DNA of 64,000 nt from Thermoplasmatota archaeon (GTDB lineage: Archaea; Thermoplasmatota; Thermoplasmata; UBA10834), in contig JBFMHR010000004.1 in the NCBI GenBank assembly GCA_040751795.1, positions 192,001 to 256,000 of the forward strand, read 5' to 3'. Below the pieces are notes generated by a model. The model did no database searches. It was not told where the DNA came from and saw nothing but the letters and a program-made list of their open reading frames with translations. Of the stretch, positions 1 through 64,000 are shown piece by piece. The first letter of the stretch is position 1; the number at the start of each line of letters is the position of its first letter. The translations under genes were made by a program, and so were the position numbers.

Positions 1-936
1 CACCTCGTCATGGACATAGACCTCATGGTCTCGCTCATCCTCGGCGCGATCGTGGGCGGGACGACGGGGGCGGTGGTCATCCCCCTCGCCTGCAGGATGC
101 GGATCAAGCCCGGCACCAAGTCCATGCTCATCATGGAGAGCGTCATAACCGACGTGCTGGTCATCGTGACGGCCCTCACCCTGATCTCGGTGGCCGAGAA
201 GGGCGAGGTCAGCCTGCTGTCCGTGAGCACGGAGCTCGCGGTGAAGTTCCTGGTCGGCGGCGCGGTCGGCCTGGTCGCCGGGGTAGCTTGGCTCTACGTC
301 CTCCAGAAGCTCCACAACCAGCCCCTGGCCTACATGATCACCGTCGCCGCGCTGTTCGTCATAGCCGGCGTGGTCGAGCTCCCGCCCGTGAGCAGCTCCG
401 GCGCGGTCGCGGCCCTCGCGTTCGGGCTGGCCATCGGCAACAGGAAGTACATGAAGAACAGGCTCGCGTCCCTGTCGCTGACGATGCTCACGGAGGAGCA
501 CATCCACCACTTCCACACCGAGATAACGTTCTTCGTCAGGACCTTCTTCTTCGTCTACCTGGGCCTCTCCTTCAGGTTCGACACCTTCACCGCGACGCAC
601 CTGGTGGCCGGCCTGCTCGTCATAAGCGTCATAGTCCTGGCCCGCCGGTTCACGTCCCTGCTCGTGTGGAAGGTCTCCGAGATGGACGAGGAGGACGCGG
701 GCGCGGTCTTCTCGATGATGCCGAAGGGCCTGTCGGCCGCCGTGCTCGCGACGCTCCCGGCTGTGGCGCTCGCCGGGACAGCGCTCTGGCAGGAGGAGTA
801 CGGACCCCTGTTCATCAACGTGACCCTGCTCGTCATACTTGGCACCACGGCCCTCGCGACGGTCCTCTCCTTCGCGACCGAGAGGGGCATCGACAGGAGG
901 AACAGGATGGCCCTCCGCAGGCGGCTCATGGAGTAG
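1..936 (+). CDS. Cation:proton antiporter (CPA1/NhaP-like), 5' end outside window
   Basis: Multi-TM ORF open at the window edge; 'ESVITD', 'FFFVYLG' and 'PKGLSAAVLA' motifs typical of archaeal NhaP. Confidence 0.85.
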   Translation, partial: HLVMDIDLMVSLILGAIVGGTTGAVVIPLACRMRIKPGTKSMLIMESVITDVLVIVTALTLISVAEKGEVSLLSVSTELAVKFLVGGAVGLVAGVAWLYVLQKLHNQPLAYMITVAALFVIAGVVELPPVSSSGAVAALAFGLAIGNRKYMKNRLASLSLTMLTEEHIHHFHTEITFFVRTFFFVYLGLSFRFDTFTATHLVAGLLVISVIVLARRFTSLLVWKVSEMDEEDAGAVFSMMPKGLSAAVLATLPAVALAGTALWQEEYGPLFINVTLLVILGTTALATVLSFATERGIDRRNRMALRRRLME

Positions 937-1011
937 CCCGCCCGCCGACTCCCGCCGGGCCGACGCGCTACATTTAATAGCGGTGCTTTCCATGGTGGAC
1001 GGCTGGTCCAC

Positions 1012-3216
1012 ATGTCAAGGGTGCTGGTGTGCGTCGCTTGGCCCTACGCGAACGGGCCCATACACGTCGGCCACGTCACGGGCTCCATCCTCCCGGCGGA
1101 CATATTCACGAGGTACAACAGGCTGGCCGGGAACGAGACCGTGATGGTCTCGGGCTCCGACATGCACGGCGCCCCCATCACCGTGAGCGCGGAGAAGGAG
1201 GGCGTCCCGCCGGAGGCCATAGCGAACAGGTACCACGAGGCCAACGCGAAGGCCATCGCCGACCTGGGGATCGACTTCGACCTCTACACCCACACCCACA
1301 CGCTCAACCACCAGGAGACGGTCCACGAGATCTTCCTCAGGCTGCTGGAGAAGGGGCACCTGGAGAAGAAGTCCACGCCGCAGTTCTTCTGCGCGAGCTG
1401 CGGCAGGTTCCTCCCCGACAGGTACGTCGAGGGGACGTGCCCCCACTGCAGGTACGAGCGCGCGAGGGGCGACCAGTGCGACTCGTGCGGCATGGACCTC
1501 AACGCGGAGGAGCTCCTCGACGCGCGGTGCCAGCTCTGCGGCGGAAGGCCGGAGCTGCGCGATACCGAGCACTACTTCCTCAAGCTCTCCCACTTCACCG
1601 ACGGGCTCATCAGGTACGCCGAGGCCAGCTCCCACTGGCGACCCCACGTCAGGGCGTTCACGGTCAACGTCCTCAAGGAGGGCCTCGTGGACCGGCCGAT
1701 AACCAGGGACCTGTCGTGGGGCGTCCCGGTCCCCGTCCCCGGCTTCGAGGGGAAGAGGATTTACGTGTGGTTCGAGGCGGTCATGGGGTACCTGTCCGCG
1801 ACCAAGGAGTGGGCCAACACCGAGGGGACGCCGGACGGCTGGCGCAGGTTCTGGGATGACCCGTCATGCAGGTCATACTACTTCCTCGGGAAGGACAACA
1901 TAGTGTTCCACACGATCATCTGGCCGGCCATACTGATGGGCCACGGCGGCCTCAACCTCCCGTACGACGTCCCGGCGAACCAGTTCATGAACCTCGGAGG
2001 GCAGAAGTTCTCCAAGAGCATGGGCGTCAGCATCGACATCCCCTCGCTCCTCCAGAAGTTCAGGCCCGACGTGGTCCGGTACTACCTCTCCGCGAACATG
2101 CCGGAGACCAAGGACTCGGAGTTCTCGTGGGAGGACTTCGCCCAGAGGGTCAACAACGAGCTCGTCGCGACATACGGCAACTTCCTCCACAGGGCCCTGT
2201 CGTTCACTTACAAGAACTTCGGCAAGGTGCCGGAGAAGGGGGGGCTGGACGACCGGGACAGGGCGGCGCTGAAGCGGATCGACGAGGCGGCCAAGGAGGT
2301 CGGCGACGCTTTCGCCACGTGCGAGTTCCGGCGCGCCCTCAAGGGCGTGATGGACCTCGCCCAGTTCGGCAACCAGTACTTCGACGCGGTGGCGCCGTGG
2401 TCCCTGGTGGGCACCGACAGGGCCCGCTGCGGCACCGTCCTGCACGTGAGCCTCCTGATATGCAAGGCGCTCTCGGTCATGGCGTGGCCGTTCATGCCCT
2501 TCTCGTCCGAGGCGGTGTGGAGGCAGCTCTGCATGGGCTCGACCATAGCGGAGACGGGGTGGGGGGCGATCGCGCTCCCGCTGGACGAGGGCAGGGACAT
2601 GGAGAGGCCGTCGCCCCAGTTCGCCAAGGTCGAGGCGTCCTCGTCGGGCGAGTTCCAGAGGTACGCGGCCCTCAACCTCAAGGTCGGGAAGGTCCTCGAC
2701 GTCCGGCAGCACCCCAACGCCGACAAGCTCTACCTGATGACGGTCGACGTGGGGAGGCCGATCACCATCGTCAGCGGCCTCAAGGAGTTCTACACCGCCG
2801 ACGAGCTGAAGGCGAAGACCCTGGTCATAGTGACCAACCTGGAGCCCGCGACCCTGAGGGGCGTGAAGTCCGAGGGCATGCTCCTCGCAGCCGAGGCCGG
2901 CGGCAAGCTGGCGCTCCTCACGCCCGAGAGGGATCTGCCAGCGGGGACGCAGGTGTCGAGCGGCCTCGAGGCCGGGCATAAACTGCTCACGTTCAAGGAG
3001 TTCCAGAAGCTGGACATCAAGGCCGGCGCGCTCGAGGCGGGCCAGGCCCCGGTGCTGGATGTCGGCGGGAGGAAGGTCCAGTGCACAGTCGAGAAGGGTG
3101 AGCCGGGGAGGACATATCCCGCCTTCATCGCGGGGGACAGGGCGCTGGTCATCTCCGCGGAGGGGGCGAACATGGTCTTCGACAGGGAGATCGCCGCGGG
3201 CGCCAAGATAAGATGA
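1012..3216 (+). CDS. metG: Methionyl-tRNA synthetase with C-terminal tRNA-binding OB domain
   Basis: PYANGPIHVGH (HIGH), Zn knuckles, KFSKS (KMSKS), C-terminal 'HPNADKL...NLEPATLRGVKSEGM'. Confidence 0.98.
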   Translation: MSRVLVCVAWPYANGPIHVGHVTGSILPADIFTRYNRLAGNETVMVSGSDMHGAPITVSAEKEGVPPEAIANRYHEANAKAIADLGIDFDLYTHTHTLNHQETVHEIFLRLLEKGHLEKKSTPQFFCASCGRFLPDRYVEGTCPHCRYERARGDQCDSCGMDLNAEELLDARCQLCGGRPELRDTEHYFLKLSHFTDGLIRYAEASSHWRPHVRAFTVNVLKEGLVDRPITRDLSWGVPVPVPGFEGKRIYVWFEAVMGYLSATKEWANTEGTPDGWRRFWDDPSCRSYYFLGKDNIVFHTIIWPAILMGHGGLNLPYDVPANQFMNLGGQKFSKSMGVSIDIPSLLQKFRPDVVRYYLSANMPETKDSEFSWEDFAQRVNNELVATYGNFLHRALSFTYKNFGKVPEKGGLDDRDRAALKRIDEAAKEVGDAFATCEFRRALKGVMDLAQFGNQYFDAVAPWSLVGTDRARCGTVLHVSLLICKALSVMAWPFMPFSSEAVWRQLCMGSTIAETGWGAIALPLDEGRDMERPSPQFAKVEASSSGEFQRYAALNLKVGKVLDVRQHPNADKLYLMTVDVGRPITIVSGLKEFYTADELKAKTLVIVTNLEPATLRGVKSEGMLLAAEAGGKLALLTPERDLPAGTQVSSGLEAGHKLLTFKEFQKLDIKAGALEAGQAPVLDVGGRKVQCTVEKGEPGRTYPAFIAGDRALVISAEGANMVFDREIAAGAKIR

Positions 3217-3875
3217 GGCTCGACCTGCACGTCCACTCCACCCACTCCCGTGACGGGACCGCGTCCCCCGGTGACATCGTCCATATGTGCCGGCGGCTCG
3301 GCCTCGCAGGCCTGGCGATCACCGACCACAACGCCATAGACGGCTCGCTCGCCGCGCAGGCGCTGGGCAGGGCCGAGGGGCTGCTGGTGGTGACCGGCGT
3401 GGAGGTCTCCACCTCCGAGGGGCACGTGCTCGCGTACGGTGTCAAGGAGCTGGTACCCCGCGGCCTCACCGCGGCCGAGACGGTCGAGAGGGTCAGGGCC
3501 GCGGGGGGCGTGGCGGTCGCCGCGCACCCCAGGAGGTTCCCGTCCGGCGTGGGGCTGGCCGCCGCAGGGGCGGTGCCCTTCGACGCGGTGGAGGTCCTGA
3601 ACGGGGGGAGCTCCAGCGGGGCGAACAGGGCGGCGCTCAGGCTCGCGCAGGGGCTGGGGAAGTCGCAGACCGGCGGCAGCGACGCCCACAGGCTGGACGA
3701 GGTGGGGCGGGCCTACACCGAGGCCGAGTCGGTCTTCACGGAGGACCAGGTCCTCGATGCGATAAGGAAGGGGGCCACCAGGGCCGGGGGCAGGAGCAGG
3801 ACCCTGAGGGAAGGCGTCGTCTACACGGTCGAGACCACAGTGGAATGGCTGCGCGGCGGGATGAACAGGCTGTGA
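3213..3875 (+). CDS. PHP-domain metal-dependent phosphoesterase
   Basis: DLHVHS, AITDH, GVEVS, AHP and GGSDAH motifs; ATGA overlap with metG. Confidence 0.9.
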   Translation: MRLDLHVHSTHSRDGTASPGDIVHMCRRLGLAGLAITDHNAIDGSLAAQALGRAEGLLVVTGVEVSTSEGHVLAYGVKELVPRGLTAAETVERVRAAGGVAVAAHPRRFPSGVGLAAAGAVPFDAVEVLNGGSSSGANRAALRLAQGLGKSQTGGSDAHRLDEVGRAYTEAESVFTEDQVLDAIRKGATRAGGRSRTLREGVVYTVETTVEWLRGGMNRL

Positions 3876-3878
3876 GGC

Positions 3879-4238
3879 TCAGAGCTTCCCCGCTATGTGC
3901 TCCCCGATCTCCATCAGCCTGCCGGCGAGCTCGGTCGTCTGCATCTCGTGGCTGGCCGTGACGACCAGGAGGGCCCTGTTCCCCGCGCTCGTGAGGAGCA
4001 TCTTCCCGCGGCTGAGCTCCACGGAGACGTACTGCAGCTTGTCCTTCATCTCCGCGGTCGCGGTCTCCGCCGCTCCGAGGAGGATGGCCGACATCGCCAC
4101 GTAGGTCTCGAGGTGCACGCCCTTCGGGCTGTCCCCCGCGATGTGCATGCCGCTCCTCGAGACGACGGTCGCCTCGTACACGGACGGGATCGCCCTCACT
4201 TCGTCTAGAATCTTGTCTATGGCAATGTACTCCGGCAT
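3879..4238 (-). CDS. Roadblock/LC7 domain protein
   Basis: 119 aa; 'VVSRSGMHIA...AMSAILLGAAETAT' roadblock pattern. Confidence 0.85.
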   Translation of the reverse strand: MPEYIAIDKILDEVRAIPSVYEATVVSRSGMHIAGDSPKGVHLETYVAMSAILLGAAETATAEMKDKLQYVSVELSRGKMLLTSAGNRALLVVTASHEMQTTELAGRLMEIGEHIAGKL

Positions 4239-4385
4239 GGTTCGGGCAGCCCCCTCTGACTAGCGGAGTGAGCATGACCCAGAGAGAATATAAACTTTGG
4301 GCGGCAGCCTTCAGGCCCTGCGACACCACTGACCTCCCCCTCGATGGGTTGATATCCGCATAGCCCAATCAAGCAGGCGGAACCG

Positions 4386-5423
4386 ATGAGGATTCTCCAC
4401 CAGGACGCCAGGAGCAACGAGATCAAGCTCATGCCGCAGAACATCGACGACCTGTGGCACCTCTCCAACCTGATAGACGAGAGGGACATGGTCTTCGCCA
4501 CCACCTACCGGAGGAAGGAGGAGCAGTCCGACAAGCTCCGCAACGAGAGGATGGAGAAGGTCCGCATGCGGCTGGGGATCAGGGTGGAGAAGGTCGAGTT
4601 CCACGAGTCGGACGACAGGCTCCGAATCCTCGGGAGGATCGAGTCGGGCCCGCAGGACATAGGCGAGCACCACACCCTGATGGTCTCCCCGGGAGAGGAC
4701 ATCACGATCATCAAGCCGGAGTGGAGGACGCACCACTTCGACAGGATCAAGAGGGCCGTCGCCGCGGCGGAGAAGCCGTCGCTCGTGTTCGTGTCGATAG
4801 AGGACACCGAGGCGGTGGTCGCGGCCGCGAGGGAGTACGGCATCAAGGAGCATGCGACCATAACCCGCAACCCGGGCGGCAAGATGTACGACGCGAAGTC
4901 GAACGAGGCGGAGTACCTGGACGAGGTGGTGGAGAAGCTGAGGACGGTCCACAGGGACGAGCCCCTCCTCGTCCTGGGGCCGGGCTTCGTCAAGGAGGCG
5001 CTGGCGAAGCGCGTGAGGGAGAAGCTCCCCGAGGCCGCCCGGCACATGTCCGTCCACTCGACGGGCCAGGCCGGCATGGCCGGCATCCACGAGCTGATGA
5101 AGAAGGGCGTCGCGGGGAAGCTCCTGGACGACACCAGGGTCGCCCATGAGACGCGGATGGTCGAGGAGCTCTTCACCGAGATCGCCAAGGACGGCATGTT
5201 CGCATACGGGGAGGCGTCGGTCGCGAACGCGGTCGCTGCGGGCGCGGTCCGCGTCCTGCTGGTCCTGGACACGAAGGTCCGAAGCAGGGCCGTCGAGGGG
5301 ATGCTGAGGACCGTCGAGGGGGCGAGGGGCGAGTTCGCGATAATCAGCTCGATGCACGAGGCCGGCAGGAGGCTCGAGTCACTGGGCGGCGTGGCCGCGC
5401 TCCTGAGGTACAGGATGGAGTAG
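4386..5423 (+). CDS. pelA: mRNA surveillance protein pelota
   Basis: 'DDLWHL', 'LRILGRI', 'HHTL', 'GPGFVK' and 'LGGVAALLRY' motifs. Confidence 0.96.
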   Translation: MRILHQDARSNEIKLMPQNIDDLWHLSNLIDERDMVFATTYRRKEEQSDKLRNERMEKVRMRLGIRVEKVEFHESDDRLRILGRIESGPQDIGEHHTLMVSPGEDITIIKPEWRTHHFDRIKRAVAAAEKPSLVFVSIEDTEAVVAAAREYGIKEHATITRNPGGKMYDAKSNEAEYLDEVVEKLRTVHRDEPLLVLGPGFVKEALAKRVREKLPEAARHMSVHSTGQAGMAGIHELMKKGVAGKLLDDTRVAHETRMVEELFTEIAKDGMFAYGEASVANAVAAGAVRVLLVLDTKVRSRAVEGMLRTVEGARGEFAIISSMHEAGRRLESLGGVAALLRYRME

Positions 5424-5428
5424 CCTGC

Positions 5429-5833
5429 TCAGTGCATCCTCTTCCTCGCGTTGACGATGTCCATCGTCGCGTCGATGAGCATCGATATCGGGAAGGGCTT
5501 CGTCCAGAAGGACACCGCCCCCGCCCTTATGGCCTGCTCGCGGACGGTCTCGTCCGCGCTGGAGAATATGATCGGTATGCTCGGGTCGATGCTCTTGATC
5601 GCCTTGGTGGTCTCGATGCCGTCCTTCCCGGGCATCCTGTGGTCCATGATGATGGCGTCGGGCTTCGAGGGCATGTCGCGTATCAGCCGCACGGCCTCGT
5701 CGCCGTCCCTGGCCGCGAAAACCGTGTGCCCCCTGGACTCGAACATGTCCTTGTAGAGCTCGCGTATGAAGTCCTCATCGTCCACTACGAAGACGCGGGC
5801 CGGCATGCCTTCGGCTCGCCTCTGCTCCCTCAT
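5429..5833 (-). CDS. Stand-alone response regulator receiver protein
   Basis: VVDDE, MDHRMPGKDG, KPF; AGGAGG SD upstream of ATG 5833. Confidence 0.9.
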   Translation of the reverse strand: MREQRRAEGMPARVFVVDDEDFIRELYKDMFESRGHTVFAARDGDEAVRLIRDMPSKPDAIIMDHRMPGKDGIETTKAIKSIDPSIPIIFSSADETVREQAIRAGAVSFWTKPFPISMLIDATMDIVNARKRMH

Positions 5834-6026
5834 GGTCGTATAGCCTCCTGACATGTTCGCCAGTGCTCGCAAACCAGGCCCGTAGTATGCCATTGCATGT
5901 ACCCTGGTCAGGTACTGCGCGCATATGTGGCACGCTCATCCCGTAGCCATGCCACTAGTGCATCCCAGCTATCCCGATGCGCCGTCATCTCCCTCGGCCT
6001 AATTAAACTCTTGTGCCGGGGGCGGT

Positions 6027-6311
6027 TCACTGTCCATCGTGCTGGTGCTTCGCCTTGAGCGCGCGCAGCTCCTCGGAGATCTTCCTGAGGGTCGGGAAGG
6101 ATATGGCTCCCGACTCGCACTTGCCCTGGCAGCCAGTGCATCCGACGACGCAACTGTACGGGCTAGACACGGCCGGCGCGCCGTCGACCCAGCTGTACAC
6201 CTTCCTGTGACAGAACTCCACGCAGACGCCGCAGCCGCTGCACTTCTCGCGGTCGATCGTCGGGAACCACTGGATCTCCTCCCGCGGTATCCCGTGGTAC
6301 TTCTCGCCCAT
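6027..6311 (-). CDS. 2[4Fe-4S] ferredoxin-like protein
   Basis: CSGCGVCVEFC and CVVGCTGCQGKC clusters. Confidence 0.88.
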   Translation of the reverse strand: MGEKYHGIPREEIQWFPTIDREKCSGCGVCVEFCHRKVYSWVDGAPAVSSPYSCVVGCTGCQGKCESGAISFPTLRKISEELRALKAKHQHDGQ

Positions 6312-6312
6312 C

Positions 6313-6627
6313 TCACGCGCCCCCCGGCCCGGTCTCCCCGCACCTGCACTTCGGCTCGCGGTCCAGGAGCCCCTTCATCCTCCGGTCCCTGACCTCGGCG
6401 AAGGCGGCCCATACGCCGTCCTCGTACTCCTTCTCCGACCCGCGGGGGACGTAGTTGCGGCCCTTGAGCTCGGCCATCATCGCCTCCCTTATGGCCGCCT
6501 CGGGGGCGAACCCCAGCATGAAGCCTGTCTCAAGGATGTCGTCGAGGCCGGCGATCCCGACCTCCCTCCCGCCGACGGATATCCGCTTCGTGACCGTCCT
6601 GCCCGGGCAGCATGGTTCGGTTACCAT
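6313..6627 (-). CDS. Small hypothetical protein with N-terminal CC pair, co-transcribed with the ferredoxin
   Basis: 104-aa ORF with normal codon bias, 1-bp gap to the ferredoxin gene. Confidence 0.7.
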   Translation of the reverse strand: MVTEPCCPGRTVTKRISVGGREVGIAGLDDILETGFMLGFAPEAAIREAMMAELKGRNYVPRGSEKEYEDGVWAAFAEVRDRRMKGLLDREPKCRCGETGPGGA

Positions 6628-6726
6628 CTTATCGACCTGTCAGCGGCGTATGAGCGCGGCCGTTCTAAAATAGTTGCCACCGCATCGCGGCGGCAGTCAG
6701 GACAAGTAGGGATTGGTCCCGGGGTT

Positions 6727-6760
6727 GATAGGTAGGCGGGAGCATCCGATCCTACCTATC
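6727..6760. terminator. 10-bp inverted repeat downstream of the 28-aa ORF
   Basis: GATAGGTAGG (6727-6736) / CCTACCTATC (6751-6760). Confidence 0.55.
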
Positions 6761-6770
6761 CGGGATGGCG

Positions 6771-6857
6771 TTAATAGTCAGCGGCGGCCTCGATCTCGGT
6801 CTCGCACCCGAGCAGGTCGTAGACCTCCTCCCAGCTGTAGTGGTCCGCGTCAACCAT
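6771..6857 (-). CDS. 28-aa acidic small protein MVDADHYSWEEVYDLLGCETEIEAAADY
   Basis: ATG..TAA, GAAGGTGA SD, TTATTAA TATA-like box ~40 bp upstream, strong G/C third-position bias. Confidence 0.65.
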   Translation of the reverse strand: MVDADHYSWEEVYDLLGCETEIEAAADY

Positions 6858-6952
6858 TCTCTTCACCTTCGCAGGAACCTCTACGGGAAACCGGGGTTAA
6901 TAAGCTCATATCCAGAGGTCGGCGAAAGTAGTCTGGCCGTGCGAAAATGCGC

Positions 6953-8662
6953 TCACGCGGCGTGCCTTATGTGGACCGCCTCTCCCCTCTCCGCGAGGGC
7001 CATCTCAGCGGCGCACATCCTCGCGACGCCCACGGCCCTGACGTCCCCCTTGTGCACCACGGCGACGTCGTCCCCGATCCTCACCTCGGGGCTGGAGCCC
7101 TCGACGCCCACCGCGAACAGGTTCCCCTTGGGCCTGAAGTCCTCTATCTCGACGCAGTACGCGCCCGAGCGCGCGAGCGCCTGCCCGCCGTGCAGGGTGA
7201 GGGAGACCATCCCCCTGTCGGCGGTGAGCATCCCGAGCTGGGAGCCGTCCCTGGAGAGCTTGACGTATGGCCACCGTCCGTGCACGCGCGCCCCCTCGCA
7301 CAGGTCGTCCCCGGCGCGCCCGAACTGGAACCTGCAGACCGACCTGATGTCCTGGAAGGCCCTCTCTCCCCTGCCCTGGTCCCTCGGCTCGGGGCACCGC
7401 TCCCTGAGCGTCTCCTCGAGTCGGTCCAGGCTCTTCCGCGAGCCGGGCTCGCCCATGGACGAATCGACATGGTCCCCGAGGGCGGGGGCGACCGCGTCCC
7501 TCTCGTCGCCGAGGTGCGATATGACCAGGTCGTAGCGCTGCGTCCCCACGAGCCACGAGACCATGTCCCGGACGAGCCGCTGCTCGTCCATGTCCCAGTG
7601 GCCCGTGACGGGGATGTCGTAGTCCTGCGCGGGGTAGAACATCTCCAGCTCCCTGGGCACGATCCCGAGGGGCGACGTGACGACGACCTCGTGGACCGTC
7701 TGCGCCCTCCCGCTGGATAAGAGTGCGTCCCTGAACCTCATGTGCGACTGCGACAGCGAATATGGCTTCTTGGCCGAGCACGGGATCAGGAGGAGGACGG
7801 AGGCGCCCTCGGGGCGCCTGTACCTCTCCCTCAGCCTGTCCTGCCACCTGAGTATCTCGGGCCTCGACAGCGACTCCTTGGAGCCAGCGTGGAACGGCGC
7901 CCCCTTCACCGGGGCGTGCATCTCCTGCAGCGCGCGCGCGTCCATGTCCATGAGCCTCAGGTCCTGCACCAGCCACGGGTCGGACCTCACCCTCGACTCG
8001 ACGAGCTCCCTGAGCCGCCCCTGCGAGACCGCATGGGAGACGAGCCTCAGCTCCGCCTCGGCCGCCGCGATGTTGTGCCTCAGCAGCTCCTCCTTCCCCC
8101 TCGCCCCGGACCTGCACGCCTCGCAGTGGCAGGGGAGGTCCGTCAGCCTCGAGTAGTCCAGCGGCCCGGTCGCGGTCAGGTACATGCCGGACTCGGAGGC
8201 CATGACGAGCGGGACCGAGTCGAAGACGTCGATGCCGCAGTAGACGAGGAGCGCGAGCCTGTGCGGCATCCCCGCCAGCGAGCAGAACACCGGCCTCAGG
8301 AGGTCCGGCCCGGACTTCGCCCCCTTGACCGCGTCGACGAAACTGGGCGAGTCGAGGAGCCTCTTGGCCACGGCGTCGATGACGGCGAACCCGCCCTGCG
8401 GCCTCCCGGCCCCGTGGGGGGAGCCGCGGAACCCCGGGTCCAGGCCGCCTTCGACAGGTCCTGCGTCGCACGAGAACCCGGAGGGCAGGACCTTGAGGTC
8501 GCCCCTGCCCGCGGCATCCGCGTTCGACAGCCGGAGGCCCGTGACCGACGCGGGCGTCCGGTCCGCTACGAGGGCCACGGCAGGGGTCCTGTGCCTGACC
8601 CCGTCCACCTCGAGTATGCCGGTCCTCGCCAGCCCGTCGCGCTCGACGATCTCGAATCTCAC
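6953..8662 (-). CDS. arcS: Archaeosine synthase (TGT-like N-terminal domain, C-terminal PUA domain)
   Basis: 'FEIVERDGLARTG', 'LLIPCSAKKPYSLSQSH', 'TSPLGIVPRELE', 'YDIPVTGHW', PUA domain. Confidence 0.93.
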   Translation of the reverse strand: MRFEIVERDGLARTGILEVDGVRHRTPAVALVADRTPASVTGLRLSNADAAGRGDLKVLPSGFSCDAGPVEGGLDPGFRGSPHGAGRPQGGFAVIDAVAKRLLDSPSFVDAVKGAKSGPDLLRPVFCSLAGMPHRLALLVYCGIDVFDSVPLVMASESGMYLTATGPLDYSRLTDLPCHCEACRSGARGKEELLRHNIAAAEAELRLVSHAVSQGRLRELVESRVRSDPWLVQDLRLMDMDARALQEMHAPVKGAPFHAGSKESLSRPEILRWQDRLRERYRRPEGASVLLLIPCSAKKPYSLSQSHMRFRDALLSSGRAQTVHEVVVTSPLGIVPRELEMFYPAQDYDIPVTGHWDMDEQRLVRDMVSWLVGTQRYDLVISHLGDERDAVAPALGDHVDSSMGEPGSRKSLDRLEETLRERCPEPRDQGRGERAFQDIRSVCRFQFGRAGDDLCEGARVHGRWPYVKLSRDGSQLGMLTADRGMVSLTLHGGQALARSGAYCVEIEDFRPKGNLFAVGVEGSSPEVRIGDDVAVVHKGDVRAVGVARMCAAEMALAERGEAVHIRHAA

Positions 8663-8718
8663 GCCAGGGCATCGCCTGGAGGGTAATAAAATGAATCGAA
8701 GGGAACGGGTTTGCGGAT

Positions 8719-9075
8719 TCAGAAGGTCGTGACGACGGAGTGCTCCTCGACCAGCGCCTTCACGCCCGAGGCGGGCATGACCCTGAGCCCCTCGAAGAGG
8801 GCGGACTCGGGGATGCCCCGCGCGTCGAGGTCCTCCCTGACCACGTACACGGGGACCTCGAAGTCGTACAGCTCCTTGGTCGCGTCCATGTTGGAGGGCA
8901 TCCTGACGGCCTCCGCCCTCTGTGCGGCGACGGCGTTGTAGACGCCGTCCTCCATGAGGACCACGGACGTCTTCATGCCGTTCACGGCCATCGCCAGCGC
9001 GAGCCTCAGCCCGGCGAAGGCCTCCTCGAGCCCGTACGGGGACCTCGTCACCAGGACCAGTGTGGATTCTGCCAT
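8719..9075 (-). CDS. DsrF/TusC-like sulfur relay subunit
   Basis: 'RSPYG', 'MEDGVYNA', 'EDLDARGI'; no Cys. Confidence 0.8.
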   Translation of the reverse strand: MAESTLVLVTRSPYGLEEAFAGLRLALAMAVNGMKTSVVLMEDGVYNAVAAQRAEAVRMPSNMDATKELYDFEVPVYVVREDLDARGIPESALFEGLRVMPASGVKALVEEHSVVTTF

Positions 9076-9079
9076 GTGG

Positions 9080-9439
9080 TCACCTCGCGATGGTCACGAG
9101 CCTGTCGGACTCGGACACGAACTTGAACAGGTTGTTGGTCAGGCTGCCCACCTTCGCCGTGGGGATCTCCTCCCCGCGCTCGAAGCCCCTCGCGGCGTAG
9201 CAGGTCTCGCATATCGCCTGCTCGACGCCGTCCTTGCCCAGGGCCTCCAGCTCGTTCCCCACGTTGGGGAACCGCTTCGGGTTCTGCCCCTTCTTGACCG
9301 CGGTGACGCCCTCTCCGTAGCCGAACATGCGGACATCGTAGCCCTTGGCCCTGGCGGCCGCCGCGAGCTTGGACGCCACGTTGGCGTCCATGGCCATCAT
9401 CGACCCGGACCTCCAGAGTATGGTAAGCTTCTTCGCCAT
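9080..9439 (-). CDS. DsrE/TusD-like sulfur relay subunit
   Basis: 'FGYGEGV', 'ICETCYAARG' containing the expected acceptor Cys. Confidence 0.82.
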   Translation of the reverse strand: MAKKLTILWRSGSMMAMDANVASKLAAAARAKGYDVRMFGYGEGVTAVKKGQNPKRFPNVGNELEALGKDGVEQAICETCYAARGFERGEEIPTAKVGSLTNNLFKFVSESDRLVTIAR

Positions 9440-9448
9440 GCGCCCACC

Positions 9449-9748
9449 TCAGACCGTGACGGTCCTCTCCGTCCTCTCCATGATGCAGTCGACTATCTCG
9501 CCGTATGCCACGGCCCTGCCGACCCTGAGGTCCTTCTGGGAGAAGCCCCTCGCCTCGAGGTCGTCGGCCGCGACAAGGACCTCGTGCGCCGCCTTCCCGA
9601 GCCGCTCGGCCGGCCCGGCCTGCAGTGCGTTGTACACGGCATCCTCGAAGAGGACCGCGCTCGCCTCGTCCCTCCCTGCCACCCGGTGCATCATGTGCGT
9701 CGGGTCGAGCTCCTGGGGGGACCTGATCACTATGAATGCGGTCTTCAT
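9449..9748 (-). CDS. DsrH/TusB-like sulfur relay subunit
   Basis: 'LFEDAVY', 'DDLEARG', ~99 aa. Confidence 0.82.
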   Translation of the reverse strand: MKTAFIVIRSPQELDPTHMMHRVAGRDEASAVLFEDAVYNALQAGPAERLGKAAHEVLVAADDLEARGFSQKDLRVGRAVAYGEIVDCIMERTERTVTV

Positions 9749-9758
9749 GGTACCAACT

Positions 9759-10163
9759 TCAGCCGATGAAGAGCGTGACCTTCGAGTCCGCCGCGAGGTC
9801 GAGGAACTTCGACGCGCCGATGACCTTGGCCCCTTCGACGAGGTCCTCCTGCTTGACGCCCATGAGGCTCATCGAGGTGCTGCACGCATAGAAGTTTACG
9901 CCCAGCTCCTTGGCCTGCCTCATCATCTCGTCGTAGCCGGGCACCTTCAGCTTCATCATCTTCTTGATCATCATCCCGGTCCCGATCCTCCACAGCCCAG
10001 GCAACTTCGGTCTCACGCCCTTCTTGAGCAGCTTCAGGCCGAAGAAGGTGTAGAAGACGTGCACCTCCATACCCATGCTCGCGGCCGTGTTGCCCATTAT
10101 CAGTGGCATCATGGCCTTGTCGAAGCTGCCCTCGCTAACCACCATACAGAACTTGTCTGCCAT
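9759..10163 (-). CDS. DsrE2/peroxiredoxin-like family protein
   Basis: 'AASMGMEVHVFYTFFGL', 'FYACSTSM'. Confidence 0.85.
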   Translation of the reverse strand: MADKFCMVVSEGSFDKAMMPLIMGNTAASMGMEVHVFYTFFGLKLLKKGVRPKLPGLWRIGTGMMIKKMMKLKVPGYDEMMRQAKELGVNFYACSTSMSLMGVKQEDLVEGAKVIGASKFLDLAADSKVTLFIG

Positions 10164-10176
10164 TCCATCTCACCTC

Positions 10177-10410
10177 TCACTTCATCCTGATGTAGAACCT
10201 GAAGACCTTGCCTTCCTCTTCCTGCCCCACCAGCTGGTGCCCCGTCCTGTTGCACCATGCGGGCACGTCGTCCTTGGCCCCCACGTCGTCGGCTATCAGC
10301 TCCAGCACCTGCCCCGACTTCAGCTCCTTGACCTTCTTGGCCAGCTGGACTATCGGCATCGGGCACATGAGGCCCTTCGCGTCTAGCGTCGCGTCCTTCT
10401 CCAAAGCCAA
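10177..10410 (-). CDS. tusA: TusA/SirA sulfur carrier
   Basis: 'LDAKGLMCPMP', 'DVPAWC'; TTG start after AGGAG (start could also be 10404). Confidence 0.88.
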   Translation of the reverse strand: MALEKDATLDAKGLMCPMPIVQLAKKVKELKSGQVLELIADDVGAKDDVPAWCNRTGHQLVGQEEEGKVFRFYIRMK

Positions 10411-10531
10411 CCACTCCTGCGGTATTGTCACTACCGTGCAAACCCGATTACGCTGTTGATTAATAAACATTTTCACGTTCGCCCCCGGGAGGGCCTGGCC
10501 GACGCGGTCGGCATAACGGTTAAGTATAAAA

Positions 10532-10909
10532 ATGGCAATACCGTGCAACATGGTCGAGCCACAGAAGATACTGTCCGGCCAGGCCACCTGCAGGGACATA
10601 GTCAAGTGCGTCTACGGCCTGTCGGATTTCGAACTGCTGATCTACAAGAGGCTTGCGAAGCAAGGCCCGCTGAAGGCGGACGACCTCGCGCCCTCGCTCA
10701 AGAAGGACCGCAGCACGGTCTACCGGGCCCTCCAGCGGCTCGTGACCTCGGGCCTCGCCTTCAGGGAGACGAAGACCATCGAGAGGGGCGGGTACTACCA
10801 CGTCTACACAGCCGTGCCGCCGGCCCAGCTCAAGGAGCGCCTCAGGAAGTGCGCCGACGACTGGTTCGAGAACATGCGCGGCGCCATCGACGACTTCGAC
10901 CTGGTCTAG
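10532..10909 (+). CDS. TrmB-like HTH transcriptional regulator, divergent from the tusA cluster
   Basis: 'CVYGLSDFELLIY...DRSTVYRALQRL...GGYYHVY' winged helix; four Cys. Confidence 0.85.
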   Translation: MAIPCNMVEPQKILSGQATCRDIVKCVYGLSDFELLIYKRLAKQGPLKADDLAPSLKKDRSTVYRALQRLVTSGLAFRETKTIERGGYYHVYTAVPPAQLKERLRKCADDWFENMRGAIDDFDLV

Positions 10910-10951
10910 GCCCCCTCAAACCTTATATCCCGACAGCCGATTTGGTGGACG

Positions 10952-11887
10952 ATGTCAGAAGGCTTCAGGGGGATGGACATCGTCTCCATCCGGGACTTTT
11001 CGCGGGAGAGGATCGAGCGCGTCCTCGACGTCGCCGAGGGGATGCTCCCGGTCGCAAAGGGGGAGGAGAAGAGCAAGCTCCTGGACGGGAAGGTGCTCGG
11101 CTCGCTGTTCTACGAGCCGTCCACGAGGACGAGGCTGTCCTTCGAGGCGGCGATGACCCGCCTGGGCGGGAGGACCCTCGGGTTCGACGAGCCCAAGGGG
11201 TCGTCCGTGGCCAAGGGGGAGACCCTCGCCGACACGATAAGGATGGTCGACTCCTACTGCGACGTCATCGTCCTGAGGCACCCGCAGGAGGGCGCCGCCA
11301 GGCTCGCCGGGCACTTCGCGGAGAAGCCCGTCCTCAACGCGGGCGACGGGGCGGGGCAGCACCCGACTCAGACCATGCTCGACCTCTTCACCATCAAAAA
11401 GTCCAAGGGGAGGATAGACGGCAACAAGGTCGTCATCGTCGGCGACCTCAAGTACGGCAGGACCGTCCACTCGCTCTCCGAGGCCCTCGCCATGTTCGGG
11501 GCGGAGCTCACCTTCGTCGCCCCGCCCACGCTCCAGATGCCGAAGGAGCACCTGAAGCACATACAGTCCCTGGGCAGCAAGCCCAAGAGCGGGAGCGACC
11601 TGGCGGAGGCGGTCAAGGACGCGGACGTGCTCTACGTGACGCGCATCCAGAAGGAGCGGTTCCCCGACCCGGCGGAGTACCAGAAGGTCGCGGGCGCCTA
11701 CACGATAGACAACGAGCTGCTCAAGGGGGCGAAGGAGGACCTCATAGTCATGCACCCGCTGCCGCGGGTGACGGAGATATCGCCGGAGGTGGACAGGACC
11801 CCGCACGCGAAGTACTTCGAGCAGGCGTTCAACGGGGTGCCGGTCAGGATGGCCCTCCTGGCCATGGTCCTGGGGGCGGTCGAATGA
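10952..11887 (+). CDS. pyrB: Aspartate carbamoyltransferase catalytic subunit
   Basis: FYEPSTRT, HPTQ, MHPLPR. Confidence 0.98.
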   Translation: MSEGFRGMDIVSIRDFSRERIERVLDVAEGMLPVAKGEEKSKLLDGKVLGSLFYEPSTRTRLSFEAAMTRLGGRTLGFDEPKGSSVAKGETLADTIRMVDSYCDVIVLRHPQEGAARLAGHFAEKPVLNAGDGAGQHPTQTMLDLFTIKKSKGRIDGNKVVIVGDLKYGRTVHSLSEALAMFGAELTFVAPPTLQMPKEHLKHIQSLGSKPKSGSDLAEAVKDADVLYVTRIQKERFPDPAEYQKVAGAYTIDNELLKGAKEDLIVMHPLPRVTEISPEVDRTPHAKYFEQAFNGVPVRMALLAMVLGAVE

Positions 11888-12339
11888 AGGAGTTCAAGGT
11901 CACGCCCATACGCAACGGCACGGTCATAGACCACATCGAGGTCGGGACGGCCCTGAAGGTCCTGAGGATCATCGGGGTCAAGGAGGACGTCAGCTCCACC
12001 GTGAGCGTCCTGATGCACGTCCCGAGCAAGAAGGCCGGGTGGAAGGACATAGTCAAGATCGAGGACAGGGAGCTGGACCCGAAGGAGCTCGACAAGATCG
12101 CTCTGATATCGCCCGACGCCACGATCAACATCATCAGGGACTACAACGTGGCCGAGAAGTTCGTCGTCGAGGTCCCCTCGAGGATCGTCGGGATAATGAG
12201 GTGCTCCAACCCTGGCTGCATCACGAACAAGAACGAGCCGGTCGAGGCCGAGTTCGTCGTCGAGTCGAAGAAGCCCGTGACGCTCAGGTGCGTCTACTGC
12301 GACCGCACGACGACGGAGGTCTCGGAGAACATCCTCTAG
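11884..12339 (+). CDS. pyrI: Aspartate carbamoyltransferase regulatory subunit
   Basis: 'IRNGTVIDHI', 'CSNPGCIT', 'RCVYCD'; ATGA overlap. Confidence 0.97.
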   Translation: MKEFKVTPIRNGTVIDHIEVGTALKVLRIIGVKEDVSSTVSVLMHVPSKKAGWKDIVKIEDRELDPKELDKIALISPDATINIIRDYNVAEKFVVEVPSRIVGIMRCSNPGCITNKNEPVEAEFVVESKKPVTLRCVYCDRTTTEVSENIL

Positions 12340-12345
12340 ACCCCG

Positions 12346-12684
12346 GTGGCGGCCTTGAGGCTCGGACTCGAACCCCTGAAGTGCGTCGCGTGCGGACTCT
12401 GCGAGACGGTCTGCAGCCTCAACAGGGACTCCGTCCTGACGCCGATGAGCTCCAGCATCATCCTCCACGTCGAGGACAGGGCGGACTACTTCGGCCTGGT
12501 ACTCAAGACCGAGGGCGAGGGACTCGTCGTCGCGAGGCCAGAGGGAGGCGCCGCAGACCAGCAGGGCACCTCGACCGGCCCCGGGGCGAAGCCCATACTC
12601 CTCAGGGAGCCGTGCGACCTCTGCGGCGGGGACCCGAGGTGCGCGAAGGTGTGCCCCACGGGCTGCATCACGGTGGTGGTCTGA
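12346..12684 (+). CDS. 4Fe-4S dicluster protein
   Basis: CVACGLCETVC and CDLCGGDPRCAKVCP. Confidence 0.85.
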   Translation: MAALRLGLEPLKCVACGLCETVCSLNRDSVLTPMSSSIILHVEDRADYFGLVLKTEGEGLVVARPEGGAADQQGTSTGPGAKPILLREPCDLCGGDPRCAKVCPTGCITVVV

Positions 12685-12685
12685 G

Positions 12686-13840
12686 GTGTACCTGCGCAAC
12701 GGCAGGGCCTGCGTCGTCGACCTCGCCGCCGGCGACGCTTCTGAGCAGGAGCTGGCGGAGGAGGCCCTCGCTGGCCCGTCATCCCTCGCCGTCGCCGAGT
12801 CGCTCCGCCGGGAGCACGGGGACGCCGTCGTGCTGGGCACGGGCGTGCTTACGGGCAGCCTCGTGCCCGCCGCCTGCGCGGGGTTCGTCTCGTCCTCGAA
12901 GGGCGTGATGCCGCTGCTCGGCCTCGCGGGCGTCGAGCTGAAGCTCACGGGCTTCGACTTCGTCGTCGTCAAGGGGGAGTGCCCCGTCCCGTCCTACCTC
13001 TGGGTCCGCGACGGGCTCGCGGAGGTCGTGCCGTACGAGGGCATGGCCCCCATGGACTCGTGGGCCAGGACCGAGAGGATACGGGCGGACCAGGGCGACA
13101 GGAGGATCCAGGTCATCGCGGCGGGGCTCTGGGGCGACTCGCAGGGGCCGGCCTCGTCCCTCGCCGTGAGCCACTGGCTGGGCGAGGACGACGTCCACAC
13201 GGCGGCCGAGTTCGGGAGGAGGCGGCTCGCGGCCGTCGCCTTCAGGGGGATGGGCGAGCTCGAGGTCTCCGACCCCGACGGGCACCTGTCCGCCTCGGTC
13301 GAGCTGCGGGCGGAGCACTCGTCCAGGCTCGGCCCGAGCTCCGGGCTCGCCTCATACTGGGAGGGGGCCCGCGCGTCGGGCTTCTCCAGCCTATTGCACA
13401 GGAACGTGGCATGCTTCGGCTGCCCGCACCCGTGCAGGTCGTACCTGAAGGTCAACGAGGAACCGGGGCACATGGCCCTGTCGGCGAAGGAGCCCGGGTA
13501 CATGCACTTCGACGTCCCCTCGCTCGAGAGGGCCGCCGCCGCGGGCATGGGGTTCGGGGACGCGACCCACGCCTTCATGGAGTGCGCAAAGGCCGGCGCG
13601 GACCCTGCGTCCGTCATCGGGCCGAGCGCCCGGGACCTCGGGTCGGTCAGGAGGCTGCTGGCATCGGGCGGGGACGAGCCGTTCGACAGGTCCTCCGCGA
13701 AGGGCTCGTTCAGGTCCCTCCCGGCCTTCGACGAGTGCGTCGGCCTGGGCCTCTGCCCGAGGTACTGGACCAAGGCGGGGCTCGACATGGACGCGGTCTC
13801 CGCGTGCGCCGAGCCCGCCCTCGGCCGCGGCCTCCGGTGA
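12686..13840 (+). CDS. Shortened aldehyde:ferredoxin oxidoreductase-like protein
   Basis: AOR N-domain 'ELKLTGFDFVVVKG..P.YLWVRDG', CFGCPHPC, C-terminal 'GLGLC'; only 384 aa. Confidence 0.7.
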   Translation: MYLRNGRACVVDLAAGDASEQELAEEALAGPSSLAVAESLRREHGDAVVLGTGVLTGSLVPAACAGFVSSSKGVMPLLGLAGVELKLTGFDFVVVKGECPVPSYLWVRDGLAEVVPYEGMAPMDSWARTERIRADQGDRRIQVIAAGLWGDSQGPASSLAVSHWLGEDDVHTAAEFGRRRLAAVAFRGMGELEVSDPDGHLSASVELRAEHSSRLGPSSGLASYWEGARASGFSSLLHRNVACFGCPHPCRSYLKVNEEPGHMALSAKEPGYMHFDVPSLERAAAAGMGFGDATHAFMECAKAGADPASVIGPSARDLGSVRRLLASGGDEPFDRSSAKGSFRSLPAFDECVGLGLCPRYWTKAGLDMDAVSACAEPALGRGLR

Positions 13841-13891
13841 GGGCCGGAAAGGTTTTTGACGGCCTGGCGCATCTACACCCAGGGTGTAGCG

Positions 13892-14434
13892 TTGAAGATA
13901 CTAGTCACGACCGGGATGCCTGGCTGCGGCAAGGAGGAGTTCCTGAAGTGCTGCATGGCGCGCGGGGCCAAGGTCATCCGGATGGGGGACCTCGTCAGGG
14001 AGAGGGCGAAGGAGTTCGGGATCGACCACTCCGACGCGAACCTGGGCGACCTCGCCAACGAGGAGAGGCAGAGGTTCGGGATGGACATCTGGGCGAAGAG
14101 GGTCATACCTCTCGTCGGCGGGGACCTCGTGGCCATAGACGGCACCAGGGGCCCGGACGAGATCAGGGCCTTCAGGCACGCGTTCGGCGCGGACCTCCAG
14201 GTCGTGGCGATACACACGTCCCCGAGGACCAGGTTCGAGCGGCTGAAGGCGCGGGGGAGGGCCGACTCCCCGGCCGCGCTGGCCGAGTTCGAGAGGCGCG
14301 ACAGGCGCGAGCTGGACTGGGGCCTCGGCGACGCGATTGCCCTCGCGGACCACATGGTCGTCAACGAGGGCACCCTGGAGGAGCTGAAGTCGCAGGTCGA
14401 CTCCCTCCTCGACAGGATCCTGCCCAAGGGGTGA
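13892..14434 (+). CDS. P-loop nucleotide kinase (dephospho-CoA kinase-like/UPF0200)
   Basis: 'TGMPGCGK', 'MGDLVRE', 'RDRRELDWG', 'NEGTLEE'. Confidence 0.85.
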   Translation: MKILVTTGMPGCGKEEFLKCCMARGAKVIRMGDLVRERAKEFGIDHSDANLGDLANEERQRFGMDIWAKRVIPLVGGDLVAIDGTRGPDEIRAFRHAFGADLQVVAIHTSPRTRFERLKARGRADSPAALAEFERRDRRELDWGLGDAIALADHMVVNEGTLEELKSQVDSLLDRILPKG

Positions 14435-14447
14435 GCCCCTGGACTTC

Positions 14448-14705
14448 GTGACGGTCAGGCCCTGCAGGTTCGAGGCCTTCGAGGCCGTTCCCAGGGAGCG
14501 CCTGGACCTGGACCTGGACGACTGCGAGCGCAGGCTGAGGTCGGCGGGGTACGAGGTCGTGACGAACGCCGGCGTGATGCTGGTCGTGAGGAAGCAGGTG
14601 GAGGTCACCGTCTACCCGCACGGCCGCCTCCTGATCCACCCGGTCAAGGACAAGGCCGCAGCCGAGGGCGCCGCGAGGGAGCTCTACTCGTCCCTCGGCA
14701 TGTGA
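14448..14705 (+). CDS. Hypothetical small protein
   Basis: 85-aa ORF with normal codon bias; 'VTVYPHGRLLI'. Confidence 0.7.
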   Translation: MTVRPCRFEAFEAVPRERLDLDLDDCERRLRSAGYEVVTNAGVMLVVRKQVEVTVYPHGRLLIHPVKDKAAAEGAARELYSSLGM

Positions 14706-14775
14706 GGCGGGCGGGGTTTCCGGGGTTCCGTTTTAATACACCATGGCGATTCGATACCGTCGCGGAGGCTCACTC

Positions 14776-15702
14776 ATGATAGAGTTGCAGAAGCTCACCA
14801 AGTCGTTCGGGCCGATCAAGGCCGTGGACGGGCTGGACCTCAAGGTCGGCAGGGGCACGACCGTCGGCTTCCTCGGGCCCAACGGCGCGGGCAAGACCAC
14901 GACGATCAAGATCCTCACCCACCTGATCGGCGCGACGGACGGGCGCGCCCTCCTGAACGGCGTGGACGTGCTCAGCGACCCGAAGGCCGCCCTCGCCCAC
15001 GTGGGCGCGGTGGTGGAGACCCCCGAGTTCTACCCGTACCTGACGCCCCTAGAGACCCTTGCATACCTCGGCAGGGTCAGGGGGATGCACCACGAGGACA
15101 TAGTGAGGCGCTCGGACGAGGTCCTGCACCAGGTCAAGATGGAGCAGTGGCGCACCACGCGCATAGGCAAGTTCTCGAAGGGCATGAAGCAGCGCCTGGC
15201 CATAGGACAGGCCCTGCTCCACGAGCCCGACATACTCATATTCGACGAGCCGACCAGCGGCCTCGACCCGAGGGGCATGGTCGAGGTCAGGGAGATCATC
15301 AAGCAGCTCAAGAAGGAGCACTACACCATATTCATGAGCTCCCACCTCCTCGGCGAGGTCCAGGAGACGTGCGACAGGGCCGCGCTCATAGACCACGGGA
15401 AGCTGCTGGTCTACGACGACATAGAGAACCTGGGCAAGCTCACGAAGGTCACCAAGCTCGAGGTCGTGGGCTCGTCCCCGCTGGGGGACCCGCTGGTCGA
15501 GGGCATATCGCGGATGCCGAGCGTCGTCCGGGTCGACAGGGCCAACGGCCGGACGCTGGTGGTCACATACGAGGGCAGCGTCGAGTCGAGGGGGGACCTG
15601 CTCAGGGCGATACAGGCCCTGGGCGTGAACGTGGTCTCGTTCAGCCCCGTCGGCCTCCCACTGGAGATGATGTACATGGACCTCGTGAAGGAGTCGAGGT
15701 GA
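14776..15702 (+). CDS. ABC-2 type transporter ATP-binding protein
   Basis: GPNGAGKT, FSKGMKQR, DEPTSGLD; GGAGG SD. Confidence 0.95.
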   Translation: MIELQKLTKSFGPIKAVDGLDLKVGRGTTVGFLGPNGAGKTTTIKILTHLIGATDGRALLNGVDVLSDPKAALAHVGAVVETPEFYPYLTPLETLAYLGRVRGMHHEDIVRRSDEVLHQVKMEQWRTTRIGKFSKGMKQRLAIGQALLHEPDILIFDEPTSGLDPRGMVEVREIIKQLKKEHYTIFMSSHLLGEVQETCDRAALIDHGKLLVYDDIENLGKLTKVTKLEVVGSSPLGDPLVEGISRMPSVVRVDRANGRTLVVTYEGSVESRGDLLRAIQALGVNVVSFSPVGLPLEMMYMDLVKESR

Positions 15703-15704
15703 TC

Positions 15705-16805
15705 ATGGTGTCCGAGGAGCTCAAGGCGCAGCACAATATCCCTTCGGACCTGGAGCAGCTGCCGGTCATCTGGAGGTACGAGCTGCTGAGGTACCTCAGG
15801 TCCTGGAGGCTCTACGCGTCGATAGTGATAGTCGTGGCGGTCATGGCGCTGCTGTACCTCCTGCCGCCCCTGCTGGGGGAGGGGTACAGCGGCACCGACA
15901 CCGAGACGCTGCTGTGGGTCACCCCTACCGGCGGCCTGCCGGACGACCCCGTCCCGGTCTACGCAGTCGGCATGATCAACCGGAGCCAGATAGACACCGC
16001 CTCCCTGACCCTCTACAGGGACGGGGCGGAGTACGCCTCCGCGGGCGGGACGGTGTGGTCCCTGACCGAGGTCGAGTACGGCAGCGCGACCGTCTACACG
16101 ATAGTGTTCCTGGAGGACGTGACGGGCAGCGAGATCACCGCCACCTACGACTGGTACATCTCGCCGGAGAGCTTCGAGACACTGTTCCTCAACTTCGCGA
16201 GCTTCCTCATCATCATCTGCGCCACGTTCTTCGGCGCCGACGCGATAGTGGGCGAGTTCCAGAACAGGACGGGGTACCTCGTGTTCCCCAACCCGATGAG
16301 GAGGTCGGTCCTCTTCGCGGGGAAGTTCATGGCGAGCATAACCGCCGGACTGATGGTGGTGGTGTTCTTCTACGCTGTCCTCGCGGGGCTGTCGCTCGTG
16401 TCCGCCAGGGGCCTCGACGACGACCTCCTGCTCTCCTTCCTGTACGCGGTCGAGTTCCTCCTTGCCGCCATGGCCGTGGCCTACCTGGTCAGCTCCCTGC
16501 TCAAAGGGACCACGGGCGCGACCGTCCTGACCTTCTTCCTGTTCATCATGATCCTGCCGATCGTGGACAGCGTGTCCATGTTCTCGGGCGTGAAGCTAGA
16601 GGGCTCGGTGACGTTCTCCGCGGGGGCGATGATCTACGTGCTCACCGACCCGTACCCGGCGGACGAGGTGCAGGACTACGGGGCGTTCAGGATGACCATG
16701 TTCTACCCGGACCCGGCCCTCGCCCACGTGGTGATGCTCGGGTACGCGTTGGCCGCGACGGCCCTCGGCATCTGGCTCTTCAACCGTAAGCAGCTGGCGG
16801 GCTAG
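15705..16805 (+). CDS. ABC-2 type permease with extracellular loop
   Basis: Several TM helices, 'DAIVGEFQNRTG'; follows the ATPase. Confidence 0.88.
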   Translation: MVSEELKAQHNIPSDLEQLPVIWRYELLRYLRSWRLYASIVIVVAVMALLYLLPPLLGEGYSGTDTETLLWVTPTGGLPDDPVPVYAVGMINRSQIDTASLTLYRDGAEYASAGGTVWSLTEVEYGSATVYTIVFLEDVTGSEITATYDWYISPESFETLFLNFASFLIIICATFFGADAIVGEFQNRTGYLVFPNPMRRSVLFAGKFMASITAGLMVVVFFYAVLAGLSLVSARGLDDDLLLSFLYAVEFLLAAMAVAYLVSSLLKGTTGATVLTFFLFIMILPIVDSVSMFSGVKLEGSVTFSAGAMIYVLTDPYPADEVQDYGAFRMTMFYPDPALAHVVMLGYALAATALGIWLFNRKQLAG

Positions 16806-17982
16806 GCGGAGGCGGCGGGGGCGGGACCTGCCCCGGAGGGCGCTGGTACTGCCAGGCCGCGCCACGTCTCCTCGCGAGCATGATGTCGACGGCCCTCAGG
16901 AAGTCCTTCTTCGTCACTATCCCGACGAGCCTGCCGCGGTCCACCACCAGGAGCCTGCCGATGTTGCGGCCGGTCATCAGCATCAGCGCCTGGGCGGCGT
17001 CCATCTCCGGGGGCACGCTCACGACGTCCCTGATCATGATGTCCCCGACCTTCGTGGAGGGCACCGACTCCTTGGGCACCTTCTGCGCGTCGGTGAGCGT
17101 GACGACGCCGACCACGCCGTAGTCGACGACGGGGAACCCCATGTGGTGCGTCGAGAACATGAGGTCCAGGAGCTGCTGGAGGGAGGTGTCGGGGTGCACG
17201 ACCTGGACGGCGTCGGTCATTATCTGGCGGACGCTGAGCCCCTCGAGGCTGTCCGTGATGACGGTCGCCCGCTCCTCCTCCTGGGCCCCTGTGTAGACGA
17301 AGAACGCGATGAGTATCAGGAAGATCTGGAAGGTGAATATCCCGAAGATCCCCATCGCGATGGCTATGTACCTCCCTGCCCTGGCGGCCTTCCTGGTGGC
17401 CTCGAGGTGTGACATCCTCGTGGCGAGGTACGACCTCAGCATCCGCCCCCCGTCCATGGGGAAGGCGGGCAGGAGGTTGAAGCCCGCGAGGAGGACGTTG
17501 TAGAACGCCATGAGCCCGAGGAGGAGCGCCGTCCCCTCGAGCAGGACGGAGTCGGACGGCCCGAGGTCCATGAGCAGCATCGCGGCGTAGGAGGCGCCGC
17601 CGATGCCGAGGCTGGTGAGGGGCCCGGCGAAGGCCATGACGAGCTCCTGGCGCGGCTTCCTCGGTATCTCCTCGAGCGAGGCGACCCCGCCGAAGAGCAT
17701 CAGGGTGATGCTCTTGATCCGTACGCCGTATCTTATAGCGACGTATGAATGGGCGAGCTCGTGAGCGAGTATCGTGGCGAAGAAGACGACCGCCCCGACT
17801 ATGCCGAAGGCGTACCTCTCCACCCACCATGCGTCGAGGTCCCCGAAGCCGAGGGTGAACCCGACCATGGAGCCGGTGCCCACGGCGAATGCGAACGCGA
17901 AGAGCGGCAGGATTATCAGGAAGGTGACGTGCAGGTGTATCGGGATGCCGAGCACCGTGCCTATCCTCACAGACGCCGCCAT
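16780..17982 (-). CDS. Site-2 (M50) intramembrane metalloprotease with CBS pair
   Basis: HELAH, NLLPAFPMDGG, two CBS domains. Confidence 0.95.
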   Translation of the reverse strand: MAASVRIGTVLGIPIHLHVTFLIILPLFAFAFAVGTGSMVGFTLGFGDLDAWWVERYAFGIVGAVVFFATILAHELAHSYVAIRYGVRIKSITLMLFGGVASLEEIPRKPRQELVMAFAGPLTSLGIGGASYAAMLLMDLGPSDSVLLEGTALLLGLMAFYNVLLAGFNLLPAFPMDGGRMLRSYLATRMSHLEATRKAARAGRYIAIAMGIFGIFTFQIFLILIAFFVYTGAQEEERATVITDSLEGLSVRQIMTDAVQVVHPDTSLQQLLDLMFSTHHMGFPVVDYGVVGVVTLTDAQKVPKESVPSTKVGDIMIRDVVSVPPEMDAAQALMLMTGRNIGRLLVVDRGRLVGIVTKKDFLRAVDIMLARRRGAAWQYQRPPGQVPPPPPPPSPPAAYG

Positions 17983-18108
17983 ACGCCACGGATTATGCGC
18001 CGTCCCTATTTAAGGATTGGACAGGAATCCGGCTGTCTGGCAGGCGGATTTTTTCCGAAAGCATCATATAAAAGTAAAGATACTGTCTTTTCACGGGATG
18101 GGTACCAC

Positions 18109-21100
18109 TTGCGGCGCGGCGTGGCAATCGCATTGCTGGCGGTCATCATCGTCTCTCTCGTCCTGCCCATGCAGTCCGCCCGCTCGTTCAGGGACGCCGC
18201 GGCGGTGACGGACCTCTCCGAGCCGGCACCTCTCTCCTACACCCCGCTCCTCGAAGCGGTCTCCTTCCCCAGCCCCATCGACACCGCGTCGACCGTGCCC
18301 GAGTTCCCGTTGGTGTCGCGCGCGCTGATGCTCGGGGGCGGGTCCGTCGACGCGATCCTCGAGGACCTCAACGGGGACGGCGCGAGCGACCTCGCCGTGG
18401 CCGTGTCCGGGGCGAACCTCCTCTCCATCTTCTTCAGGCAGGCGGACGGCAGCTTCCTGAGCTGGCCGACGCTCAACGTGACGCTTGACTCCCCGCCCGT
18501 CGACATCGAGGCCATAGACAGGTACGGGGATGAGGACCACCACATCGTTGTTCTTCAGAGCAAGGCTACACCAACCGACTATGACCATTTCGTAGTAGTC
18601 AATATCACCTCTGACACCACCTTCACAAAGACCTCGGCAGTGACATTGACCACAGGTGTGTGTGGCCTAATCACGGGCAACCTGCGTGGAGATACTCGAT
18701 ATGACATCGGAATAGTCTCAGCGGGACCTAATCCAGAATCTGAAACCGGAACGGTCGAGATCTTCACAGGACCGCTATTTGACACCTCTATGCAACTCTA
18801 TGCTGGACTGGGCACTAGCTCGATAGCTTGCGGGGACTTCGACACGAATGGCCTGCTCGATCTGGCGATATCCAACCGCTACGACTCGGACATCGATGTC
18901 TTCCTCGCCCCATTCGTCCCTCCGGTCTCCTCTCCCAATTGGACCCTCAGCGCGCCTGGAGAGCCACGGTCTCTGGCTGTGGGCAACTTCAATGGCGATA
19001 CGACCGTCGACCTGGCGGTGTCCTGCGAATCGCCCGACACAATCCATCTGTTCTATCAGTCGAGCGGGCAGCTGCCCGCTACCGCGTCCCAGAGCATGCC
19101 CACGGAGGCCCCTTGCTCCAGGATCGTCTCGGGGGACATGAGCGGCGACGGCATGGCGGACCTGCTGGCCCTCTCAGAGGAGATGAACGCAGCATACGGC
19201 TACTACCAGAGGGCCGTGGCGCCGCTATGGGTCTCCATCGCGGACGCCGCATTCCCGACTGGTGCATCCCCTGGGGGAGCGGTCATCGGCGACCTCACGG
19301 GGGACGGGGTGGCGGACCTGGCGGTCGCGAGCGCCGGGCAGGACCTCGACGGTTCGAGCATCGCGCTGTATCCATCGAACCCGTACGGCTTCTCCAACTC
19401 CAACAGCACGACGTGGACCTACCTGTACTACGAGGCGTCCGTCATCGCGGTCGGCGACATCGACGGCGACGACTCCGAAGACCTGGTCCTGGGGTACCCC
19501 GAGACCAACTCGTTCGGCTACATGCTCGGGTTCTCCGGCGACATGAGCTTCGTCGGCCTCGGCTACGCCCCGCTCGACATCGTCGTGACCGACGTCAACG
19601 GCGACTCGTTCGCGGACGTGCTCACCTCGAACGGCACCCACCCGTACGGGCTGTTCTACCTGGGAGACCCGTCGGACCCGGGCTCCCTGGTCATGTCGAT
19701 GTTCAACTGCTCCGGCAACCTCACGGACATCGCGACCGGCGACCTCAACGACGACGGCATGGTCGACGTCGTGGCCTCCACCTCGAACGGCACCGTCGAG
19801 ATCATGCTCAACAGCGGCTCGTCACCGGTCTACCCGGACTCCGTCGTCCTGGACGCCACCCCGGGCGTCGGCATACCGTCGGTCGCGGTCGGCGACTTCG
19901 ACTCGGACGGCCTCGACGACATCGCCTACCCGCAGTCCCCGAACAGGATAGAGATACTGCTCCAGGACGAGGGCGCCACCCCGTTCTCGCTGCCGGCCGA
20001 CATCGAGCTGAGCGCGAGCGTGGCATCGCCATTCGTGAGGCTCTGGAGCGGGGACGTGACCGGCGACTTCGAGGCCGACATCGTGGCGATGGTGGGGGAC
20101 GACGAGCGTCTCTTCCTGTTCGACCACGACCAGTTCACGACCACCACCATCCCGTTCGACGAGGTCTCGCTGCCCGAGGTGCCCAGCTTCGTCTCCGTCA
20201 CCGACGTAACGGACGACGGGCACGCGGACGTCGTGGCGGCCTTCCCGTCCGCCGACCTCCTGTTCCTCTACCGCCAGTCTGGATCGTCCCTGCCTCCGTC
20301 CCCGTCGATGACGTTCGTCACCGGCGCCCTCCCCTCGTGCGCTATCCTGGGGGACGGGACGGGCGACCACCGGGGCGACCTCCTCGTGGTCGACTCCGGC
20401 TCGCACAGCGTCTCCGCGTGGGAGCTCATCAACTCCCCGCCTGTCGCGCACTCCGGCGGCCCCTACGTCGCGGGCCAGGGTGACCCGCACCAGTTCAACG
20501 GCTCCGTCACGACATCGTTCTCCGAGCTCCCGTACATCGAGTACATGTGGGACTTCGGGGACGGCAACGTGACCGACTGGGCTAGGGACCCATCCCCAGT
20601 CCACCAGTACCTGGAGCTGGGCAACTTCACGGTCACGCTCACCGTCAGGGACCCCGCGGGTTCGGCCGACAGCGACGCCACCTGGATCGAGGTCGTCGAC
20701 AGCCACCCCTTCGCGGACTTCACATGGTCCCCCCTGAACCCGACCGAGGGCGAGGACGTGGTGTTCACGGACGCCACGTACTCCTTCGACCCCCTGGAGA
20801 CCATCTGGTGGATCGTCGACGGGGTGGTCGTCTCCTCAGGCCTCGAGCACACGGTCACGATGTCCTTCGACGACGGTTCCCACTACGCCAACCTCACCGC
20901 GGTGGACTCCGACGGCTCCGCGGATTCTGTCATCAAGTACTTCTTCGTCCAGCCGCTCGACCCCGAGCTCAGCCTCGTCGCGCCGCTCCTGGTCGACGAG
21001 GGCGACACGGTGCCGTTCGAGGTCATCGTCGACGAGCGCTTCGGCGGCGAGGTGGACGAGGTCGTCGGCTACGAGTGGGACTTCTCCTACGACGGCGCGT

Positions 21101-23163
21101 TCTCCGTGGACGAGGTGACCTCGTCCAACTCCACCACGCACGTGTTCGGCTCCACCGGCGACTCCGAGGTCTACACGGTCGCCGTCAGGGTCACCGATGT
21201 GGACGGCGACGCCAACACCACCATGGCGAGCGTGGAGGTTGCTGACATAGGCCCATCGGCCCAGATTTCCCTGTCCGTGCCGGCCGCGGAGGAGGGGGCG
21301 CCCTTCTCCTTCGTCGACGGCACAAACACATACGACGGGATCGCGTCGTGGGAATGGACCCTCAGGTACCCCGACTCCTCGACTGACACATGGTCCATCC
21401 CGTCCGATGAGATGGCCGCGCTGGAGTTCGAGCTCGGGGACGGCGACTACAGCATGAGGCTCGAGGTGTCCGAGGCCGACGGCGACAGCGACCAGTTCGT
21501 CCTCAACTTCGCGGTCGGGGAGGTCGCGCCGTCCGTCACGCTGACGCTCGACCCGGCCGCGGGCCCGTACATGGAGTTCCAGACGATAGCGTTCACCGTC
21601 CAGGCCGAGAGCTACGACCCCGTCGAGTCGTACGAGTGGGACTTCGTGTCGCCCGGCGCGCAGTTCATACCCGACCTCCGGACCGACGCCGGGGAGGCCT
21701 CCCACTCGTACAGCTGGGTGGGCAACTACACGGCCAAGGTCCGCATCAACGACACGGACGGCTCCTCCGCCGTCGTGGAGGTGGACATAGAGGTCGTCGA
21801 CGCGGGCCTCGAGGGGTCCTTCGATTCCGACGTGGCCGTCCTGCGGGACGACCCGAACAGCACAGGCACCGTCACGTTCGACGCCAGCTCCCTCGCCGAG
21901 GCGTACCCAGACATAGCCTACACGGTCTGGGAGTTCGGTGACGGCGGGACGGAGTTCCTCCTCAACCCGCCCGCGGACCCGGTCACGCACGAGTACTCGC
22001 CCACGCGCGACTACGTGGTGAACGTGACCCTCGCGGACGACGACGGCAACAGCCTCGACATGTCGGGCACCCTGCGCATGGTGGAGCCCGCGATCGACCT
22101 CTCGGGATGGGAGAGCGGGGACGTCGTCAACTCCGGCACGCCCCTCAGGTTCACGGTCGGGGACGACTCGCCGCCGCTGGTCTACGTCATGTACTCGGTC
22201 GACGGCGCCCCGTACCAGGACTTCGAGACGATGTACTCCATCAGCACGGTCGGCTGGGAGGACGGGGCGTACACCGTGGACGTCGTCGCGGAGGACAAGG
22301 ACGGGAACATCGCCCGCGAGACGGGCCTGGAGGTCACGATCGACGACACGGCCCCCTCGGTCACGGTTCTCACAGAGGCGACCGCCGTGTACGGAGGCGA
22401 CAAGGTCAACATCACCATCATGGTCGAGGACGACAACATCGGCGAGGGGGACGTCGTGCTGTTCCTCACGTTCCCCGGGGACGACTCCCCGACCTCGTAC
22501 CTGATGCACCCCGCGGGGGGCGGGGTGTACTACGTCCTGGTCGAGTTGCCCAAGAGGGCGGGCCAGATGGAGTCGTACTACGAGGCCACGGACCTCGCGG
22601 GCAACTCGTTCACCTCCGAGGTCTACACCACGGCGGTCGAGATCCGCTTCATCGACGCGGCCTGGCCGTACCTCCTCCTCATGGCGGTGGCCGCCGCGCT
22701 CGGCACGGCCGCCTACTTCATGCGCGAGGCCTCCATCGCGGTCGACGAGACCTTCGTGATATACAGCGACGGCAGGCTCCTGGCCCACAACACCAGGAGG
22801 CTCAAGCCCGGGATGGACGACCAGGTCCTGAGCGGCATGTTCGTCGCCATACAGGACTTCATCATGGACTCCTTCAAGGACGAGACCTCCTTCCGCCTCC
22901 GCAAGCTCGACTTCGGGGAGAAGTCGGTGCTCATAGAGAAGGGCGAGCACCTCTTCCTCGCGGTGGTCCTGCACGGGAAGGCCTCCAGGAAGGTGTCGAG
23001 GAGGATGAAGGGCGTGCTCGACGACATAGAGGGCGCCTTCTCCGAGCACCTCAGGGACTGGGACGGCGACCTGGACAAGGTCAGGGGGGTAAACGAGCGA
23101 GTGAAGAGGCTCTACTCCAAGGCCCCTCTCCTCCTTGGCCCGCCCCGGAAGAGGGGGAAGTAG
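18109..23163 (+). CDS. Large cell-surface protein: FG-GAP/VCBS repeats, PKD/Ig-like domains, TM helix, cytoplasmic roadblock/longin-like domain
   Basis: Signal peptide after TTG 18109; repeated GD(L/F)(N/D)GDG..DL motifs; WDFGDG PKD motifs; TM at ~22663-22722. Confidence 0.85.
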   Translation: MRRGVAIALLAVIIVSLVLPMQSARSFRDAAAVTDLSEPAPLSYTPLLEAVSFPSPIDTASTVPEFPLVSRALMLGGGSVDAILEDLNGDGASDLAVAVSGANLLSIFFRQADGSFLSWPTLNVTLDSPPVDIEAIDRYGDEDHHIVVLQSKATPTDYDHFVVVNITSDTTFTKTSAVTLTTGVCGLITGNLRGDTRYDIGIVSAGPNPESETGTVEIFTGPLFDTSMQLYAGLGTSSIACGDFDTNGLLDLAISNRYDSDIDVFLAPFVPPVSSPNWTLSAPGEPRSLAVGNFNGDTTVDLAVSCESPDTIHLFYQSSGQLPATASQSMPTEAPCSRIVSGDMSGDGMADLLALSEEMNAAYGYYQRAVAPLWVSIADAAFPTGASPGGAVIGDLTGDGVADLAVASAGQDLDGSSIALYPSNPYGFSNSNSTTWTYLYYEASVIAVGDIDGDDSEDLVLGYPETNSFGYMLGFSGDMSFVGLGYAPLDIVVTDVNGDSFADVLTSNGTHPYGLFYLGDPSDPGSLVMSMFNCSGNLTDIATGDLNDDGMVDVVASTSNGTVEIMLNSGSSPVYPDSVVLDATPGVGIPSVAVGDFDSDGLDDIAYPQSPNRIEILLQDEGATPFSLPADIELSASVASPFVRLWSGDVTGDFEADIVAMVGDDERLFLFDHDQFTTTTIPFDEVSLPEVPSFVSVTDVTDDGHADVVAAFPSADLLFLYRQSGSSLPPSPSMTFVTGALPSCAILGDGTGDHRGDLLVVDSGSHSVSAWELINSPPVAHSGGPYVAGQGDPHQFNGSVTTSFSELPYIEYMWDFGDGNVTDWARDPSPVHQYLELGNFTVTLTVRDPAGSADSDATWIEVVDSHPFADFTWSPLNPTEGEDVVFTDATYSFDPLETIWWIVDGVVVSSGLEHTVTMSFDDGSHYANLTAVDSDGSADSVIKYFFVQPLDPELSLVAPLLVDEGDTVPFEVIVDERFGGEVDEVVGYEWDFSYDGAFSVDEVTSSNSTTHVFGSTGDSEVYTVAVRVTDVDGDANTTMASVEVADIGPSAQISLSVPAAEEGAPFSFVDGTNTYDGIASWEWTLRYPDSSTDTWSIPSDEMAALEFELGDGDYSMRLEVSEADGDSDQFVLNFAVGEVAPSVTLTLDPAAGPYMEFQTIAFTVQAESYDPVESYEWDFVSPGAQFIPDLRTDAGEASHSYSWVGNYTAKVRINDTDGSSAVVEVDIEVVDAGLEGSFDSDVAVLRDDPNSTGTVTFDASSLAEAYPDIAYTVWEFGDGGTEFLLNPPADPVTHEYSPTRDYVVNVTLADDDGNSLDMSGTLRMVEPAIDLSGWESGDVVNSGTPLRFTVGDDSPPLVYVMYSVDGAPYQDFETMYSISTVGWEDGAYTVDVVAEDKDGNIARETGLEVTIDDTAPSVTVLTEATAVYGGDKVNITIMVEDDNIGEGDVVLFLTFPGDDSPTSYLMHPAGGGVYYVLVELPKRAGQMESYYEATDLAGNSFTSEVYTTAVEIRFIDAAWPYLLLMAVAAALGTAAYFMREASIAVDETFVIYSDGRLLAHNTRRLKPGMDDQVLSGMFVAIQDFIMDSFKDETSFRLRKLDFGEKSVLIEKGEHLFLAVVLHGKASRKVSRRMKGVLDDIEGAFSEHLRDWDGDLDKVRGVNERVKRLYSKAPLLLGPPRKRGK

Positions 23164-23171
23164 GCGGTACC

Positions 23172-23954
23172 ATGACGCTCCCCCTCCCCGAGTGGCCGAC
23201 CCTCCTTGGCGTGACCGCCTTCTGCACCGTGATGGCCCTCCTCGCCTACAGGCGGAGGATATTCAACCTCTCGGGCTCGGTCGGCGCATTCGTCGTCGGG
23301 ATGGTCATAGGCGTATGCGGGAACGTGCTCTGGCTGTTCCTCCTCCTCGTGTTCCTGCTCACGAGCTTCGGGGCCACCAGGTACAGGTTCGACTGGAAGA
23401 AGAAGCAGGGTTTCCAGGAGGGCGCGAAGGGGGAGCGCTCGTGGAGGAACATCGCGGCCAACGGCGCCATCCCCACCGTCATAGCCTTCGCGAGCTTCGT
23501 CGGCGAGGCGATGGCAGGCGGGGACGTGTCGTCCAACCCGTTCCCGAAGGACATCGCCAGCTACGCGTTCGTCGCGTCGATAGCCGTCGCGGCCTCCGAC
23601 ACCGCCGCGAGCGAGATAGGCATCATCGACCCCAGGGTGTACATGATCACCACCTTCAAGAGGGCCAGGAGGGGGGTCGACGGGGGCGTGTCGCTGACGG
23701 GCCAGCTCATAGCCTTCGTCGCCGCGGCCTACACGTCGGCCGTGGCGTACGTGCTCTTCTCGCTCTTCGACCCGGGCCTCATCGCGGGGCCGCCCACGGT
23801 CTTCGTGCCGATGCTCTGCGGCTTCTTCGGCTGCCAGGTCGACAGCCTCATCGGCGCCACATGGGAGACGCGCGGCAGGATAGGCAAGCTGGGCAACAAC
23901 TTCGCCTCGATAGCGATAGGCACGGGCCTCGCGCTGTTGCTGGCCCTCGCCTAG
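23172..23954 (+). CDS. DUF92 (TMEM19-like) membrane protein
   Basis: 'RSWRNIAANG', 'SDTAASEIG', 'DGGVSLTG', 'DSLIGAT'. Confidence 0.88.
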   Translation: MTLPLPEWPTLLGVTAFCTVMALLAYRRRIFNLSGSVGAFVVGMVIGVCGNVLWLFLLLVFLLTSFGATRYRFDWKKKQGFQEGAKGERSWRNIAANGAIPTVIAFASFVGEAMAGGDVSSNPFPKDIASYAFVASIAVAASDTAASEIGIIDPRVYMITTFKRARRGVDGGVSLTGQLIAFVAAAYTSAVAYVLFSLFDPGLIAGPPTVFVPMLCGFFGCQVDSLIGATWETRGRIGKLGNNFASIAIGTGLALLLALA

Positions 23955-24667
23955 GCCTTGGTGAGGGCGCAGACGTAGAGGGGGCCGTCCCAAGGGTACT
24001 GGAACGTCTCCGACACCCTCCACCCGGTCCTCTCCGCGAGGAGCCTCATCTCCGTCGGCGTCACGAGGAGGAGATCGAACCAGTCGTCCGCCCGCCCCTT
24101 GTACACGAACCTCAGCCTCACCTGCCCTGGCATGAGGCCCGCGGACCTGTTCCTCTCGTGGTACGCCCTGTGCGCGGGCAGGGTCGTGCAGAGCGGGTCG
24201 ATGGACTCGGCGAGGAAGACGCCGTCGTCGGCGAGGACCTCCCTCAGCCGCAGCAGCATGGACATCACCCCTCCGGGCGAGCCGCACAGGCCGAAGTTGT
24301 TCCCGAAGGCGACGGCGGTGCCGAAGTGCCCCTTGGGGAAGTCCAGGTCGCACACGGACATCCTGACGGCGTTCTCCACGCCCCTCCTCCTGGCGACATC
24401 GACCATGCCCTCGCTGATGTCGACGCCCACGGCCTCGAGCCCCATGTCCTGGACGTGGAGCGAGACCCTCCCCGGGCCCATGCCGAGGTCGAGGACCCTC
24501 CCCTTGCAGAGGTTCAGGGCCCTCCTCTCGCACTCCGGGAACGCCTCGAACCCGGCGAAGTAGGAGACCAGGTCGTCGGTGTCCATGTGCCCGTCGTCCC
24601 TCTCGATCGTCAGGGGCTCGCCCGCCCCGGCCATCCTGTCCCTGACGGCGTCCCCGAACGCGTCCAT
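23951..24667 (-). CDS. Class I SAM-dependent methyltransferase
   Basis: 'VLDLGMGPG', 'GVDIS', 'IERDDG', 'GNNFGL'. Confidence 0.85.
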   Translation of the reverse strand: MDAFGDAVRDRMAGAGEPLTIERDDGHMDTDDLVSYFAGFEAFPECERRALNLCKGRVLDLGMGPGRVSLHVQDMGLEAVGVDISEGMVDVARRRGVENAVRMSVCDLDFPKGHFGTAVAFGNNFGLCGSPGGVMSMLLRLREVLADDGVFLAESIDPLCTTLPAHRAYHERNRSAGLMPGQVRLRFVYKGRADDWFDLLLVTPTEMRLLAERTGWRVSETFQYPWDGPLYVCALTKA

Positions 24668-24699
24668 GGAACGTGTGAGGGCTTCTCCGCACAAAAGCC

Positions 24700-25440
24700 T
24701 TACCCGAGCGCGTCGAGGGCGTCGGGGACGCCCTCCATGGTCCCGACCCTGGCGTCCGCCTCGGTGGAGGGCTCCGACGCGTGGGCCATGACCTGGACCG
24801 CGTGCATCCCGACCCTCTTCGCCCCGGCCACGTCCTTCTCCGGGTCGTCGCCGACGTGCGCGGCCGCCTTGGGGAGCGTCCTGAGGCCCTCCAGCGTCAC
24901 CCTGAAGGCCGCCTCGGCCGGCTTCCTCACCATGATCTCGTTCGAGAACGTCGTGACGTCGAAGTGCTCCAGGATGCCCATGCGCCCCATCAGGACCCTG
25001 AGCGCGGAGCCGGGGGTCTTGCCGGTGTTGGATATGAGCCCGAGCCTGTAGCCCTTCTCGGCGACCGCCCTGAGGGCCTCCCTGGCGCCGGGGAGGAGCT
25101 CCGGCGGGTGGTCGAGCAGGCTGTCGGAGTAGGCCCTCTCCACCCGGGAGATCTCCTCGTCGGCCATCTTCCCCGGGAGCCTGCACTCGATGCAGCTCAG
25201 CATGAACAGCACATGGTCCCTGACGGGCATGTCCCTGGCCTTGCCCCAGGTGAGCTCCAGGAAGGTCCCGGTCTTCCTGTAGGCCTCCTCGACCTCCCAG
25301 AGGTCGTGGGGGCGGCCTATCCCCTCAAGGATGTCCGCGATCCTGTGGACCCTGAGCGACGCGACCCTCTCCGCCCCCCCCGGGACCTCCCTGACGAGGG
25401 TGTCCCAGAGGTCGAAGGTCACCGCGATTATCTTCCTCAT
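24700..25440 (-). CDS. HAD-family hydrolase
   Basis: FDLWDTL, ISNT, RKP, HVGDD...DV. Confidence 0.9.
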   Translation of the reverse strand: MRKIIAVTFDLWDTLVREVPGGAERVASLRVHRIADILEGIGRPHDLWEVEEAYRKTGTFLELTWGKARDMPVRDHVLFMLSCIECRLPGKMADEEISRVERAYSDSLLDHPPELLPGAREALRAVAEKGYRLGLISNTGKTPGSALRVLMGRMGILEHFDVTTFSNEIMVRKPAEAAFRVTLEGLRTLPKAAAHVGDDPEKDVAGAKRVGMHAVQVMAHASEPSTEADARVGTMEGVPDALDALG

Positions 25441-25527
25441 CCTCTGCGCGGCCCCGTAGGCGCAGGGGCGTAATGAACCCTGGGCCTAGCGGCCGTTCAT
25501 CGCCCTCCCCGACGGGGTGGGCAATGC

Positions 25528-25534
25528 TTATATA
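25528..25534 (+). promoter_or_regulatory. TATA box of the stand-alone 5S rRNA gene
   Basis: TTATATA ~30 bp upstream of the 5S 5' end. Confidence 0.7.
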
Positions 25535-25563
25535 CGACATCGTAATTAGACGGGCTCAGAGAA

Positions 25564-25786
25564 TGGTTTGACGGCCATAGTGGCGGGGCCACACCTGGTC
25601 TCATTCCGAACCCAGAAGTTAAGCCCGCCTACGTTCTCTGTGGTACTGAGGTGCGCGAGCCCTCGGGAAGCCCAAGGCCCTTGAGGCCTCTCGGGCATAA
25701 CGGCTAGGTGCGCTAGCCAGGTACCTTCGGGTACAGGGTGAACCGCACCGCTTGAACCCGTTATGCTCGTGGAACGCCGTCAGCCA
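25564..25786 (+). rRNA. rrf: 5S rRNA with a ~94-nt insertion (~25677-25770)
   Basis: Helix I TGACGGC/GCCGTCA, helix II GTGGCGGG/CCCGCCTAC, loop C CATTCCGAAC, GAAGTTAAGC, helix IV GAGG..GCGA..CCTC, helix V GTTCT/GGAAC. Confidence 0.93.
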
Positions 25787-25880
25787 CTCTCTTCTCCACC
25801 TCCACTCCCTTGCGGTCCGCGCGACCCGTTTGGTAGGTTTTATAAGAGCACAGGGTGCTAGGCGGGCCGGAGCTGGTCGC

Positions 25881-26777
25881 ATGGCGCTGACCGAGGGCGA
25901 GAAGATCATCCTTTTGGCCGTCCTCGCGGTGCTCATGGTCTTCGTCCTCTACTTCGAGTTCAGGATCATGCGGGGCAAGGCCAAGGGCGCGCGCAGGCTG
26001 GCTGTCCGCAAGGACGAGGCGTACAACGCGATACTCACGTGCAGGTCGGTCATGAACGTGCTCGAGAGGCAGGGCTCGGACGTGTCGGAGGCCCGCTCCC
26101 TCGTGAACAAGGCGAAGTCCCACATGGAGCGGGGAGAGCACGAGACCGCCATCGACCTCTGCGAGAGGGCGAGGGACGAGCTCACCAAGGCGCGGAAGTC
26201 CCCGGCGGGGGAGGCCGCGCCCCGCGCATCGAAGGAGGACAGGTACGGCCTCGAGGCCCTGGCGGAGGAGATCGTCACGTCCGACGGGCCGGGGCCGGCG
26301 AAGGACACCTACTCCGGGTCGAAGCTCGAGGTCCAGGGCGGCCCGAGCTACCTCGTCGCCAAGTTCGAGCTGAACACGGCGAGGGAGGAGATCTCCAAGG
26401 CCAGCAGGTCTGGGAAGGACACGGGCGAGGCGTCCGAGCTGCTGAGGAGGGCGCAGGCCGAGTTCGACGCGGGCAACTACACGAAGTCCCTCTCCATGTC
26501 AGTCAAGGCGAAGAAGGCGGCTTCCCCGGAGGGCGCGGGGGAGGCCATACCCCTCAGGTCCAGGCAGCCGCACGAGCGCCCGTCCGATGCGGTGGACGGC
26601 GAGGCGGAGGACGTGGTGGACGTCTGCTCCTCGTGCGGGTCCGACATAGACGCGGAGGACGCGTTCTGCGGGTCGTGCGGGGCCAAGCGCAGGAGGGAGC
26701 GCGCGTGCCCGTCGTGCGGCCGCGCCGCCTCCGAGAGCGACAAGTTCTGCAGGAAGTGCGGCGCGAAGGTCCCCTGA
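25881..26777 (+). CDS. Membrane-anchored helical protein with C-terminal double zinc ribbon
   Basis: N-terminal TM helix, helical repeats, four C-terminal CxxC motifs. Confidence 0.8.
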   Translation: MALTEGEKIILLAVLAVLMVFVLYFEFRIMRGKAKGARRLAVRKDEAYNAILTCRSVMNVLERQGSDVSEARSLVNKAKSHMERGEHETAIDLCERARDELTKARKSPAGEAAPRASKEDRYGLEALAEEIVTSDGPGPAKDTYSGSKLEVQGGPSYLVAKFELNTAREEISKASRSGKDTGEASELLRRAQAEFDAGNYTKSLSMSVKAKKAASPEGAGEAIPLRSRQPHERPSDAVDGEAEDVVDVCSSCGSDIDAEDAFCGSCGAKRRRERACPSCGRAASESDKFCRKCGAKVP

Positions 26778-26783
26778 GCCGGT

Positions 26784-27545
26784 CTAGCGCCCGGAGTACT
26801 TGTTCCTGACGATGAGGGCGGCCAGCGCGCCCGCGCCGAAGCCGTTGTCGATGTTGACCACGCCTATCCCGCTGGAGCAGCTGGAGAGCATCCCGAGGAG
26901 GGCGGCCATCCCGCCGAAGCTCGCGCCGTATCCGACGCTGGTCGGGACCGCCACGACGGGCTTGTCGGTGAGCCCCGCGACCACGCTCGGCAGCGCCCCC
27001 TCCATGCCGGCTATGACTATGATGATGTCCGAGGACTCGAGCTGCCTCAGGTTGGAGGTGAGCCTGTGGACGCCGGCGACGCCCACGTCGTAGAGCCTCT
27101 CGACATCGCACCCCAGCATGTCGCACGTGACCGCTGCCTCCTCGGCCACGGGGATGTCCGATGTGCCGGCCGTGACGACCGCCACCCTGCCGACCCTCCC
27201 CCTCGGCTCCGTCCCCACGGCGGCGATCCTCGCCTCCGGGAACCAACGGACCCCGCCGCCCAGCTCCCGCGCGAGCATCCTGTAGGTGTCCTCCGGGACG
27301 CGGGTGAAGACGGCCTCCCCCTTCCTCGCGAGGGTCCTCCTGGCTATCTCGAGGACCTGCGCGTCGGTCTTCCCGGGCGTGTAGATGGCCTCGGGGATCC
27401 CGCGCCTGAGCTCACGGTGGTGGTCAAGCTTGGCGAAGTCGAGGTCCTCGTAGGGCATCCCCCTGAGGCGCTCCAGCGCATCGGCGACCGTGATGTCGCC
27501 CCTCGCCAGCTCCGAGAGGGTCCTCTCGATGCTCTCCCTGTTCAT
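26784..27545 (-). CDS. larB: Nickel-pincer cofactor biosynthesis carboxylase
   Basis: 'AGTSDIPVAEEA', 'DVGVAG', 'AGMEGAL', 'VVNIDNGFG'. Confidence 0.95.
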   Translation of the reverse strand: MNRESIERTLSELARGDITVADALERLRGMPYEDLDFAKLDHHRELRRGIPEAIYTPGKTDAQVLEIARRTLARKGEAVFTRVPEDTYRMLARELGGGVRWFPEARIAAVGTEPRGRVGRVAVVTAGTSDIPVAEEAAVTCDMLGCDVERLYDVGVAGVHRLTSNLRQLESSDIIIVIAGMEGALPSVVAGLTDKPVVAVPTSVGYGASFGGMAALLGMLSSCSSGIGVVNIDNGFGAGALAALIVRNKYSGR

Positions 27546-28348
27546 ATGTCGAGCACCTCGTCCATGCTCCCCGCCCTGTACCCCTCCAGGTCGACCGTGA
27601 CGTACGTGAACCCCAGGCCCTTCAGCCTCCTGACGAGCTCGTCCCTCCGCCCGCCACTCGCGAGCGCCGCGACCTCCGTCCTCGGCACCTCGATCCTGGC
27701 GACGGTCCCGTGCGCGCGGACCCTGGCCTGGGCGAACCCCAGGGACGCGAGCAGCTCCTCCGCCCGCTCGATCCTGTGGAGCAGCCTGGGGGTCAGCTCG
27801 TCGCCGTAGGGCACCCTGGTGGCCAGGCAGGGGCTCGGGGCCCTCGCGTGGGCGGCCAGGCCGAGGCGCTTGGATATCCTGACGACGTCCTTCTTCCCGA
27901 GGCCGGCCTCGGCCAGCGGGCTCCTGACCCCGAGCTCCCTCTTAGCCTCGAGCCCGGGCCTGAAGGAGAGCTCGTCGTCGGCGTTGGAGCCGTCCAGGAT
28001 GTGTGCGAGCGAGCGCTCGTCAGCGACCTTCCTGATCTCGGTGAACCCCGCCAGCTTGCACTTGTAGCACCTGTCCGGCGGGTTCGCGGAGAACGAGGGG
28101 TCCCTGAGGAGGTCCATCCTGACCAGGACGTGCGCTATGCCGATCCCCTTCGCGGTGGCCTTGGCCCAGCGGAGGTCGCCCCTCGGGTAGAGGGGTGAGT
28201 CGATCGTCACCGCCAAGGCCCCGTCCCCCAGCTCGTCCCGGGCGACCTTCGCCACGAGGGTGGAGTCGGCGCCGCCTGAGAAGGCGACCGCCGCGGAGCC
28301 CGCCGACCGTACGGTGGAGCGGAGCCTGTCGAGCTTCTTGTCGGTCAC
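27542..28348 (-). CDS. larE: ATP-dependent sulfur transferase LarE
   Basis: PP-loop SGGADS, RCYKCK, SPCLATR. Confidence 0.93.
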   Translation of the reverse strand: MTDKKLDRLRSTVRSAGSAAVAFSGGADSTLVAKVARDELGDGALAVTIDSPLYPRGDLRWAKATAKGIGIAHVLVRMDLLRDPSFSANPPDRCYKCKLAGFTEIRKVADERSLAHILDGSNADDELSFRPGLEAKRELGVRSPLAEAGLGKKDVVRISKRLGLAAHARAPSPCLATRVPYGDELTPRLLHRIERAEELLASLGFAQARVRAHGTVARIEVPRTEVAALASGGRRDELVRRLKGLGFTYVTVDLEGYRAGSMDEVLDI

Positions 28349-28509
28349 GGCACCGGACTCTAACGGCGGGTGCTTATTTCTAGTTTCGCGGCGCGCGCGG
28401 TGGCGTCCGCCGCTCGCCAGAATCCTTGGGCGCCGCGGCAACGGGGTGGAACATTATATATAGCGAGGCGAGAGGTAGTGAACGTGGGCTGGGCTTCCGG
28501 AGGAATAGC

Positions 28510-28782
28510 ATGGCCGAGGAGAACGTCATCTACATCGGGAAGAAGGCAACGATGAACTACGTCCTCGCGGTCGTGTCCCAGATCAATGGCGGGTGCAACG
28601 ACGTTTGCATCAAGGCCAGGGGCAGGGCCATCAGCAGGGCGGTAGACGTCGCGGAGATCGTTCGGAACAGGTTCGTCAAGGACCTCGGGTACAAGGACGT
28701 CAAGATAGAGACCGAGGTACTGCCAGGCGAGCACGGCGAGAGCGCCAATGTCTCCTCGATAGAGATCTACATGGAACGGTAG
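28510..28782 (+). CDS. albA: DNA/RNA-binding protein Alba
   Basis: 'IYIGKK..MNYVLA', '[15 protein letters not shown]', 'NVSSIEI'. Confidence 0.97.
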
Positions 28783-28907
28783 GGCGCGTTGCCCGGTCGC
28801 GACAGGCGGAGCACGGATGGGCCCAGTGCGCACCCTAGCCCCTCCGTCGGTTTTATCAGCGGGTAACCTAATCGTCCGGCGGGGCCTACGGCAACCAGGG
28901 TGCTGAT

Positions 28908-29684
28908 GTGATACTAGTCAAGCTAGGCGGCAGCGTCATCACGGACAAGTCGCGCCTCAGGTCGTTCAGGGCGAGCGCGTGCGAGAGGCTGGCGAAGGAG
29001 ATGCGGCCGGCGCTGCGCGAGGGCCTGCTCGTCGTCCACGGCGCGGGCTCCTTCGGCCACATAGTGGCGAAGCGGCACGCGCTCCACAAGGGGTTCAGGA
29101 GGCGCTCCCAGCTGGAGCACGTCGCGGGCGTCCAGAGGGACGTGCGCGAGCTGAACCTCAGGGTGCTCGGGGCGCTGATAGACAACGGCGTGAGCGCCGT
29201 TTCGGTGCCCCCGGCCGCCGCCTCTACCTTCGACGGCGGCGCGGTCACGAGCTTCTCCGACGAGGCCTTCGCGTCCCTCGTGGGGCTGGGCCTCGTCCCG
29301 GTCACGTTCGGGGACGTCGTGCCGGACGCGTCCATGGGGTTCTCGATCTGCTCCGGCGACCTCATGATGCTCGAGCTGGCCAAGGCCTTCAGGCCCAGGT
29401 TGGCGGTGTTCTGCGCCGACGTGGACGGCGTCTTCGACAGGGACCCGAAGCTGCACCGGGACGCGAGGCTCCTCGCGACCGTGGGCCCGTCCGACCTCTC
29501 CGATCTCTCCGGCCGGTCGGTGAACGCCGATGTCACCGGGGGCATGAGGGGCAAGCTGGAGCGCATGCTGGCCATCTCGTCCCACTGCGAAAAGTGTATG
29601 ATAGTGAACGGCAATGTGCGGGGGAGGCTGGAAGGCGCGGTCAGGGGCAGGAAGGTCCCCTCGACGGCGGTAGTGTCCAGGTAG
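28908..29684 (+). CDS. ipk: Isopentenyl phosphate kinase
   Basis: KLGGSVITDK, HGAGSFGH, SGD, DVTGGM; in an isoprenoid operon. Confidence 0.93.
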   Translation: MILVKLGGSVITDKSRLRSFRASACERLAKEMRPALREGLLVVHGAGSFGHIVAKRHALHKGFRRRSQLEHVAGVQRDVRELNLRVLGALIDNGVSAVSVPPAAASTFDGGAVTSFSDEAFASLVGLGLVPVTFGDVVPDASMGFSICSGDLMMLELAKAFRPRLAVFCADVDGVFDRDPKLHRDARLLATVGPSDLSDLSGRSVNADVTGGMRGKLERMLAISSHCEKCMIVNGNVRGRLEGAVRGRKVPSTAVVSR

Positions 29685-29694
29685 GTGCGGTCCA

Positions 29695-30774
29695 ATGGCG
29701 GGCGACGGCGAAGGGCGGCTCATAGAGAGGCGGAAGAGCGACCACATCGAGATCTGCGCCAGCGCGGACCTGGGGGTCGGCTACTCCTACTGGGACGACA
29801 TAAGGCTCATGCACAACGCGCTCCCGGAGGTGGACCTGGACGACATCGACACCTCCACGACCCTCTTCGGCAGGGAGCTCGGCGCACCCATCGTCATCTC
29901 GGCCATCACGGGCGGCTACGGCAAGGCCGAGGAGATCAACCGGACGCTCGCCTCCGTCGCCGAGCACTTCGGCCTCGGCATGGGCGTGGGCAGCCAGAGG
30001 GCGGCCCTGGAGAACCCGGAGCTGGCCTGCACCTACTCGGTCATCAAGGAGTTCGACGTCCCCCTCAGGATAGGCAACCTCGGCGCCCCCCAGCTGGTGA
30101 AGCAGGGGCTCAGGCCGCCCCTCACGGTGGAGGACGGCCGCGCGGCCATGGAGATGGTCGACGCCCACATCCTCGCGGTCCACCTCAACTTCCTCCAGGA
30201 GGTGGTCCAGCCAGAGGGCGACACGAGGGCCAAGGGCTGCCTCAGGGCGATCGAGGGCTTCGCGTCATCGCTCCCGGTGATGGCCAAGGAGACGGGCGCG
30301 GGCATATCCAGGGGCGTGGCCACGAGGCTGAGGCGCGCGGGCGTCAGGGGCATCGACGTGGGCGGCCTCGGGGGCACGAGCTTCTCCGCGGTCGAGTACT
30401 ACCGCGCGAGGTCCGTAGGCGACATGACGAGGGCCAACCTGGGCGAGACCTTCTGGGACTGGGGCGTCCCGACGCCGGTGTCGGTCGTCCTCGCGTCGGT
30501 CGGGCTCCCGGTCGTGGCGACGGGCGGCGTCAGGTCAGGGCTGGACGTGGCGAGGGCCGTGGCCATCGGGGCGGCCTCGGCCGGGCTGGCTGGCAGGCTG
30601 CTGCCCGCCGCGCTCGAGGGCGAGGAGGCCCTGGCCGCGGAGGTCGGGACGATCATACACGAGCTCAAGGCCGCCATGTTCCTGGTGGGGACGAGGAGCA
30701 TCGAGGAGCTCGGCGCAGCCAACGCCCTCGTGACCGGAAGGTCGAGGGAGTGGCTCGACAACGTCATGGAGTGA
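29695..30774 (+). CDS. fni: Type 2 isopentenyl-diphosphate isomerase
   Basis: 'RKSDHI', 'GVGSQR', 'HLNFLQE', 'KETGAG', 'GGTSF'. Confidence 0.96.
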   Translation: MAGDGEGRLIERRKSDHIEICASADLGVGYSYWDDIRLMHNALPEVDLDDIDTSTTLFGRELGAPIVISAITGGYGKAEEINRTLASVAEHFGLGMGVGSQRAALENPELACTYSVIKEFDVPLRIGNLGAPQLVKQGLRPPLTVEDGRAAMEMVDAHILAVHLNFLQEVVQPEGDTRAKGCLRAIEGFASSLPVMAKETGAGISRGVATRLRRAGVRGIDVGGLGGTSFSAVEYYRARSVGDMTRANLGETFWDWGVPTPVSVVLASVGLPVVATGGVRSGLDVARAVAIGAASAGLAGRLLPAALEGEEALAAEVGTIIHELKAAMFLVGTRSIEELGAANALVTGRSREWLDNVME

Positions 30775-30779
30775 ACTGG

Positions 30780-31763
30780 ATGGGATTCCCGGACGACTAC
30801 AAGGACAGGGTCAGGCGCATCAACGAGAGGCTCATGGGGAGCCTCGACGTGATGGAGGAGAAGAGGCTCCGCGAGGCCATGGCCCACTACCCCGCCGCGG
30901 GCGGGAAGAGGCTCAGGCCGCTCCTGGCGACGATGGTCTCCGAGGCGGTCGGCGGGAAGGCCGACGCGGCGATGCCCTTCGGGGTGGCCCTCGAGATGGT
31001 CCACAACTTCACCCTCGTCCACGACGACGTCATGGACGAGGACGACACGAGGAGGGGCCTGAAGACGGTCCACTCCCTCTACGGCGTCCCGGAGGCGATA
31101 CTCGCGGGCGACGCCATGTTCGCGCGCGCCTTCGAGATGGTCCTTGAGTCGGATTCGCCCTCCTCCGACCTCGTCGAGCTCACGGACATCCTCGCCCGCT
31201 CGGTGCGCCTGCTCGCCGAGGGCCAGCAGATGGACATGGACTTCGAGAGGAGGGAGGAGGTCTCCTCCGACGAGTACCTCAAGATGATAGAGCGCAAGAC
31301 CGCGGTCCTCTACTCGGCCGCCGCCCAGGGCGGCGCCATAGCCGGCGGGGGGACCGAGGCCCAGCAGGAGGCGCTCTTCGAGTACGGGAGGCTCATCGGC
31401 CTGGCGTTCCAGATCTGGGACGACGTCCTGGACCTCAGGTCCGACCAGAAGACCTTCGGCAAGCCCGTCCTGAACGACATCAGGAACGGGAAGAAGACCC
31501 TCATCGCGGTCCACGCGCTCGAGAACCTCAGGGGGCGCGAGCGCGAGGAGTTCCTCGCCGTCCTGGGGAAGAAGGACGCGGAGGAGAAGGAGCTCCGGAG
31601 GGCCCGGGACATCCTCGAGGCGGCCGGCTCGGTCGACCACGCGAGCAGGGTGTCCATGGAGCTGGTGGCCAAGGCGAAGGACAGGCTGGGAGTGCTCAAG
31701 GACTCGGTGCACAAGGACGCGCTCAGGGCGTTCGCGGACTACATGGTCGCGAGGAAGACCTAG
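30780..31763 (+). CDS. idsA: Geranylgeranyl/polyprenyl diphosphate synthase
   Basis: GGKRLRP, HDDVMD (FARM), DDVLD (SARM). Confidence 0.93.
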   Translation: MGFPDDYKDRVRRINERLMGSLDVMEEKRLREAMAHYPAAGGKRLRPLLATMVSEAVGGKADAAMPFGVALEMVHNFTLVHDDVMDEDDTRRGLKTVHSLYGVPEAILAGDAMFARAFEMVLESDSPSSDLVELTDILARSVRLLAEGQQMDMDFERREEVSSDEYLKMIERKTAVLYSAAAQGGAIAGGGTEAQQEALFEYGRLIGLAFQIWDDVLDLRSDQKTFGKPVLNDIRNGKKTLIAVHALENLRGREREEFLAVLGKKDAEEKELRRARDILEAAGSVDHASRVSMELVAKAKDRLGVLKDSVHKDALRAFADYMVARKT

Positions 31764-32425
31764 ACCACGCCGTTCCGGGTGAGCTTGAAGTCGGCCCTCT
31801 TGCCCTCCTCGAGGTGCCGGTGCTTGATTATCACGGCGCGACGGCTGCTGGCGCCGACCTTGTCGAGCCTTATGATCGCCTTGGCGTTGTGCAGGAGCAC
31901 GTGCCCGCCGAGGGGCTCGAAAGTCCCCTTCTCTATGTCGGTGTAGACCTGCGATGTGAGGAGCACGGGCATGCCCTTGTTCCTGGCGACCATCAGGAGC
32001 TTCGTCAGCTGGGTGCTGAGGGACTTCCTCGTGCCCTTCTCCTCGTCGTTCCTGGTCAGCCTGTAGTGGATGGTCGCGGAGTCGAGGATGATCACCCCCA
32101 CCTCCAGGGAGCTGTCGGCCAGCCTCACCGCCTTCTCGACCAGCCTCTCCTGGTCCTCGAAGGTGTGCGGCTCGAAGAAGAGGATGTGCTTCATGACCTC
32201 CTCGAACTCGTCCCCCGCCATCTGCCTGAGGCGCTCGAGCGAGACCCCCTCGGTGTCGATGTACAGGACCTTCTTGCCCTGGGAGGCGACGTTCCTGGCG
32301 ACCTGGAGGCAGATGTTGGTCTTGCCCGTGCCGGCCTCGCCGAACAGGAGGGTGATGGCCCCTCCCTCGAGGCCCCCCTCCAGGAGCCCGTCCAGGCCCG
32401 CCGAGCCTATCGCGACGTGCGCCAC
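31760..32425 (-). CDS. radB: DNA repair protein RadB
   Basis: GEAGTGKT, IDTEG, KHR motif. Confidence 0.95.
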   Translation of the reverse strand: MAHVAIGSAGLDGLLEGGLEGGAITLLFGEAGTGKTNICLQVARNVASQGKKVLYIDTEGVSLERLRQMAGDEFEEVMKHILFFEPHTFEDQERLVEKAVRLADSSLEVGVIILDSATIHYRLTRNDEEKGTRKSLSTQLTKLLMVARNKGMPVLLTSQVYTDIEKGTFEPLGGHVLLHNAKAIIRLDKVGASSRRAVIIKHRHLEEGKRADFKLTRNGVV

Positions 32426-32595
32426 GGGCCGCCATCGGGCTCGGTGGTGATAAGCGTTGCTGGTGCGAGTAGGTCAGAAGGGCCCCCGCCAGCGCGGGCC
32501 CCCGGCCCGCTTCGGGAGGGGCGCCTCGGACGGGGACGGCTCCGTGGGCCCCGGTCGAGGCATCCTTAATTACGGCCGAGGGCGTTCCCGCACCC

Positions 32596-33219
32596 GTGGC
32601 GGTCCACAGGGTAGGCGCGGAGGCGAGGCTCGACTCGTCCGTGTGGATGGGTCGGGACGTCGTGGTCAAGCAGCGCGTGGTCAAGGGCTACAGGCACCCC
32701 TCCCTCGACAAGGCGATACAGACGTCCAGGATCAGGAACGAGGCCCGGCTCCTGATGGAGGCGAGGAGGGCCGGGATAGCCGTGCCAGTCGTGTACTCGG
32801 TCGACTACGCCGAGAACAGGATCGTGATGGAGGAGGTCAAGGGCGCCCGGGTCAAGGACGCCCTCAACCTGCTCCCCGAGCCTGAGGCCCGCACGGTCTG
32901 CGCCAAGATCGGGGAGATCGCGGCCCGCCTGCACGCGGGCGACATCGTCCACGGGGACCTGACCACCAGCAACATGCTCCTGGAGGGGGAGAGGATAGTC
33001 CTCATCGACTTCTCCCTCGGCTCGAAGACCTCCGAGCTGGAGGACAAGGGCGTGGACATGCACCTCCTCGAGGAGGCGTTCCACTCCGCCCACCACCAGC
33101 GCAGCGGCCTCTACGAGGTCGTCAAGTCGTCGTACGTCGGCGGGTACTCGCAGGGGGACGCCGTCCTCAAGAAGGTGAAGGAGATCGAGAAGAGGGGGCG
33201 CTACACACGAAAGGAATAG
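32596..33219 (+). CDS. bud32: KEOPS complex kinase/ATPase Bud32
   Basis: GAEA, 'KGYRHPSLD', HGDLTTSN, IDF, C-terminal 'RGRY'. Confidence 0.94.
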   Translation: MAVHRVGAEARLDSSVWMGRDVVVKQRVVKGYRHPSLDKAIQTSRIRNEARLLMEARRAGIAVPVVYSVDYAENRIVMEEVKGARVKDALNLLPEPEARTVCAKIGEIAARLHAGDIVHGDLTTSNMLLEGERIVLIDFSLGSKTSELEDKGVDMHLLEEAFHSAHHQRSGLYEVVKSSYVGGYSQGDAVLKKVKEIEKRGRYTRKE

Positions 33220-33773
33220 CCTTCGTCACCAGCAACGACGGGAAGTTCAGGGAGATATCGCAGCAGCTGCGGGCCCACGGGTACGCGGTCGAGCACATAA
33301 GGACGAAGTACCCGGAGGTCCAGGCCGAGACGCTCGAGGAGACCATCGTGCCGGGCCTCGGGTGGCTGATGGAGAGGTACCCGCGCCCCCTGTTCATCGA
33401 CGACTCCGGCCTCTTCGTGGACGCCCTCAAGGGCTTCCCCGGGGTGTACTCCTCCTACGTGTTCAAGACCCTCGGCTGCGAGGGGATACTGAGGCTGATG
33501 GAGGGCGTGGAGGACCGGTCCGCGCGCTTCGAGTGCTGCATCGGGTACATGGAGCCGGGGGGCGAGCCCTTCATGGCCAAGGGGGTGGCCCGCGGGACCA
33601 TATCCCTCGAGAAGGCCGGGGCGGGCGGGTTCGGCTACGACCCCATATTCGTCCCCGAGGGCGACACGCGCACGTACGCGCAGATAGGCGTGGCGGAGAA
33701 GAACACCATGTCCCACAGGGGCCGGGCGATGGCCGGGTTCATCGAGGAGCTCCCGCGCCTCCTCGGCGAGTGA
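33216..33773 (+). CDS. rdgB: dITP/XTP pyrophosphatase (RdgB/HAM1), no canonical start codon
   Basis: 'IAFVTSNDGKFREI', DDSGL, GFPGVYS, GFGYDPIF, SHRG; homology starts at ATA 33216, overlapping the bud32 stop. Confidence 0.88.
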   Translation: MAFVTSNDGKFREISQQLRAHGYAVEHIRTKYPEVQAETLEETIVPGLGWLMERYPRPLFIDDSGLFVDALKGFPGVYSSYVFKTLGCEGILRLMEGVEDRSARFECCIGYMEPGGEPFMAKGVARGTISLEKAGAGGFGYDPIFVPEGDTRTYAQIGVAEKNTMSHRGRAMAGFIEELPRLLGE

Positions 33774-33827
33774 GCGAACCCTTTTATTCGGGCGGGGCAT
33801 AATCGGGTCGAGCGGGCCGTCCAGCGC

Positions 33828-33901
33828 GGGGTAGTGGTCTAGCTTGGTATGATACGTGCTTTGGGAGCATGAGGTCGTCGGTTCAAATCCGACCTACCCC
33901 A
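33828..33901 (+). tRNA. tRNA-Pro(TGG)
   Basis: GGGGTAG/CTACCCC acceptor stem, anticodon TGG at 33862-33864, TTCAAAT T-loop; CCA not encoded. Confidence 0.96.
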
Positions 33902-33907
33902 CACCCC

Positions 33908-35803
33908 TCACACCGCGGGCAGCAGGACGTGGAACAGGGCCCCCTGCGACGGGTCGCCCTCCACGCGGTCCTCGACCCAGATGCGCCCGCCGTACTTGTC
34001 CACGATCGTGCGCACTATCGACAGCCCAAGGCCGATGCCCTTCCCGCCGGCCAGCCTCGGCGTGAAGCGCTCGAAGATCTGCTCCTTCTTCTCGTCGGGC
34101 ACCCCGACGCCCCTGTCCGCGACGGTGATGTCCCAGAACCTCTTGCCCTCCTCCGTGACGGGCGCTATCTCGATGTCGATCCTCACCGTCTCGTGCGGGT
34201 CGTACTTCACGGAGTTGCTCAGGAGGTTCTGGAAGAGGTCGTGGATGAGCTCGTTCCCCCGCACGAGGCACTGGCTCTCCGCGCACTTCGTGGTGATCTC
34301 CAGCTTCTTGTCCGTCCTGACGGCCCTCATCTCCTCCGCGAGGCTGGCGATGGTGGAGACGAGGTCCACGGTGAGCATCTTCTCGGAGCCCCTCTCGCGT
34401 ATGTAGATGAGCTTCCTGATGCGGTTGATGAGCTCGTTGCTCAGCTCGAGCTGCTTCATCGCGACGCCGATCGCCTTCTCCTTCAGCTCCGGCGAGGCCT
34501 CGGGCCTCGCCGCGACGTCCAGGTACGAGCCTATGCCGGTGTTGTAGTTGCTGATGTCGTGGAAGAGGAGCCTGTTCATCATGTCGAGGTCCTCGTTCGC
34601 CTGGACGGTCTCCCTGATCAGCTGGCTGTTCCTGAAGGCGAGGGAGATGATGGAGCTGAAGACGCTCATGAGCTCGAGGAGGTCCTTCTCGAACATGACG
34701 TCCCTCTGCCTGTCGGTCGCGTAGATGACGCCGACGACGTCGTTCGCGCGGTCCCTGAGGGGGACCGCGAAGAGGTCGAACCGGTCGTCCTCCTGCCCAG
34801 GCGCCTGCCCCGCCCGGTCAGGCCCATGGACGTCCGCCCCCGGCGCCTTGAAGGGCATCATCGAGGGCCGGTCCGCGGCGAGCTGCTTCGCCGGCGTCCA
34901 GTAGAGGTCGTCGGTGAACCTGAACATGTCGTCGCAGTCCCTGTACACCGCGTCCCTGGTCAGGGCCTCCTCCTTGTCGGGGAGGCCGCTGGGCGAAATG
35001 AAGACATACCTGCTGGCGCGCGCGTCCCAAAGCGCCCCCCGGGCCTTCATGAACCCCAGCTCGGACGTCAGGAAGTCCGTCGCGGTCAGCAGTATCAGCT
35101 CCCCCCTCCTGAGGGAGACCATCCTCGTCGCTATGTTGAGCATCTTCGCGAATATCCTGGCCCTGCTGCTGTTCGCTGCCAGGAGGGCCTCCTGCGAGCG
35201 CCACACGCCGGCGAGTTCCAGGGCGACCGAGGCGATCGCCGCCAGGACCTCCACCCTGGACACGACCTCCTTGGACGGTATCATGCCGTCCGTGGTCTCG
35301 AGGATCTCGAGGGCGCCCAGCTCCCTCCCGTCCTTGTCGAACAGGATGGTGTCGATGAAGTCCATCATGTGCCAGTGCGCCGGCGATTCCCTGGGGGGGA
35401 CCTCCTGGGGGAAGCCCCGGTAGAACGCCGAGTCGAAGTCGTCGATCTTGACGTTCTCGCCCGGCGCGAGGTAGGTCAGGGCCCCCAGCTTCCTGTAGAC
35501 CTGGAGGGTCTCGTCCCACGAGTCCCTCGAGTAGGTCACGGACATGATGTCCCTCGCCTGGTCCTCCGGGTACCCGACGACGAACTTGATGTGCCACTCG
35601 CCCGTGCTCCGGTCGGTGACGTAGATGACGAGCTTCCTGATGGGGAACAGCGTCATCATCGAGCGGCCTATGGTCTCGAGGATGCGGTCCTCGTCCTTGT
35701 TGTAGAGCACCGCCAGGGCTATGTCGAGCACCCTGCTCGCCAGGGCCGTCTCCTCGGCGGCGGGGGCCGGGCGCGGCGCGGTGTCCGTTGGGTCCCCTTC
35801 CAT
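33908..35803 (-). CDS. Cytoplasmic GAF-domain sensor histidine kinase
   Basis: HDISN H-box, NLLSNSVKY, DRGVG, GIGLGL; GAF-like N-terminal region; start approximate. Confidence 0.9.
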   Translation of the reverse strand: MEGDPTDTAPRPAPAAEETALASRVLDIALAVLYNKDEDRILETIGRSMMTLFPIRKLVIYVTDRSTGEWHIKFVVGYPEDQARDIMSVTYSRDSWDETLQVYRKLGALTYLAPGENVKIDDFDSAFYRGFPQEVPPRESPAHWHMMDFIDTILFDKDGRELGALEILETTDGMIPSKEVVSRVEVLAAIASVALELAGVWRSQEALLAANSSRARIFAKMLNIATRMVSLRRGELILLTATDFLTSELGFMKARGALWDARASRYVFISPSGLPDKEEALTRDAVYRDCDDMFRFTDDLYWTPAKQLAADRPSMMPFKAPGADVHGPDRAGQAPGQEDDRFDLFAVPLRDRANDVVGVIYATDRQRDVMFEKDLLELMSVFSSIISLAFRNSQLIRETVQANEDLDMMNRLLFHDISNYNTGIGSYLDVAARPEASPELKEKAIGVAMKQLELSNELINRIRKLIYIRERGSEKMLTVDLVSTIASLAEEMRAVRTDKKLEITTKCAESQCLVRGNELIHDLFQNLLSNSVKYDPHETVRIDIEIAPVTEEGKRFWDITVADRGVGVPDEKKEQIFERFTPRLAGGKGIGLGLSIVRTIVDKYGGRIWVEDRVEGDPSQGALFHVLLPAV

Positions 35804-35957
35804 GCTACCGGGGCGGGTATAGGCATACCTGAATATTAACCGCTCAGTCACCAGTCGCCCCGCCAGGTTGCGCGGCCGCGCGGGACGGCCCCACGATGCC
35901 CCTAAATAGGGGGAACATATACCCCATTTCAGGAAAGGAGGCCGAGGGGGCCCTGCG

Positions 35958-37259
35958 ATGAGAAAGTGGAAGGAGATACCGCTCTACAAGGACGTCACCG
36001 CGAAGCAGTGGTCTGACTGGAAGTGGCAGGTCAAGAACCGGATAACCGACGTCGAGACGTTGGCGAAGGTCATCAACCTGTCCGATGAGGAGAAGGACGA
36101 GATACGCAACTCGACGAAGTACCTCCGCATGGCCATAACGCCCTACTACGCCAGCCTCATGGACCCGGACGACCCGGAGGACCCCGTGAGGAAGCAGGCC
36201 GTCCCGACGTCGCACGAGCTGCACGTGACCAAGGACGACATGGAGGACACCGTGGGCGAGACCACCGACGCGCCGCACGAGGGCCTGACCCACAGGTACC
36301 CCGACAGGGTCCTGTTCCTCCTGACGGACCAGTGCAGCATGTACTGCAGGCACTGCTGCAGGCGGAGGATCGTCGGCACGACCGACCACGCCCGCGGCTG
36401 GGACGAGATCAAGGAGGGCATAGACTACATCAGGGACACGCCCGAGGTCAGGGACGTCCTCCTCTCCGGCGGCGACGGACTGCTGGTCTCGGACCAGCTC
36501 CTGGAGAAGGTCATACGCGAGCTGAGGAAGATCAAGCACGTCCAGATCATCAGGATCGGCTCCAGGACCCCCGTGGTCATGCCGCAGAGGATCACCCCCG
36601 CGCTCGTCAGGATGCTGCGGAAATACCACCCGATCTGGCTCAACACCCACTTCAACCACCCGAAGGAGGTCACGCCCGAGTCGAGGAGGGCCGTCGAGAT
36701 GCTGGTGGACGCGGGCATCCCCGTGGGCAACCAGAGCGTGCTGCTGAAGGGCGTGAACGACTGCCCGGTCATCATGAAGAAGCTGGTGCAGGACCTGGTC
36801 TACATCAGGTGCAGGCCCTACTACATCTACCAGTGCGACATAGCCAAGGGTCTGGAGCACTTCAGGACGGCCACTGCCAAGGGGATAGAGCTCATCGAGG
36901 CCCTCAGGGGCCACACCTCCGGGTTCGCGGTGCCGGAGTTCGTCATCGACGCCCCCACGGGCGGCGGCAAGATCCCGGTCGGGCCGCAGTACCTCATATC
37001 GATGTCCGACAGGAGAGTCATCCTGAGGAACTACGAGGGCGGCATATTCCAGTTCCCCGAGGTCGAGGGCGACAGGGTCAGCAGGTGCCCGAAGGGGTGC
37101 AAGATGTGCGAGACCTACGGGCACCTCGAGTCCAGGGAGGGCGTCGCCGGCGTCCTCTCAGGACAGAAGCTGTGCCTCATCCCCGAGGGGACCCTGAGGG
37201 AGAAGCGCAGGGTCTCGTACCACAAGGGGAAGAAGGCCCCGAAGTGCACGGACGCCTGA
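35958..37259 (+). CDS. kamA: Lysine 2,3-aminomutase (radical SAM, PLP)
   Basis: THRYPDR, CSMYCRHC, LLSGGD, GGGKIP, C-terminal Zn cysteines. Confidence 0.92.
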   Translation: MRKWKEIPLYKDVTAKQWSDWKWQVKNRITDVETLAKVINLSDEEKDEIRNSTKYLRMAITPYYASLMDPDDPEDPVRKQAVPTSHELHVTKDDMEDTVGETTDAPHEGLTHRYPDRVLFLLTDQCSMYCRHCCRRRIVGTTDHARGWDEIKEGIDYIRDTPEVRDVLLSGGDGLLVSDQLLEKVIRELRKIKHVQIIRIGSRTPVVMPQRITPALVRMLRKYHPIWLNTHFNHPKEVTPESRRAVEMLVDAGIPVGNQSVLLKGVNDCPVIMKKLVQDLVYIRCRPYYIYQCDIAKGLEHFRTATAKGIELIEALRGHTSGFAVPEFVIDAPTGGGKIPVGPQYLISMSDRRVILRNYEGGIFQFPEVEGDRVSRCPKGCKMCETYGHLESREGVAGVLSGQKLCLIPEGTLREKRRVSYHKGKKAPKCTDA

Positions 37260-37286
37260 CCCCGCAAACACCTTCTCGAAAACCCT

Positions 37287-37967
37287 TCATCCCTTCTTCT
37301 CCAGCGACGCCCTGTGGATGACGTAGGTCCCCGAGTCCCTGGACCACCTGGCCTCGGCCTCCTCCACGTGCACCGACCTCGAGAAGCTCGGGCCGTCGAG
37401 GACGAAGGTCTCGATCTCCCCGCCCTCGCCGGAGACGCTGATCCGGTACCTGTCGCGGAGCCGCTCGAGCTCCTTGATCGTGTGCGAGGTGATGACCTTG
37501 CCCAGCCACCCCTCGTCGAACCCGTGGGCGTACACGCCCACGACCATGAACCTGAACCCCGCGCGGACCATGTCCTCGAGGAGCATGCTCTGGTCCTTCC
37601 TCCACAGCGGCGAGTGCAGGGGCCTCCCGAGCCTGTGGCAGATGCCGTTCAGCCTGGACCACTGGTAGTCCGACGCGATCGCGCCCGACACGAACCCGTC
37701 GACGTCCTCCCCCTTCATCAGCTCCTCGACGTCGTCGAGCTCCTTCTCCTCCTCCCCGGGGCTCTCCCTCGTCCTTATCGGGATGCCCATCGCCTCGGCC
37801 TGGAGCGACGTCCAGCGGATGTTGGGGACATGGAACATGTAGGAGTCCTCGGCGCGAGGGATGACGGTCAGGAGGCTCGCGACCTCCCACCCCTGCTGCT
37901 GCACCAGGTACGCCGCGTACGCGGAGTCCTTGCCCCCGGAGAACAGGACGGAGACCCTCATGGCCAC
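37287..37967 (-). CDS. Diphthine-ammonia ligase-like PP-loop ATPase (Dph6 family)
   Basis: SGGKDS, 'SYMFH', 'GAIASDYQ', 'GEGGEIET'. Confidence 0.9.
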   Translation of the reverse strand: MAMRVSVLFSGGKDSAYAAYLVQQQGWEVASLLTVIPRAEDSYMFHVPNIRWTSLQAEAMGIPIRTRESPGEEEKELDDVEELMKGEDVDGFVSGAIASDYQWSRLNGICHRLGRPLHSPLWRKDQSMLLEDMVRAGFRFMVVGVYAHGFDEGWLGKVITSHTIKELERLRDRYRISVSGEGGEIETFVLDGPSFSRSVHVEEAEARWSRDSGTYVIHRASLEKKG

Positions 37968-38001
37968 GGTGTATCCCCCGCGCGCGTATATACGGGTTCG
38001 G

Positions 38002-39576
38002 TCAGGTCACGAGGGTCGCGGTGAAGACGAAGGCCAGGACCGCGAGGAAGAACGCGACGAGCGGGACCCTGTACGGCCAGTGCTCGTTCAGCACCTGGCG
38101 CGCCCCGTAGTAGCCGAACGGGACGGCGGCGGCCAGCTCCAGGACGCCGGTCATCACCGCACCGCCGTCGAGGAGGAACAGGCCGTAGACGGCGAGGCCG
38201 GCCGCGAGAGTCACAGGCAGGGCGGCGACCAGGTGCGTCGACAGCTCCTTCGACCCGGTCCTCTCCCTGGCGGCCCTGACCCAGAGCAGGACGGCGCCGA
38301 GCAGCGCCACGGAGCCGGTGGCGACCCAGTCGATCGCCTCGGAGCACTCCCACGCCAGCTCAGTCGCGGTCAGCAGGAGGAGGAACCCCCCGACTGCGGC
38401 GAAGGCGTCGAGGACGGCGGCGTCCCTGTCCATGGGGTGGAACGTGGCCAGCACCACCATCACTGCGCCGGAAATCCCGACGATCAGCGCCATGCCCACC
38501 TCCACCTCCCCGAAGTCCACCAGGACCATGGTGGCGGCCGCGACGAGCATCATCAGGATGCCGGACGAGAGGAGGAAGTCGCCGCGGAACTCCGGGCGGT
38601 ACGCGTGGACCGCCACGTAGGCGAGGATCAGTGCACCTATGATCGGGGCCAGGGTCGTGAAGGTCTCCTCGGAGTCGATCTCAGCGACCGTGAAGTGCCA
38701 GACCGCGATGAGCCCGGGGCTCACGGCCAGCGTGTAGAACACCGCCCTCACCCTGCTCGCCGGCTTCACCGGCTTGCGCGCCTTGCGCCCACCCCTTCTC
38801 ATCAGGGCCCAGACCGCGATGCCTATGCCCACCGTCAGCAGGGCCAGGAACATCAGGCAGGGGATGTCCTCCAGCCAGAGGAACAGAACCAATGCGGCGG
38901 ATGCGGCCACCAAGGGGACGGCAGCGCTCGACCACCCCTGCCTGGTTGGAGCAGGCGCCTCCTCGGCGGCCCCCTCCTTCCTCAGGGCGGAGACGATCCT
39001 GTACGGCCTCCCGCAGCCGGGGCAGTCGAACCCGACCTCGTCCTCCACGGACAGGTTGTCGACCTCGATCTGCTTCTTGCACGTCGGGCAGAACACGGAA
39101 ACGACCCTCTTCGCCGGGGAGGCCATGACGGCTATCTCGTCCCTGACGGGCCCCCCCCTGTCCATCTGGTTGATGACCGAGGCCAGGCTCGCCTTGCGCG
39201 CAGTCACGATCTCGGAGACCTTGAGGGTCCTGGTGCCGTCAGGGTCCTCGAACGTGACCTCGACCTCGAAGAGCTGCTGGCGCACCGAGGACGCGGCGTC
39301 CGCGCCCTTCGGCGTGACGCAGTAGGCGTTCTGCCTCCTGTCCGCTCCCTCGACGTGCCCCTTGACGCACTCGACGAGCCCGTCCTTCGCGAGCTCCTGC
39401 AGCGCGACCGCTACGTGGCTCCTGCGCAGGCCGAGGTGGTCAGACAGGCCCTTCTGCGTGACCTCGAACGGGAAGACGACATCGTCCGGCCCGCACCTGT
39501 GGAGGTACAGCTGGACGAGCACCTTCTCCCTCGCCTTGAGCCTCAGTCCCGCCTGGCCGTCCTCTCCTGCGCCCAA
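38002..39576 (-). CDS. Membrane protein with N-terminal winged HTH, Zn ribbon and many TM helices
   Basis: 'VTQKGLSDHLGLRRSHVAVALQEL...RQNAYCVTPKG' wHTH; CPTC/CPGC; hydrophobic C-terminal half. Confidence 0.8.
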   Translation of the reverse strand: MGAGEDGQAGLRLKAREKVLVQLYLHRCGPDDVVFPFEVTQKGLSDHLGLRRSHVAVALQELAKDGLVECVKGHVEGADRRQNAYCVTPKGADAASSVRQQLFEVEVTFEDPDGTRTLKVSEIVTARKASLASVINQMDRGGPVRDEIAVMASPAKRVVSVFCPTCKKQIEVDNLSVEDEVGFDCPGCGRPYRIVSALRKEGAAEEAPAPTRQGWSSAAVPLVAASAALVLFLWLEDIPCLMFLALLTVGIGIAVWALMRRGGRKARKPVKPASRVRAVFYTLAVSPGLIAVWHFTVAEIDSEETFTTLAPIIGALILAYVAVHAYRPEFRGDFLLSSGILMMLVAAATMVLVDFGEVEVGMALIVGISGAVMVVLATFHPMDRDAAVLDAFAAVGGFLLLLTATELAWECSEAIDWVATGSVALLGAVLLWVRAARERTGSKELSTHLVAALPVTLAAGLAVYGLFLLDGGAVMTGVLELAAAVPFGYYGARQVLNEHWPYRVPLVAFFLAVLAFVFTATLVT

Positions 39577-39643
39577 ATCCCGAACCCCTCGAACCGACCT
39601 GATGAATCGCCCGTGAGTTAATCCTTTGCCGGCGGGGGCGCCC

Positions 39644-42600
39644 TCACGACGCCTCGAACACCAGCGGCAGGGTCTCCGACCTGAGCTCCTCGGGGTTGTA
39701 CATGTCCCACGCGACGACCCCCTGGAGCGTGCTCGTGATGGGCATCTCCGCCACTAGCGAGTAGTCGAACTCGACGGCGGCGCCCGACACCACGTCGGTG
39801 ATGTACACCACGACCTGGCGGTCGTTGCAGTCGTACGAGGATATGACGCCCTGGGCGTCGAGCGCGTCGAACTCGGAGAGGTCGAACGCGAAGCCCATGG
39901 GCGCGCGCAGGTCGACGAGGACCATCTTGAGCATCTCCGCGGTCCCGTTGTACAGGAGGTAGAGGTGGGCCCTGAGCCTGTCGTCGACCGATATCGTCGT
40001 CGTGTCGTATGTGACCTCGAGGGTCAGGAACGGGGACGACTCCGGCTCGTCTGGCCAGGGGACGTACTGCTCCAGGAAGACCGAGTAGAGGACGGACCCG
40101 TCCCCCGTGCAGGAGACGGTCACGTTGGTGACGTTCGCGAGGTAGGGCCTGAGGTCGACGAGGTAGGTGACGTCCCTGTTGAACTCGCTCATGTCGATGG
40201 TCTCGACGACCGAGCCCTCGACGAGGACCTGGACCTGCACATCCTCGACGGAGTTCTCCCCGGCGACCGCGTCGAGGGCGTGGAACGCCACCACCGTGTC
40301 CTGGGTGGACGACCAGCCCCCGAGCTCGCCCCTGTGGTCGAGGAGGTACTTGACGGCCCCTTGGACGGTGGCGTGGTGCCCAGTCTCCCCGTGGAGGGCC
40401 ATGGCGGCGTAGCCCGTGGTCTCTATGATCCTCGGGGAGGAGCCTTCCCAGACGTAGTCGCCGTCGGAGATGAGGTTCACGCCGCCGCTCCAGTGCACGG
40501 TGCCGTTGTCGGCGATCTTGAGCTCCTCGAGCCTCTCCGCGATGTCGGCGCGGAGCGCGGAGGAGCCGTCGCCGGCCTGCAGCAGCAGGAGCGAGAGCGA
40601 GAGGCTGTACGGGTCGTCCTGTATCGTGGAGACCTCGTCCTCGACGAACTCGATCGCCGCCTGGATGTGCGGGTCGTCGCCCGGGACCCCCGAGTGCAGG
40701 AGCGCCCTCGCGATGTACCCTGTCGCCGCGACCTCCTTGGACTGGAGGACGGGGTTGTTGAACTCGTAGATGCCCCAGTCCGGGAACTCCCACGAGCCGT
40801 CGTCCTGCTGGATCGACATGAGCCAGCTCTGCATGTCCGTGACGATGTCCTCGTCGAGCCCGAAGCCCGCGTTGATGGCGTCCTGGAAGGCGATGAGGCC
40901 CCAGGAGGTCAGCCACGGGTGCACGTCCTCGTCCCCCGGGAACCAGACGATGCCCCTGCCCTCGCCGTTGTTCGCCTCGAGCAGGTACATCAGCTCGTGC
41001 TGGAGCCCCTGGTTCACGATGCTCTCGTATTCGAACATCATCTCGGGGGTGGCGCCGAGCTCCACGACGGTGGCGTAGGCCAGTATGTCAATCGAGAGCA
41101 TCGACAGGGACTGCTCCCCGCATCCGGACACGTGCTGGATGAACTCGTCCACGCCCTCGAGGAGGACGGCGTCTATGCCGCCCTGGACCTTGACCCAAGC
41201 GTTCGCGCTGCCCTCGACCATGTCAGGCTGGAGGTAGAGGGTGTGCTCCGCGCTGCCGTCGCCGACCTCGCCGTTGTAGAGCGTCTCGACCCTCTTGCCG
41301 TCGGGCACGACCTCCATCGGCCTGATGACGGCGTCCGAGGCCTCCGGCGAGGAGGCGAACACCGAGACCGTGTGCCACCCGACCTTCTCGGCGACGATCG
41401 TGAACGACACGGAGGTGACGTAGTTGGCCGGCACGGTCACTTCCTGCGCCGCGGGGGAGAGCAGGGTGAGCCATGTCTCGTCGGCCAGCGTCACGTCGAC
41501 GACCTGCTCCGTGTCGAGGTAGTTGTAGACCATGATGCTGAGCGGGAACTCGTCGCCCCTGACGACCGACGCCGGTATGTCCGGCTCGACGAAGAAGGGC
41601 TGGAACACCGTCACGGACCCGGAGCCCGTGCCGATCTGCCCGTCTGCTGTGGAGGCGATGACGTCCACCTGCCACGACGTGATCGAGTCAGGGGCGGTGA
41701 GGGATATGTTGGCCCAGCCTCCCTCGTCCGTCAGGAGGCAGGGGTTCCAGTACCACGTCTCAGGGAAGTACTGGCGCACTATCGACGGCCTTGAGGCCGA
41801 GCCTCCGCCGGCGTCGGTCGAGGTCTCGTCGCCGTAGGCGGTGTCCGTGTCCCAGCCGAAGTCCATGGAGGCCTCCTGAGGCACCATGTTCCACTCATCG
41901 GCGTTAGGGTTCCTCGGATCGAACTCGCCGTCCTGGCTGCTGCTCGTCCCGAACCCGAGGGTCATGACGTAGACCGCCGCCATGCCCGCCAATGCGAGGG
42001 CCACGACGACGACCGCGAGGGCGAGGACGGGCACGGCCGTCCTCCTCCCCTTCGTGCCTATGGCGATCATGAGCCCCAGCATTGCGCAGAGGTAGACGGC
42101 GAACCAGTATCCCATGGTCGCGTCCTCCCTGATCTGCTCGGCGGCGGCCAGGTTCTCCGGCCATGTGGTCGTCACGCGCGCCTCGTCCGTCTCGGGGATG
42201 ACCTCCGAGGTGTCGGAGGGGAGGGCGCCGACGCCCGCGTATACGTACGTGAGTATCTGGTACTGGGGGATGACGAACTCCGCGTCGAGCCCGAAGATGA
42301 TCTCCTCGAAGCCCTGGAACATGCTCCCGACCTCGTAGACGGCCTCGTCCACGACGGAGACGCCGAGCGCGGCCACCGCCGGCGACCCGGAGTATTCGGC
42401 GTAGAACGACAGGCCGACCTCGTCCCTCGGGTAGTAGGAATCGTTGTCGGCGCTCACAGAGACGGACAGCGTGGACGAGCCGCCCACGGAGAAGGTCACG
42501 GCGTCCCTCGTGACGCCCATGTCGGCCTCGATCTTGTAGACCCTGAGCTGCGCGAACGGCTCGGCGTCGGGCCCCATGGTGAGCTGCAGGGAGGCCTGCC

Positions 42601-44083
42601 CGTCGTCCAGCTGGACGACGCCCCTGTCCACGAGGTAGCCGCGAGAGACCAGGTCCCAGTACACGTTCCTGGTCATGGAGTCGCCGGAGTACATGATGTC
42701 GAAGGAGGCCGTGTCGCCGACGTCGTATGACGCCTGGTCGGCCACGACCTTCAGGCCCGTCGCGGACTCGACGTCGACGTAGACCACGGCTTCGCCGGAG
42801 GCGCTGCTCCCGCGGACTCGCGCGGAGGTCTGGCCATCATATGTGAATGTCAGCGCTGCGACTCCCCTCCCGTCGGTCACGGAGGAGGCCTCGTTGACGT
42901 AGTAGTTGCCCTTCAAGAGGCCAAGCTGGACGGTCGCGTTGGCCACCGGCTCGCCGTTGGGGGACCTTGCAATCACGTAGTACCTGGACTGCATCCCGTC
43001 GACGCAGCTGTCGGTGAGCACCGAGAGCACTAGTCCGCTCGGCGCCACGGGGATGACCCTGTACCTGACCTCCGAGTGGCCTGCGGTGTCCGTCACGGTG
43101 AGGTTGAGCTGGATGTACCCGTTCCCCCCGGTCTCCGACAGGCCCACGGCATACTCCACCGCCGGGACGGAGAAGACAGCCTCGCCGTCGTAGAGGGAGA
43201 ACGTGCCGGTGTAGTACGTCTCCCAGACACCCAGATATACGTTCGCCTCGACGTCCACCGTGCCGGCGACGGCCTCGCCGAAGAAGTACTCGGCCGAGAC
43301 GACCCCGTTGATGGGGTCGTCGACCTCGTACCAGTCTTTGGTGCCCAGGAGGTCCACCCGGAACTTGGGGAGGACGTAGTCCTTGACCGCCAGGGCCTTG
43401 GTGACGGTCCTCTCGCCGATCGTGGCGGATATCGTGTAAGTCCCCTGGTTGAGCTGGTCCGACAGCCACAGGTCGTACGCGCATATGCCGTACCCGTCGG
43501 GGGAGAGGAGCTTCTTGAAGATCTTGTCCCCGTTGGGGTCGAGCACCTCGGCGAGGAGCTGGGACTCCTGGGGAAGCGGGTCCATGCCCGCGTATGTCAG
43601 GAACCTCATGTGTATGGTGTCGCCGGGCTTGTAGACGGGCTTGTCGGTGGTGATCACGATCCTGACGCTGTCGTCGAGCACGGTGGTGGTCTCGACGACG
43701 TCCACGCCCGAGTTGACGACCAGCTTGACCTTGCCCGCGGCCGCGGGGAACTCTATGGTCGGGGCGGCGGAGCCGTCGGCGCCCGTCCTGCCCGACCAGA
43801 CGAGAGCGTCCGAGTCGTCGGTGACGAGCCTCACGTCGACCTCCTGACCTCCGACGGGCTCGCCGTCGCCGTCCATGGCGAAGACCATGATCGTCGACGG
43901 GCCGCCCGCGGCGACCCGGTCGGGCACGTAGGCCACCAGGTTGAGCTTGTTCGCGAGGTAGGCGTCGTCGACGTCCTCCAGGGCTATCCCGATGGCCCCG
44001 ACGGCCATCAGGGCCGTGATGAATGCCACCACGAGCCTCTCCTTCCTGTCCTTCTCGACCAACCGGGCGACGGCCTTCCTCAT
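39644..44083 (-). CDS. Alpha-2-macroglobulin family thioester protein, membrane anchored
   Basis: 'TDKPVYKPG', 'DYVLPKF', 'RQYFPETWYW', 'APDSITSW', thioester GCGEQ (41111-41125), 'GGWSSTQDT', 'DMYNPE'. Confidence 0.93.
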   Translation of the reverse strand: MRKAVARLVEKDRKERLVVAFITALMAVGAIGIALEDVDDAYLANKLNLVAYVPDRVAAGGPSTIMVFAMDGDGEPVGGQEVDVRLVTDDSDALVWSGRTGADGSAAPTIEFPAAAGKVKLVVNSGVDVVETTTVLDDSVRIVITTDKPVYKPGDTIHMRFLTYAGMDPLPQESQLLAEVLDPNGDKIFKKLLSPDGYGICAYDLWLSDQLNQGTYTISATIGERTVTKALAVKDYVLPKFRVDLLGTKDWYEVDDPINGVVSAEYFFGEAVAGTVDVEANVYLGVWETYYTGTFSLYDGEAVFSVPAVEYAVGLSETGGNGYIQLNLTVTDTAGHSEVRYRVIPVAPSGLVLSVLTDSCVDGMQSRYYVIARSPNGEPVANATVQLGLLKGNYYVNEASSVTDGRGVAALTFTYDGQTSARVRGSSASGEAVVYVDVESATGLKVVADQASYDVGDTASFDIMYSGDSMTRNVYWDLVSRGYLVDRGVVQLDDGQASLQLTMGPDAEPFAQLRVYKIEADMGVTRDAVTFSVGGSSTLSVSVSADNDSYYPRDEVGLSFYAEYSGSPAVAALGVSVVDEAVYEVGSMFQGFEEIIFGLDAEFVIPQYQILTYVYAGVGALPSDTSEVIPETDEARVTTTWPENLAAAEQIREDATMGYWFAVYLCAMLGLMIAIGTKGRRTAVPVLALAVVVVALALAGMAAVYVMTLGFGTSSSQDGEFDPRNPNADEWNMVPQEASMDFGWDTDTAYGDETSTDAGGGSASRPSIVRQYFPETWYWNPCLLTDEGGWANISLTAPDSITSWQVDVIASTADGQIGTGSGSVTVFQPFFVEPDIPASVVRGDEFPLSIMVYNYLDTEQVVDVTLADETWLTLLSPAAQEVTVPANYVTSVSFTIVAEKVGWHTVSVFASSPEASDAVIRPMEVVPDGKRVETLYNGEVGDGSAEHTLYLQPDMVEGSANAWVKVQGGIDAVLLEGVDEFIQHVSGCGEQSLSMLSIDILAYATVVELGATPEMMFEYESIVNQGLQHELMYLLEANNGEGRGIVWFPGDEDVHPWLTSWGLIAFQDAINAGFGLDEDIVTDMQSWLMSIQQDDGSWEFPDWGIYEFNNPVLQSKEVAATGYIARALLHSGVPGDDPHIQAAIEFVEDEVSTIQDDPYSLSLSLLLLQAGDGSSALRADIAERLEELKIADNGTVHWSGGVNLISDGDYVWEGSSPRIIETTGYAAMALHGETGHHATVQGAVKYLLDHRGELGGWSSTQDTVVAFHALDAVAGENSVEDVQVQVLVEGSVVETIDMSEFNRDVTYLVDLRPYLANVTNVTVSCTGDGSVLYSVFLEQYVPWPDEPESSPFLTLEVTYDTTTISVDDRLRAHLYLLYNGTAEMLKMVLVDLRAPMGFAFDLSEFDALDAQGVISSYDCNDRQVVVYITDVVSGAAVEFDYSLVAEMPITSTLQGVVAWDMYNPEELRSETLPLVFEAS

Positions 44084-44127
44084 GCTATCACTGATTTCGC
44101 CTACCGCCTCCGTCCTTCATGTACCCC

Positions 44128-44145
44128 CCCATGACATGTCATGGG
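44128..44145. promoter_or_regulatory. Perfect 18-bp palindrome CCCATGACATGTCATGGG upstream of the A2M gene
   Basis: Exact self-reverse-complement in the divergent intergenic region. Confidence 0.55.
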
Positions 44146-44196
44146 CCTGGGCGACATCTCGGGCCGGCGCGATGGGGTTTATGTACGGATACGCTA

Positions 44197-44412
44197 ATGC
44201 AGAAATCCGTGTACTACTGCCCCAAGTGCGACAGGACCGTGTCCAGGGAGCGCCTCGAGCAGATCGAGGCGGACCTGGTCGGGAGGTTCGGCAAGAGCTG
44301 CCTCGCGACCATGCGGTGCCCTGTGTGCGACACGGACTTCATCGACCTCGGGGATGTCCGGCCCGGGGGTGAGGGACACGTCGGCGAGGCGCGCCGCATC
44401 GAGAAGGGCTGA
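44197..44412 (+). CDS. Small zinc-ribbon protein
   Basis: CPKC and CPVC in 71 aa. Confidence 0.7.
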   Translation: MQKSVYYCPKCDRTVSRERLEQIEADLVGRFGKSCLATMRCPVCDTDFIDLGDVRPGGEGHVGEARRIEKG

Positions 44413-45139
44413 CGAGGTAACGAGCCCGGAGTTCGCGAGGCTCGCGGAGGCTGGTTCGCTCTTCGTGCTCCCGTTCGGCTCCCTGGAGGAGCACGGCTCG
44501 CACCTCCCGCTGGGGACGGACACGTTCCAGGCGGAGGAGGTCGCCCGGAGGGTGGCCGAGGAGTTCGGGGGCGTCGTGCTCCCTTCCGTCGGCTACGGGG
44601 AGTGCAGGTCCACGCGCAACTTCCCCGGGACCCTCTCCCTCGGCTTCGAGACCGTCCGCATGCTCGCCCAGGACATCGCGTCGGAGCTCGCGAGGAACGG
44701 CGTCACGAGGCTGCTAGTCCTGACGGGGCACGCCGGCTCTGGGCACATGGCCGCCATAAGGCTCGGGGTGCTCAGGGCTGTGGAGGCGTCCCCGTCGCTG
44801 AGGGCGATGGTCCTGTCCGACTACGACCTCGCCTACGAGCTCCGGGGCAAGGAGTTCCCGGAGGACGACGGCCACGCGGGCCTCATAGAGACATCCAGGA
44901 TACTCAACATCCGGCCGGGGCTGGTGGGGAGGGAGAGGCCCGTCGGCAGGACGAGGCCGCCCAGGTTCATGGTCCTGCCCGACCCGGAGAGGCACCTGCC
45001 CACCGGCGTCATGGGGGACCCGCGGGGGGCGACCGCGGCGAAGGGCGCGACCATAGACGACTACGTCGTCTCGGAGCTGTGCGGGCTCGTCGGAGAGGGT
45101 TTCGGGATCAAGCGCGGGAAGGCCAGGGGTAGGGGATGA
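44354..45139 (+). CDS. Creatininase family amidohydrolase
   Basis: GSLEEHGSHLPLGTD, GHAG, HAG..ETS, GVMGDP; start uncertain. Confidence 0.9.
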   Translation: MSGPGVRDTSARRAASRRADEVTSPEFARLAEAGSLFVLPFGSLEEHGSHLPLGTDTFQAEEVARRVAEEFGGVVLPSVGYGECRSTRNFPGTLSLGFETVRMLAQDIASELARNGVTRLLVLTGHAGSGHMAAIRLGVLRAVEASPSLRAMVLSDYDLAYELRGKEFPEDDGHAGLIETSRILNIRPGLVGRERPVGRTRPPRFMVLPDPERHLPTGVMGDPRGATAAKGATIDDYVVSELCGLVGEGFGIKRGKARGRG

Positions 45140-45143
45140 CGGG

Positions 45144-45821
45144 ATGGACCTGAAGGAGATGGCCGCCGCGGAGGCGGTCAGGTACGTGGAGGACGGGATG
45201 GTCGTCGGGCTGGGGAGCGGCTCGACCGCGAGCATCGCGATCAGGCTCATCGGGGACAAGGTCAAGGAGGAGGGGATCGAGATCGTCGGGGTCCCGACGT
45301 CCAAGACCTCCGACCTCCTCGGGCGCGCGGTGGGGATCAAGATCGTCGAGCTGGACGACCACCCCACGGTGGACCTCACGATCGACGGCGCGGACGAGGT
45401 GGACCCGGGGCTCAACCTCGTGAAGGGCCTCGGGGGCGCCCTCGTCAGGGAGAAGATCGTCGCGGCCGCGTCGACCGTCGAGATCATAGTCGCGGACGAC
45501 TCGAAGCTCGTGGACTACCTCGGACAGAAGGCCCCCCTGCCGGTGGAGGTCGTGAGGTTCTCGTTCAAGACCACCGTCCGGAGGCTCGCCGCGCTGGGCT
45601 GCAAGCCCGCGCTGAGGATCAAGGACGGCTCGCCCTTCGTCACGGACAACGGCAACTACATCGTCGACTGCAGGTTCGAGAGGATAGAGCACCCAGCGGC
45701 CATGGAGTCGGTGATAAACAACGTCCCGGGCGTCGTGGACAACGGCCTCTTCGTGGACAGGGCGAGCAAGGCGATGATAGGCACGAAGGACGGCATCAGG
45801 ATAATGGAGAGGGGCTTCTGA
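45144..45821 (+). CDS. rpiA: Ribose-5-phosphate isomerase A
   Basis: GLGSGST, DGADEVD, KGLGGAL.REK, TDNGN. Confidence 0.97.
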   Translation: MDLKEMAAAEAVRYVEDGMVVGLGSGSTASIAIRLIGDKVKEEGIEIVGVPTSKTSDLLGRAVGIKIVELDDHPTVDLTIDGADEVDPGLNLVKGLGGALVREKIVAAASTVEIIVADDSKLVDYLGQKAPLPVEVVRFSFKTTVRRLAALGCKPALRIKDGSPFVTDNGNYIVDCRFERIEHPAAMESVINNVPGVVDNGLFVDRASKAMIGTKDGIRIMERGF

Positions 45822-45824
45822 GGC

Positions 45825-46190
45825 TCACTTGGCGACTTCCTTGAGCTGCTTGATGTTCGCCTCGATGCCCTCCATCTTCTTCTTCTCCTCCGACTCGATC
45901 ATCTCTATGATCTTGTCGAAGGGGAGGGCGAGCTTGTTGGAGTGCACGGGCCTGCCCTTGCCCTCCTTCTTGATGTCCCTCTTGACGACCCACTTGCGCC
46001 TGCGGAGCTCCTGCATCGCGATGGACACCTCGGGCTGCCTCAGGCTAGTGGCGCTCTCGATCTCGACCGACGTCGTCTCCTCCTTCTTGCGCAGGTAGAC
46101 AAGGGTCTTCGCTATGTTCTTGGAGAGACCAGTCCTCATGAGCAGCTCCACCAGCTGCTCGTCCTTCTTGGTGAGGCCCTTGTCGGTCAT
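45825..46190 (-). CDS. Archaeal HTH transcriptional regulator
   Basis: '[14 protein letters not shown]', 'KGRP'. Confidence 0.85.
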
Positions 46191-46205
46191 ATTATGTGCC
46201 TAGCC

Positions 46206-46239
46206 ATTTATTAATTACCATATATTTATTGATTCCCAT
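46206..46239. repeat. Tandem 16-bp AT-rich direct repeat upstream of the HTH gene
   Basis: ATTTATTAATTACCAT / ATTTATTGATTCCCAT, 14/16 identical, 18-bp period. Confidence 0.6.
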
Positions 46240-46403
46240 GAGAATGCGCCGATATTTTATCAGAGATGATATAATAATCGCGGGCGGGGGAGCCGCCGCG
46301 CGCGCGCGACGCGTCGCCCAGACCAGCGCGCCCGCGCGGTCAACAATGCTTTTATATAGGTTCCCTCTTACTCGTGTCCTGCCCCCAGGGGCCGCTGATT
46401 CGC

Positions 46404-46685
46404 ATGAAGATGCCGAGGGTACGGAAGGAGTTCTGTCCGAAGTGCAAGAAGCACACGGACCACGAGGTCGAGAGGGTCAAGACCAGGCCCAGGAGCGAGC
46501 TCAAGTGGGGTCAGAGGCGGTACAGGCGGGCGACGAGCGGGTACGGCGGTTTCCCGAGGCCCAAGTACGAGGGCCGCCAGAAGCCGACCACCAAGGTGGC
46601 GCTCAGGTACAGGTGCAAGACCTGCAAGAAGGCCCACCAGAGGACCTGCTTCAGGGCCAAGGTTTTCGAGCTCAAGGAGGCCTGA
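46404..46685 (+). CDS. rpl44e: 50S ribosomal protein L44e
   Basis: 'FCPKCKKHT', 'GYGGFPRP', 'KPTTK'. Confidence 0.96.
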
Positions 46686-46687
46686 GC

Positions 46688-46873
46688 ATGGAGAGGATCC
46701 CGACTCCCAAGAGCAAGTTCATCAACGTCAAGTGTCAGGACTGCGGCAACGAGCAGATAGCCTTCGACAGGCCCGCGACGCACGTCAAGTGCAACGTGTG
46801 CGGCGCCACGCTGGTCAAGCCGGCGGGCGGCAAGGGGCAGGTCAGGGGGCAGCTGCTCGGAGAGGTCCAGTAA
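46688..46873 (+). CDS. rps27e: 30S ribosomal protein S27e
   Basis: '[15 protein letters not shown]', '[14 protein letters not shown]'. Confidence 0.96.
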
Positions 46874-47658
46874 TGCCACGCAAGGCGGAGTTCCCGGAGA
46901 TAGGAGACCTAGTCATCTGCAGCGTGCAGAACGTCAAGAACTTCGGGGCCTTCGTCTCGCTGGACGAGTACGAGGGCAAGGAGGGCTTCATCCACGTGCG
47001 CGACGTCGCCACGGGGTGGGTCAAGTACATCCGGGACCACGTCCGCGAGGGGCAGAAGGTCGTGTGCAAGGTCCTGGGCGTGGACCAGGAGCGCGGCCAC
47101 ATCGACCTCTCGCTGAAGCAGGTCAACGACCACCAGCGCAGGGAGAAGATCCAGGAGCACAAGAACGAGAAGAAGGCCGAGAAGCTCCTGGAGATCGTGG
47201 GCACGAAGATGGGCAAGAGCCTGGACGAGGCCTACGACGAGGTCGGCGCGAAGCTGGTCGCCGAGTTCGGGACCCTCTACGCGGCCTTCGAGGGGGCCGC
47301 CGTCGACACGTCTCAGCTCGACGAGCTGGGCATCGACAAGAAGTGGGCGTCCGCGCTCGCCTCCGTCGCGGCCGAGAACATCCAGCTCCCGTCGGTCACC
47401 ATCGACGCGACGCTGGAGGTCACCACCCCGGCGCCCGACGGCGTGGACCACATCAGGGAGGCGCTCTCCGCGGGGCTCAAGGGCAAGGACGCACAGGTGG
47501 ACATCAGCTACCTGGGGGCCCCGAGGTACAGGATCACCGTCGTCGCAGAGGACTACAAGGTCGCCGAGACGGAGCTCAAGCAGGCGGTCGACCGGGTGAC
47601 CTCGCGCATACACAAGTCGGGCGGGACCGTCTCGTTCAAGAGGAAGGAGGAGGCTTGA
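46873..47658 (+). CDS. eif2a: Translation initiation factor aIF2 alpha
   Basis: S1 domain 'FPEIGDLV..GAFVSLDEY..EGFIH', 'HIDLSLK', 'GAPRY'. Confidence 0.96.
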   Translation: MPRKAEFPEIGDLVICSVQNVKNFGAFVSLDEYEGKEGFIHVRDVATGWVKYIRDHVREGQKVVCKVLGVDQERGHIDLSLKQVNDHQRREKIQEHKNEKKAEKLLEIVGTKMGKSLDEAYDEVGAKLVAEFGTLYAAFEGAAVDTSQLDELGIDKKWASALASVAAENIQLPSVTIDATLEVTTPAPDGVDHIREALSAGLKGKDAQVDISYLGAPRYRITVVAEDYKVAETELKQAVDRVTSRIHKSGGTVSFKRKEEA

Positions 47659-47822
47659 AGACCCTCCTGATGAGGTGCGCCTCGTGCGAGGGCTACACCC
47701 TCCGCGCGGCGTGCCCCAAGTGCGGCGCGCCCACCGTCATGGCCATGCCCGCGAAGTACTCGCCCGAGGACAGGTACGGGGAGTACAGGCGGAGGCTCAA
47801 GAGGGAGATGGAGGGGGCGTAG
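47655..47822 (+). CDS. nop10: H/ACA RNP protein Nop10
   Basis: 'C..C..YTL...CPKCG...PAKYSPEDRYGEYRR'; TTG start. Confidence 0.93.
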   Translation: MKTLLMRCASCEGYTLRAACPKCGAPTVMAMPAKYSPEDRYGEYRRRLKREMEGA

Positions 47823-48581
47823 GTGGACGACATCCTCACCGTCTACAGGGAGAGGCCGGAGCTCAGGGCGCCCGTGCTCATAGAGGGGCTGCCGGGCGTG
47901 GGGAACGTCGGCAAGCTCGCGGCGGAGCACCTGGTCGACCAGCTCAAGGCCGTCAAGTTCATAGAGATGTACTCGAAGCACTTCCCCCCGCAGGTCCTGG
48001 TCAACGACTCGGGGACCATCAGGCTCGTCAGCAACGAGTTCTTCTACATCAGGAGGCCCGAGGCGGAGAACGACATAGTCGTCCTCGTCGGGGACTACCA
48101 GGGCCTCACCCCCGAGGGGCAGTACGAGCTCTCGGACCGGATACTCGGGGTCGCCAAGGAGCTGGGCGTGACCATGATCTACACGCTCGGCGGCTACGGC
48201 CTGGGCAAGATGATCGAGAAGCCGCGCGTGCTCGGGGCCGCGACGGACGAGCAGCTGGTCGAGGAGATGAAGGCCGCGGGCGTCACCTTCTCGAAGGGCG
48301 AGCCCGGGAGCGGGATCGTCGGCGCGAGCGGCCTCCTGCTCGGGCTGGGCGCGCTGCAGGGCATGAGGGCCGTGTGCCTCATGGGCGAGACATCGGGGTA
48401 CTTCGTGGACCCGAAGGCCGCGCAGGCCCTGCTCGAGGTGCTCGCGAGGAAGCTCGGCTTCAGGATAGACCTCACGGAGCTCGAGGACCGGGCCCAGCAG
48501 ATCGACGCCATCACGTCCAAGCTGAAGGAGTCGGAGCCCGCGCCGGAGCCGAGGAAGGAAGACCTGGGCTACATAGGGTGA
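47823..48581 (+). CDS. Proteasome assembly chaperone (PAC2 family)
   Basis: EGLPGVGNVGK, 'GETSG...DP', C-terminal YIG. Confidence 0.92.
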   Translation: MDDILTVYRERPELRAPVLIEGLPGVGNVGKLAAEHLVDQLKAVKFIEMYSKHFPPQVLVNDSGTIRLVSNEFFYIRRPEAENDIVVLVGDYQGLTPEGQYELSDRILGVAKELGVTMIYTLGGYGLGKMIEKPRVLGAATDEQLVEEMKAAGVTFSKGEPGSGIVGASGLLLGLGALQGMRAVCLMGETSGYFVDPKAAQALLEVLARKLGFRIDLTELEDRAQQIDAITSKLKESEPAPEPRKEDLGYIG

Positions 48582-48589
48582 CCCGTCTG

Positions 48590-48625
48590 GCTGGCGATGG
48601 CTCTCGCCAGCGATAAAGAAAAAAA
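48590..48625. terminator. Hairpin plus oligo-T (minus strand) between convergent genes
   Basis: GCTGGCGA/TCGCCAGC stem followed by an A-tract. Confidence 0.55.
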
Positions 48626-48691
48626 TAGGGGGGAGGTCATCCTGAGTAGTGAGGTGAAAGAGTAGTTAGAGTGCATCCCATCCCGTTCTGA

Positions 48692-48928
48692 CTACTTTTT
48701 CAGGTACTGATCCTCGAACTGTTTCATCTCCGCGAGCACCTGTTCGGCGTGCTCGAGCTTCTTCATCCGGTCCATGACGAGCTCCATACGGCCGTATATG
48801 AGGTCCCTGATGGCGACCCTTATCGCCTCGGACCTCGAGGGGAAGTCGTCGATCTCCACGAGGAAGTCTATGGCACGGAGGTGCCTGTCAGGTATGCGGA
48901 TGGTGATCTTCTCAGTGTCTGGCTCCAT
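48692..48928 (-). CDS. Ribbon-helix-helix regulator (CopG/CdrS-like)
   Basis: 'EKITIRIP....AIDFLVE..DFPSRSEAIRVAIRDL'. Confidence 0.88.
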   Translation of the reverse strand: MEPDTEKITIRIPDRHLRAIDFLVEIDDFPSRSEAIRVAIRDLIYGRMELVMDRMKKLEHAEQVLAEMKQFEDQYLKK

Positions 48929-49180
48929 CAACGATCGCCCCGCTCCCTGTTCTCCCTCGCGACGCCTTCTGTACCTCTTTTGCCATACGCGCGTCGGACA
49001 TTCCCGTTATAATGTTGTAAATATATAAAACCTCGGTAATCAGCGTTAAGGACGCTGATTGGCCGCGGCCGGCCGTCCGGGACCGGCCCTTGCCAGCAGC
49101 GCCGCGGCCCCGCCATCAACAATGCCTTTATATTGAGTTCATGATAAGGTGCGCCACAGCGCCGTCGTCGCTGACCGGGA

Positions 49181-49293
49181 CCCGACTTAGCTCAGACTGG
49201 CTAGAGCGGCTGACTGTAGTGTGGATATCGGCAAGACCGATTGCAGTCGCTGAGATCAGCAGGCCCCCGGTTCAAATCCGGGAGTCGGGACCA
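49181..49293 (+). tRNA. tRNA-Tyr(GTA) with a 35-nt intron at 37/38 (49220-49254), CCA encoded
   Basis: C1-G72 acceptor CCCGACT/AGTCGGG, anticodon GTA 49216-49218, stem GCTGA/TCAGC. Confidence 0.93.
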
Positions 49294-49301
49294 CCTCTTT
49301 C

Positions 49302-50033
49302 TCAGTAGACGTGCCGGAGCCCGTCGTCCTCGGACGGCTTGACCACGACCCTGTGCCTCTCGAGGAGGGCCAGCTCCTTCTCCGAGAAGGCCCTCGGGTC
49401 GACGGAGACCACGAGCCTGCACGAGCTGGTCATCGCCGCCTCGGTCCACTTGTCCATGCTCCGTATGACCTTCTGGAAGTCGTTGCTGGTGACCAGGTAC
49501 TCGACCCCGTCGACCAGGACCACCCCATTCTGGGAACGCTCCATGAAGCTCACCAGGTAGTCGGTGAGGAGGTTGATCTTCGCCGGGTCCATGTTGTCCT
49601 TCCCGGCGACGCTCGAGAGCCAGATTATCGGCGTGGTCTGGATGAAGTGCTTCGCGCGGACGGTGTTGGGGAACTGCCTCGTGACTATCAGGCCCTGCGC
49701 CCTGCTCCTGTACTTGGTGCATGCCCGGCACGGGCAGGGGAGCCTGCAGGACGCGCACTCCAGGCTCTCGCACGAGAAGCTGTCGTCGTTCTCGCAGTCG
49801 AAGCAGCGCCCCTTCAGGATGTCCGCGAACATCTTGAACGAGAAGTCGGGCTTCTCCTCCTCGACCAGGTAGACGTGCCTGTGGAGCAGCCTGAACGACG
49901 CCTTCGAGCTGGACACCATGGCCTCGGCGGCAGGGGCCGCCTTGGCGCGCCTGCCCCTGACCCACCCGAGCCTCCCGACGGCGAGGAGGGCCGCCGCAGC
50001 GCCGACCGCGATGAGCCCCGTCGTCTCCAGCAT
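49302..50033 (-). CDS. DUF835-domain protein with N-terminal TM and Cys-rich insertion
   Basis: 'YLVEEEKP..SF..F', 'GLIVTR.FP', 'IIWLS', 'VVLVDGVEYL..NDF'; start approximate. Confidence 0.8.
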   Translation of the reverse strand: MLETTGLIAVGAAAALLAVGRLGWVRGRRAKAAPAAEAMVSSSKASFRLLHRHVYLVEEEKPDFSFKMFADILKGRCFDCENDDSFSCESLECASCRLPCPCRACTKYRSRAQGLIVTRQFPNTVRAKHFIQTTPIIWLSSVAGKDNMDPAKINLLTDYLVSFMERSQNGVVLVDGVEYLVTSNDFQKVIRSMDKWTEAAMTSSCRLVVSVDPRAFSEKELALLERHRVVVKPSEDDGLRHVY

Positions 50034-50110
50034 GTGGATGTCCTCCTCTAGGCGGTGTGCCCGTGCTCCCTCCCCGCGCCTCCACGCGGGGGCCGTGTGG
50101 TCCTCCGACC

Positions 50111-50473
50111 TCACGCCGTGGTGGCGGCCCTCACGGCCTCCAGGAGGCGCTCGACCTGGAACGGCTTGGCGACGAAGTCGACCGCGCCGGCCCGCATGGC
50201 CTCCTTCCTCAGCGCCTCCTTGACGAGGGCGCTGACGACTATGATCTTGGCCTTCGGGTCGAGCTCCATGATCTTCATTATGGCGGAGAGGCCGTCCATG
50301 CCTGGCATCAGTATGTCCATGAGCACGACGTCCGGCTTGAGGGCCTTGTACTTCTCGATGGCCTCGAGGCCGTTCGCCGCCTCGCCGACGATCTCGTGGT
50401 CGTGGGACTCGAGAATGTCCCTGATCATCTCCCTGATGAAGGGCGCATCCTCCACGATGAGAACCTTAGCCAT
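50111..50473 (-). CDS. CheY-like response regulator
   Basis: IVEDA, MDILMPGMDG, VSA, KPF. Confidence 0.93.
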   Translation of the reverse strand: MAKVLIVEDAPFIREMIRDILESHDHEIVGEAANGLEAIEKYKALKPDVVLMDILMPGMDGLSAIMKIMELDPKAKIIVVSALVKEALRKEAMRAGAVDFVAKPFQVERLLEAVRAATTA

Positions 50474-50797
50474 CCTTAAGACCTGCCTCTGGGCGGACAT
50501 GCACGTGCCATGCGAGCCCGCCTCACCAGTGAAGAAGAATCCGGACATATATAAGTTGGCCACTTTGGCTATCGCGCGTGATACGCACCGAAGGAGGGGG
50601 TGCCGGCGGAGGGCGCCGCGGACGTCGTGTGCGCGCCCGCCCGTGCGCATGTCCGTGGCCCTCCGCCACGCCCCGTCACCGGAATGCCGTAGGCATTCCC
50701 GTCTGACATTTGGCTTGCGCAATCCAGCACCGGCAAACAAATAAATACGATGTACGCCCTACCGATAATCGTCCGACAGTCGTCGGACTCAGAAGGG

Positions 50798-52033
50798 ATG
50801 GGCATGGTATTCGGCATCGGGAGAAGGGATGCTCGCGACATGGAGGACGCGCAGGAGCCAGCAAGGGTTCCGTACAGGCTCGCGTCCTACGAACACGACC
50901 ACGAGGGCAAGAGGTTCAGGTCCTCCCACGTGGTCTACAGCTTCTGGAGCGCATCCAAGTACGTCCTCATCCTGTCCCTCGTGCTCTGGTGGCTCCCGAT
51001 GTTCGGCCAGATGATCGCCGGCTACGTCGGCGGGAGGCGCGCGGGCGGACCGTGGCGCGGGGTCGCCGCGTCGATCCTCCCGGTGGTCTGCCTCTACGTC
51101 GTCATAACCGGCTTCGACTCCGGTTTCTTCCCGTCGCACGTCATGGGCGTCGCGATAGCGCCCGCGGCCGTGTCGGCGGTCCTCAGCGACAGCGTGCCGT
51201 TCGTCTCCCCGTACCTCCAGTTCTCCTCGGAGTACGTGGGCTCCTTCGTCGAGGCCCTCTCGGGCGCGAGCCCGTACGGCATCAACACCTACATCCTCAC
51301 CGTCGCGTTCGCATACGTCGGAGGGATACTGGCCGAGCAGAGCAGGAGGGAGATAGAGTACAACTCCGGCGCCATGATGTCCAACACCACGGTCCTTGTG
51401 GCGGACGGCCAGGGCCAGCAGCTCCCGCAGCCGCAGCACCCGTACCCGTCCCACCACGGCCTCGCCCACATGATATCGTCCGCGCTGCCGTGGTCGAGGC
51501 ACGAGCAGGGCCAGCCGCAGGGCGCCTTCGCGTCTCACGGCCGCTCGTCCTGGTCGGGCGCCGTACCGATGAGGTACGAGGACCAGCACCACGCGTCGGC
51601 CGCGATGCTGCCCCCGTCCGGGGACGAGGCCGTCACGTTCAGCAGGGCCAGCACGAGGTCGCACCCGGCGAGGTCCGTCAAGACCAGGGTCGCGAGGGGC
51701 GACCCATGGAGGCGGGCCGACAGGAGGGTCAAGCACCACTACACCTCGGCCCAGAGGTTCTCGGACGAGCCGCGCCCGGAGCCGGAGTTCGAGAGGGGTT
51801 CCAGGCCCAGCCGCCATGCGGCCCCCAGGATCGTCCCGGGCGACGAGAGGTCCGTGAGGAGGGCGAGGAGGGCAATCGAGAGCGAGTGGGGCCACAAGAG
51901 GTACCCGACGCTCGAGGACCGCCCGTCGCGCCCGTCCAGGCACGCCGGGGCGGAGGCCGCCGAGCCGGAGGAGGCGCCCCAGGCCCACAGGCACGGGCCG
52001 AGGACCCCCGGGAACCACTGGGACAGCATCTGA
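50798..52033 (+). CDS. Hypothetical membrane protein with a long low-complexity C-terminal tail
   Basis: Hydrophobic N-terminal half ('WWLPMFGQMIAGYVGGRRAG'), R/P/S/H-rich tail. Confidence 0.75.
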   Translation: MGMVFGIGRRDARDMEDAQEPARVPYRLASYEHDHEGKRFRSSHVVYSFWSASKYVLILSLVLWWLPMFGQMIAGYVGGRRAGGPWRGVAASILPVVCLYVVITGFDSGFFPSHVMGVAIAPAAVSAVLSDSVPFVSPYLQFSSEYVGSFVEALSGASPYGINTYILTVAFAYVGGILAEQSRREIEYNSGAMMSNTTVLVADGQGQQLPQPQHPYPSHHGLAHMISSALPWSRHEQGQPQGAFASHGRSSWSGAVPMRYEDQHHASAAMLPPSGDEAVTFSRASTRSHPARSVKTRVARGDPWRRADRRVKHHYTSAQRFSDEPRPEPEFERGSRPSRHAAPRIVPGDERSVRRARRAIESEWGHKRYPTLEDRPSRPSRHAGAEAAEPEEAPQAHRHGPRTPGNHWDSI

Positions 52034-52119
52034 GCCCTTCGCCGGCCTGGTGAGACGGATATCTATTTATCCAGCCACGGCTTCGCTCGCCGTGCGCGAT
52101 GGAAGACGGAGCGGGTCCG

Positions 52120-52419
52120 ATGTTCTGCGACAAGTGCAAGTGCCTCCTCTTCCCCAAGGACGGGAAGCTCGTGTGCAACAAGTGCGGCGCCGAGCACACC
52201 CCGGGGAAGAAGTCTCAGGTGATCAAGCACAAGGGGACGGAGAAGGAGATGGCCGTGATGGGCGAGCTCTCGGGGACCCTGCCCACGACGGACGTCGAGT
52301 GCCCCAAGTGCGGGAACCGGACCGCATACTGGGTCCTGAGGCAGACGAGGGCCGCGGACGAGCCGGAGACGCGCATATTCAGGTGCACGAAGTGCTCGCA
52401 CTCCTGGCGCGAATACTGA
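52120..52419 (+). CDS. tfs: Transcription elongation factor TFS
   Basis: Two Zn ribbons, 'QTRAADEP' acidic hairpin, 'WREY'. Confidence 0.95.
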   Translation: MFCDKCKCLLFPKDGKLVCNKCGAEHTPGKKSQVIKHKGTEKEMAVMGELSGTLPTTDVECPKCGNRTAYWVLRQTRAADEPETRIFRCTKCSHSWREY

Positions 52420-52485
52420 GCTGGATGCATGCGAAAAGCTTTTTAAAACACCATAGGGTTACAGGTAGGTACGGAAGGGGGGCTA

Positions 52486-53226
52486 ATGTTCCAGGCGAAA
52501 GCCAGAGCTGAAGTCTTGAAGGAAGTAGTGAACGTAGTGTCCACGCTCGTGGACGAGGCCAAGTTCAGCGTCAACGCCGACGGCCTCTCTCTCAGGGCGG
52601 TGGACCCCGCCCACATAGCCATGGTCGACCTCTCCCTCGGCAAGGACGCCTTCGAGGAGTTCAAGGCGGACGAGGCCGAGATAGGCATCGACATCGACAA
52701 GCTCAACCAGTTCCTGAAGCTCGCGAGGTCCGACGACATCGTGGACCTCAAGCACGACGAGGACAAGCGCAGGCTGAACATCGTCGTGGGGGACATCACG
52801 AGGCGCATGAGCCTCATCGACACCACGGGCATGAGCGACCCGAAGGTCCCCAACCTGAGCCTCCCGGCAACGGTCACCGTCAAGGGAGACGACCTCACCC
52901 AGGGGATCAGGGCCAGCGAGACGGTGTCGGACCACATAGCCCTCGTCGCGAACCCGGAGGGCTTCGAGATGAGCTGCGAGGGCGACATGGACCAGGTGCA
53001 GTTCAGGAAGTCGAAGAAGGACCTGGTGGCCCTGGAGTCCCCGTCGAGCGTCAGGAGCCTCTTCCCCCTCGAGTACTTCTCCAACATGCTGAAGGCGGTC
53101 TCCTCGGGCAACACCGTGACGCTCCAGCTGGGCAACGACTACCCGGTCAAGATGGAGTTCAAGATCGCCGGAGGCAAGGGCGAGGTGCGCTACCTCCTCG
53201 CCCCGAGGATCGAGAGCGGTGACTGA
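52486..53226 (+). CDS. pcn: PCNA sliding clamp
   Basis: 'AVDPAHIAMV', 'GNDYP', 'YLLAPRIE'. Confidence 0.97.
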   Translation: MFQAKARAEVLKEVVNVVSTLVDEAKFSVNADGLSLRAVDPAHIAMVDLSLGKDAFEEFKADEAEIGIDIDKLNQFLKLARSDDIVDLKHDEDKRRLNIVVGDITRRMSLIDTTGMSDPKVPNLSLPATVTVKGDDLTQGIRASETVSDHIALVANPEGFEMSCEGDMDQVQFRKSKKDLVALESPSSVRSLFPLEYFSNMLKAVSSGNTVTLQLGNDYPVKMEFKIAGGKGEVRYLLAPRIESGD

Positions 53227-53302
53227 TGAGGCTCGCCCAGAGGTCCCTCAAGGTCGTCCCAGTGGCTTCGAAGCGATAGCGGTCATGCTCGGTTGATGTC
53301 CC

Positions 53303-53929
53303 ATGAAGCGCGCGAGGATAGGGGTCCTGGCATCGGGCGGCGGAACGAACCTCCAGTGCATCATCGACGCGTGCGAGCGCGGCGAGATCGACGGCGACGT
53401 CGCCGTGGTCATCTCCAACGTGCCCGAGGCGTTCGCCCTGGAGAGGGCGAGGAAGCACCGGATAGACGCCTACGCCTTCCCGCACAAGGGGGTGACGAGG
53501 GAGCAGCACGAGGCGGACATCATCGCCTGCCTCGACCAGCACGGCGTCGACCTGGTCGTCCTCGCCGGCTACCTCAGGATCCTGACCCCGCTCTTCATCG
53601 ACAGGTACGCTGGCAGGCTCATGAACACGCACCCGGCCCTCCTGCCCTCGTTCGGGGGCAGCGGCATGCACGGCCTGAACGTGCACAGGGCGGTCCTCGC
53701 CTACGGCTGCAAGGTCTCGGGCTGCACCATCCACTTCGTCACCCTCGACGTCGACGGCGGCCCAATAATCCTCCAGAAGGCCGTGCCCGTCCTCGAGGAC
53801 GACACCCCGGAGACCCTCCAGGAGAGGGTCCTGAAGGAGGAGCACAAGCTCCTCCCGCGGGCGGTGCAGCTGTCCGCGGCCGGGAAGCTCAGGCTCGAGG
53901 GGCGCAGGGTGCGCATATTGGAGCAGTGA
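53303..53929 (+). CDS. purN: Phosphoribosylglycinamide formyltransferase
   Basis: SGGGTNL, LAGY.RIL, NTHPALLP, GCTIH, DGGPI. Confidence 0.96.
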   Translation: MKRARIGVLASGGGTNLQCIIDACERGEIDGDVAVVISNVPEAFALERARKHRIDAYAFPHKGVTREQHEADIIACLDQHGVDLVVLAGYLRILTPLFIDRYAGRLMNTHPALLPSFGGSGMHGLNVHRAVLAYGCKVSGCTIHFVTLDVDGGPIILQKAVPVLEDDTPETLQERVLKEEHKLLPRAVQLSAAGKLRLEGRRVRILEQ

Positions 53930-54008
53930 CCTGGCACCCGAATCCTTTAAACCGGAATGACCGATATCCCGCGTGAAGGCAGGCGACGGCACCCAGGGGG
54001 AGGCGCGC

Positions 54009-54839
54009 ATGGAGATCTACGACGGCGAATTCATCAAGGAGCTCGAGTCCATCGCGAAGAGGGTCAGGAGGCACTCCATACGCATGATCTACCACGCCGG
54101 CTCGGGCCACCCGGGCGGCTCGCTCTCCGGCACCGACATCATGGTCGCCCTCTACTTCCACATCATGAGGCACGACCCGAAGAAGCCCGACTGGCCTGAC
54201 AGGGACAGGTTCGTCCTCAGCAAGGGCCACGCCGCCCCCGCGCTGTACGCGGTCCTCGCGGAGGCCGGCTACCTCCCGGTAGAGGAGCTCGACACCCTGA
54301 GGAAGATGGGCAGCCGGCTCCAGGGGCATCCGTGCATGAGCAAGACCCCGGGCGTGGAGATGTCCACCGGCTCGCTGGGGCACGGCCTCGCGGCGGGAAA
54401 CGGGATGGCACTCGCGGCCAAGCTGGACAGGAAGCTCCACCGCGTCTACGTGCTCCTGGGCGACGGCGAGATGGACGTCGGGGAGACGTGGGAGGCGGCC
54501 ATGCTCGCCTCGCACTACAAGCTCGACAACGTCACGGCATACGTCGACAGGAACAAGCTGCAGCTCGACGGGCCCACGGAGAAGATCATGTCGCTGGAAC
54601 CGCTGGCCGACAAGTGGAAGGCCTTCGGCTGGCACGTCATCGAGATCAACGGCCACAACATGAAGGAGATCATCCACGCGACCAACGAGGCCAAGAGCGT
54701 AAAGGGCAGGCCCACGGTCGTGATATGCCACACGGTGAAGGGCAAGGGCGTGAGCTTCATGGAGGGCGCCGTCCACTTCCACGGGAAGGCGCCGAGCGAC
54801 CAGGAGTTCGAGCAGGCGATGAAGGAGCTGGGCGAATGA
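54009..54839 (+). CDS. Transketolase N-terminal subunit
   Basis: [25 protein letters not shown]. Confidence 0.95.
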
Positions 54840-55789
54840 GCGCGGCCGCGTGGAAGGAGGAGAGCCAGAGGAAGCAGTACGGGAAGGCGCTCGTCGAGCT
54901 CGGCAAGGAGCGCGGGGACATCGTGGTCCTCGACGCCGACCTGTCCAGCTCCACCAGGACCTCGGACTTCATGACGCACTTCCCCGAGAGGTTCTTCAAC
55001 GTGGGCATCGCCGAGCAGAACATGATGGACACCGCCGCGGGCCTCGCCGCCTCCGGCAAGACGGTGTTCGTCTCGACCTTCGCCGTGTTCGGCACGGGCA
55101 GGTGCTACGACCAGATCAGGCAGTCGATAGCCTACCCGAAGCTCAACATCAAGATCGTCGCGTCGCACGCCGGCATCACCGTCGGCGGGGACGGCGCGTC
55201 CCACCAGATCATCGAGGACATCGCCCTGATGCGGGTCCTCCCCAACATGACCGTGATAGTCCCGGTGGACTCGCCCGAGACCTACAAGGTGGTCAAGGCG
55301 GTGGCCAAGATGAAGGGCCCCGTCTACGTCAGGATAGGGCGGTCGGACGTGCCCACGCTGACGGACGGGTCGACGCCCTTCGAGATGAACAACGCGGCGG
55401 TGATGCGCGACGGCAGGGACGTCACCCTCATCGGCTGCGGGATCATGGTCGCCAGGTGCCTGGAGGCGGCCGACGAGCTGGCCAAGCACGGTGTGGACGC
55501 CCGCGTCATCAACCTTCACACGATCAAGCCGCTGGACGAGAAGACCATCGTCAAGGCGGCGAGGGAGACCGGCGGGGTCGTCACCGCGGAGGAGCACTCC
55601 GTGATGATGGGCATGGGCAGCGCGGTCGCCATGTGCCTGGTGGAGAACTTCCACGTCCCGATGAAGAGGGTCGGCATCCCCGACACCTTCGGGGAGTCGG
55701 GCGGCTGCGACGAGCTGATGGCCAAGTACGGCCTCACGGTCGAGAACATAGTCGAGGCGGCGCACGACGTGCTGCGCAGGAAGAAGTGA
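54836..55789 (+). CDS. Transketolase C-terminal subunit
   Basis: DADL, GIAEQNM, DGASHQ, TAEEH. Confidence 0.95.
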
Positions 55790-55798
55790 GGTGGAGAG

Positions 55799-56446
55799 AT
55801 GAGGATATTCATAGACACCGCGAACCTGGACCACATCAGGGAGGTCAACAGCTGGGGCATCCTGGACGGCGTCACGACGAACCCGTCGCTGATAGCCAAG
55901 GAGGGGTGCTCCTTCGAGGACCGCGTCAAGGCGATATGCGCCATCGTCGACGGCCCGATAAGCGCGGAGGCGGTCTCCATGGACGCGGAGGGGATGGTCA
56001 GGGAGGCGCGCCAGCTCTCCAAAATCCACGAGAACGTCATAGTCAAGATCCCCATGACCGCGGAGGGCCTGAAGGCGGTGAAGATACTCTCCGAGGAGGG
56101 TGTCAGGACCAACGTCACCCTCGTGTTCTCGGCCAACCAGGCGCTCCTGGCGGCCAAGGCCGGGGCCACCTACGTGTCCCCCTTCGTGGGCCGCCTGGAC
56201 GACATAAGCCACACGGGCATGGACCTCGTCAGGGACATCGTGGAGATCTTCGACATCTACGGGTACGACACGCAGGTCATAGCGGCGAGCATAAGGCACC
56301 CGGTCCACGTGACCGAGGCCGCGCTCGCCGGCGCCCACGTCGCCACCGTCCCCTACGACGTCCTGAAGAAGATGCTCAGGCACAACCTGACGGACGAGGG
56401 GATCCAGAAGTTCCTGAAGGACTGGGAGAAGGTCCCGAAGAAGTGA
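55799..56446 (+). CDS. tal: Transaldolase / fructose-6-phosphate aldolase family
   Basis: [29 protein letters not shown]. Confidence 0.92.
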
Positions 56447-56447
56447 G

Positions 56448-56969
56448 TCAGGCGATGTAGGGGTCGGACGCCGACCTGTCGAACCCCTTCACGAGCTCCA
56501 TCCTGAACTCCCCCGGGGGCCTCCACCCGTACACCGGGTAGACCAGCTTCGGTATGAACCTGGAGAGGTCCGCCGCCAGCTGGGAGACCGGGTGGTCCCT
56601 GCCGAAGGTCGTCTCGCTCACCTCGAGCGCCTTCCTGCGCGTGGCCTCCTCGTCGATTATGCCGAGGGTGTGGAGGTACTCGTGCAACAGGATGTGGAAG
56701 ACGTAAGGTTTGTAGAGCCCCGGCTCGGTCTCCTTGACCCTCTTCAGGGGCAGGGAGTTCATCACTATGATGTTGGTCGTGAGCGGGTGGAAGGCACCGA
56801 CCAGGCCGTCGGCGCCGCCGCCGAGGTTCGCCATACCCAGCATCAGGCCTCCCCTCTCCATCCCCGTGGTCCTCCTGACCGCCGTCTTGACAAGCTCGAA
56901 TATGTCTGGGAGGTCCTTCGCCCCCTCCAGCTCCGCGTCGTACGCAGGTGGGTTGTTCACGGCACACAT
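56448..56969 (-). CDS. Zincin-like HEXXH protein
   Basis: 'LLHEYLHTLG'. Confidence 0.75.
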   Translation of the reverse strand: MCAVNNPPAYDAELEGAKDLPDIFELVKTAVRRTTGMERGGLMLGMANLGGGADGLVGAFHPLTTNIIVMNSLPLKRVKETEPGLYKPYVFHILLHEYLHTLGIIDEEATRRKALEVSETTFGRDHPVSQLAADLSRFIPKLVYPVYGWRPPGEFRMELVKGFDRSASDPYIA

Positions 56970-57039
56970 GTTGTCGTTCCAGGGATTTATCGCCTCCGCC
57001 TGACAAGCCTGAAATACGTAGGACGGTCTGTCTCCGCCC

Positions 57040-58200
57040 GTGAAGGCCGAAGTCCTCGTCATAGGCGCTGGCCCGGCGGGCTCGACCGCCGCGGCGGGGC
57101 TGGCGAGGGACCACGAGGTGGTCCTGCTCGAGGAGCACCCCCGGCCCGGTTCGCCGGTCCAGTGCGCGGGCCTGGTCACGCCGAGGGGCGTCCCCCAGTT
57201 CGCCCACGGGACGATCCTCGGGAGGGTCGAGGGAGCGAGGATACACTCCCCTCTGGGCTACACCCTCGAGCTCAGGGCGAGGGCCCCGCGCGCCTACGTC
57301 ATAGACCGCGCGCTCTTCGACATGGCCCTCTTCCAGAGGGCGGTTGACAGGGGAGCGACGGCCGTCTCGGGGGCGAAGGTCGTCTCCGTCCACCACGGCG
57401 ACAGGGGGGTCGAGGCCCAGGTCGACTCGGGGACGGGGCGCACGCGCGTCTCGTGCCAGGTCGCGGTCGGGTGCGACGGGTACCGGTCCGAGACCAGGAG
57501 GGCGGCCGGGCTCGCGCCCGCGAAGCACATGCTCACCGGCATCCAGGCGGACGTCGCCGGGGCGGAGCTCGACCCGGACTACGTCGAGCTGTACCTCGGG
57601 GAGAAGGTCGCCCCGGGCTTCTTCGCGTGGGCGATACCCGCGGGAGACACCGCGAGGGTCGGCCTCTGCACGTGGAGGGGGGCCCATGCGCCCGCCGTCT
57701 ACCTGAGGAAGCTGCTGGAGCGGCCCGAGTTCTCCAGGGCCAGGAAGGTCTCGTCCTCGTCCGGGAAGATCCCGGTGGGCGCGGGCGGGACGGCCCGCTC
57801 GGGGAGGATACTCCTGGCGGGGGACGCCGCGTGCCACGCGAAGCCCCTCTCGGGCGGCGGCGTGTACACGGGCATCAAGGGGGCCGAGCTCTGCGCGGAG
57901 TGCGCCCACGGCTTCCTCGCCACCGGGGAGGGGGCCGCGCTCGCGAGGTACGACCCGCTCTGGAAGGAGGCCTTCGGGAAGGAGCTGGCCAAGGCCTTCA
58001 GGCTGAGGAGGGTCTTCGTGTCCCTCAGCGACAGGAAGATGGACAAGGCCCTCAGGATATTCGGCGAACCGTCCCTCATCCACCTCGTCCAGGAGAGGGG
58101 GGACATCGACTACCCGGCGTCACTTTCGCCGCAGGTCCTTAAGCTTGCCCCTAAGCTCGCTCAGTTCTCCCCTCAGCTTGTAGAGTCTCTTCTCAAGTGA
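57040..58200 (+). CDS. Geranylgeranyl reductase family FAD oxidoreductase
   Basis: GAGPAG, PVQCAG, FFAWAIP, GDAA...PLSGGG. Confidence 0.9.
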   Translation: MKAEVLVIGAGPAGSTAAAGLARDHEVVLLEEHPRPGSPVQCAGLVTPRGVPQFAHGTILGRVEGARIHSPLGYTLELRARAPRAYVIDRALFDMALFQRAVDRGATAVSGAKVVSVHHGDRGVEAQVDSGTGRTRVSCQVAVGCDGYRSETRRAAGLAPAKHMLTGIQADVAGAELDPDYVELYLGEKVAPGFFAWAIPAGDTARVGLCTWRGAHAPAVYLRKLLERPEFSRARKVSSSSGKIPVGAGGTARSGRILLAGDAACHAKPLSGGGVYTGIKGAELCAECAHGFLATGEGAALARYDPLWKEAFGKELAKAFRLRRVFVSLSDRKMDKALRIFGEPSLIHLVQERGDIDYPASLSPQVLKLAPKLAQFSPQLVESLLK

Positions 58201-58932
58201 CGGGTACCTCCCCGGGTTGTCCAGGACGAAGTAGTAGAGGGCCATGAACGCCGAGAGGCAGCAGCCCCCGATCAGCACGCCGAGGGGCCACCTGGGTATG
58301 GGTATCTTGATCCCGAACGAGGAGTCGGGGATCAGCCCGTCGACCCCGAGGGAGTGCATGTAGGTCAGGTTCACGATGCTCTCCGTCGGGTCGAAGGAGA
58401 CCATCGTGTCCCACTCCTCCTCGGTGAAGAACCCGCGCGACTGGAGCAGCACGCGCGTGTCGTTGCCCTCGAAGTTGAACGCCAGCCTGAGGCGCACGAA
58501 GTAGGTGCTCTGGGAGAAGTAGGACCCGTGGGGCGTGTCGTCGTCCGTGGATATGGTCAGGTCCACCCTGACTGTCTCGTTGAGCTGGAGGGCGTCGAAG
58601 AGGAGGTCGGTCTCCGGCAGGCCGTTCTCGAACGCCGGCGGGTCGTCGAACTCGGCGTCGACGTCCCTTACCTCCTCCTGCGTCGCGTACCTGTAGATGC
58701 CGACGGTGAGGTTCAGGTCCACCATGGTGCACACAGGGTCGTCGTACGGGTTGGTCATGTTGAATCCGAACACGAGCGTGTCGCCGGGCCTTATCGTCGG
58801 CGTCACGAACCCGGAGAAGATGTTGTTTGCGTAGTGCGGACCCCCCGGCTCGTCTATGTCCGCGCTGGCGGCGCCCGACGCGAGGAGGACGAATGTGACG
58901 GCGACGGCGTATGCCCAGGGGGTGTGCCTCAT
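58120..58932 (-). CDS. Hypothetical exported protein with C-terminal membrane anchor
   Basis: Signal peptide, acidic beta-rich body, C-terminal TM helix and basic tail. Confidence 0.75.
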   Translation of the reverse strand: MRHTPWAYAVAVTFVLLASGAASADIDEPGGPHYANNIFSGFVTPTIRPGDTLVFGFNMTNPYDDPVCTMVDLNLTVGIYRYATQEEVRDVDAEFDDPPAFENGLPETDLLFDALQLNETVRVDLTISTDDDTPHGSYFSQSTYFVRLRLAFNFEGNDTRVLLQSRGFFTEEEWDTMVSFDPTESIVNLTYMHSLGVDGLIPDSSFGIKIPIPRWPLGVLIGGCCLSAFMALYYFVLDNPGRYPSLEKRLYKLRGELSELRGKLKDLRRK

Positions 58933-59021
58933 CCTCTGCTCCGAAGCCCCAATCCGACTATATCACTTTCGGTCTCCGCCCGCCTGAAAGAGTTATTACC
59001 GCCCCGTGCGTTGGGTCGTCC

Positions 59022-60050
59022 GTGCTAGGAGTGAAGGTCCCCAGGGCGCTGGCGGAGGAGCTCAGGCTGTCCATCGCCAGGAAGGGCATCGTGGACAAGA
59101 CCCTCGCCATACTCGACGAAGGCGACTCCGTCCTCATCCCCGTCCACAGCGCCCCGGCGGCGGACATCATGGGGAGGTACCACGCGAGCCTCGTCGAGAG
59201 GGACTTCCCATCCAGGAGGACCAGGGTGGACCCTATCGACCAGGTGAGGGCCAGGGCCGAGGTCCCGGAGGAGCTCAAGCTCCTCCTCCCGGAGAAGTGG
59301 GAGCAGCTAGGGGACGTCGTCACTCTCAGGCTCCCCAAGGAGCTCGGGTCGTTCGAGGGCGCGATCGGCGAGGCCTACGCGGGGGTCCTGAAGGCGAAGA
59401 CGGTCCTGAGGGATGTGGGCGGGATAGCGGGCAGCTACAGGACGCCGGTCGTGAGGTTCATCTTCGGGACCGACCCGGTCTCGGTGCACAGGGAGAACGG
59501 GGTGCTCTACAGGCTGGACGCGTCGAAGGTGATGTTCTCCTCCGGCAACGTCGACGAGAGGGCCAGGATGGCGACGGTCGCCTGCGACGGCGAGACCGTC
59601 GTGGACATGTTCGCGGGCATCGGGTACTTCACCCTCCCGCTGGCCGTCCACCAGAGGCCGCGGCGGATCATCGCGTGCGAGCTGAACGGGGTCGCACACG
59701 GGTACCTGGTGGAGAACATCGCGTTGAACAAGGTCGGGGGGAGGGTGGAGCCGATCCTCGGCGACAACAGGGACCTCCCGGGGGAGGGCTTCGCGGACAG
59801 GGTCATAATGGGATACGTGAAGACGACCCACGAGTTCCTCCACACCGCCTTCCGCCTCTTGAAGAGCGGCGGGGTCATCCACTACCACGAGACATGCCCC
59901 AACGACCTTCTGCCGGGGCGACCCACCCAGAGGCTGAGGGACGCCGCGAGGGGCGGGAGGGTGGAGGTGCTGAGGTTCAAGGAGGTCAAGTCCTACTCGC
60001 CAGGGGTGAGCCACGTTGTCGTAGACGCGAGGTTCACGAGGACCTCTTGA
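59022..60050 (+). CDS. Trm5/Tyw2-family tRNA modification transferase (Taw2-like)
   Basis: 'HRENG', 'KVMFSSGN', DMFAGIGYF, 'DRVIMGY', 'HYHE'; start approximate. Confidence 0.88.
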   Translation: MLGVKVPRALAEELRLSIARKGIVDKTLAILDEGDSVLIPVHSAPAADIMGRYHASLVERDFPSRRTRVDPIDQVRARAEVPEELKLLLPEKWEQLGDVVTLRLPKELGSFEGAIGEAYAGVLKAKTVLRDVGGIAGSYRTPVVRFIFGTDPVSVHRENGVLYRLDASKVMFSSGNVDERARMATVACDGETVVDMFAGIGYFTLPLAVHQRPRRIIACELNGVAHGYLVENIALNKVGGRVEPILGDNRDLPGEGFADRVIMGYVKTTHEFLHTAFRLLKSGGVIHYHETCPNDLLPGRPTQRLRDAARGGRVEVLRFKEVKSYSPGVSHVVVDARFTRTS

Positions 60051-61596
60051 TCTCCTCGGTGCTCCCGGCCTCCTTCATGAAGGCGACGAAGGCCGCATGG
60101 TGCGACTCAGCGTCCTGGCTCTCCAGGAGGCGTTTGGCCGCTCCGGCCAGGTGCCCCCCGAACTCCTGCTCCTCGCTGGTGTACTTCCAGGACTTGGTCG
60201 AGATGCCCATCGAGAGGTAGAACGCGTGGGCTATCGATCTCGTCCTGTGGTCGTTGGAGGTGTCGGCGTCGAGCAGCGCGTTGGCGCCGGACGAGCCGCG
60301 GGTCTTGTAGGCCCTCGTCACATCGTCGACGAACCTGGCGTGCTGCGAGAGCCCCGAGTAGGAGGGCATCCGAGACGTCACCTCGGCGTGTGCGGCCTTC
60401 TTGACCGCCAGCCTGACCACCTTCAGGGGGGACTGGGCGGACTCGTCGTCGTCCTTGAAGTGCGCCTCCGCGGCCTCGCCGGACACGACGCCCTTCAGCG
60501 CGGCCAGGCCGTGTTCGGACCAGAACCTCGACATGATGCTGTTGACGGTGTCCTTGGGGTCGGCGACCACCGGATGGCCTATGTCGGCGAGCATGGCCGA
60601 GAGCGCGGCGGACTCGACCGGGTCCTCCGTCATCTCCCTGATGAAGGCCGCCCGGTCGTCCCCGAACGACCTGTCACCGCGGACGTACGCGGGGCCGTCC
60701 TCAGCCTCGACCTTGGCGTGGACCTGCTCGAAGTGCCTGTCGATCAACTCCCTGTCCCCGAACTGGCCGGAGGCGTACTTCTCGAGGAGGGCATGCTCCA
60801 CCGGCATGCTCAGGAGGCCCCTGAGGTCCTTTCTCCCTGCGACGGCGGTCAGCGGCCTCTCGACCGTCACGTCGACCTCGTCCAGGATGCTCGGGACCGC
60901 CATCCCCTCAGCGAGCTTGGTGAGGCTGTTCCCGTTCTTGGCCCCGCACTGCGGGCAGACGGAGACCCTCGAGTCGGTGTTGACGAAGGCGAACTCGATC
61001 CTCTCCGCCGAGGGGGACGCGTGAGGGCAGCTGTAGCCGCCGTCGTCCTTCCGCGTCGCGCCCACGGCGTCCGCCGCCTTCGCGATGTACCCCTCCGGGG
61101 GCTTCGGCTCCCTCCCGGTGCAGACGAACTCGTCGCCGTAGGAGTAGAAGTGCAGGCCCTTCTTCTTCACGAGGTCCAGCACGCCCAGGACGCGCCACTT
61201 CGGGGAGTCGTAGTTCTGGACGCCTATGAGCTTCTCCTTGCTGGTCCTGCCCCTGAGCGCGAACATCACGGTCCCGCCGGGGTACTTCGCCGAGGCCAGG
61301 TACGGGGCCTTCTCCTCGTGGACCAGGCCGATGGTGGCCGCGTAGGCGCGGGCGAGCCTGTCCCCCCTCTTGGCGAACTTGGCCAGCTTGGCGGGGTCGT
61401 CCTTGTACCTGGCGATCTTCTCCAGGCGCGCGCGCGTCTTCTTGAAGGGGCAGGACCCGCACTCGGCCGCGCACTCGGGGAGTATGAGCCCGGGGTCATC
61501 CATGAGCGCCCTCGCCTTCTCCATCAGGTCCTTCTCCCTGACCTTGGAGGCGATCCTCGCGTTGACCCTGATCCTCATGTTCTTCCTGCGCGGCAT
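60034..61596 (-). CDS. Hypothetical protein with several Cys motifs
   Basis: 520-aa ORF, strong codon bias; C-x3-C-x2-C, CPH, CPQC. Confidence 0.75.
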   Translation of the reverse strand: MPRRKNMRIRVNARIASKVREKDLMEKARALMDDPGLILPECAAECGSCPFKKTRARLEKIARYKDDPAKLAKFAKRGDRLARAYAATIGLVHEEKAPYLASAKYPGGTVMFALRGRTSKEKLIGVQNYDSPKWRVLGVLDLVKKKGLHFYSYGDEFVCTGREPKPPEGYIAKAADAVGATRKDDGGYSCPHASPSAERIEFAFVNTDSRVSVCPQCGAKNGNSLTKLAEGMAVPSILDEVDVTVERPLTAVAGRKDLRGLLSMPVEHALLEKYASGQFGDRELIDRHFEQVHAKVEAEDGPAYVRGDRSFGDDRAAFIREMTEDPVESAALSAMLADIGHPVVADPKDTVNSIMSRFWSEHGLAALKGVVSGEAAEAHFKDDDESAQSPLKVVRLAVKKAAHAEVTSRMPSYSGLSQHARFVDDVTRAYKTRGSSGANALLDADTSNDHRTRSIAHAFYLSMGISTKSWKYTSEEQEFGGHLAGAAKRLLESQDAESHHAAFVAFMKEAGSTEEIKRSS

Positions 61597-61730
61597 GTCC
61601 GAGTCCCTCCGACATAACGGCCCATGGTACTAGTCTTTTGCGGAGGCGGTCCAGGTCACAGGCCAGTCTCCGCAAAAGCTTATTAGCAGCACTGGACCAT
61701 AAGGAAGGTAGCGGGATGCGGATGGTCTAG

Positions 61731-62456
61731 ATGTCGCAGGAGGAGGACTTCGCCAAGGGCTTCATCAAGGGCTTCGAGGAGGGCCTCAAGGACGCTTGGG
61801 AGGAGATCATCAAGCTGTCCATGAAGGGCTACACCTCGAGGGAGCTCCAGATCATGGCGAAGACCAAGAAGTCCATGCTCTTCCAGAGGGTCCAGCAGAG
61901 GACCGACGAGCTCGAGAGGGCCCTCGGCAGGAAGATCCAGGCCCCCGAGGCCGCCGCGAAGCCCGCCCCCGCCCAGGCGGAGATGAGGCCCGGGTGGAGC
62001 TACGTCATCAAGGAGGAGAGGCCCGAGAGGAGCTTCTCCATGTTCTCGGCCCTGGTCGGGGGCGGCGCCCGCGGCCTCTGCATATCCAGGACGCACCCCG
62101 ACATGCTGAAGCAGAAGTACGGGTTCGAGGCGGAGACGATCTGGCTCACGAAGACGGAGAGCGCCCAGGTCTCGTCGGGCAGGAAGGGCGCGGAGTTCGT
62201 GTCGCCCAACAACCTTGCGCACCTCGCGTCCGCCGTCCGCGAGTTCCTCTCGAAGGGGGAGAACGGCGCGGTGGTCATCGAGGGCCTCGAGTACCTCACC
62301 ACCCAGAACGATTTCAAGAGCGTCCTGAGGTTCGTGCAGCTCATCAACGAGCAGGTGGTCCTGGACAAGGGCTATCTCATCATCCCCGTCGACGAGGGGA
62401 CGATGGACCCGAAGGACTTCTCCCTCGTAGAGAGGGAGATGAGCCAGGTGCTCTGA
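61731..62456 (+). CDS. DUF835-domain protein
   Basis: 'GLCISRTHP', 'IWLT', 'VVIEGLEYL..NDF'. Confidence 0.85.
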   Translation: MSQEEDFAKGFIKGFEEGLKDAWEEIIKLSMKGYTSRELQIMAKTKKSMLFQRVQQRTDELERALGRKIQAPEAAAKPAPAQAEMRPGWSYVIKEERPERSFSMFSALVGGGARGLCISRTHPDMLKQKYGFEAETIWLTKTESAQVSSGRKGAEFVSPNNLAHLASAVREFLSKGENGAVVIEGLEYLTTQNDFKSVLRFVQLINEQVVLDKGYLIIPVDEGTMDPKDFSLVEREMSQVL

Positions 62457-62472
62457 GGAAGGAGAGATATTG

Positions 62473-62490
62473 AGGGGGGTTCTCCCCCCT
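62473..62490. terminator. GC hairpin between convergent genes
   Basis: AGGGGGG-TTCT-CCCCCCT. Confidence 0.5.
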
Positions 62491-62497
62491 GGAAGCC

Positions 62498-63811
62498 TCA
62501 GCCTCCCATTATCGCCTTGACGTCGGCTTTCGGGTCCCCGATCAGCCTGATGCCGTAGCCCTCGGTGAGCACCTTGACCACGTCCTCGTTCGCCCATGCG
62601 GGCAGGACGGGGCCCAGGTACATCCCCTTCAGGCCGAGCGCGAGAAGGCTCCATAGGATCGAGACCGCCTTCTGCTCCATCCAGCTCAGCACCAGCGTCA
62701 GGGGCAGCTCGGTCACCTCGACCCCGAACATGTCGGCGAGGGCCGACGCCACCTCGACCGCGACGATCGCGTCGTTGCACTGGCCCAGGTCGATCAGCCT
62801 CGGGACGCCGTCGATCGTCCCCAGGTCCATGTGGTTGAACCTGAACTTGCCGCACGCGAGGGTCAGGACCACGGCGTCGCCCGGGAGCGACCTCACCAGG
62901 TCCGCGTAGTACTGGTTCCTCTTGGTCGGCGAGTCGCAGCCGCCCACCAGGACGAACCTCCGGATCTTCCCCGCCTCGACTAGCTCCTTTATCTTCGGGG
63001 CGGCCGCCAGCAGGACGCCCTTGGAGAACCCGGTGGTCAGCTCATGGTCGCCGGGCGCATCCGGGAGGGGAGGTAGCTCCTTCGCCTTCCTTATTACAGC
63101 GGAATAGTCGTGGCCGTCGATGTGCTTCACGCCAGGGAGCCGGACCACGCCCGTCGTGAACATCCTGTCCCTGTAGCCGTCCCTCGGGAGCAGGGCGCAG
63201 TTGGAGGTCGCGAGGACCGCCGCCGAGTGCTCCTGGAAGAGGTCCTTCTGGTCGTGCCAGGCCCCGCCGAGGTTCCCCACGAGGTGCGGGTACCTCTTGA
63301 GCTTCGGGTAGCCGTGCGCCGGCAGCATCTCCGAGTGCGTGTACACGTTGACCCCGGTCCCCTCGGTCTGCTTCAGGAGCTCATCGAGGGCCTTGAGGTC
63401 GTGGCCCGTGACGATGATGCCGGGGCCGGCCACGGTCCCGGTCCTCACCCTGGTGGGCTCCGGCTCGCCGTAGGTCTCGATGTGTGCCTTCTTCAGGAGC
63501 CGCATCGCCCCGATGTTGGCCATCCCGGACTCCAGCCCGAGGTCGATGAGCGACTTCGCGTCGAAGTTCACGTTGGTGAGGGTCGTGTAGAGGCTCCTCT
63601 CCACGAACGCGTCCAGCTTTCCGTCCGTGTACCCGAGCCCCCTCGCGTGGTACAGGTACGCCGAGATCCCCTTCAGGGAGTAGATCAGGTTGTCCTGCAT
63701 CCTCGCCGTGGTGGCGTCCTTCCCGCACGCTCCAGTGGTTGTGCAACCCGTGCCGCCGACCGTCTGGGAGCACTGGTTGCAGAACATCTTCGTCCCCTTC
63801 GCTTCCGTCAT
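62498..63811 (-). CDS. hcp: Hybrid-cluster protein (hydroxylamine reductase), short class III type
   Basis: MFCNQCSQ..C....[37 protein letters not shown]; 437 aa. Confidence 0.95.
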
Positions 63812-64000
63812 CCATTCACCTTGGTCCGAACTCGCAGTGCCTCGGCGCCTGGGTGCCGCCCCCGCGCCTGGGCCCGCGGCTCGGAGAGCGGAGGACCTTT
63901 ATATCCCGGTCGCCTAACCGCGCCGGGCCTCCCCGCAGGGCGGGCCGCCCTTCTGTCCGGCCCTCCTGTACGAGCCCCCGGGCACGGTTATCTCGAACCT

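What the first reader, a model, noticed from the sequence alone, without database searches (positions are those of the whole stretch)
25564..25786. 5S rRNA with a ~94-nt structured expansion segment or intron in helix V
Seen: a 5S gene with its own TATA box and all canonical helices, but about 223 nt long. Removing ~25677-25770 restores a ~120-nt core with a continuous helix V (GTTCT-CT(G)TGG pairing with CCAAG|GGAAC). The insert folds by eye into a small GCC/GGC hairpin, a 12-bp stem (CGGGCATAACGG 25692-25703 / CCGTTATGCTCG 25758-25769), an inner GGTGCG/CGCACC stem and a GTACC-TTCG-GGTAC cUUCGg cap. Established: 5S length is strongly conserved, and Halococcus morrhuae 5S has a ~108-nt insertion at about the same site (near E. 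coli 104/105). Inference: this is an independent large 5S expansion segment in a non-halophilic, probably Thermoplasmatota archaeon. I see no clear bulge-helix-bulge at the junctions, so retention in the ribosome is favoured over splicing.
Basis: partly seen in the sequence, partly recalled or inferred. Interest (0 to 1): 0.85.

Follow-up and report, generated by a model that had tools for sequence, protein, structure and literature searches.

The report
Expanded 5S rRNA across Thermoplasmatota archaea
This is a real 5S ribosomal RNA gene nearly twice the normal length because of a folded 97-base extra arm, and the same arm is found in many uncultured relatives, so the oddity known from salt-loving Halococcus is much more widespread.

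Summary
Window 25565-25785 (+) is a 221-nt 5S rRNA gene. It is the only 5S match in this 92.8%-complete genome. About 97 nt (25675-25771) are inserted in the 3' strand of helix V.

The insert folds as a short hairpin plus a long unbranched arm, which makes a four-way junction with helix V. It is not a one-off:
- It is found in 43 of 49 genomes of the window's own order.
- It is found in 47 of 151 sampled genomes of its class (Thermoplasmata, by MAG titles).
- It is found in 31 of 121 genomes of a second class of the phylum.

Across 76 distinct inserts, 18 of 20 modelled pairs show compensatory changes, while several unpaired bases are invariant.

RNA-library contigs from four studies run through the insert. 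One ends in sequencing adapter at the predicted 3' end. None shows a spliced form, and the flanks have no cover. No bulge-helix-bulge motif was found.

The best reading is a retained expansion segment. It sits at the same site, and has the same "asymmetric V" shape, as the Halococcus-type segment. Covariance models built in both directions detect no similarity between the two.

Four full-text searches found no report of this in Thermoplasmatota. Its function, and whether it lies in the ribosome, are inferred and not shown.

The parts
25527..25535 (+). TATA-like promoter element (CTTATATAC), about 34 nt upstream of the 5S 5' end
   Evidence: Read directly. TTATATA/TTAAATA-like elements stand upstream of the 5S genes of relatives. 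No transcription start was mapped.
25565..25785 (+). Expanded 5S rRNA gene, 221 nt (ends +/- a few nt)
   Evidence: RF00001 at 79.5 bits. The MFE fold shows all canonical helices. It is the sole RF00001 match in G000. An RNA-library contig ends at 25786 and runs straight into adapter.
25565..25575 (+). Helix I, 5' strand; pairs with 25776-25785
   Evidence: Pairs listed. Across 42 sequences 94.3% of cells are paired.
25633..25644 (+). Helix V, 5' strand. The outer part 25633-25637 pairs with 25771-25775. The inner part 25639-25644 pairs with 25670-25674.
   Evidence: The insert lies between the two 3' partners.
25675..25771 (+). Expansion segment, about 97 nt (boundaries +/- 2 nt)
   Evidence: Single 97-nt gap against normal 5S genes in 5 of 8 alignments. 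Models R1/R2 match it at 117/109 bits. It has one copy in G000.
25675..25689 (+). ES-h1: the short hairpin arm (AGGCC-CUUGA-GGCCU)
   Evidence: All 5 of its pairs show compensatory changes across 42 sequences (helices 7-8). An expressed relative carries C25678U together with G25686A, which are the two sides of one pair.
25692..25703 (+). ES-h2: the 12-bp base stem of the long arm, 5' strand; pairs with 25758-25769
   Evidence: 10 of 12 pairs have changes on both sides (helix 9).
25704..25706 (+). Conserved internal loop, 5' side (CUA), facing 25750-25757 (GCUUGAAC)
   Evidence: In 76 distinct segments the A is 100%, the U 95% and the following G 100% conserved. On the 3' side G is 100%, UU 93/96% and AA 100/99%. 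The middle U.U is never a standard pair.
25707..25712 (+). ES-h3: 6-bp stem, 5' strand; pairs with 25744-25749
   Evidence: 5 of 6 pairs show compensatory changes and 97.8% of cells are paired (helix 5).
25713..25743 (+). Second internal loop (CUA / GAAC) and distal hairpin with a UUCG cap at 25726-25729
   Evidence: The distal part varies in length between families; their 5S genes are 220-237 nt.
25750..25757 (+). Conserved internal loop, 3' side (GCUUGAAC), with two near-invariant adenines at 25755-25756

Best explanation
This is the organism's working, and only, 5S rRNA gene. It is transcribed on its own from a TATA-type promoter.

Its transcript keeps a roughly 97-nt expansion segment (ES) inserted in the 3' strand of helix V, between loop E and the three-helix junction. 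The segment folds on its own into an asymmetric V: a 5-bp hairpin and a long unbranched arm built from a 12-bp stem, a conserved asymmetric loop, a 6-bp stem, a second loop and a capped hairpin. Helix V stays continuous and a four-way junction forms.

The following steps are inferred, not shown:
- By analogy with the Halococcus morrhuae ribosome, the arm would project from the central protuberance into solvent.
- The near-invariant unpaired bases (a U.U mismatch and two bulged adenines) most likely form a contact site for a protein or another rRNA helix.

The trait is inherited within families and orders of Thermoplasmatota.
For: Gene identity and sole copy
- RF00001 matches at 79.5 bits.
- G000 has 1 match.
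- The three single-contig relatives G017, G018 and G020 each have 1 match, and it is the expanded gene.

Structure
- Searches give the fold.
- All 15 representatives of different families, folded separately, adopt the same architecture.

Covariation
- 42 distinct full genes: 93.1% of cells paired against 87.1% in shuffles, covariation score 0.224 against 0.117, 0 of 500 shuffles reaching either value, and 31-44% paired when the partners are slid.
- 76 distinct segments: 93.1% against 70.7% paired, 18 of 20 pairs with changes on both sides, score 0.667 against 0.249, 0 of 500 shuffles.
- Unpaired bases are invariant while the stems vary.

Distribution
- Own order 43 of 49, and 12 of 12 high-quality genomes.
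- Another order 37 of 44.
- Class sample 47 of 151.
- Phylum sample 14 of 151, 12 of them outside the class.
- Second class 31 of 121.
- Every hit I inspected lies in a 5S gene at the same place.

RNA
- The X1 contig spans 25614-25781 with 0 differences.
- The X4 contig spans 25648-25786 and then runs into Illumina adapter.
- The X5 contig spans 25648-25779 and then runs into adapter.
- X13 contigs lie inside the insert.
- There are no joints in any of the 4 runs from 4 studies.
- There is no cover in 25450-25561 or 25802-25900.

No BHB motif was found.
Against: - Nothing here shows the RNA inside a ribosome. Its placement rests on Halococcus cryo-EM (passages read).
- All four runs are assembled contigs, not raw reads. 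Contigs drop rare variants, so a minor spliced or nicked form cannot be excluded.
- By the tool's 31-nt rule only the X1 contig bridges the 5' junction. The 3' junction can never meet the rule, because only about 15 nt follow it.
- The A5 alignment was fitted to the model's structure and so leans towards it.
- The sequences are related, so shuffle controls overstate significance.
- Nothing tested here supports a function for the conserved loops, and I could not assign them to a known motif class.
Confidence: 0.85

Rival explanations
1. Archaeal intron: the insert is cut out at a bulge-helix-bulge motif by the splicing endonuclease and the exons are ligated, giving a normal ~124-nt 5S rRNA.
For: Archaea do splice rRNA and tRNA introns (established knowledge). 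The window itself holds an intron-bearing tRNA at 49181-49290. Removing the insert restores a continuous helix V.
Against: No strict BHB was found in 3150 placements of the two bulges around the junctions. The relaxed hits would cut into the 5S core. The same scan found BHB-like candidates in the tRNA. RNA-library contigs from 4 studies run through the insert and none shows a joint. Conserved unpaired bases and fixation across orders fit a retained module better than a mobile intron.
Confidence: 0.04
2. Intervening sequence: part of the long arm is removed by an RNase without religation, leaving a 5S rRNA in two pieces held together by base pairing.
For: Fragmenting intervening sequences are known in bacterial 23S rRNA (cited as a caveat by Stepanov & Fox, passage read). 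A long perfect stem is a plausible RNase III-type substrate.
Against: Contigs from RNA libraries are continuous across the whole arm in X1, X4 and X5. The distal hairpin and the loops are conserved, which would be unexpected for discarded RNA.
Confidence: 0.05
3. Neutral passenger: the segment is retained in the ribosome but has no function. It persists only because this site tolerates insertions.
For: Stepanov & Fox state that position 104.1-105 allows unhindered expansion away from other ribosomal parts (passage). The Halococcus insert looks flexible and unpacked in cryo-EM (abstract and passages). The distal part varies in length among families.
Against: Unpaired positions are 93-100% conserved across 76 distinct segments from at least two classes, while the stems turn over freely. 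No loss was seen within the two orders examined beyond what incomplete assemblies can explain: 12 of 12 and 21 of 23 high-quality genomes carry it.
Confidence: 0.25
4. Artefact: misassembly, pseudogene or repeated mobile element.
For: The genome is a 53-contig MAG. One relative in the second class (G277) does carry a truncated extra copy.
Against: The same gene form stands in dozens of independent assemblies, including single-contig genomes, and in RNA contigs. The segment occurs once in G000. It is the sole 5S match.
Confidence: 0.01

Closest known systems
Halobacterial 5S rRNA expansion segment (Halococcus, Halalkalicoccus, Halomarina, Halodesulfurarchaeum; Luehrsen 1981 as cited; Stepanov & Fox 2021, PMC7812874; Tirumalai 2020, PMC7530397)
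   Same: Same insertion site, to within 1-2 nt. In both, the segment directly precedes GG(UU/AA)CGCC of the helix V / helix I 3' strands. The published site is 104.1/105, equal to 108/109 in universal numbering. In the alignment the last core base before the insert falls at model position 107. [quoted passage not shown] Sizes are similar (97-113 nt against 108 nt). Both are the sole 5S type in the cell. Both are retained in RNA; this is shown for Halococcus and supported by contigs here.
   Different: No detectable similarity. The Thermoplasmatota model R2 gave no hit on 10 halobacterial-type expanded genes recovered from metagenome contigs with default filters, and 6.3 bits, E 0.11, with filters off on a 291-nt stretch. 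The halobacterial model R3 found its 4 own controls and 0 of 24 Thermoplasmatota loci at E <= 10. The conserved parts differ: the distal stem-loop in halobacteria, the proximal internal loop here. The host is non-halophilic and belongs to another phylum. The spread is far wider: whole orders and at least two classes, against four genera.
Bacterial 5S rRNA expansion segments (Thermoanaerobacterales, Clostridiales, Halanaerobiales, Alteromonadales; Stepanov & Fox 2021)
   Same: A structured, internally paired insertion in a conserved 5S core that leaves the core fold intact (abstract and Results).
   Different: The bacterial segments use other sites (helix III bulge, loop B/C, helix IV), are mostly smaller (from 13 nt up), often coexist with normal 5S copies and are scattered among strains. 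Here the gene is single-copy and the trait is fixed across orders.
Archaeal bulge-helix-bulge introns in rRNA and tRNA genes
   Same: An insertion in a stable-RNA gene whose removal would restore the canonical molecule.
   Different: No BHB motif, no spliced form in RNA contigs, conserved loops and clade-wide fixation.

Membership tests
5S rRNA (Rfam RF00001) | Covariance-model score above the gathering cut-off of 38 bits | tested here: met
   79.5 bits, E 3.1e-15, model positions 1-120. The alignment mispairs helix I because the model cannot span the insert.
5S rRNA (Rfam RF00001) | Helices I-V with loops A-E formed by the two ends and the core | tested here: met
   MFE fold of the full 231 nt. 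Core helices are 84-100% paired across 42 sequences.
5S rRNA (Rfam RF00001) | The functional copy of the genome | tested here: met
   One match in G000, which is 92.8% complete. One match in each of three single-contig relatives.
Prokaryotic 5S rRNA expansion segment (sense of Stepanov & Fox 2021) | An insertion of 13 nt or more in the conserved core with extensive internal pairing and no disruption of the core | tested here: met
   97-nt gap against normal homologues. Folds. Covariation.
Prokaryotic 5S rRNA expansion segment (sense of Stepanov & Fox 2021) | Retained in the mature RNA, not excised | tested here: inconclusive
   RNA-library contigs of 4 studies run through it, one up to the 3' end plus adapter, with no joints and silent flanks. 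This supports retention. However, contigs cannot exclude a minor processed form, and no raw reads were available.
Prokaryotic 5S rRNA expansion segment (sense of Stepanov & Fox 2021) | Present in assembled ribosomes | not testable with these tools
   Needs ribosome purification or cryo-EM. Inferred from the gene being the sole 5S copy and from Halococcus.
Halobacterial-type 5S expansion segment | Insertion at core position 104.1/105 | tested here: met
   Same flanking core bases on the 3' side. Within 1-2 nt on the 5' side.
Halobacterial-type 5S expansion segment | Asymmetric V: short hairpin arm plus long unbranched arm | tested here: met
   for this clade. for halobacterial-type genes from metagenomes. 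Published description.
Halobacterial-type 5S expansion segment | Same structural type, that is, recognisable sequence and structure homology | tested here: not met
   R2 against halobacterial genes: no hit, or 6.3 bits, E 0.11. R3 against 24 Thermoplasmatota loci: no hit at E <= 10.
Archaeal BHB intron | Two 3-nt bulges separated by a 4-bp helix at the two junctions | tested here: not met
   0 strict candidates in 3150 placements. The tRNA control gave 2. The scan is my own script.
Archaeal BHB intron | Spliced product in RNA | tested here: not met
   No joint in 4 RNA runs. Contigs only.

The most novel reading that the evidence does not exclude
The segment is an ancient, functionally constrained ribosomal module of Thermoplasmatota. 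Its invariant U.U mismatch and bulged adenines would form a docking site for a lineage-specific protein or rRNA contact on the central protuberance. It would also share ancestry with the haloarchaeal 5S expansion segment, either by old transfer of a 5S gene between the phyla or by common descent, with the similarity since eroded beyond what covariance models can detect. That would make position 104.1/105 the site of a single, trans-phylum archaeal rRNA innovation rather than two accidents.
Probability: 0.15. Interest if true: 0.85.

Novelty: new variant of a known kind. Interest (0 to 1): 0.68.

Why it matters
5S rRNA length is among the most conserved features of the ribosome. In the survey I read, large expansions in archaea were reported only from four haloarchaeal genera (Stepanov & Fox 2021: abstract, Results part 1 and passages).

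This finding shows the same kind of expansion, at the same site, fixed across whole orders of a different, non-halophilic and environmentally widespread phylum. It matters in five ways:
1. It removes 'adaptation to salt' as a general explanation.
2. It supplies dozens of diverged sequences with rich covariation. These pin down the fold and point to conserved unpaired bases as the likely functional part, which the few halobacterial sequences could not do.
3. It raises the question of convergence against transfer at one permissive ribosomal site.
4. Standard Rfam-based annotation truncates these genes to a false 120-nt call. This may explain why they were missed, and it affects MAG rRNA-quality checks.
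5. Because the hosts are uncultured, the result also names a concrete target for cryo-EM of enrichment cultures.

Tried and rejected
Leads that went nowhere
- Bit score as a marker. I considered using the RF00001 bit score to tell expanded genes from normal ones. I dropped it because some normal-length genes, such as G031 at 75 bits, score as low as expanded ones.
- The downstream gene as a segment-binding candidate. HAD hydrolase - 5S - TPR/zinc-ribbon synteny is kept across the own order. But the TPR/zinc-ribbon gene also stands beside normal-length 5S genes (L051, L054), so it is not specific to the segment.
- Rfam on the segment alone gave only chance-level hits, with E of 1.4 and 2.
- K-turn, sarcin-ricin/loop E, UAA/GAN and T-loop readings of the conserved loop. 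I compared these by eye against recalled consensus sequences only. None fitted cleanly and none is claimed.
- Plasmid collection search for a Halococcus 5S. All 20 records matched the 5S core only. The haloarchaeal ones were Halorussus, Halomicrobium, Haladaptatus and others, with normal-length genes in the six I read.
- Metagenome scan for expanded haloarchaeal 5S. Of 18 loci, 8 were normal 5S genes followed by a chance CGCCGC. The other 10 carry a segment of about 108 nt.
- A look at 23S length for a co-varying expansion. Lengths vary within the genus (2928-3635 nt), so the inserts are not linked to the 5S segment. Not pursued.

Limits on what I can say
- Parts of RNA runs without cover, and run shares that I did not lay, are not used as evidence.
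- I did not map the trait on a species tree, so gains, losses and transfer remain open.
- That the window's own order is GTDB 'UBA10834' is only a guess, from the isolate name of L035 and a recalled naming habit.
- Supplements of Stepanov & Fox (Table S1, File S1, Fig. S6) were not seen and could list further taxa.
- 'Not in print' rests on searches of the held library only.

Full report
WHAT IS THERE

Window 25565-25785 on the + strand is a 5S rRNA gene of 221 nt. Rfam's 5S model matches at 79.5 bits against a cut-off of 38. Because the model cannot span a large insertion, it ends the alignment at 25686 and mispairs helix I there. The real partner of the 5' strand GGTTTGACGGC is GCCGTCAGCC at 25776-25785.

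The minimum-free-energy fold of 25560-25790 gives all canonical 5S helices plus an extra domain. Its energy is -105.9 kcal/mol, z = -4.12, and 0 of 200 shuffles fold as well.

Global alignment to eight normal 124-125-nt 5S genes from sister families put a single 97-nt gap at 25671-25675 to 25767-25771 in 5 of 8 comparisons. In the other 3 the gap was split.

A TATA-like CTTATATAC lies at 25527-25535, and TATA-like sequences stand upstream of the 5S genes of relatives too. The whole 64-kb window holds no 16S or 23S gene, so the 5S gene stands alone. It lies between a HAD-hydrolase gene on the other strand and a TPR/zinc-ribbon gene.

ANATOMY OF THE INSERT

- A short hairpin at 25675-25689.
- A two-base linker.
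- A 12-bp stem, 25692-25703 / 25758-25769.
- An asymmetric internal loop, CUA facing GCUUGAAC.
- A 6-bp stem, 25707-25712 / 25744-25749.
- A second loop, CUA facing GAAC.
- A hairpin capped by UUCG.

Helix V closes around it (25633-25637 / 25771-25775 and 25639-25644 / 25670-25674). The site therefore becomes a four-way junction.

IT IS THE ONLY 5S GENE

The window's genome has 53 contigs and is 92.8% complete. It has one RF00001 match. The three single-contig relatives G017, G018 and G020 also have one match each, and it is the expanded form. The segment itself occurs once in the genome, so it is not a repeated element.

IT IS A CLADE TRAIT

- First set of relatives. Of 30 5S loci fetched, 20 genes are 220-237 nt long and 10 are 123-125 nt long.
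- Species-representative genomes. An exact 24-mer from the core was scanned across them and returned 62 loci:
  - 43 complete expanded genes
  - 2 expanded genes with masked 5' parts
  - 2 genes cut by contig ends
  - 5 normal archaeal genes
  - 10 normal bacterial (Anaerolineae-type) genes
  Every expanded one is titled as an uncultured Thermoplasmata, Thermoplasmatota, 'Methanomassiliicoccales', Methanobacteriota or Euryarchaeota MAG.
- Model searches. Covariance models of the segment alone (R1, R2) found it in:
  - 43 of 49 genomes of the own order, and 12 of 12 high-quality ones
  - 37 of 44 genomes of another single-family order, and 21 of 23 high-quality ones
  - 47 of 151 sampled genomes of the class, in 9 of 29 families
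  - 14 of 151 of a phylum sample, 12 of them outside the class
  - 31 of 121 genomes of that second class, in two families at 26 of 38 and 5 of 13
- Every match I read lies inside a 5S gene directly after the GGGAAG... of loop E / helix IV.
- Ten families of the class showed normal-length genes.
- Misses in incomplete MAGs are not evidence of absence, and the searches used Infernal's stricter filters.

STRUCTURE IS CONSERVED AND SEQUENCE IS NOT

- 42 distinct full-length genes:
  - 93.1% of pair cells are standard pairs, against 87.1% in shuffles.
  - 25 pairs change on both sides.
  - The covariation score is 0.224 against 0.117.
  - 0 of 500 shuffles reach either value.
  - Sliding the partners drops pairing to 31-44%.
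  - In the 12-bp stem, 10 of 12 pairs have compensatory changes.
- 76 distinct segments from all families found, aligned to the model, which biases towards its structure:
  - 93.1% are paired, against 70.7% in shuffles.
  - 18 of 20 pairs have double changes.
  - The score is 0.667 against 0.249, with 0 of 500 shuffles.
- Fifteen representatives folded one by one give the same architecture.

By contrast, unpaired bases are the most conserved. In the first loop the 5' side reads Y-U-A, with U at 95% and A at 100%. The 3' side reads G-Y-U-U-K-A-A, with G at 100%, UU at 93/96% and AA at 100/99%. Read as pairs, this is a C-G or U-G pair (59 of 76), an invariant non-standard U.U (76 of 76) and an A-U pair (71 of 76), flanked by bulges that include two adenines.

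This is the signature of a recognition element. I could not assign it to a named motif. Comparisons with K-turn, loop E, UAA/GAN and T-loop consensus were from memory and by eye, and none fitted well.

IS IT IN THE RNA?

One search found RNA-library runs that hold the sequence. Four runs from four studies were laid on 25450-25900. All are assembled contigs.

- X1 (freshwater metatranscriptome): one 168-nt contig, 25614-25781, identical to the window and running through the whole insert.
- X4 (soil): a contig over 25648-25786 that continues directly into Illumina adapter. The cDNA fragment therefore ended at the predicted 3' end of the 5S RNA.
- X5 (aquatic): a contig over 25648-25779, then adapter.
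- X13 (sediment): contigs inside the insert.

No joint, meaning no spliced form, was reported in any run. Cover is zero in 25450-25561 and 25802-25900, which argues for RNA rather than contaminating DNA.

The variants seen include C25678U with G25686A, the two sides of one hairpin pair. A loose end matches the segment of a sister genus. Several expanded forms are therefore expressed.

Limits: only X1 satisfies the tool's 31-nt bridging rule at the 5' junction. The 3' junction cannot satisfy it, because the RNA ends about 15 nt later. Contigs cannot exclude minor processed forms.

My scan for a canonical bulge-helix-bulge found none among 3150 placements around the junctions. It found two candidates in the window's intron-bearing tRNA.

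COMPARISON WITH WHAT IS KNOWN

Stepanov & Fox (PMC7812874; abstract, Results part 1 and passages read) list 89 expanded 5S rRNAs. In archaea these come only from Halococcus, Halalkalicoccus, Halomarina and Halodesulfurarchaeum, all with a 108-nt segment between core positions 104.1 and 105. Their survey used nt BLAST with the two known examples, 5SrRNAdb, Rfam, and annotated 5S genes longer than 129 nt in 1046 archaeal RefSeq genomes. Uncultured MAGs with truncated annotations would escape it. The paper holds no occurrence of 'Thermoplasma', 'metagenom' or 'uncultured'.

[quoted passage not shown] Tirumalai et al. (PMC7530397; abstract and passages) saw a four-way junction and flexible protruding density at that base by cryo-EM, and give the site as 108/109 in universal numbering.

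The present segment has the same site. In both, it directly precedes GG(UU/AA)CGCC, and the last core base before it aligns to Rfam position 107. It also has the same overall shape.

To test homology I recovered 10 expanded haloarchaeal 5S genes, 8 of them distinct, from hypersaline metagenome contigs. The pattern was built from haloarchaeal plasmid 5S genes.

- The Thermoplasmatota model did not match them with default filters.
- With filters off on a 291-nt stretch it scored 6.3 bits, E 0.11.
- A model built from them (R3) found its own 4 controls and none of 24 Thermoplasmatota loci at E <= 10.

Membership in the halobacterial structural type is therefore not met, although the segment works like one. 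A faint parallel remains: a 3-bp element flanked by 3'-strand bulges between the first two stems of the long arm in both types. It is a lead, not evidence.

NOVELTY

Four full-text searches found no report of an expanded 5S rRNA in Thermoplasmata or Thermoplasmatota. Supplements of the key paper were not available.

I rate this a new variant of a known kind. It is a 5S expansion segment of the Halococcus sort in position and shape. But it belongs to a distinct sequence family, lives in a non-halophilic phylum, is fixed across orders and present in at least two classes, and is conserved in its loops rather than its tip.

VERDICT

- Shown: the gene, the insert, its fold by covariation, its spread, its single-copy status, its presence in RNA-library contigs up to the 3' end, and the absence of a BHB motif and of spliced contigs.
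- Inferred: incorporation into ribosomes, outward projection from the central protuberance, and a binding role for the conserved loop.
- Open: its function, its origin (convergence at a permissive site or old transfer), and the number of gains and losses.

Noticed in passing
G000 contig C12:61671-65296 (same genome, outside the window): The 23S rRNA gene spans 3626 nt for a full-length Rfam LSU match. In congeners the span is 2928-2931 nt (G004, G005, G009), 3185 nt (G006) and 3635 nt (G010). In other families it is 2915-2945 nt. Inserts of about 250 and 700 nt that vary within a genus suggest mobile introns in the 23S gene, unlike the fixed 5S segment.
   Followed up: no
L176 and L145 (G277:C128:5650-6100 and 6947-10049), second class of the phylum: A full expanded 5S gene stands next to what looks like the end of a 23S gene. 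About 2.5 kb downstream lies a 203-nt, 99.5% identical copy of its 3' part, including the whole expansion segment but lacking the first ~90 nt of the 5S. Stepanov & Fox describe similar 5S remnants with insertions in bacteria.
   Followed up: partly
window 49181-49290 (+): A tRNA gene with an intron of about 38 nt (Rfam tRNA 53.8 bits). ARAGORN reports it with an undetermined type and an odd anticodon. My BHB scan finds two strict candidates in it.
   Followed up: partly
window 25567-25686: Rfam/Infernal reports a complete-looking 120-nt 5S match that is wrong at its 3' end: it uses the segment's first hairpin as helix I. Automated annotation would therefore hide these expanded genes.
   Followed up: yes
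window 24700-25440 (-) and 25881-26777 (+): HAD-family hydrolase and a TPR plus zinc-ribbon protein flank the 5S gene. This order is kept across the own order, and the TPR/zinc-ribbon gene also neighbours normal-length 5S genes in L051 and L054. A TATA-like TTTTATAAGA at about 25839-25848 precedes the downstream gene.
   Followed up: yes
L159, L161-L164, L167, L169, L171, L173, L174 (metagenome contigs): Ten expanded haloarchaeal-type 5S genes, 8 of them distinct. The stretch between GGGAA and UUCGCCGCC is 111-117 nt. They share an invariant GUCGAC and a conserved distal CUGGGUCCGUCCCGGUGG-like stem-loop.
   Followed up: partly
L038, L050, L060, L064, L075, L079, L082-L084, L088: Anaerolineae-type bacteria share an exact 24-nt stretch of the 5S loop C / helix III region with these archaea but have normal 119-120-nt 5S genes.
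   Followed up: no

Follow-up and report, generated by a model that had tools for sequence, protein, structure and literature searches.

Known thioester traps

In A2M, A2ML1, ECAM and Salmonella A2M, cleavage of the bait leads to exposure of the thioester and to covalent capture. Human A2M, A2ML1 and CD109 have a common order of domains, namely an MG array with the BRD, followed by the A2M domain, CUB, TED and a receptor-binding-type end; all have a GCGEQ thioester, and the sequence FPETW directly after the bait. CD109 is tethered to the membrane by a GPI anchor. E. coli ECAM (YfhM) and Salmonella A2M are membrane-anchored, monomer-type thioester traps at the external side of the cytoplasmic membrane. 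C3b/TEP and the Gram-positive thioester adhesins attach covalently to targets.

A survey of 27 archaeal proteins (Makarova et al., 2021; PMC8416519) describes TED proteins with intact CxEQ and signal peptides, Methanosarcinales forms that are close to bacterial A2M, and halobacterial modules linked with the transcriptional regulator arCOG02808. In its main text the word 'Thermoplasma' has no occurrences, the six passages on 'transmembrane' concern other proteins, and neither a transmembrane (TM) insertion in the bait nor a membrane-embedded winged-helix partner is mentioned.

Here we describe an A2M-family gene from an uncultured Thermoplasmata archaeon. Coordinates refer to the window, that is, the whole stretch of 64,000 nucleotides that was analysed, and residue numbers to the encoded protein. 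KD is the Kyte-Doolittle hydropathy in 19-residue windows, and AF2 the AlphaFold2 model. The features are as follows:

39644..44083 (-), A2M-family thioester protein gene (P0001), ORF with translation, 1479 aa and stop
43979..44035 (-), N-terminal hydrophobic segment, residues 17-35, KD peak 2.62
42284..43966 (-), N-terminal MG domain array (MG2, MG3, A2M_BRD), residues ~40-600, from Pfam and AF2
42179..42286 (-), disordered linker preceding the hairpin, residues ~600-635, AF2 pLDDT below 50 without secondary structure (model residues 321-356)
42050..42163 (-), hairpin helix 1, residues 641-678, helix in AF2 (model residues 362-399), KD 1.93
42059-42115 (-), predicted hydrophobic TM core of helix 1, residues 657-675, KD 1.93
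42038..42058 (-), basic turn between the helices with KGRR, residues 676-682, from the sequence
41954..42037 (-), hairpin helix 2, residues 683-710, helix in AF2 (model residues 404-430), KD 2.87
41786..41953 (-), acidic, disordered, hypervariable linker, residues 711-766, AF2 pLDDT 23-28 (model residues 428-486)
41753..41776 (-), RQYFPETW, residues 770-777, start of the post-bait segment and equivalent of alpha'NT, from conservation and alignment
40274..41161 (-), TED, residues 975-1270, Pfam TED_complement, E 4e-28
41111-41125 (-), GCGEQ, residues 987-991, coordinates confirmed by translation
40751..40768 (-), YEFNNP, residues 1106-1111, alignment counterpart of the His/Asn position that sets thioester reactivity
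39686..39928 (-), C-terminal receptor-binding-type domain, residues 1386-1466, Pfam A2M_recep, 27.0 bits (cut-off 21.7)
38002..39576 (-), partner gene, 524 aa, same strand, 67 bp downstream of the A2M gene; winged helix (15-103), small domain, C4 zinc ribbon (~163-188), disordered linker and about 11 TM helices (219-523)

Domain structure of the protein

Judged from its sequence and its model, the gene product is a complete thioester protein of the A2M/CD109 type, with the domain order given above. Six Pfam domains score above their gathering thresholds (MG2 at 142-226, MG3 at 236-282, A2M_BRD at 444-584, A2M at 776-866, TED at 975-1270 and A2M_recep at 1386-1466), and the motifs KGRR, FPETW and EFNNP start at residues 678, 773 and 1107. 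G987, C988, G989, E990 and Q991 of the thioester motif are invariant in the family alignment, as are R770, F773, P774, E775, T776 and W777 in 30 relatives. The closest sequences in the PDB are human A2M (E 7e-65), A2ML1 (1e-58) and CD109 (8e-54). The same three proteins head the Foldseek matches (native A2ML1, CD109 and A2M, E 1e-56 to 6e-51) of the AF2 model for residues 280-1479 (pLDDT 77.4, pTM 0.65), in which residues 280-600 form all-beta domains. Native forms are matched with a TMq of 0.42-0.45 and activated ones with 0.31-0.32; the modelled body is native-like. The family assignment of the initial annotation is thus borne out.

The bacterial traps are more distant. ECAM and Salmonella A2M (PDB 5a42, 4u48) resemble the archaeal model with a TMq of 0.36-0.37, and the sequence likeness is weak (E 2e-4). 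Unlike them, the archaeal protein has no lipobox, its first Cys being residue 201; it has the GCGEQ motif and a predicted TM hairpin in the bait, and the locus has no pbpC-like neighbour and a different partner gene.

An N-terminal hydrophobic anchor behind basic residues had also been proposed. The hydrophobic stretch at residues 17-35 is indeed preceded by 16 residues with 7 K/R against 3 D/E, and most full-length relatives have an N-terminal hydrophobic segment too. It is predicted to be a signal-anchor, or a signal peptide, whether uncleaved or cleaved.

The position that tunes thioester reactivity needs some revision. The initial annotation had compared EFNNP to the Asn of A2M. In the family profile, it is Tyr1106-Glu1107 that aligns with the 'NN' of human A2M and with the His of CD109, so that the archaeal protein has Tyr/Glu in their place; the His of A2ML1 aligns with Glu1107, or with Tyr1106 in another alignment. 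Asn1110 is invariant in 30 relatives. The other half of the comparison stands, since there is no His in or near the YEFNNP stretch and the protein is therefore not C3-like.

These features bear on whether the protein could be a covalent adhesin or opsonin, and not a protease inhibitor, with the activated thioester attaching the archaeal cell, or the surface protein, to another cell, a virus or a substrate. The thioester motif is intact and the protein appears to be membrane-tethered, and therefore any covalent product would stay on the cell; archaeal A2M homologues have moreover been discussed together with inter-microbial conflict systems (Makarova et al., 2021; PMC8416519). However, a C3-type His, for transfer to hydroxyls, is missing, the domain set and top matches belong to the protease-inhibitor branch (A2M, A2ML1, CD109) and not to C3/C4, and no conflict-system genes are conserved around the A2M gene, the neighbours being housekeeping genes that are shared only within the close clade. 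We regard such a role as very improbable.

The bait region

On the alignment and the model, the bait loop of A2M is replaced by a linker of ~36 residues, helix 1, the basic turn, helix 2 and an acidic linker of ~56 residues that leads into RQYFPETW. Hydropathy has three peaks, at residues 17-35 (2.62), 657-675 (1.93) and 686-710 (2.87, the highest in the protein), compared to a median of 0.02 and a 99th percentile of 2.17. Translation of 41954-42115 (-) yields both of the helices quoted in the initial annotation. From residue 767 onward, the protein aligns with human A2M from residue 703 (7von) or 729 (6tav), 'ETVRKYFPETW', and also with the alpha' chain of C3b at residue 14, and the hairpin and linker therefore occupy the bait/activation slot. 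In C3, C4 and C5 this same slot holds an alpha-helical ANA domain, and cleavage just before the segment that aligns with archaeal residue 768 releases alpha'NT. In contrast, the archaeal protein lacks ANA, C345C and the catalytic His, and its helical insert is predicted to be embedded in the membrane, and not released as a mediator. Similarly, it differs from human A2M, A2ML1 and CD109 in having a putative TM hairpin between two disordered linkers as its bait slot, in being anchored by predicted TM helices rather than secreted or GPI-anchored, and in being encoded by an archaeon beside a conserved gene for a membrane regulator.

The AF2 model has a helical hairpin (pLDDT only 54-72) that is flanked on each side by a disordered, exposed linker (residues 600-635 and 707-765), and an A2M body of native-like form. 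Residues 657-675 and 686-710 are predicted to be transmembrane from hydropathy, charge distribution, conservation and the AF2 helix call. The linker before the hairpin is semi-conserved in the family alignment. The hypervariable linker after it (residues 711-766) is likely to be the bait; its acidity is only modestly special, because the ectodomain is acidic overall (218 D+E, 73 K+R). Thus the two helices in the bait slot, the basic loop between them and the flexible acidic, bait-like stretch before RQYFPETW are all much as first described. The accompanying suggestion of cleavage within the membrane is not supported, as the flanks are modelled as exposed linkers and no intramembrane protease co-travels with the gene.

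Distribution of the hairpin

The relatives analysed were 90 of 94 sequences from Thermoplasmatota MAGs (35-93% identity), four N-truncated ones being left out. Counting uncharged hydrophobic stretches of at least 16 residues, located no more than 200 residues before FPETW, 84 of the 90 have two, six have one and none has zero. The loop between the helices has a median length of 5 residues and a median net charge of +3, consistent with a positive-inside helical hairpin, while the linker after the hairpin varies from 35 to 114 residues (median net charge -8) and is unalignable between subclades. W660, in helix 1, is conserved in at least 90%; apart from hydrophobicity and an initial Trp, the helix sequences are poorly conserved. 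The clear conclusion is that the bait-slot hairpin of Thermoplasmatota A2Ms is not due to chance.

Two helices with a basic loop are also found in A2Ms of Thermoproteota, in Korarchaeia and Desulfurococcales (CNEQ, CVEQ), and in lipoprotein A2Ms of Chloroflexota (GCFEQ) alongside their lipobox anchor. In other prokaryotic A2M clusters (for example P0154 and P0160), multi-TM bundles fill the bait slot, and the insertion point is identical in the three phyla and the multi-TM variants. The architecture, which extends over the entire Thermoplasmatota clade, is therefore common in databases; literature searches found no published description of it, nor of its pairing with a regulator. In an unrooted tree, the A2Ms of Methanosarcinales fall together with the Thermoplasmatota clade, and they have no hairpin; as they work without it, it is not needed for the core mechanism.

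It is worth considering that the hairpin may be merely a device for anchoring or biogenesis, a stop-transfer helix followed by a re-start helix that would let a 1400-aa ectodomain be exported in halves. It would then fix the ectodomain to the membrane of a cell that has no outer compartment, the acidic linker alone would serve as the bait, and the gene next door would encode an ordinary local transcription factor. The poor conservation of the helices fits this, as does the occurrence of hairpin and multi-TM versions in archaea and Chloroflexota, in lineages that are not known to have an outer membrane, and the addition of the hairpin to a lipobox anchor in Chloroflexota. Nevertheless, the protein is already fixed by its N-terminal anchor or lipid, and therefore a second anchor located right in the trigger loop would have to be accounted for; the constant insertion point also argues against this explanation, which we consider distinctly unlikely.

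The neighbouring gene

The conserved membrane regulator encoded downstream was absent from the initial annotation. There is no T-run in the 67-bp gap. The partner is predicted to join a winged helix of the MarR/PadR-like type to a zinc ribbon and some 11 TM helices: it matches Pfam HTH_Crp_2 (30.2 bits, cut-off 27), its residues 1-105 match MarR-family regulators (VIA-align Z 11.6), and its AF2 model has a pLDDT of 80.6, exceeding 90 for helices 275-523. The TM domain is compact, with short loops only and no extracellular domain, and has no conserved polar or catalytic signature pointing to a known signalling mechanism.

A tblastn search with the partner protein of the window gave a match at 36 of the 52 loci of Thermoplasmatota type, immediately downstream of A2M except at L043 (~1.3 kb) and L051 (~5 kb downstream). 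In a profile search, the HTH and TM parts were both adjacent to A2M in 34 of the 49 evaluable Thermoplasmatota loci, with two more cut off; the partner was absent beside A2M in 13, and was found in none of 28 non-Thermoplasmatota loci, including those of Thermoproteota and Chloroflexota. The linkage persists where all other synteny is lost, and over an A2M identity range of 33-93% the two genes stay co-oriented and separated by short gaps. A2M is present in 22 of 301 sampled genomes of the phylum, and among the 150 matches listed there are 12 full-length partners, all of them within these 22. Two further A2M-positive genomes (G004, G016) have the partner on another contig, and one that is 97% complete (G090) has no match to its profile. 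The winged-helix domain belongs to a large paralogous family, found in 179 of the 301 genomes in several copies each with varied C-terminal fusions, and part of the link could reflect a generally abundant type of regulator. That abundance would suit an ordinary regulator beside a hairpin acting only as an anchor, but it is the TM domain of the partner, and not just its winged helix, that tracks A2M.

A further possibility is that the two proteins form a protease-sensing signal module, in which cutting of the bait would shift the hairpin, the 11-helix domain of the partner would read the shift, and the winged helix would switch genes. If so, the pair would amount to a protease-activated receptor made out of a complement-like protein. 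In support of this proposal, we note the conserved pairing, the restriction of the partner TM domain to A2M-positive genomes among the matches listed, and its presence only with the hairpin-bearing Thermoplasmatota clade and not with the hairpin-less Methanosarcinales A2Ms; moreover, a short-looped partner with no extracellular domain would have to receive its input within the membrane or from the cytoplasm. However, the hairpin occurs with no partner at the Thermoproteota and Chloroflexota loci, the partner is missing from the 13 Thermoplasmatota loci and from G090, the cytoplasmic loop of the hairpin would be only ~5 residues, the TM domain carries no recognisable signalling signature, and adjacency by itself does not show contact. 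We consider the signal module unlikely.

Proposed function

The reading that we favour, and consider probable, is a protease trap pinned to the membrane at the cell surface, which may be coupled to the regulator. The N-terminus would be cytoplasmic, with the first hydrophobic segment spanning the membrane outward; MG1-MG6 would lie outside, the hairpin would enter the membrane and return, with KGRR facing the cytoplasm, and MG7, CUB, TED and the C-terminal domain would again be outside. In this topology the entire trap would sit on the external side of the membrane, to which it would be stitched by its trigger. An external protease would cut one or other of the exposed linkers, with the acidic hypervariable one as the likeliest site. 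The post-bait segment, until then tethered to the membrane, would come free, and the body would undergo an A2M- or C3-like rearrangement. The Cys988-Gln991 thioester would then be exposed and, because there is no C3-type His, would react directly with amines of the protease, leaving the attacker covalently fixed at the cell surface. The hairpin would hold the bait at the membrane and keep the N-terminal product anchored, and may serve as the stopper, a role taken elsewhere by the ANA domain or the intact bait. More tentatively, the co-oriented partner may be a functional partner of A2M, either controlling the locus according to the state of the envelope or sensing inside the membrane what state the hairpin is in.

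The protein would thus be a protease trap of the complement/A2M type whose trigger loop is sewn into the archaeal membrane by two helices. What is new here is a downstream membrane regulator, conserved next to most Thermoplasmatota A2Ms.

Domain architecture of the archaeal A2M protein

The genes around the A2M gene are arranged as follows, by position in the window:
33908-35851, reverse strand: histidine-kinase-type ATPase protein, a downstream neighbour
35958-37259, forward strand: lysine 2,3-aminomutase-like radical SAM enzyme, a downstream neighbour
37287-37967, reverse strand: diphthamide-synthase-family (PP-loop) protein, a downstream neighbour
38002-39576, reverse strand: partner ORF, 524 aa, 67 bp downstream of the A2M gene on the same strand
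39644-44083, reverse strand: A2M-family ORF, 1479 aa (ORF call and translation)
44197-44412, forward strand: zinc-ribbon ORF, 71 aa (CPKC...CPVC), divergent and upstream of the A2M gene, overlapping the start of an annotated creatininase-family ORF

The following domains, all above the Pfam gathering score, and sequence motifs are found in the A2M protein (P0001):
residues 142-226: MG2
residues 236-282: MG3
residues 444-584: A2M_BRD
residues 678-681: KGRR motif
residues 770-777: RQYFPETW motif
residues 776-866: A2M domain
residues 975-1270: thioester domain (TED; TED_complement)
residues 1107-1111: EFNNP motif
residues 1386-1466: A2M_recep

This is the canonical order of the A2M/thioester superfamily, namely an array of macroglobulin (MG) domains, the A2M domain, the TED and a C-terminal domain. 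The CxEQ thioester motif is GCGEQ, at residues 987-991, and is invariant in 30 relatives; in the alignment of 30 sequences R770, F773-W777, G987-Q991 and N1110 are all invariant. An AlphaFold2 model of residues 280-1479, made from a 42-row alignment (pLDDT 77.4, pTM 0.65), has all-β MG domains and a helical TED. Its best Foldseek matches are native A2ML1, CD109, A2M, TEP1 and C5 (E 1e-56 to 5e-49), with native forms (TMq 0.42-0.45) scoring above activated forms (0.31-0.32), and with ECAM and Salmonella A2M (TMq 0.36-0.37) behind the animal matches. By both sequence and predicted fold P0001 is thus an intact-looking A2M-type thioester protein, and the initial annotation was correct in its description and coordinates of the gene, the motifs and the hydrophobic segments, as judged from the ORF, the Pfam matches, the motif positions and the Kyte-Doolittle peaks.

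Within the superfamily, P0001 falls in the branch of animal A2M, A2ML1 and CD109 and not in that of ECAM (E 7e-65 versus 2e-4). Its clade is far nearer in sequence to the three animal proteins (E 1e-53 to 7e-65, searched with the whole protein) than to ECAM or Salmonella A2M (2e-4); the clade also retains the C-terminal receptor-binding-type domain. Bacterial type I A2Ms, such as those of E. coli and Salmonella, carry a lipobox, whereas P0001 has no Cys before residue 201. Their genes are paired with a PBP1c-type gene (pbpC), a feature absent from the P0001 locus, where the neighbours are instead the partner, the diphthamide synthase-like and lysine 2,3-aminomutase-like genes, and creatininase-family and RpiA genes. 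Complement C3, C4 and C5 have an anaphylatoxin domain (ANA) in the activation slot, and a His that catalyses transfer to hydroxyls; P0001 has no Pfam match to ANA or C345C, and no His around the aligned position.

A predicted membrane hairpin in the bait slot

Three Kyte-Doolittle peaks stand out in P0001, at residues 17-35 (2.62), 657-675 (1.93) and 686-710 (2.87), against a median for the protein of 0.02 and a 99th percentile of 2.17. The first is a 19-residue hydrophobic segment, and the 16 residues ahead of it include seven Lys/Arg and three Asp/Glu. The other two lie between the A2M_BRD and A2M domains. In phmmer searches against PDB chains, P0001 from residue 767 onward aligns with human A2M from residue 703 of 7von (729 of 6tav), at the sequence ETVRKYFPETW, and likewise with residue 14 of the C3b α' chain. 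Because the A2M_BRD domain ends at residue 584 and the alignment resumes at 767, the insert at 585-766 occupies the slot of the A2M bait and of the C3/C4/C5 ANA domain.

The AlphaFold2 model has, in order along this slot, a disordered stretch (600-635), a helix (641-678), a turn, a second helix (683-709) and a further disordered stretch (707-765), with pLDDT of 54-72 for the hairpin and 23-28 for residues 707-765. Taken together, the hydropathy peaks, the model and the KGRR motif point to two hydrophobic helices, each 19 residues or longer, joined by a short, positively charged turn that is predicted to be cytoplasmic. Residues 711-766 have the character of a bait, being disordered in the model, hypervariable in length and sequence, and placed directly before the FPETW segment; in the alignment their end coincides with that of the bait in human A2M, and the same slot also holds the hairpin. 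The proposal that two hydrophobic helices with a basic KGRR loop occupy the bait region is therefore borne out by hydropathy, by the model, by the phmmer placement and by conservation in the family.

For the last of these, a search of 5.8 billion proteins yielded the full-length relatives P0002-P0094, with identities of 35-93%, of which the named records are labelled Thermoplasmata or Thermoplasmatota MAGs. The hairpin was counted in 90 of the 94 proteins, the other four being N-truncated and dropped, using a crude rule (an uncharged hydrophobic stretch of 16 aa or more in the 200 aa upstream of FPETW). Two such stretches were found in 84 of the 90 and one in six, and no protein lacks them altogether. 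The loop joining the helices has a median length of 5 aa and a median net charge of +3, and the linker from helix 2 to FPETW runs to 35-114 aa (median 51), with a median net charge of -8. In the family alignment the helices are alike in hydrophobicity only, apart from a Trp that opens helix 1, and the linker after the hairpin cannot be aligned across subclades. Such a pattern is what one would expect of a genuine membrane hairpin with a segment resembling a bait after it. The hairpin might be purely a device for anchoring and biogenesis, a reading that we think quite unlikely. Acidic composition was also considered as a sign of halophily and the idea was dropped, as nothing supports halophily.

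The thioester-tuning residue

It had also been suggested that the EFNNP motif supplies the equivalent of the tuning Asn of A2M rather than the His of C3. This stands in part. There is no His in the stretch WGIYEFNNPVLQSKE of P0001 around the aligned position, Tyr1106/Glu1107, and C3-type His-assisted transfer is therefore unlikely. The equivalence of the Asn is not supported: in a profile of 29 family TEDs, the NN of human A2M and the His of CD109 align with Tyr1106-Glu1107 and the His of A2ML1 with Glu1107, while single-sequence phmmer places the tuning position at Tyr1106. The asparagines of EFNNP are two to four residues downstream of the aligned position, though N1110 is invariant. A role of the protein as a covalent adhesin or opsonin, which would also draw on the thioester, seems to us very improbable.

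Wider distribution of the design

Across 80 loci taken from species-representative genomes, the hairpin was found throughout the Thermoplasmatota-type loci, including records labelled Methanomassiliicoccales, 'Methanobacteriota' and, in one case, 'Hydrothermarchaeota'. A two-helix insert with a basic loop was found at the same place in three further archaeal MAGs, two of Korarchaeia type and one from the Desulfurococcales, which have CNEQ and CVEQ as their thioester motifs, and in nine Chloroflexota loci (Caldilineaceae, Anaerolineae) that have a lipobox and GCFEQ. The Methanosarcinales A2Ms of this survey (YGCGEQNMM, about 1400 aa) have the N-terminal segment only, without the hairpin. An unrooted FastTree tree of 52 rows, in which the insert columns were kept and the partial loci and most of the P-numbered relatives left out, places the Methanosarcinales as neighbours of the Thermoplasmatota clade and requires at least two changes of the hairpin trait; a single origin is neither shown nor excluded by it. 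Within the phylum the gene is patchy, since an A2M at E≤1e-50 is found in 22 of the 301 sampled genomes (this genome included) and in 18 of 138 genera.

A search of a representative library of 1.84 billion proteins with residues 280-1479 gave 12,310 matches at E≤1e-3, of which 1,742 reach E≤1e-30. The clade of P0001 makes up the top 34 clusters. For the next 116, TM-like segments within 450 aa ahead of FPETW were counted crudely: 54 clusters have none in the bait slot, 34 have 1-11 (often 5-7), and 28 were unplaceable or truncated. In P0154 and P0160, which belong to A2M clusters of 28-33% identity, this slot holds a bundle of hydrophobic helices, about six or more in number, and P0163 has a hairpin. 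The bait-slot hairpin is thus, from these sequence surveys, real and widespread, and one case of a recurring theme of membrane-embedded baits rather than a singular oddity.

Another type of domain is inserted at the A2M trigger loop in 29 of the 116 clusters, in the form of a 'DPWG...' segment similar to the pseudopilin G domain of type II secretion; for one protein a PF08334 match had been precomputed. It is also present at the bait slot of the bacterial relatives P0112-P0121 and of the frame at L064:7548, which have GCFEQ and a length of about 1630 aa; the label of one locus is Acidobacteria.

To our knowledge, the prokaryotic relatives of the A2M, complement and TEP proteins have barely been studied. 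Whether the architecture is already common among described prokaryotic A2Ms has two answers: it is widespread in sequence surveys, but literature searches turned up no account of Thermoplasmata A2Ms or of an A2M bait with a TM insertion, the CAGE and vent-MAG preprints among the results being unrelated, and the design is apparently undescribed in print. The sole paper that we found on archaeal A2M homologues (Makarova et al., 2021; PMC8416519) reports 27 archaeal CxEQ proteins in 24 genomes, bacterial-like A2M forms in Methanomicrobia, and the regulator arCOG02808 near halobacterial modules; its main text names neither Thermoplasmata nor TM insertions.

A conserved partner gene

The 67-bp gap between the A2M gene and the partner has no T-run. 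The partner has a Pfam match to HTH_Crp_2 (Crp/MarR-like HTH; 30.2 bits, cut-off 27), and in its AlphaFold2 model (pLDDT 80.6) a winged helix (15-103) is followed by a small domain, by a four-Cys β zinc ribbon at about 163-188 and then, after a disordered linker, by about 11 TM helices. The TM helices are all joined by short loops, and nine have pLDDT above 90. In structural alignment by VIA-align, residues 1-105 match BldR and MarR-family chains with Z 11.6 and rmsd 3.0-3.4 over 89 aligned residues, and the winged helix matches MarR/PadR regulators with Z 10-11.6. On sequence and model, the N-terminal domain has the winged helix-turn-helix fold of a MarR/PadR-type putative regulator.

The TM domain (residues 219-523) has no Pfam or NCBIfam-type match. 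A fold search with the whole partner barely sampled it, the match list being filled by the winged helix; a protein atlas search gave a best score of 0.76, too low to use; and a homologue search with the TM part found eight close relatives, whose sole annotation is one 'MarR family' label. An uncontrolled complex prediction for partner residues 195-524 with A2M residues 625-725, both as alignments, scored 0.12, below the mark of 0.32, and decides neither for nor against contact. A search of sequencing runs with window positions 38002-44200 listed no RNA run, and the DNA runs have small shares of at most 0.19 each.

The pairing of the two genes was followed across genomes. With tblastn, 36 of the 52 loci of Thermoplasmatota type contain a match to the partner, which directly follows the A2M gene except in L043 (about 1.3 kb downstream) and L051 (about 5 kb downstream). 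Among them are loci in which A2M identity is down to 33-41% and no other synteny is left. With a partner profile, HTH and TM parts both adjoin the A2M gene in 34 of 49 evaluable loci, two more being cut off and 13 having none (three Thermoplasmatota-type loci lack downstream DNA), and none of 28 non-Thermoplasmatota loci is positive, although 21 of the 28 extend 1.4 kb or more downstream. Since 29 of the partner ORFs at these loci went into the profile, it is the tblastn result that gives independent evidence for the pairing.

The winged-helix domain alone is found in 179 of the 301 genomes, in several paralogs each and fused to many C-termini. All 12 full-length partner matches among the 150 matches listed fall in the 22 A2M-positive genomes, the 329 others being weaker. 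A targeted search of five A2M-positive genomes found a full-length partner on other contigs in two (G004, G016) and a remnant adjoining an A2M gene that is itself truncated in G150; it found no full-length partner in G162, and in G090, which is 97% complete, no partner-profile match at all. From these counts of loci and genomes the pairing is strong and not obligatory.

The partner's winged-helix domain, of about 150 aa, belongs to a large paralogous family in Thermoplasmatota, fused to C-terminal regions that are long and varied, in open frames of 250-1500 aa. Four matches fall in this genome (G000), including G000:C34:57518-57790 and G000:C23:110296-110667 outside the window. In a subclade without the partner, the gene after the A2M encodes a long protein that has one hydrophobic segment, at its N-terminus (L022:12838-16371, 1177 aa; L029:3692-5473, 593 aa; L034:11191-12378, more than 395 aa), which may be an alternative partner. 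On the complete chromosome of G150 (L048; G150:C1:1744897-1747407) the A2M frame is 719 aa and the adjoining partner frame 141-144 aa, and the module looks degraded.

Other neighbours were considered as members of a module and dropped. The zinc-ribbon ORF is kept in only nine closely syntenic loci, and the housekeeping genes (diphthamide synthase-like, creatininase-family, RpiA and lysine aminomutase-like) are syntenic in close relatives only, as is the histidine-kinase-type ATPase gene.

A conserved partner of this kind raises a reading in which sensing comes first and the hairpin and partner act in signalling; we regard it as unlikely.

Proposed function

We take as the features of the locus, from sequences and models, a trigger slot occupied by a conserved, predicted hairpin of two helices around a basic turn, a pair of disordered linkers that are predicted to be exposed, and a co-oriented, conserved and membrane-bound putative regulator. 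The function that we favour, and hold to be reasonably probable, is that of a membrane-pinned surface protease trap with the hairpin at its trigger and possibly a link to the partner. Both halves of the ectodomain would lie outside the cell, where an external protease would cut one of the linkers, most likely the hypervariable acidic one, so that the post-bait segment would no longer be tethered to the membrane. The body of the protein would then rearrange as in A2M or C3, and the exposed thioester would capture the protease at the cell surface. The hairpin would pin the bait to the membrane and hold the products anchored, and may act as a stopper; the partner regulator may control the locus or may instead read the hairpin.

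A more far-reaching proposal is that the hairpin A2M and its partner form an archaeal two-component 'protease-activated receptor', in which a cut by a foreign protease is passed through the hairpin to an intramembrane sensor and on to transcription. We consider this doubtful. In its broader form, a trigger loop stitched by two, six or eight helices would be an ancient and widespread prokaryotic means of coupling extracellular proteolysis to the cell.

Animal immunity has its classic 'spring-loaded' covalent traps in the A2M, complement and TEP proteins. That a large conserved clade has a trigger loop predicted to lie in the membrane raises the question of how the conformational spring is kept loaded, and then let go, in a protein with a tethered bait. 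A2Ms of the P0001 type, as monomers with two helices, offer a minimal system in which to study this. The bait slot emerges as a general hot spot for insertion, holding a bait, an ANA domain, a TM hairpin, TM bundles or a pseudopilin-like domain. That the clade resembles animal A2M and CD109 more closely in sequence than it does ECAM is relevant to a long-standing question, the origin of the animal proteins. Finally, the conserved, membrane-bound putative regulator suggests that archaea may couple surface proteolysis to gene control, which, if true, would be a new form of archaeal envelope-stress or defence sensing.
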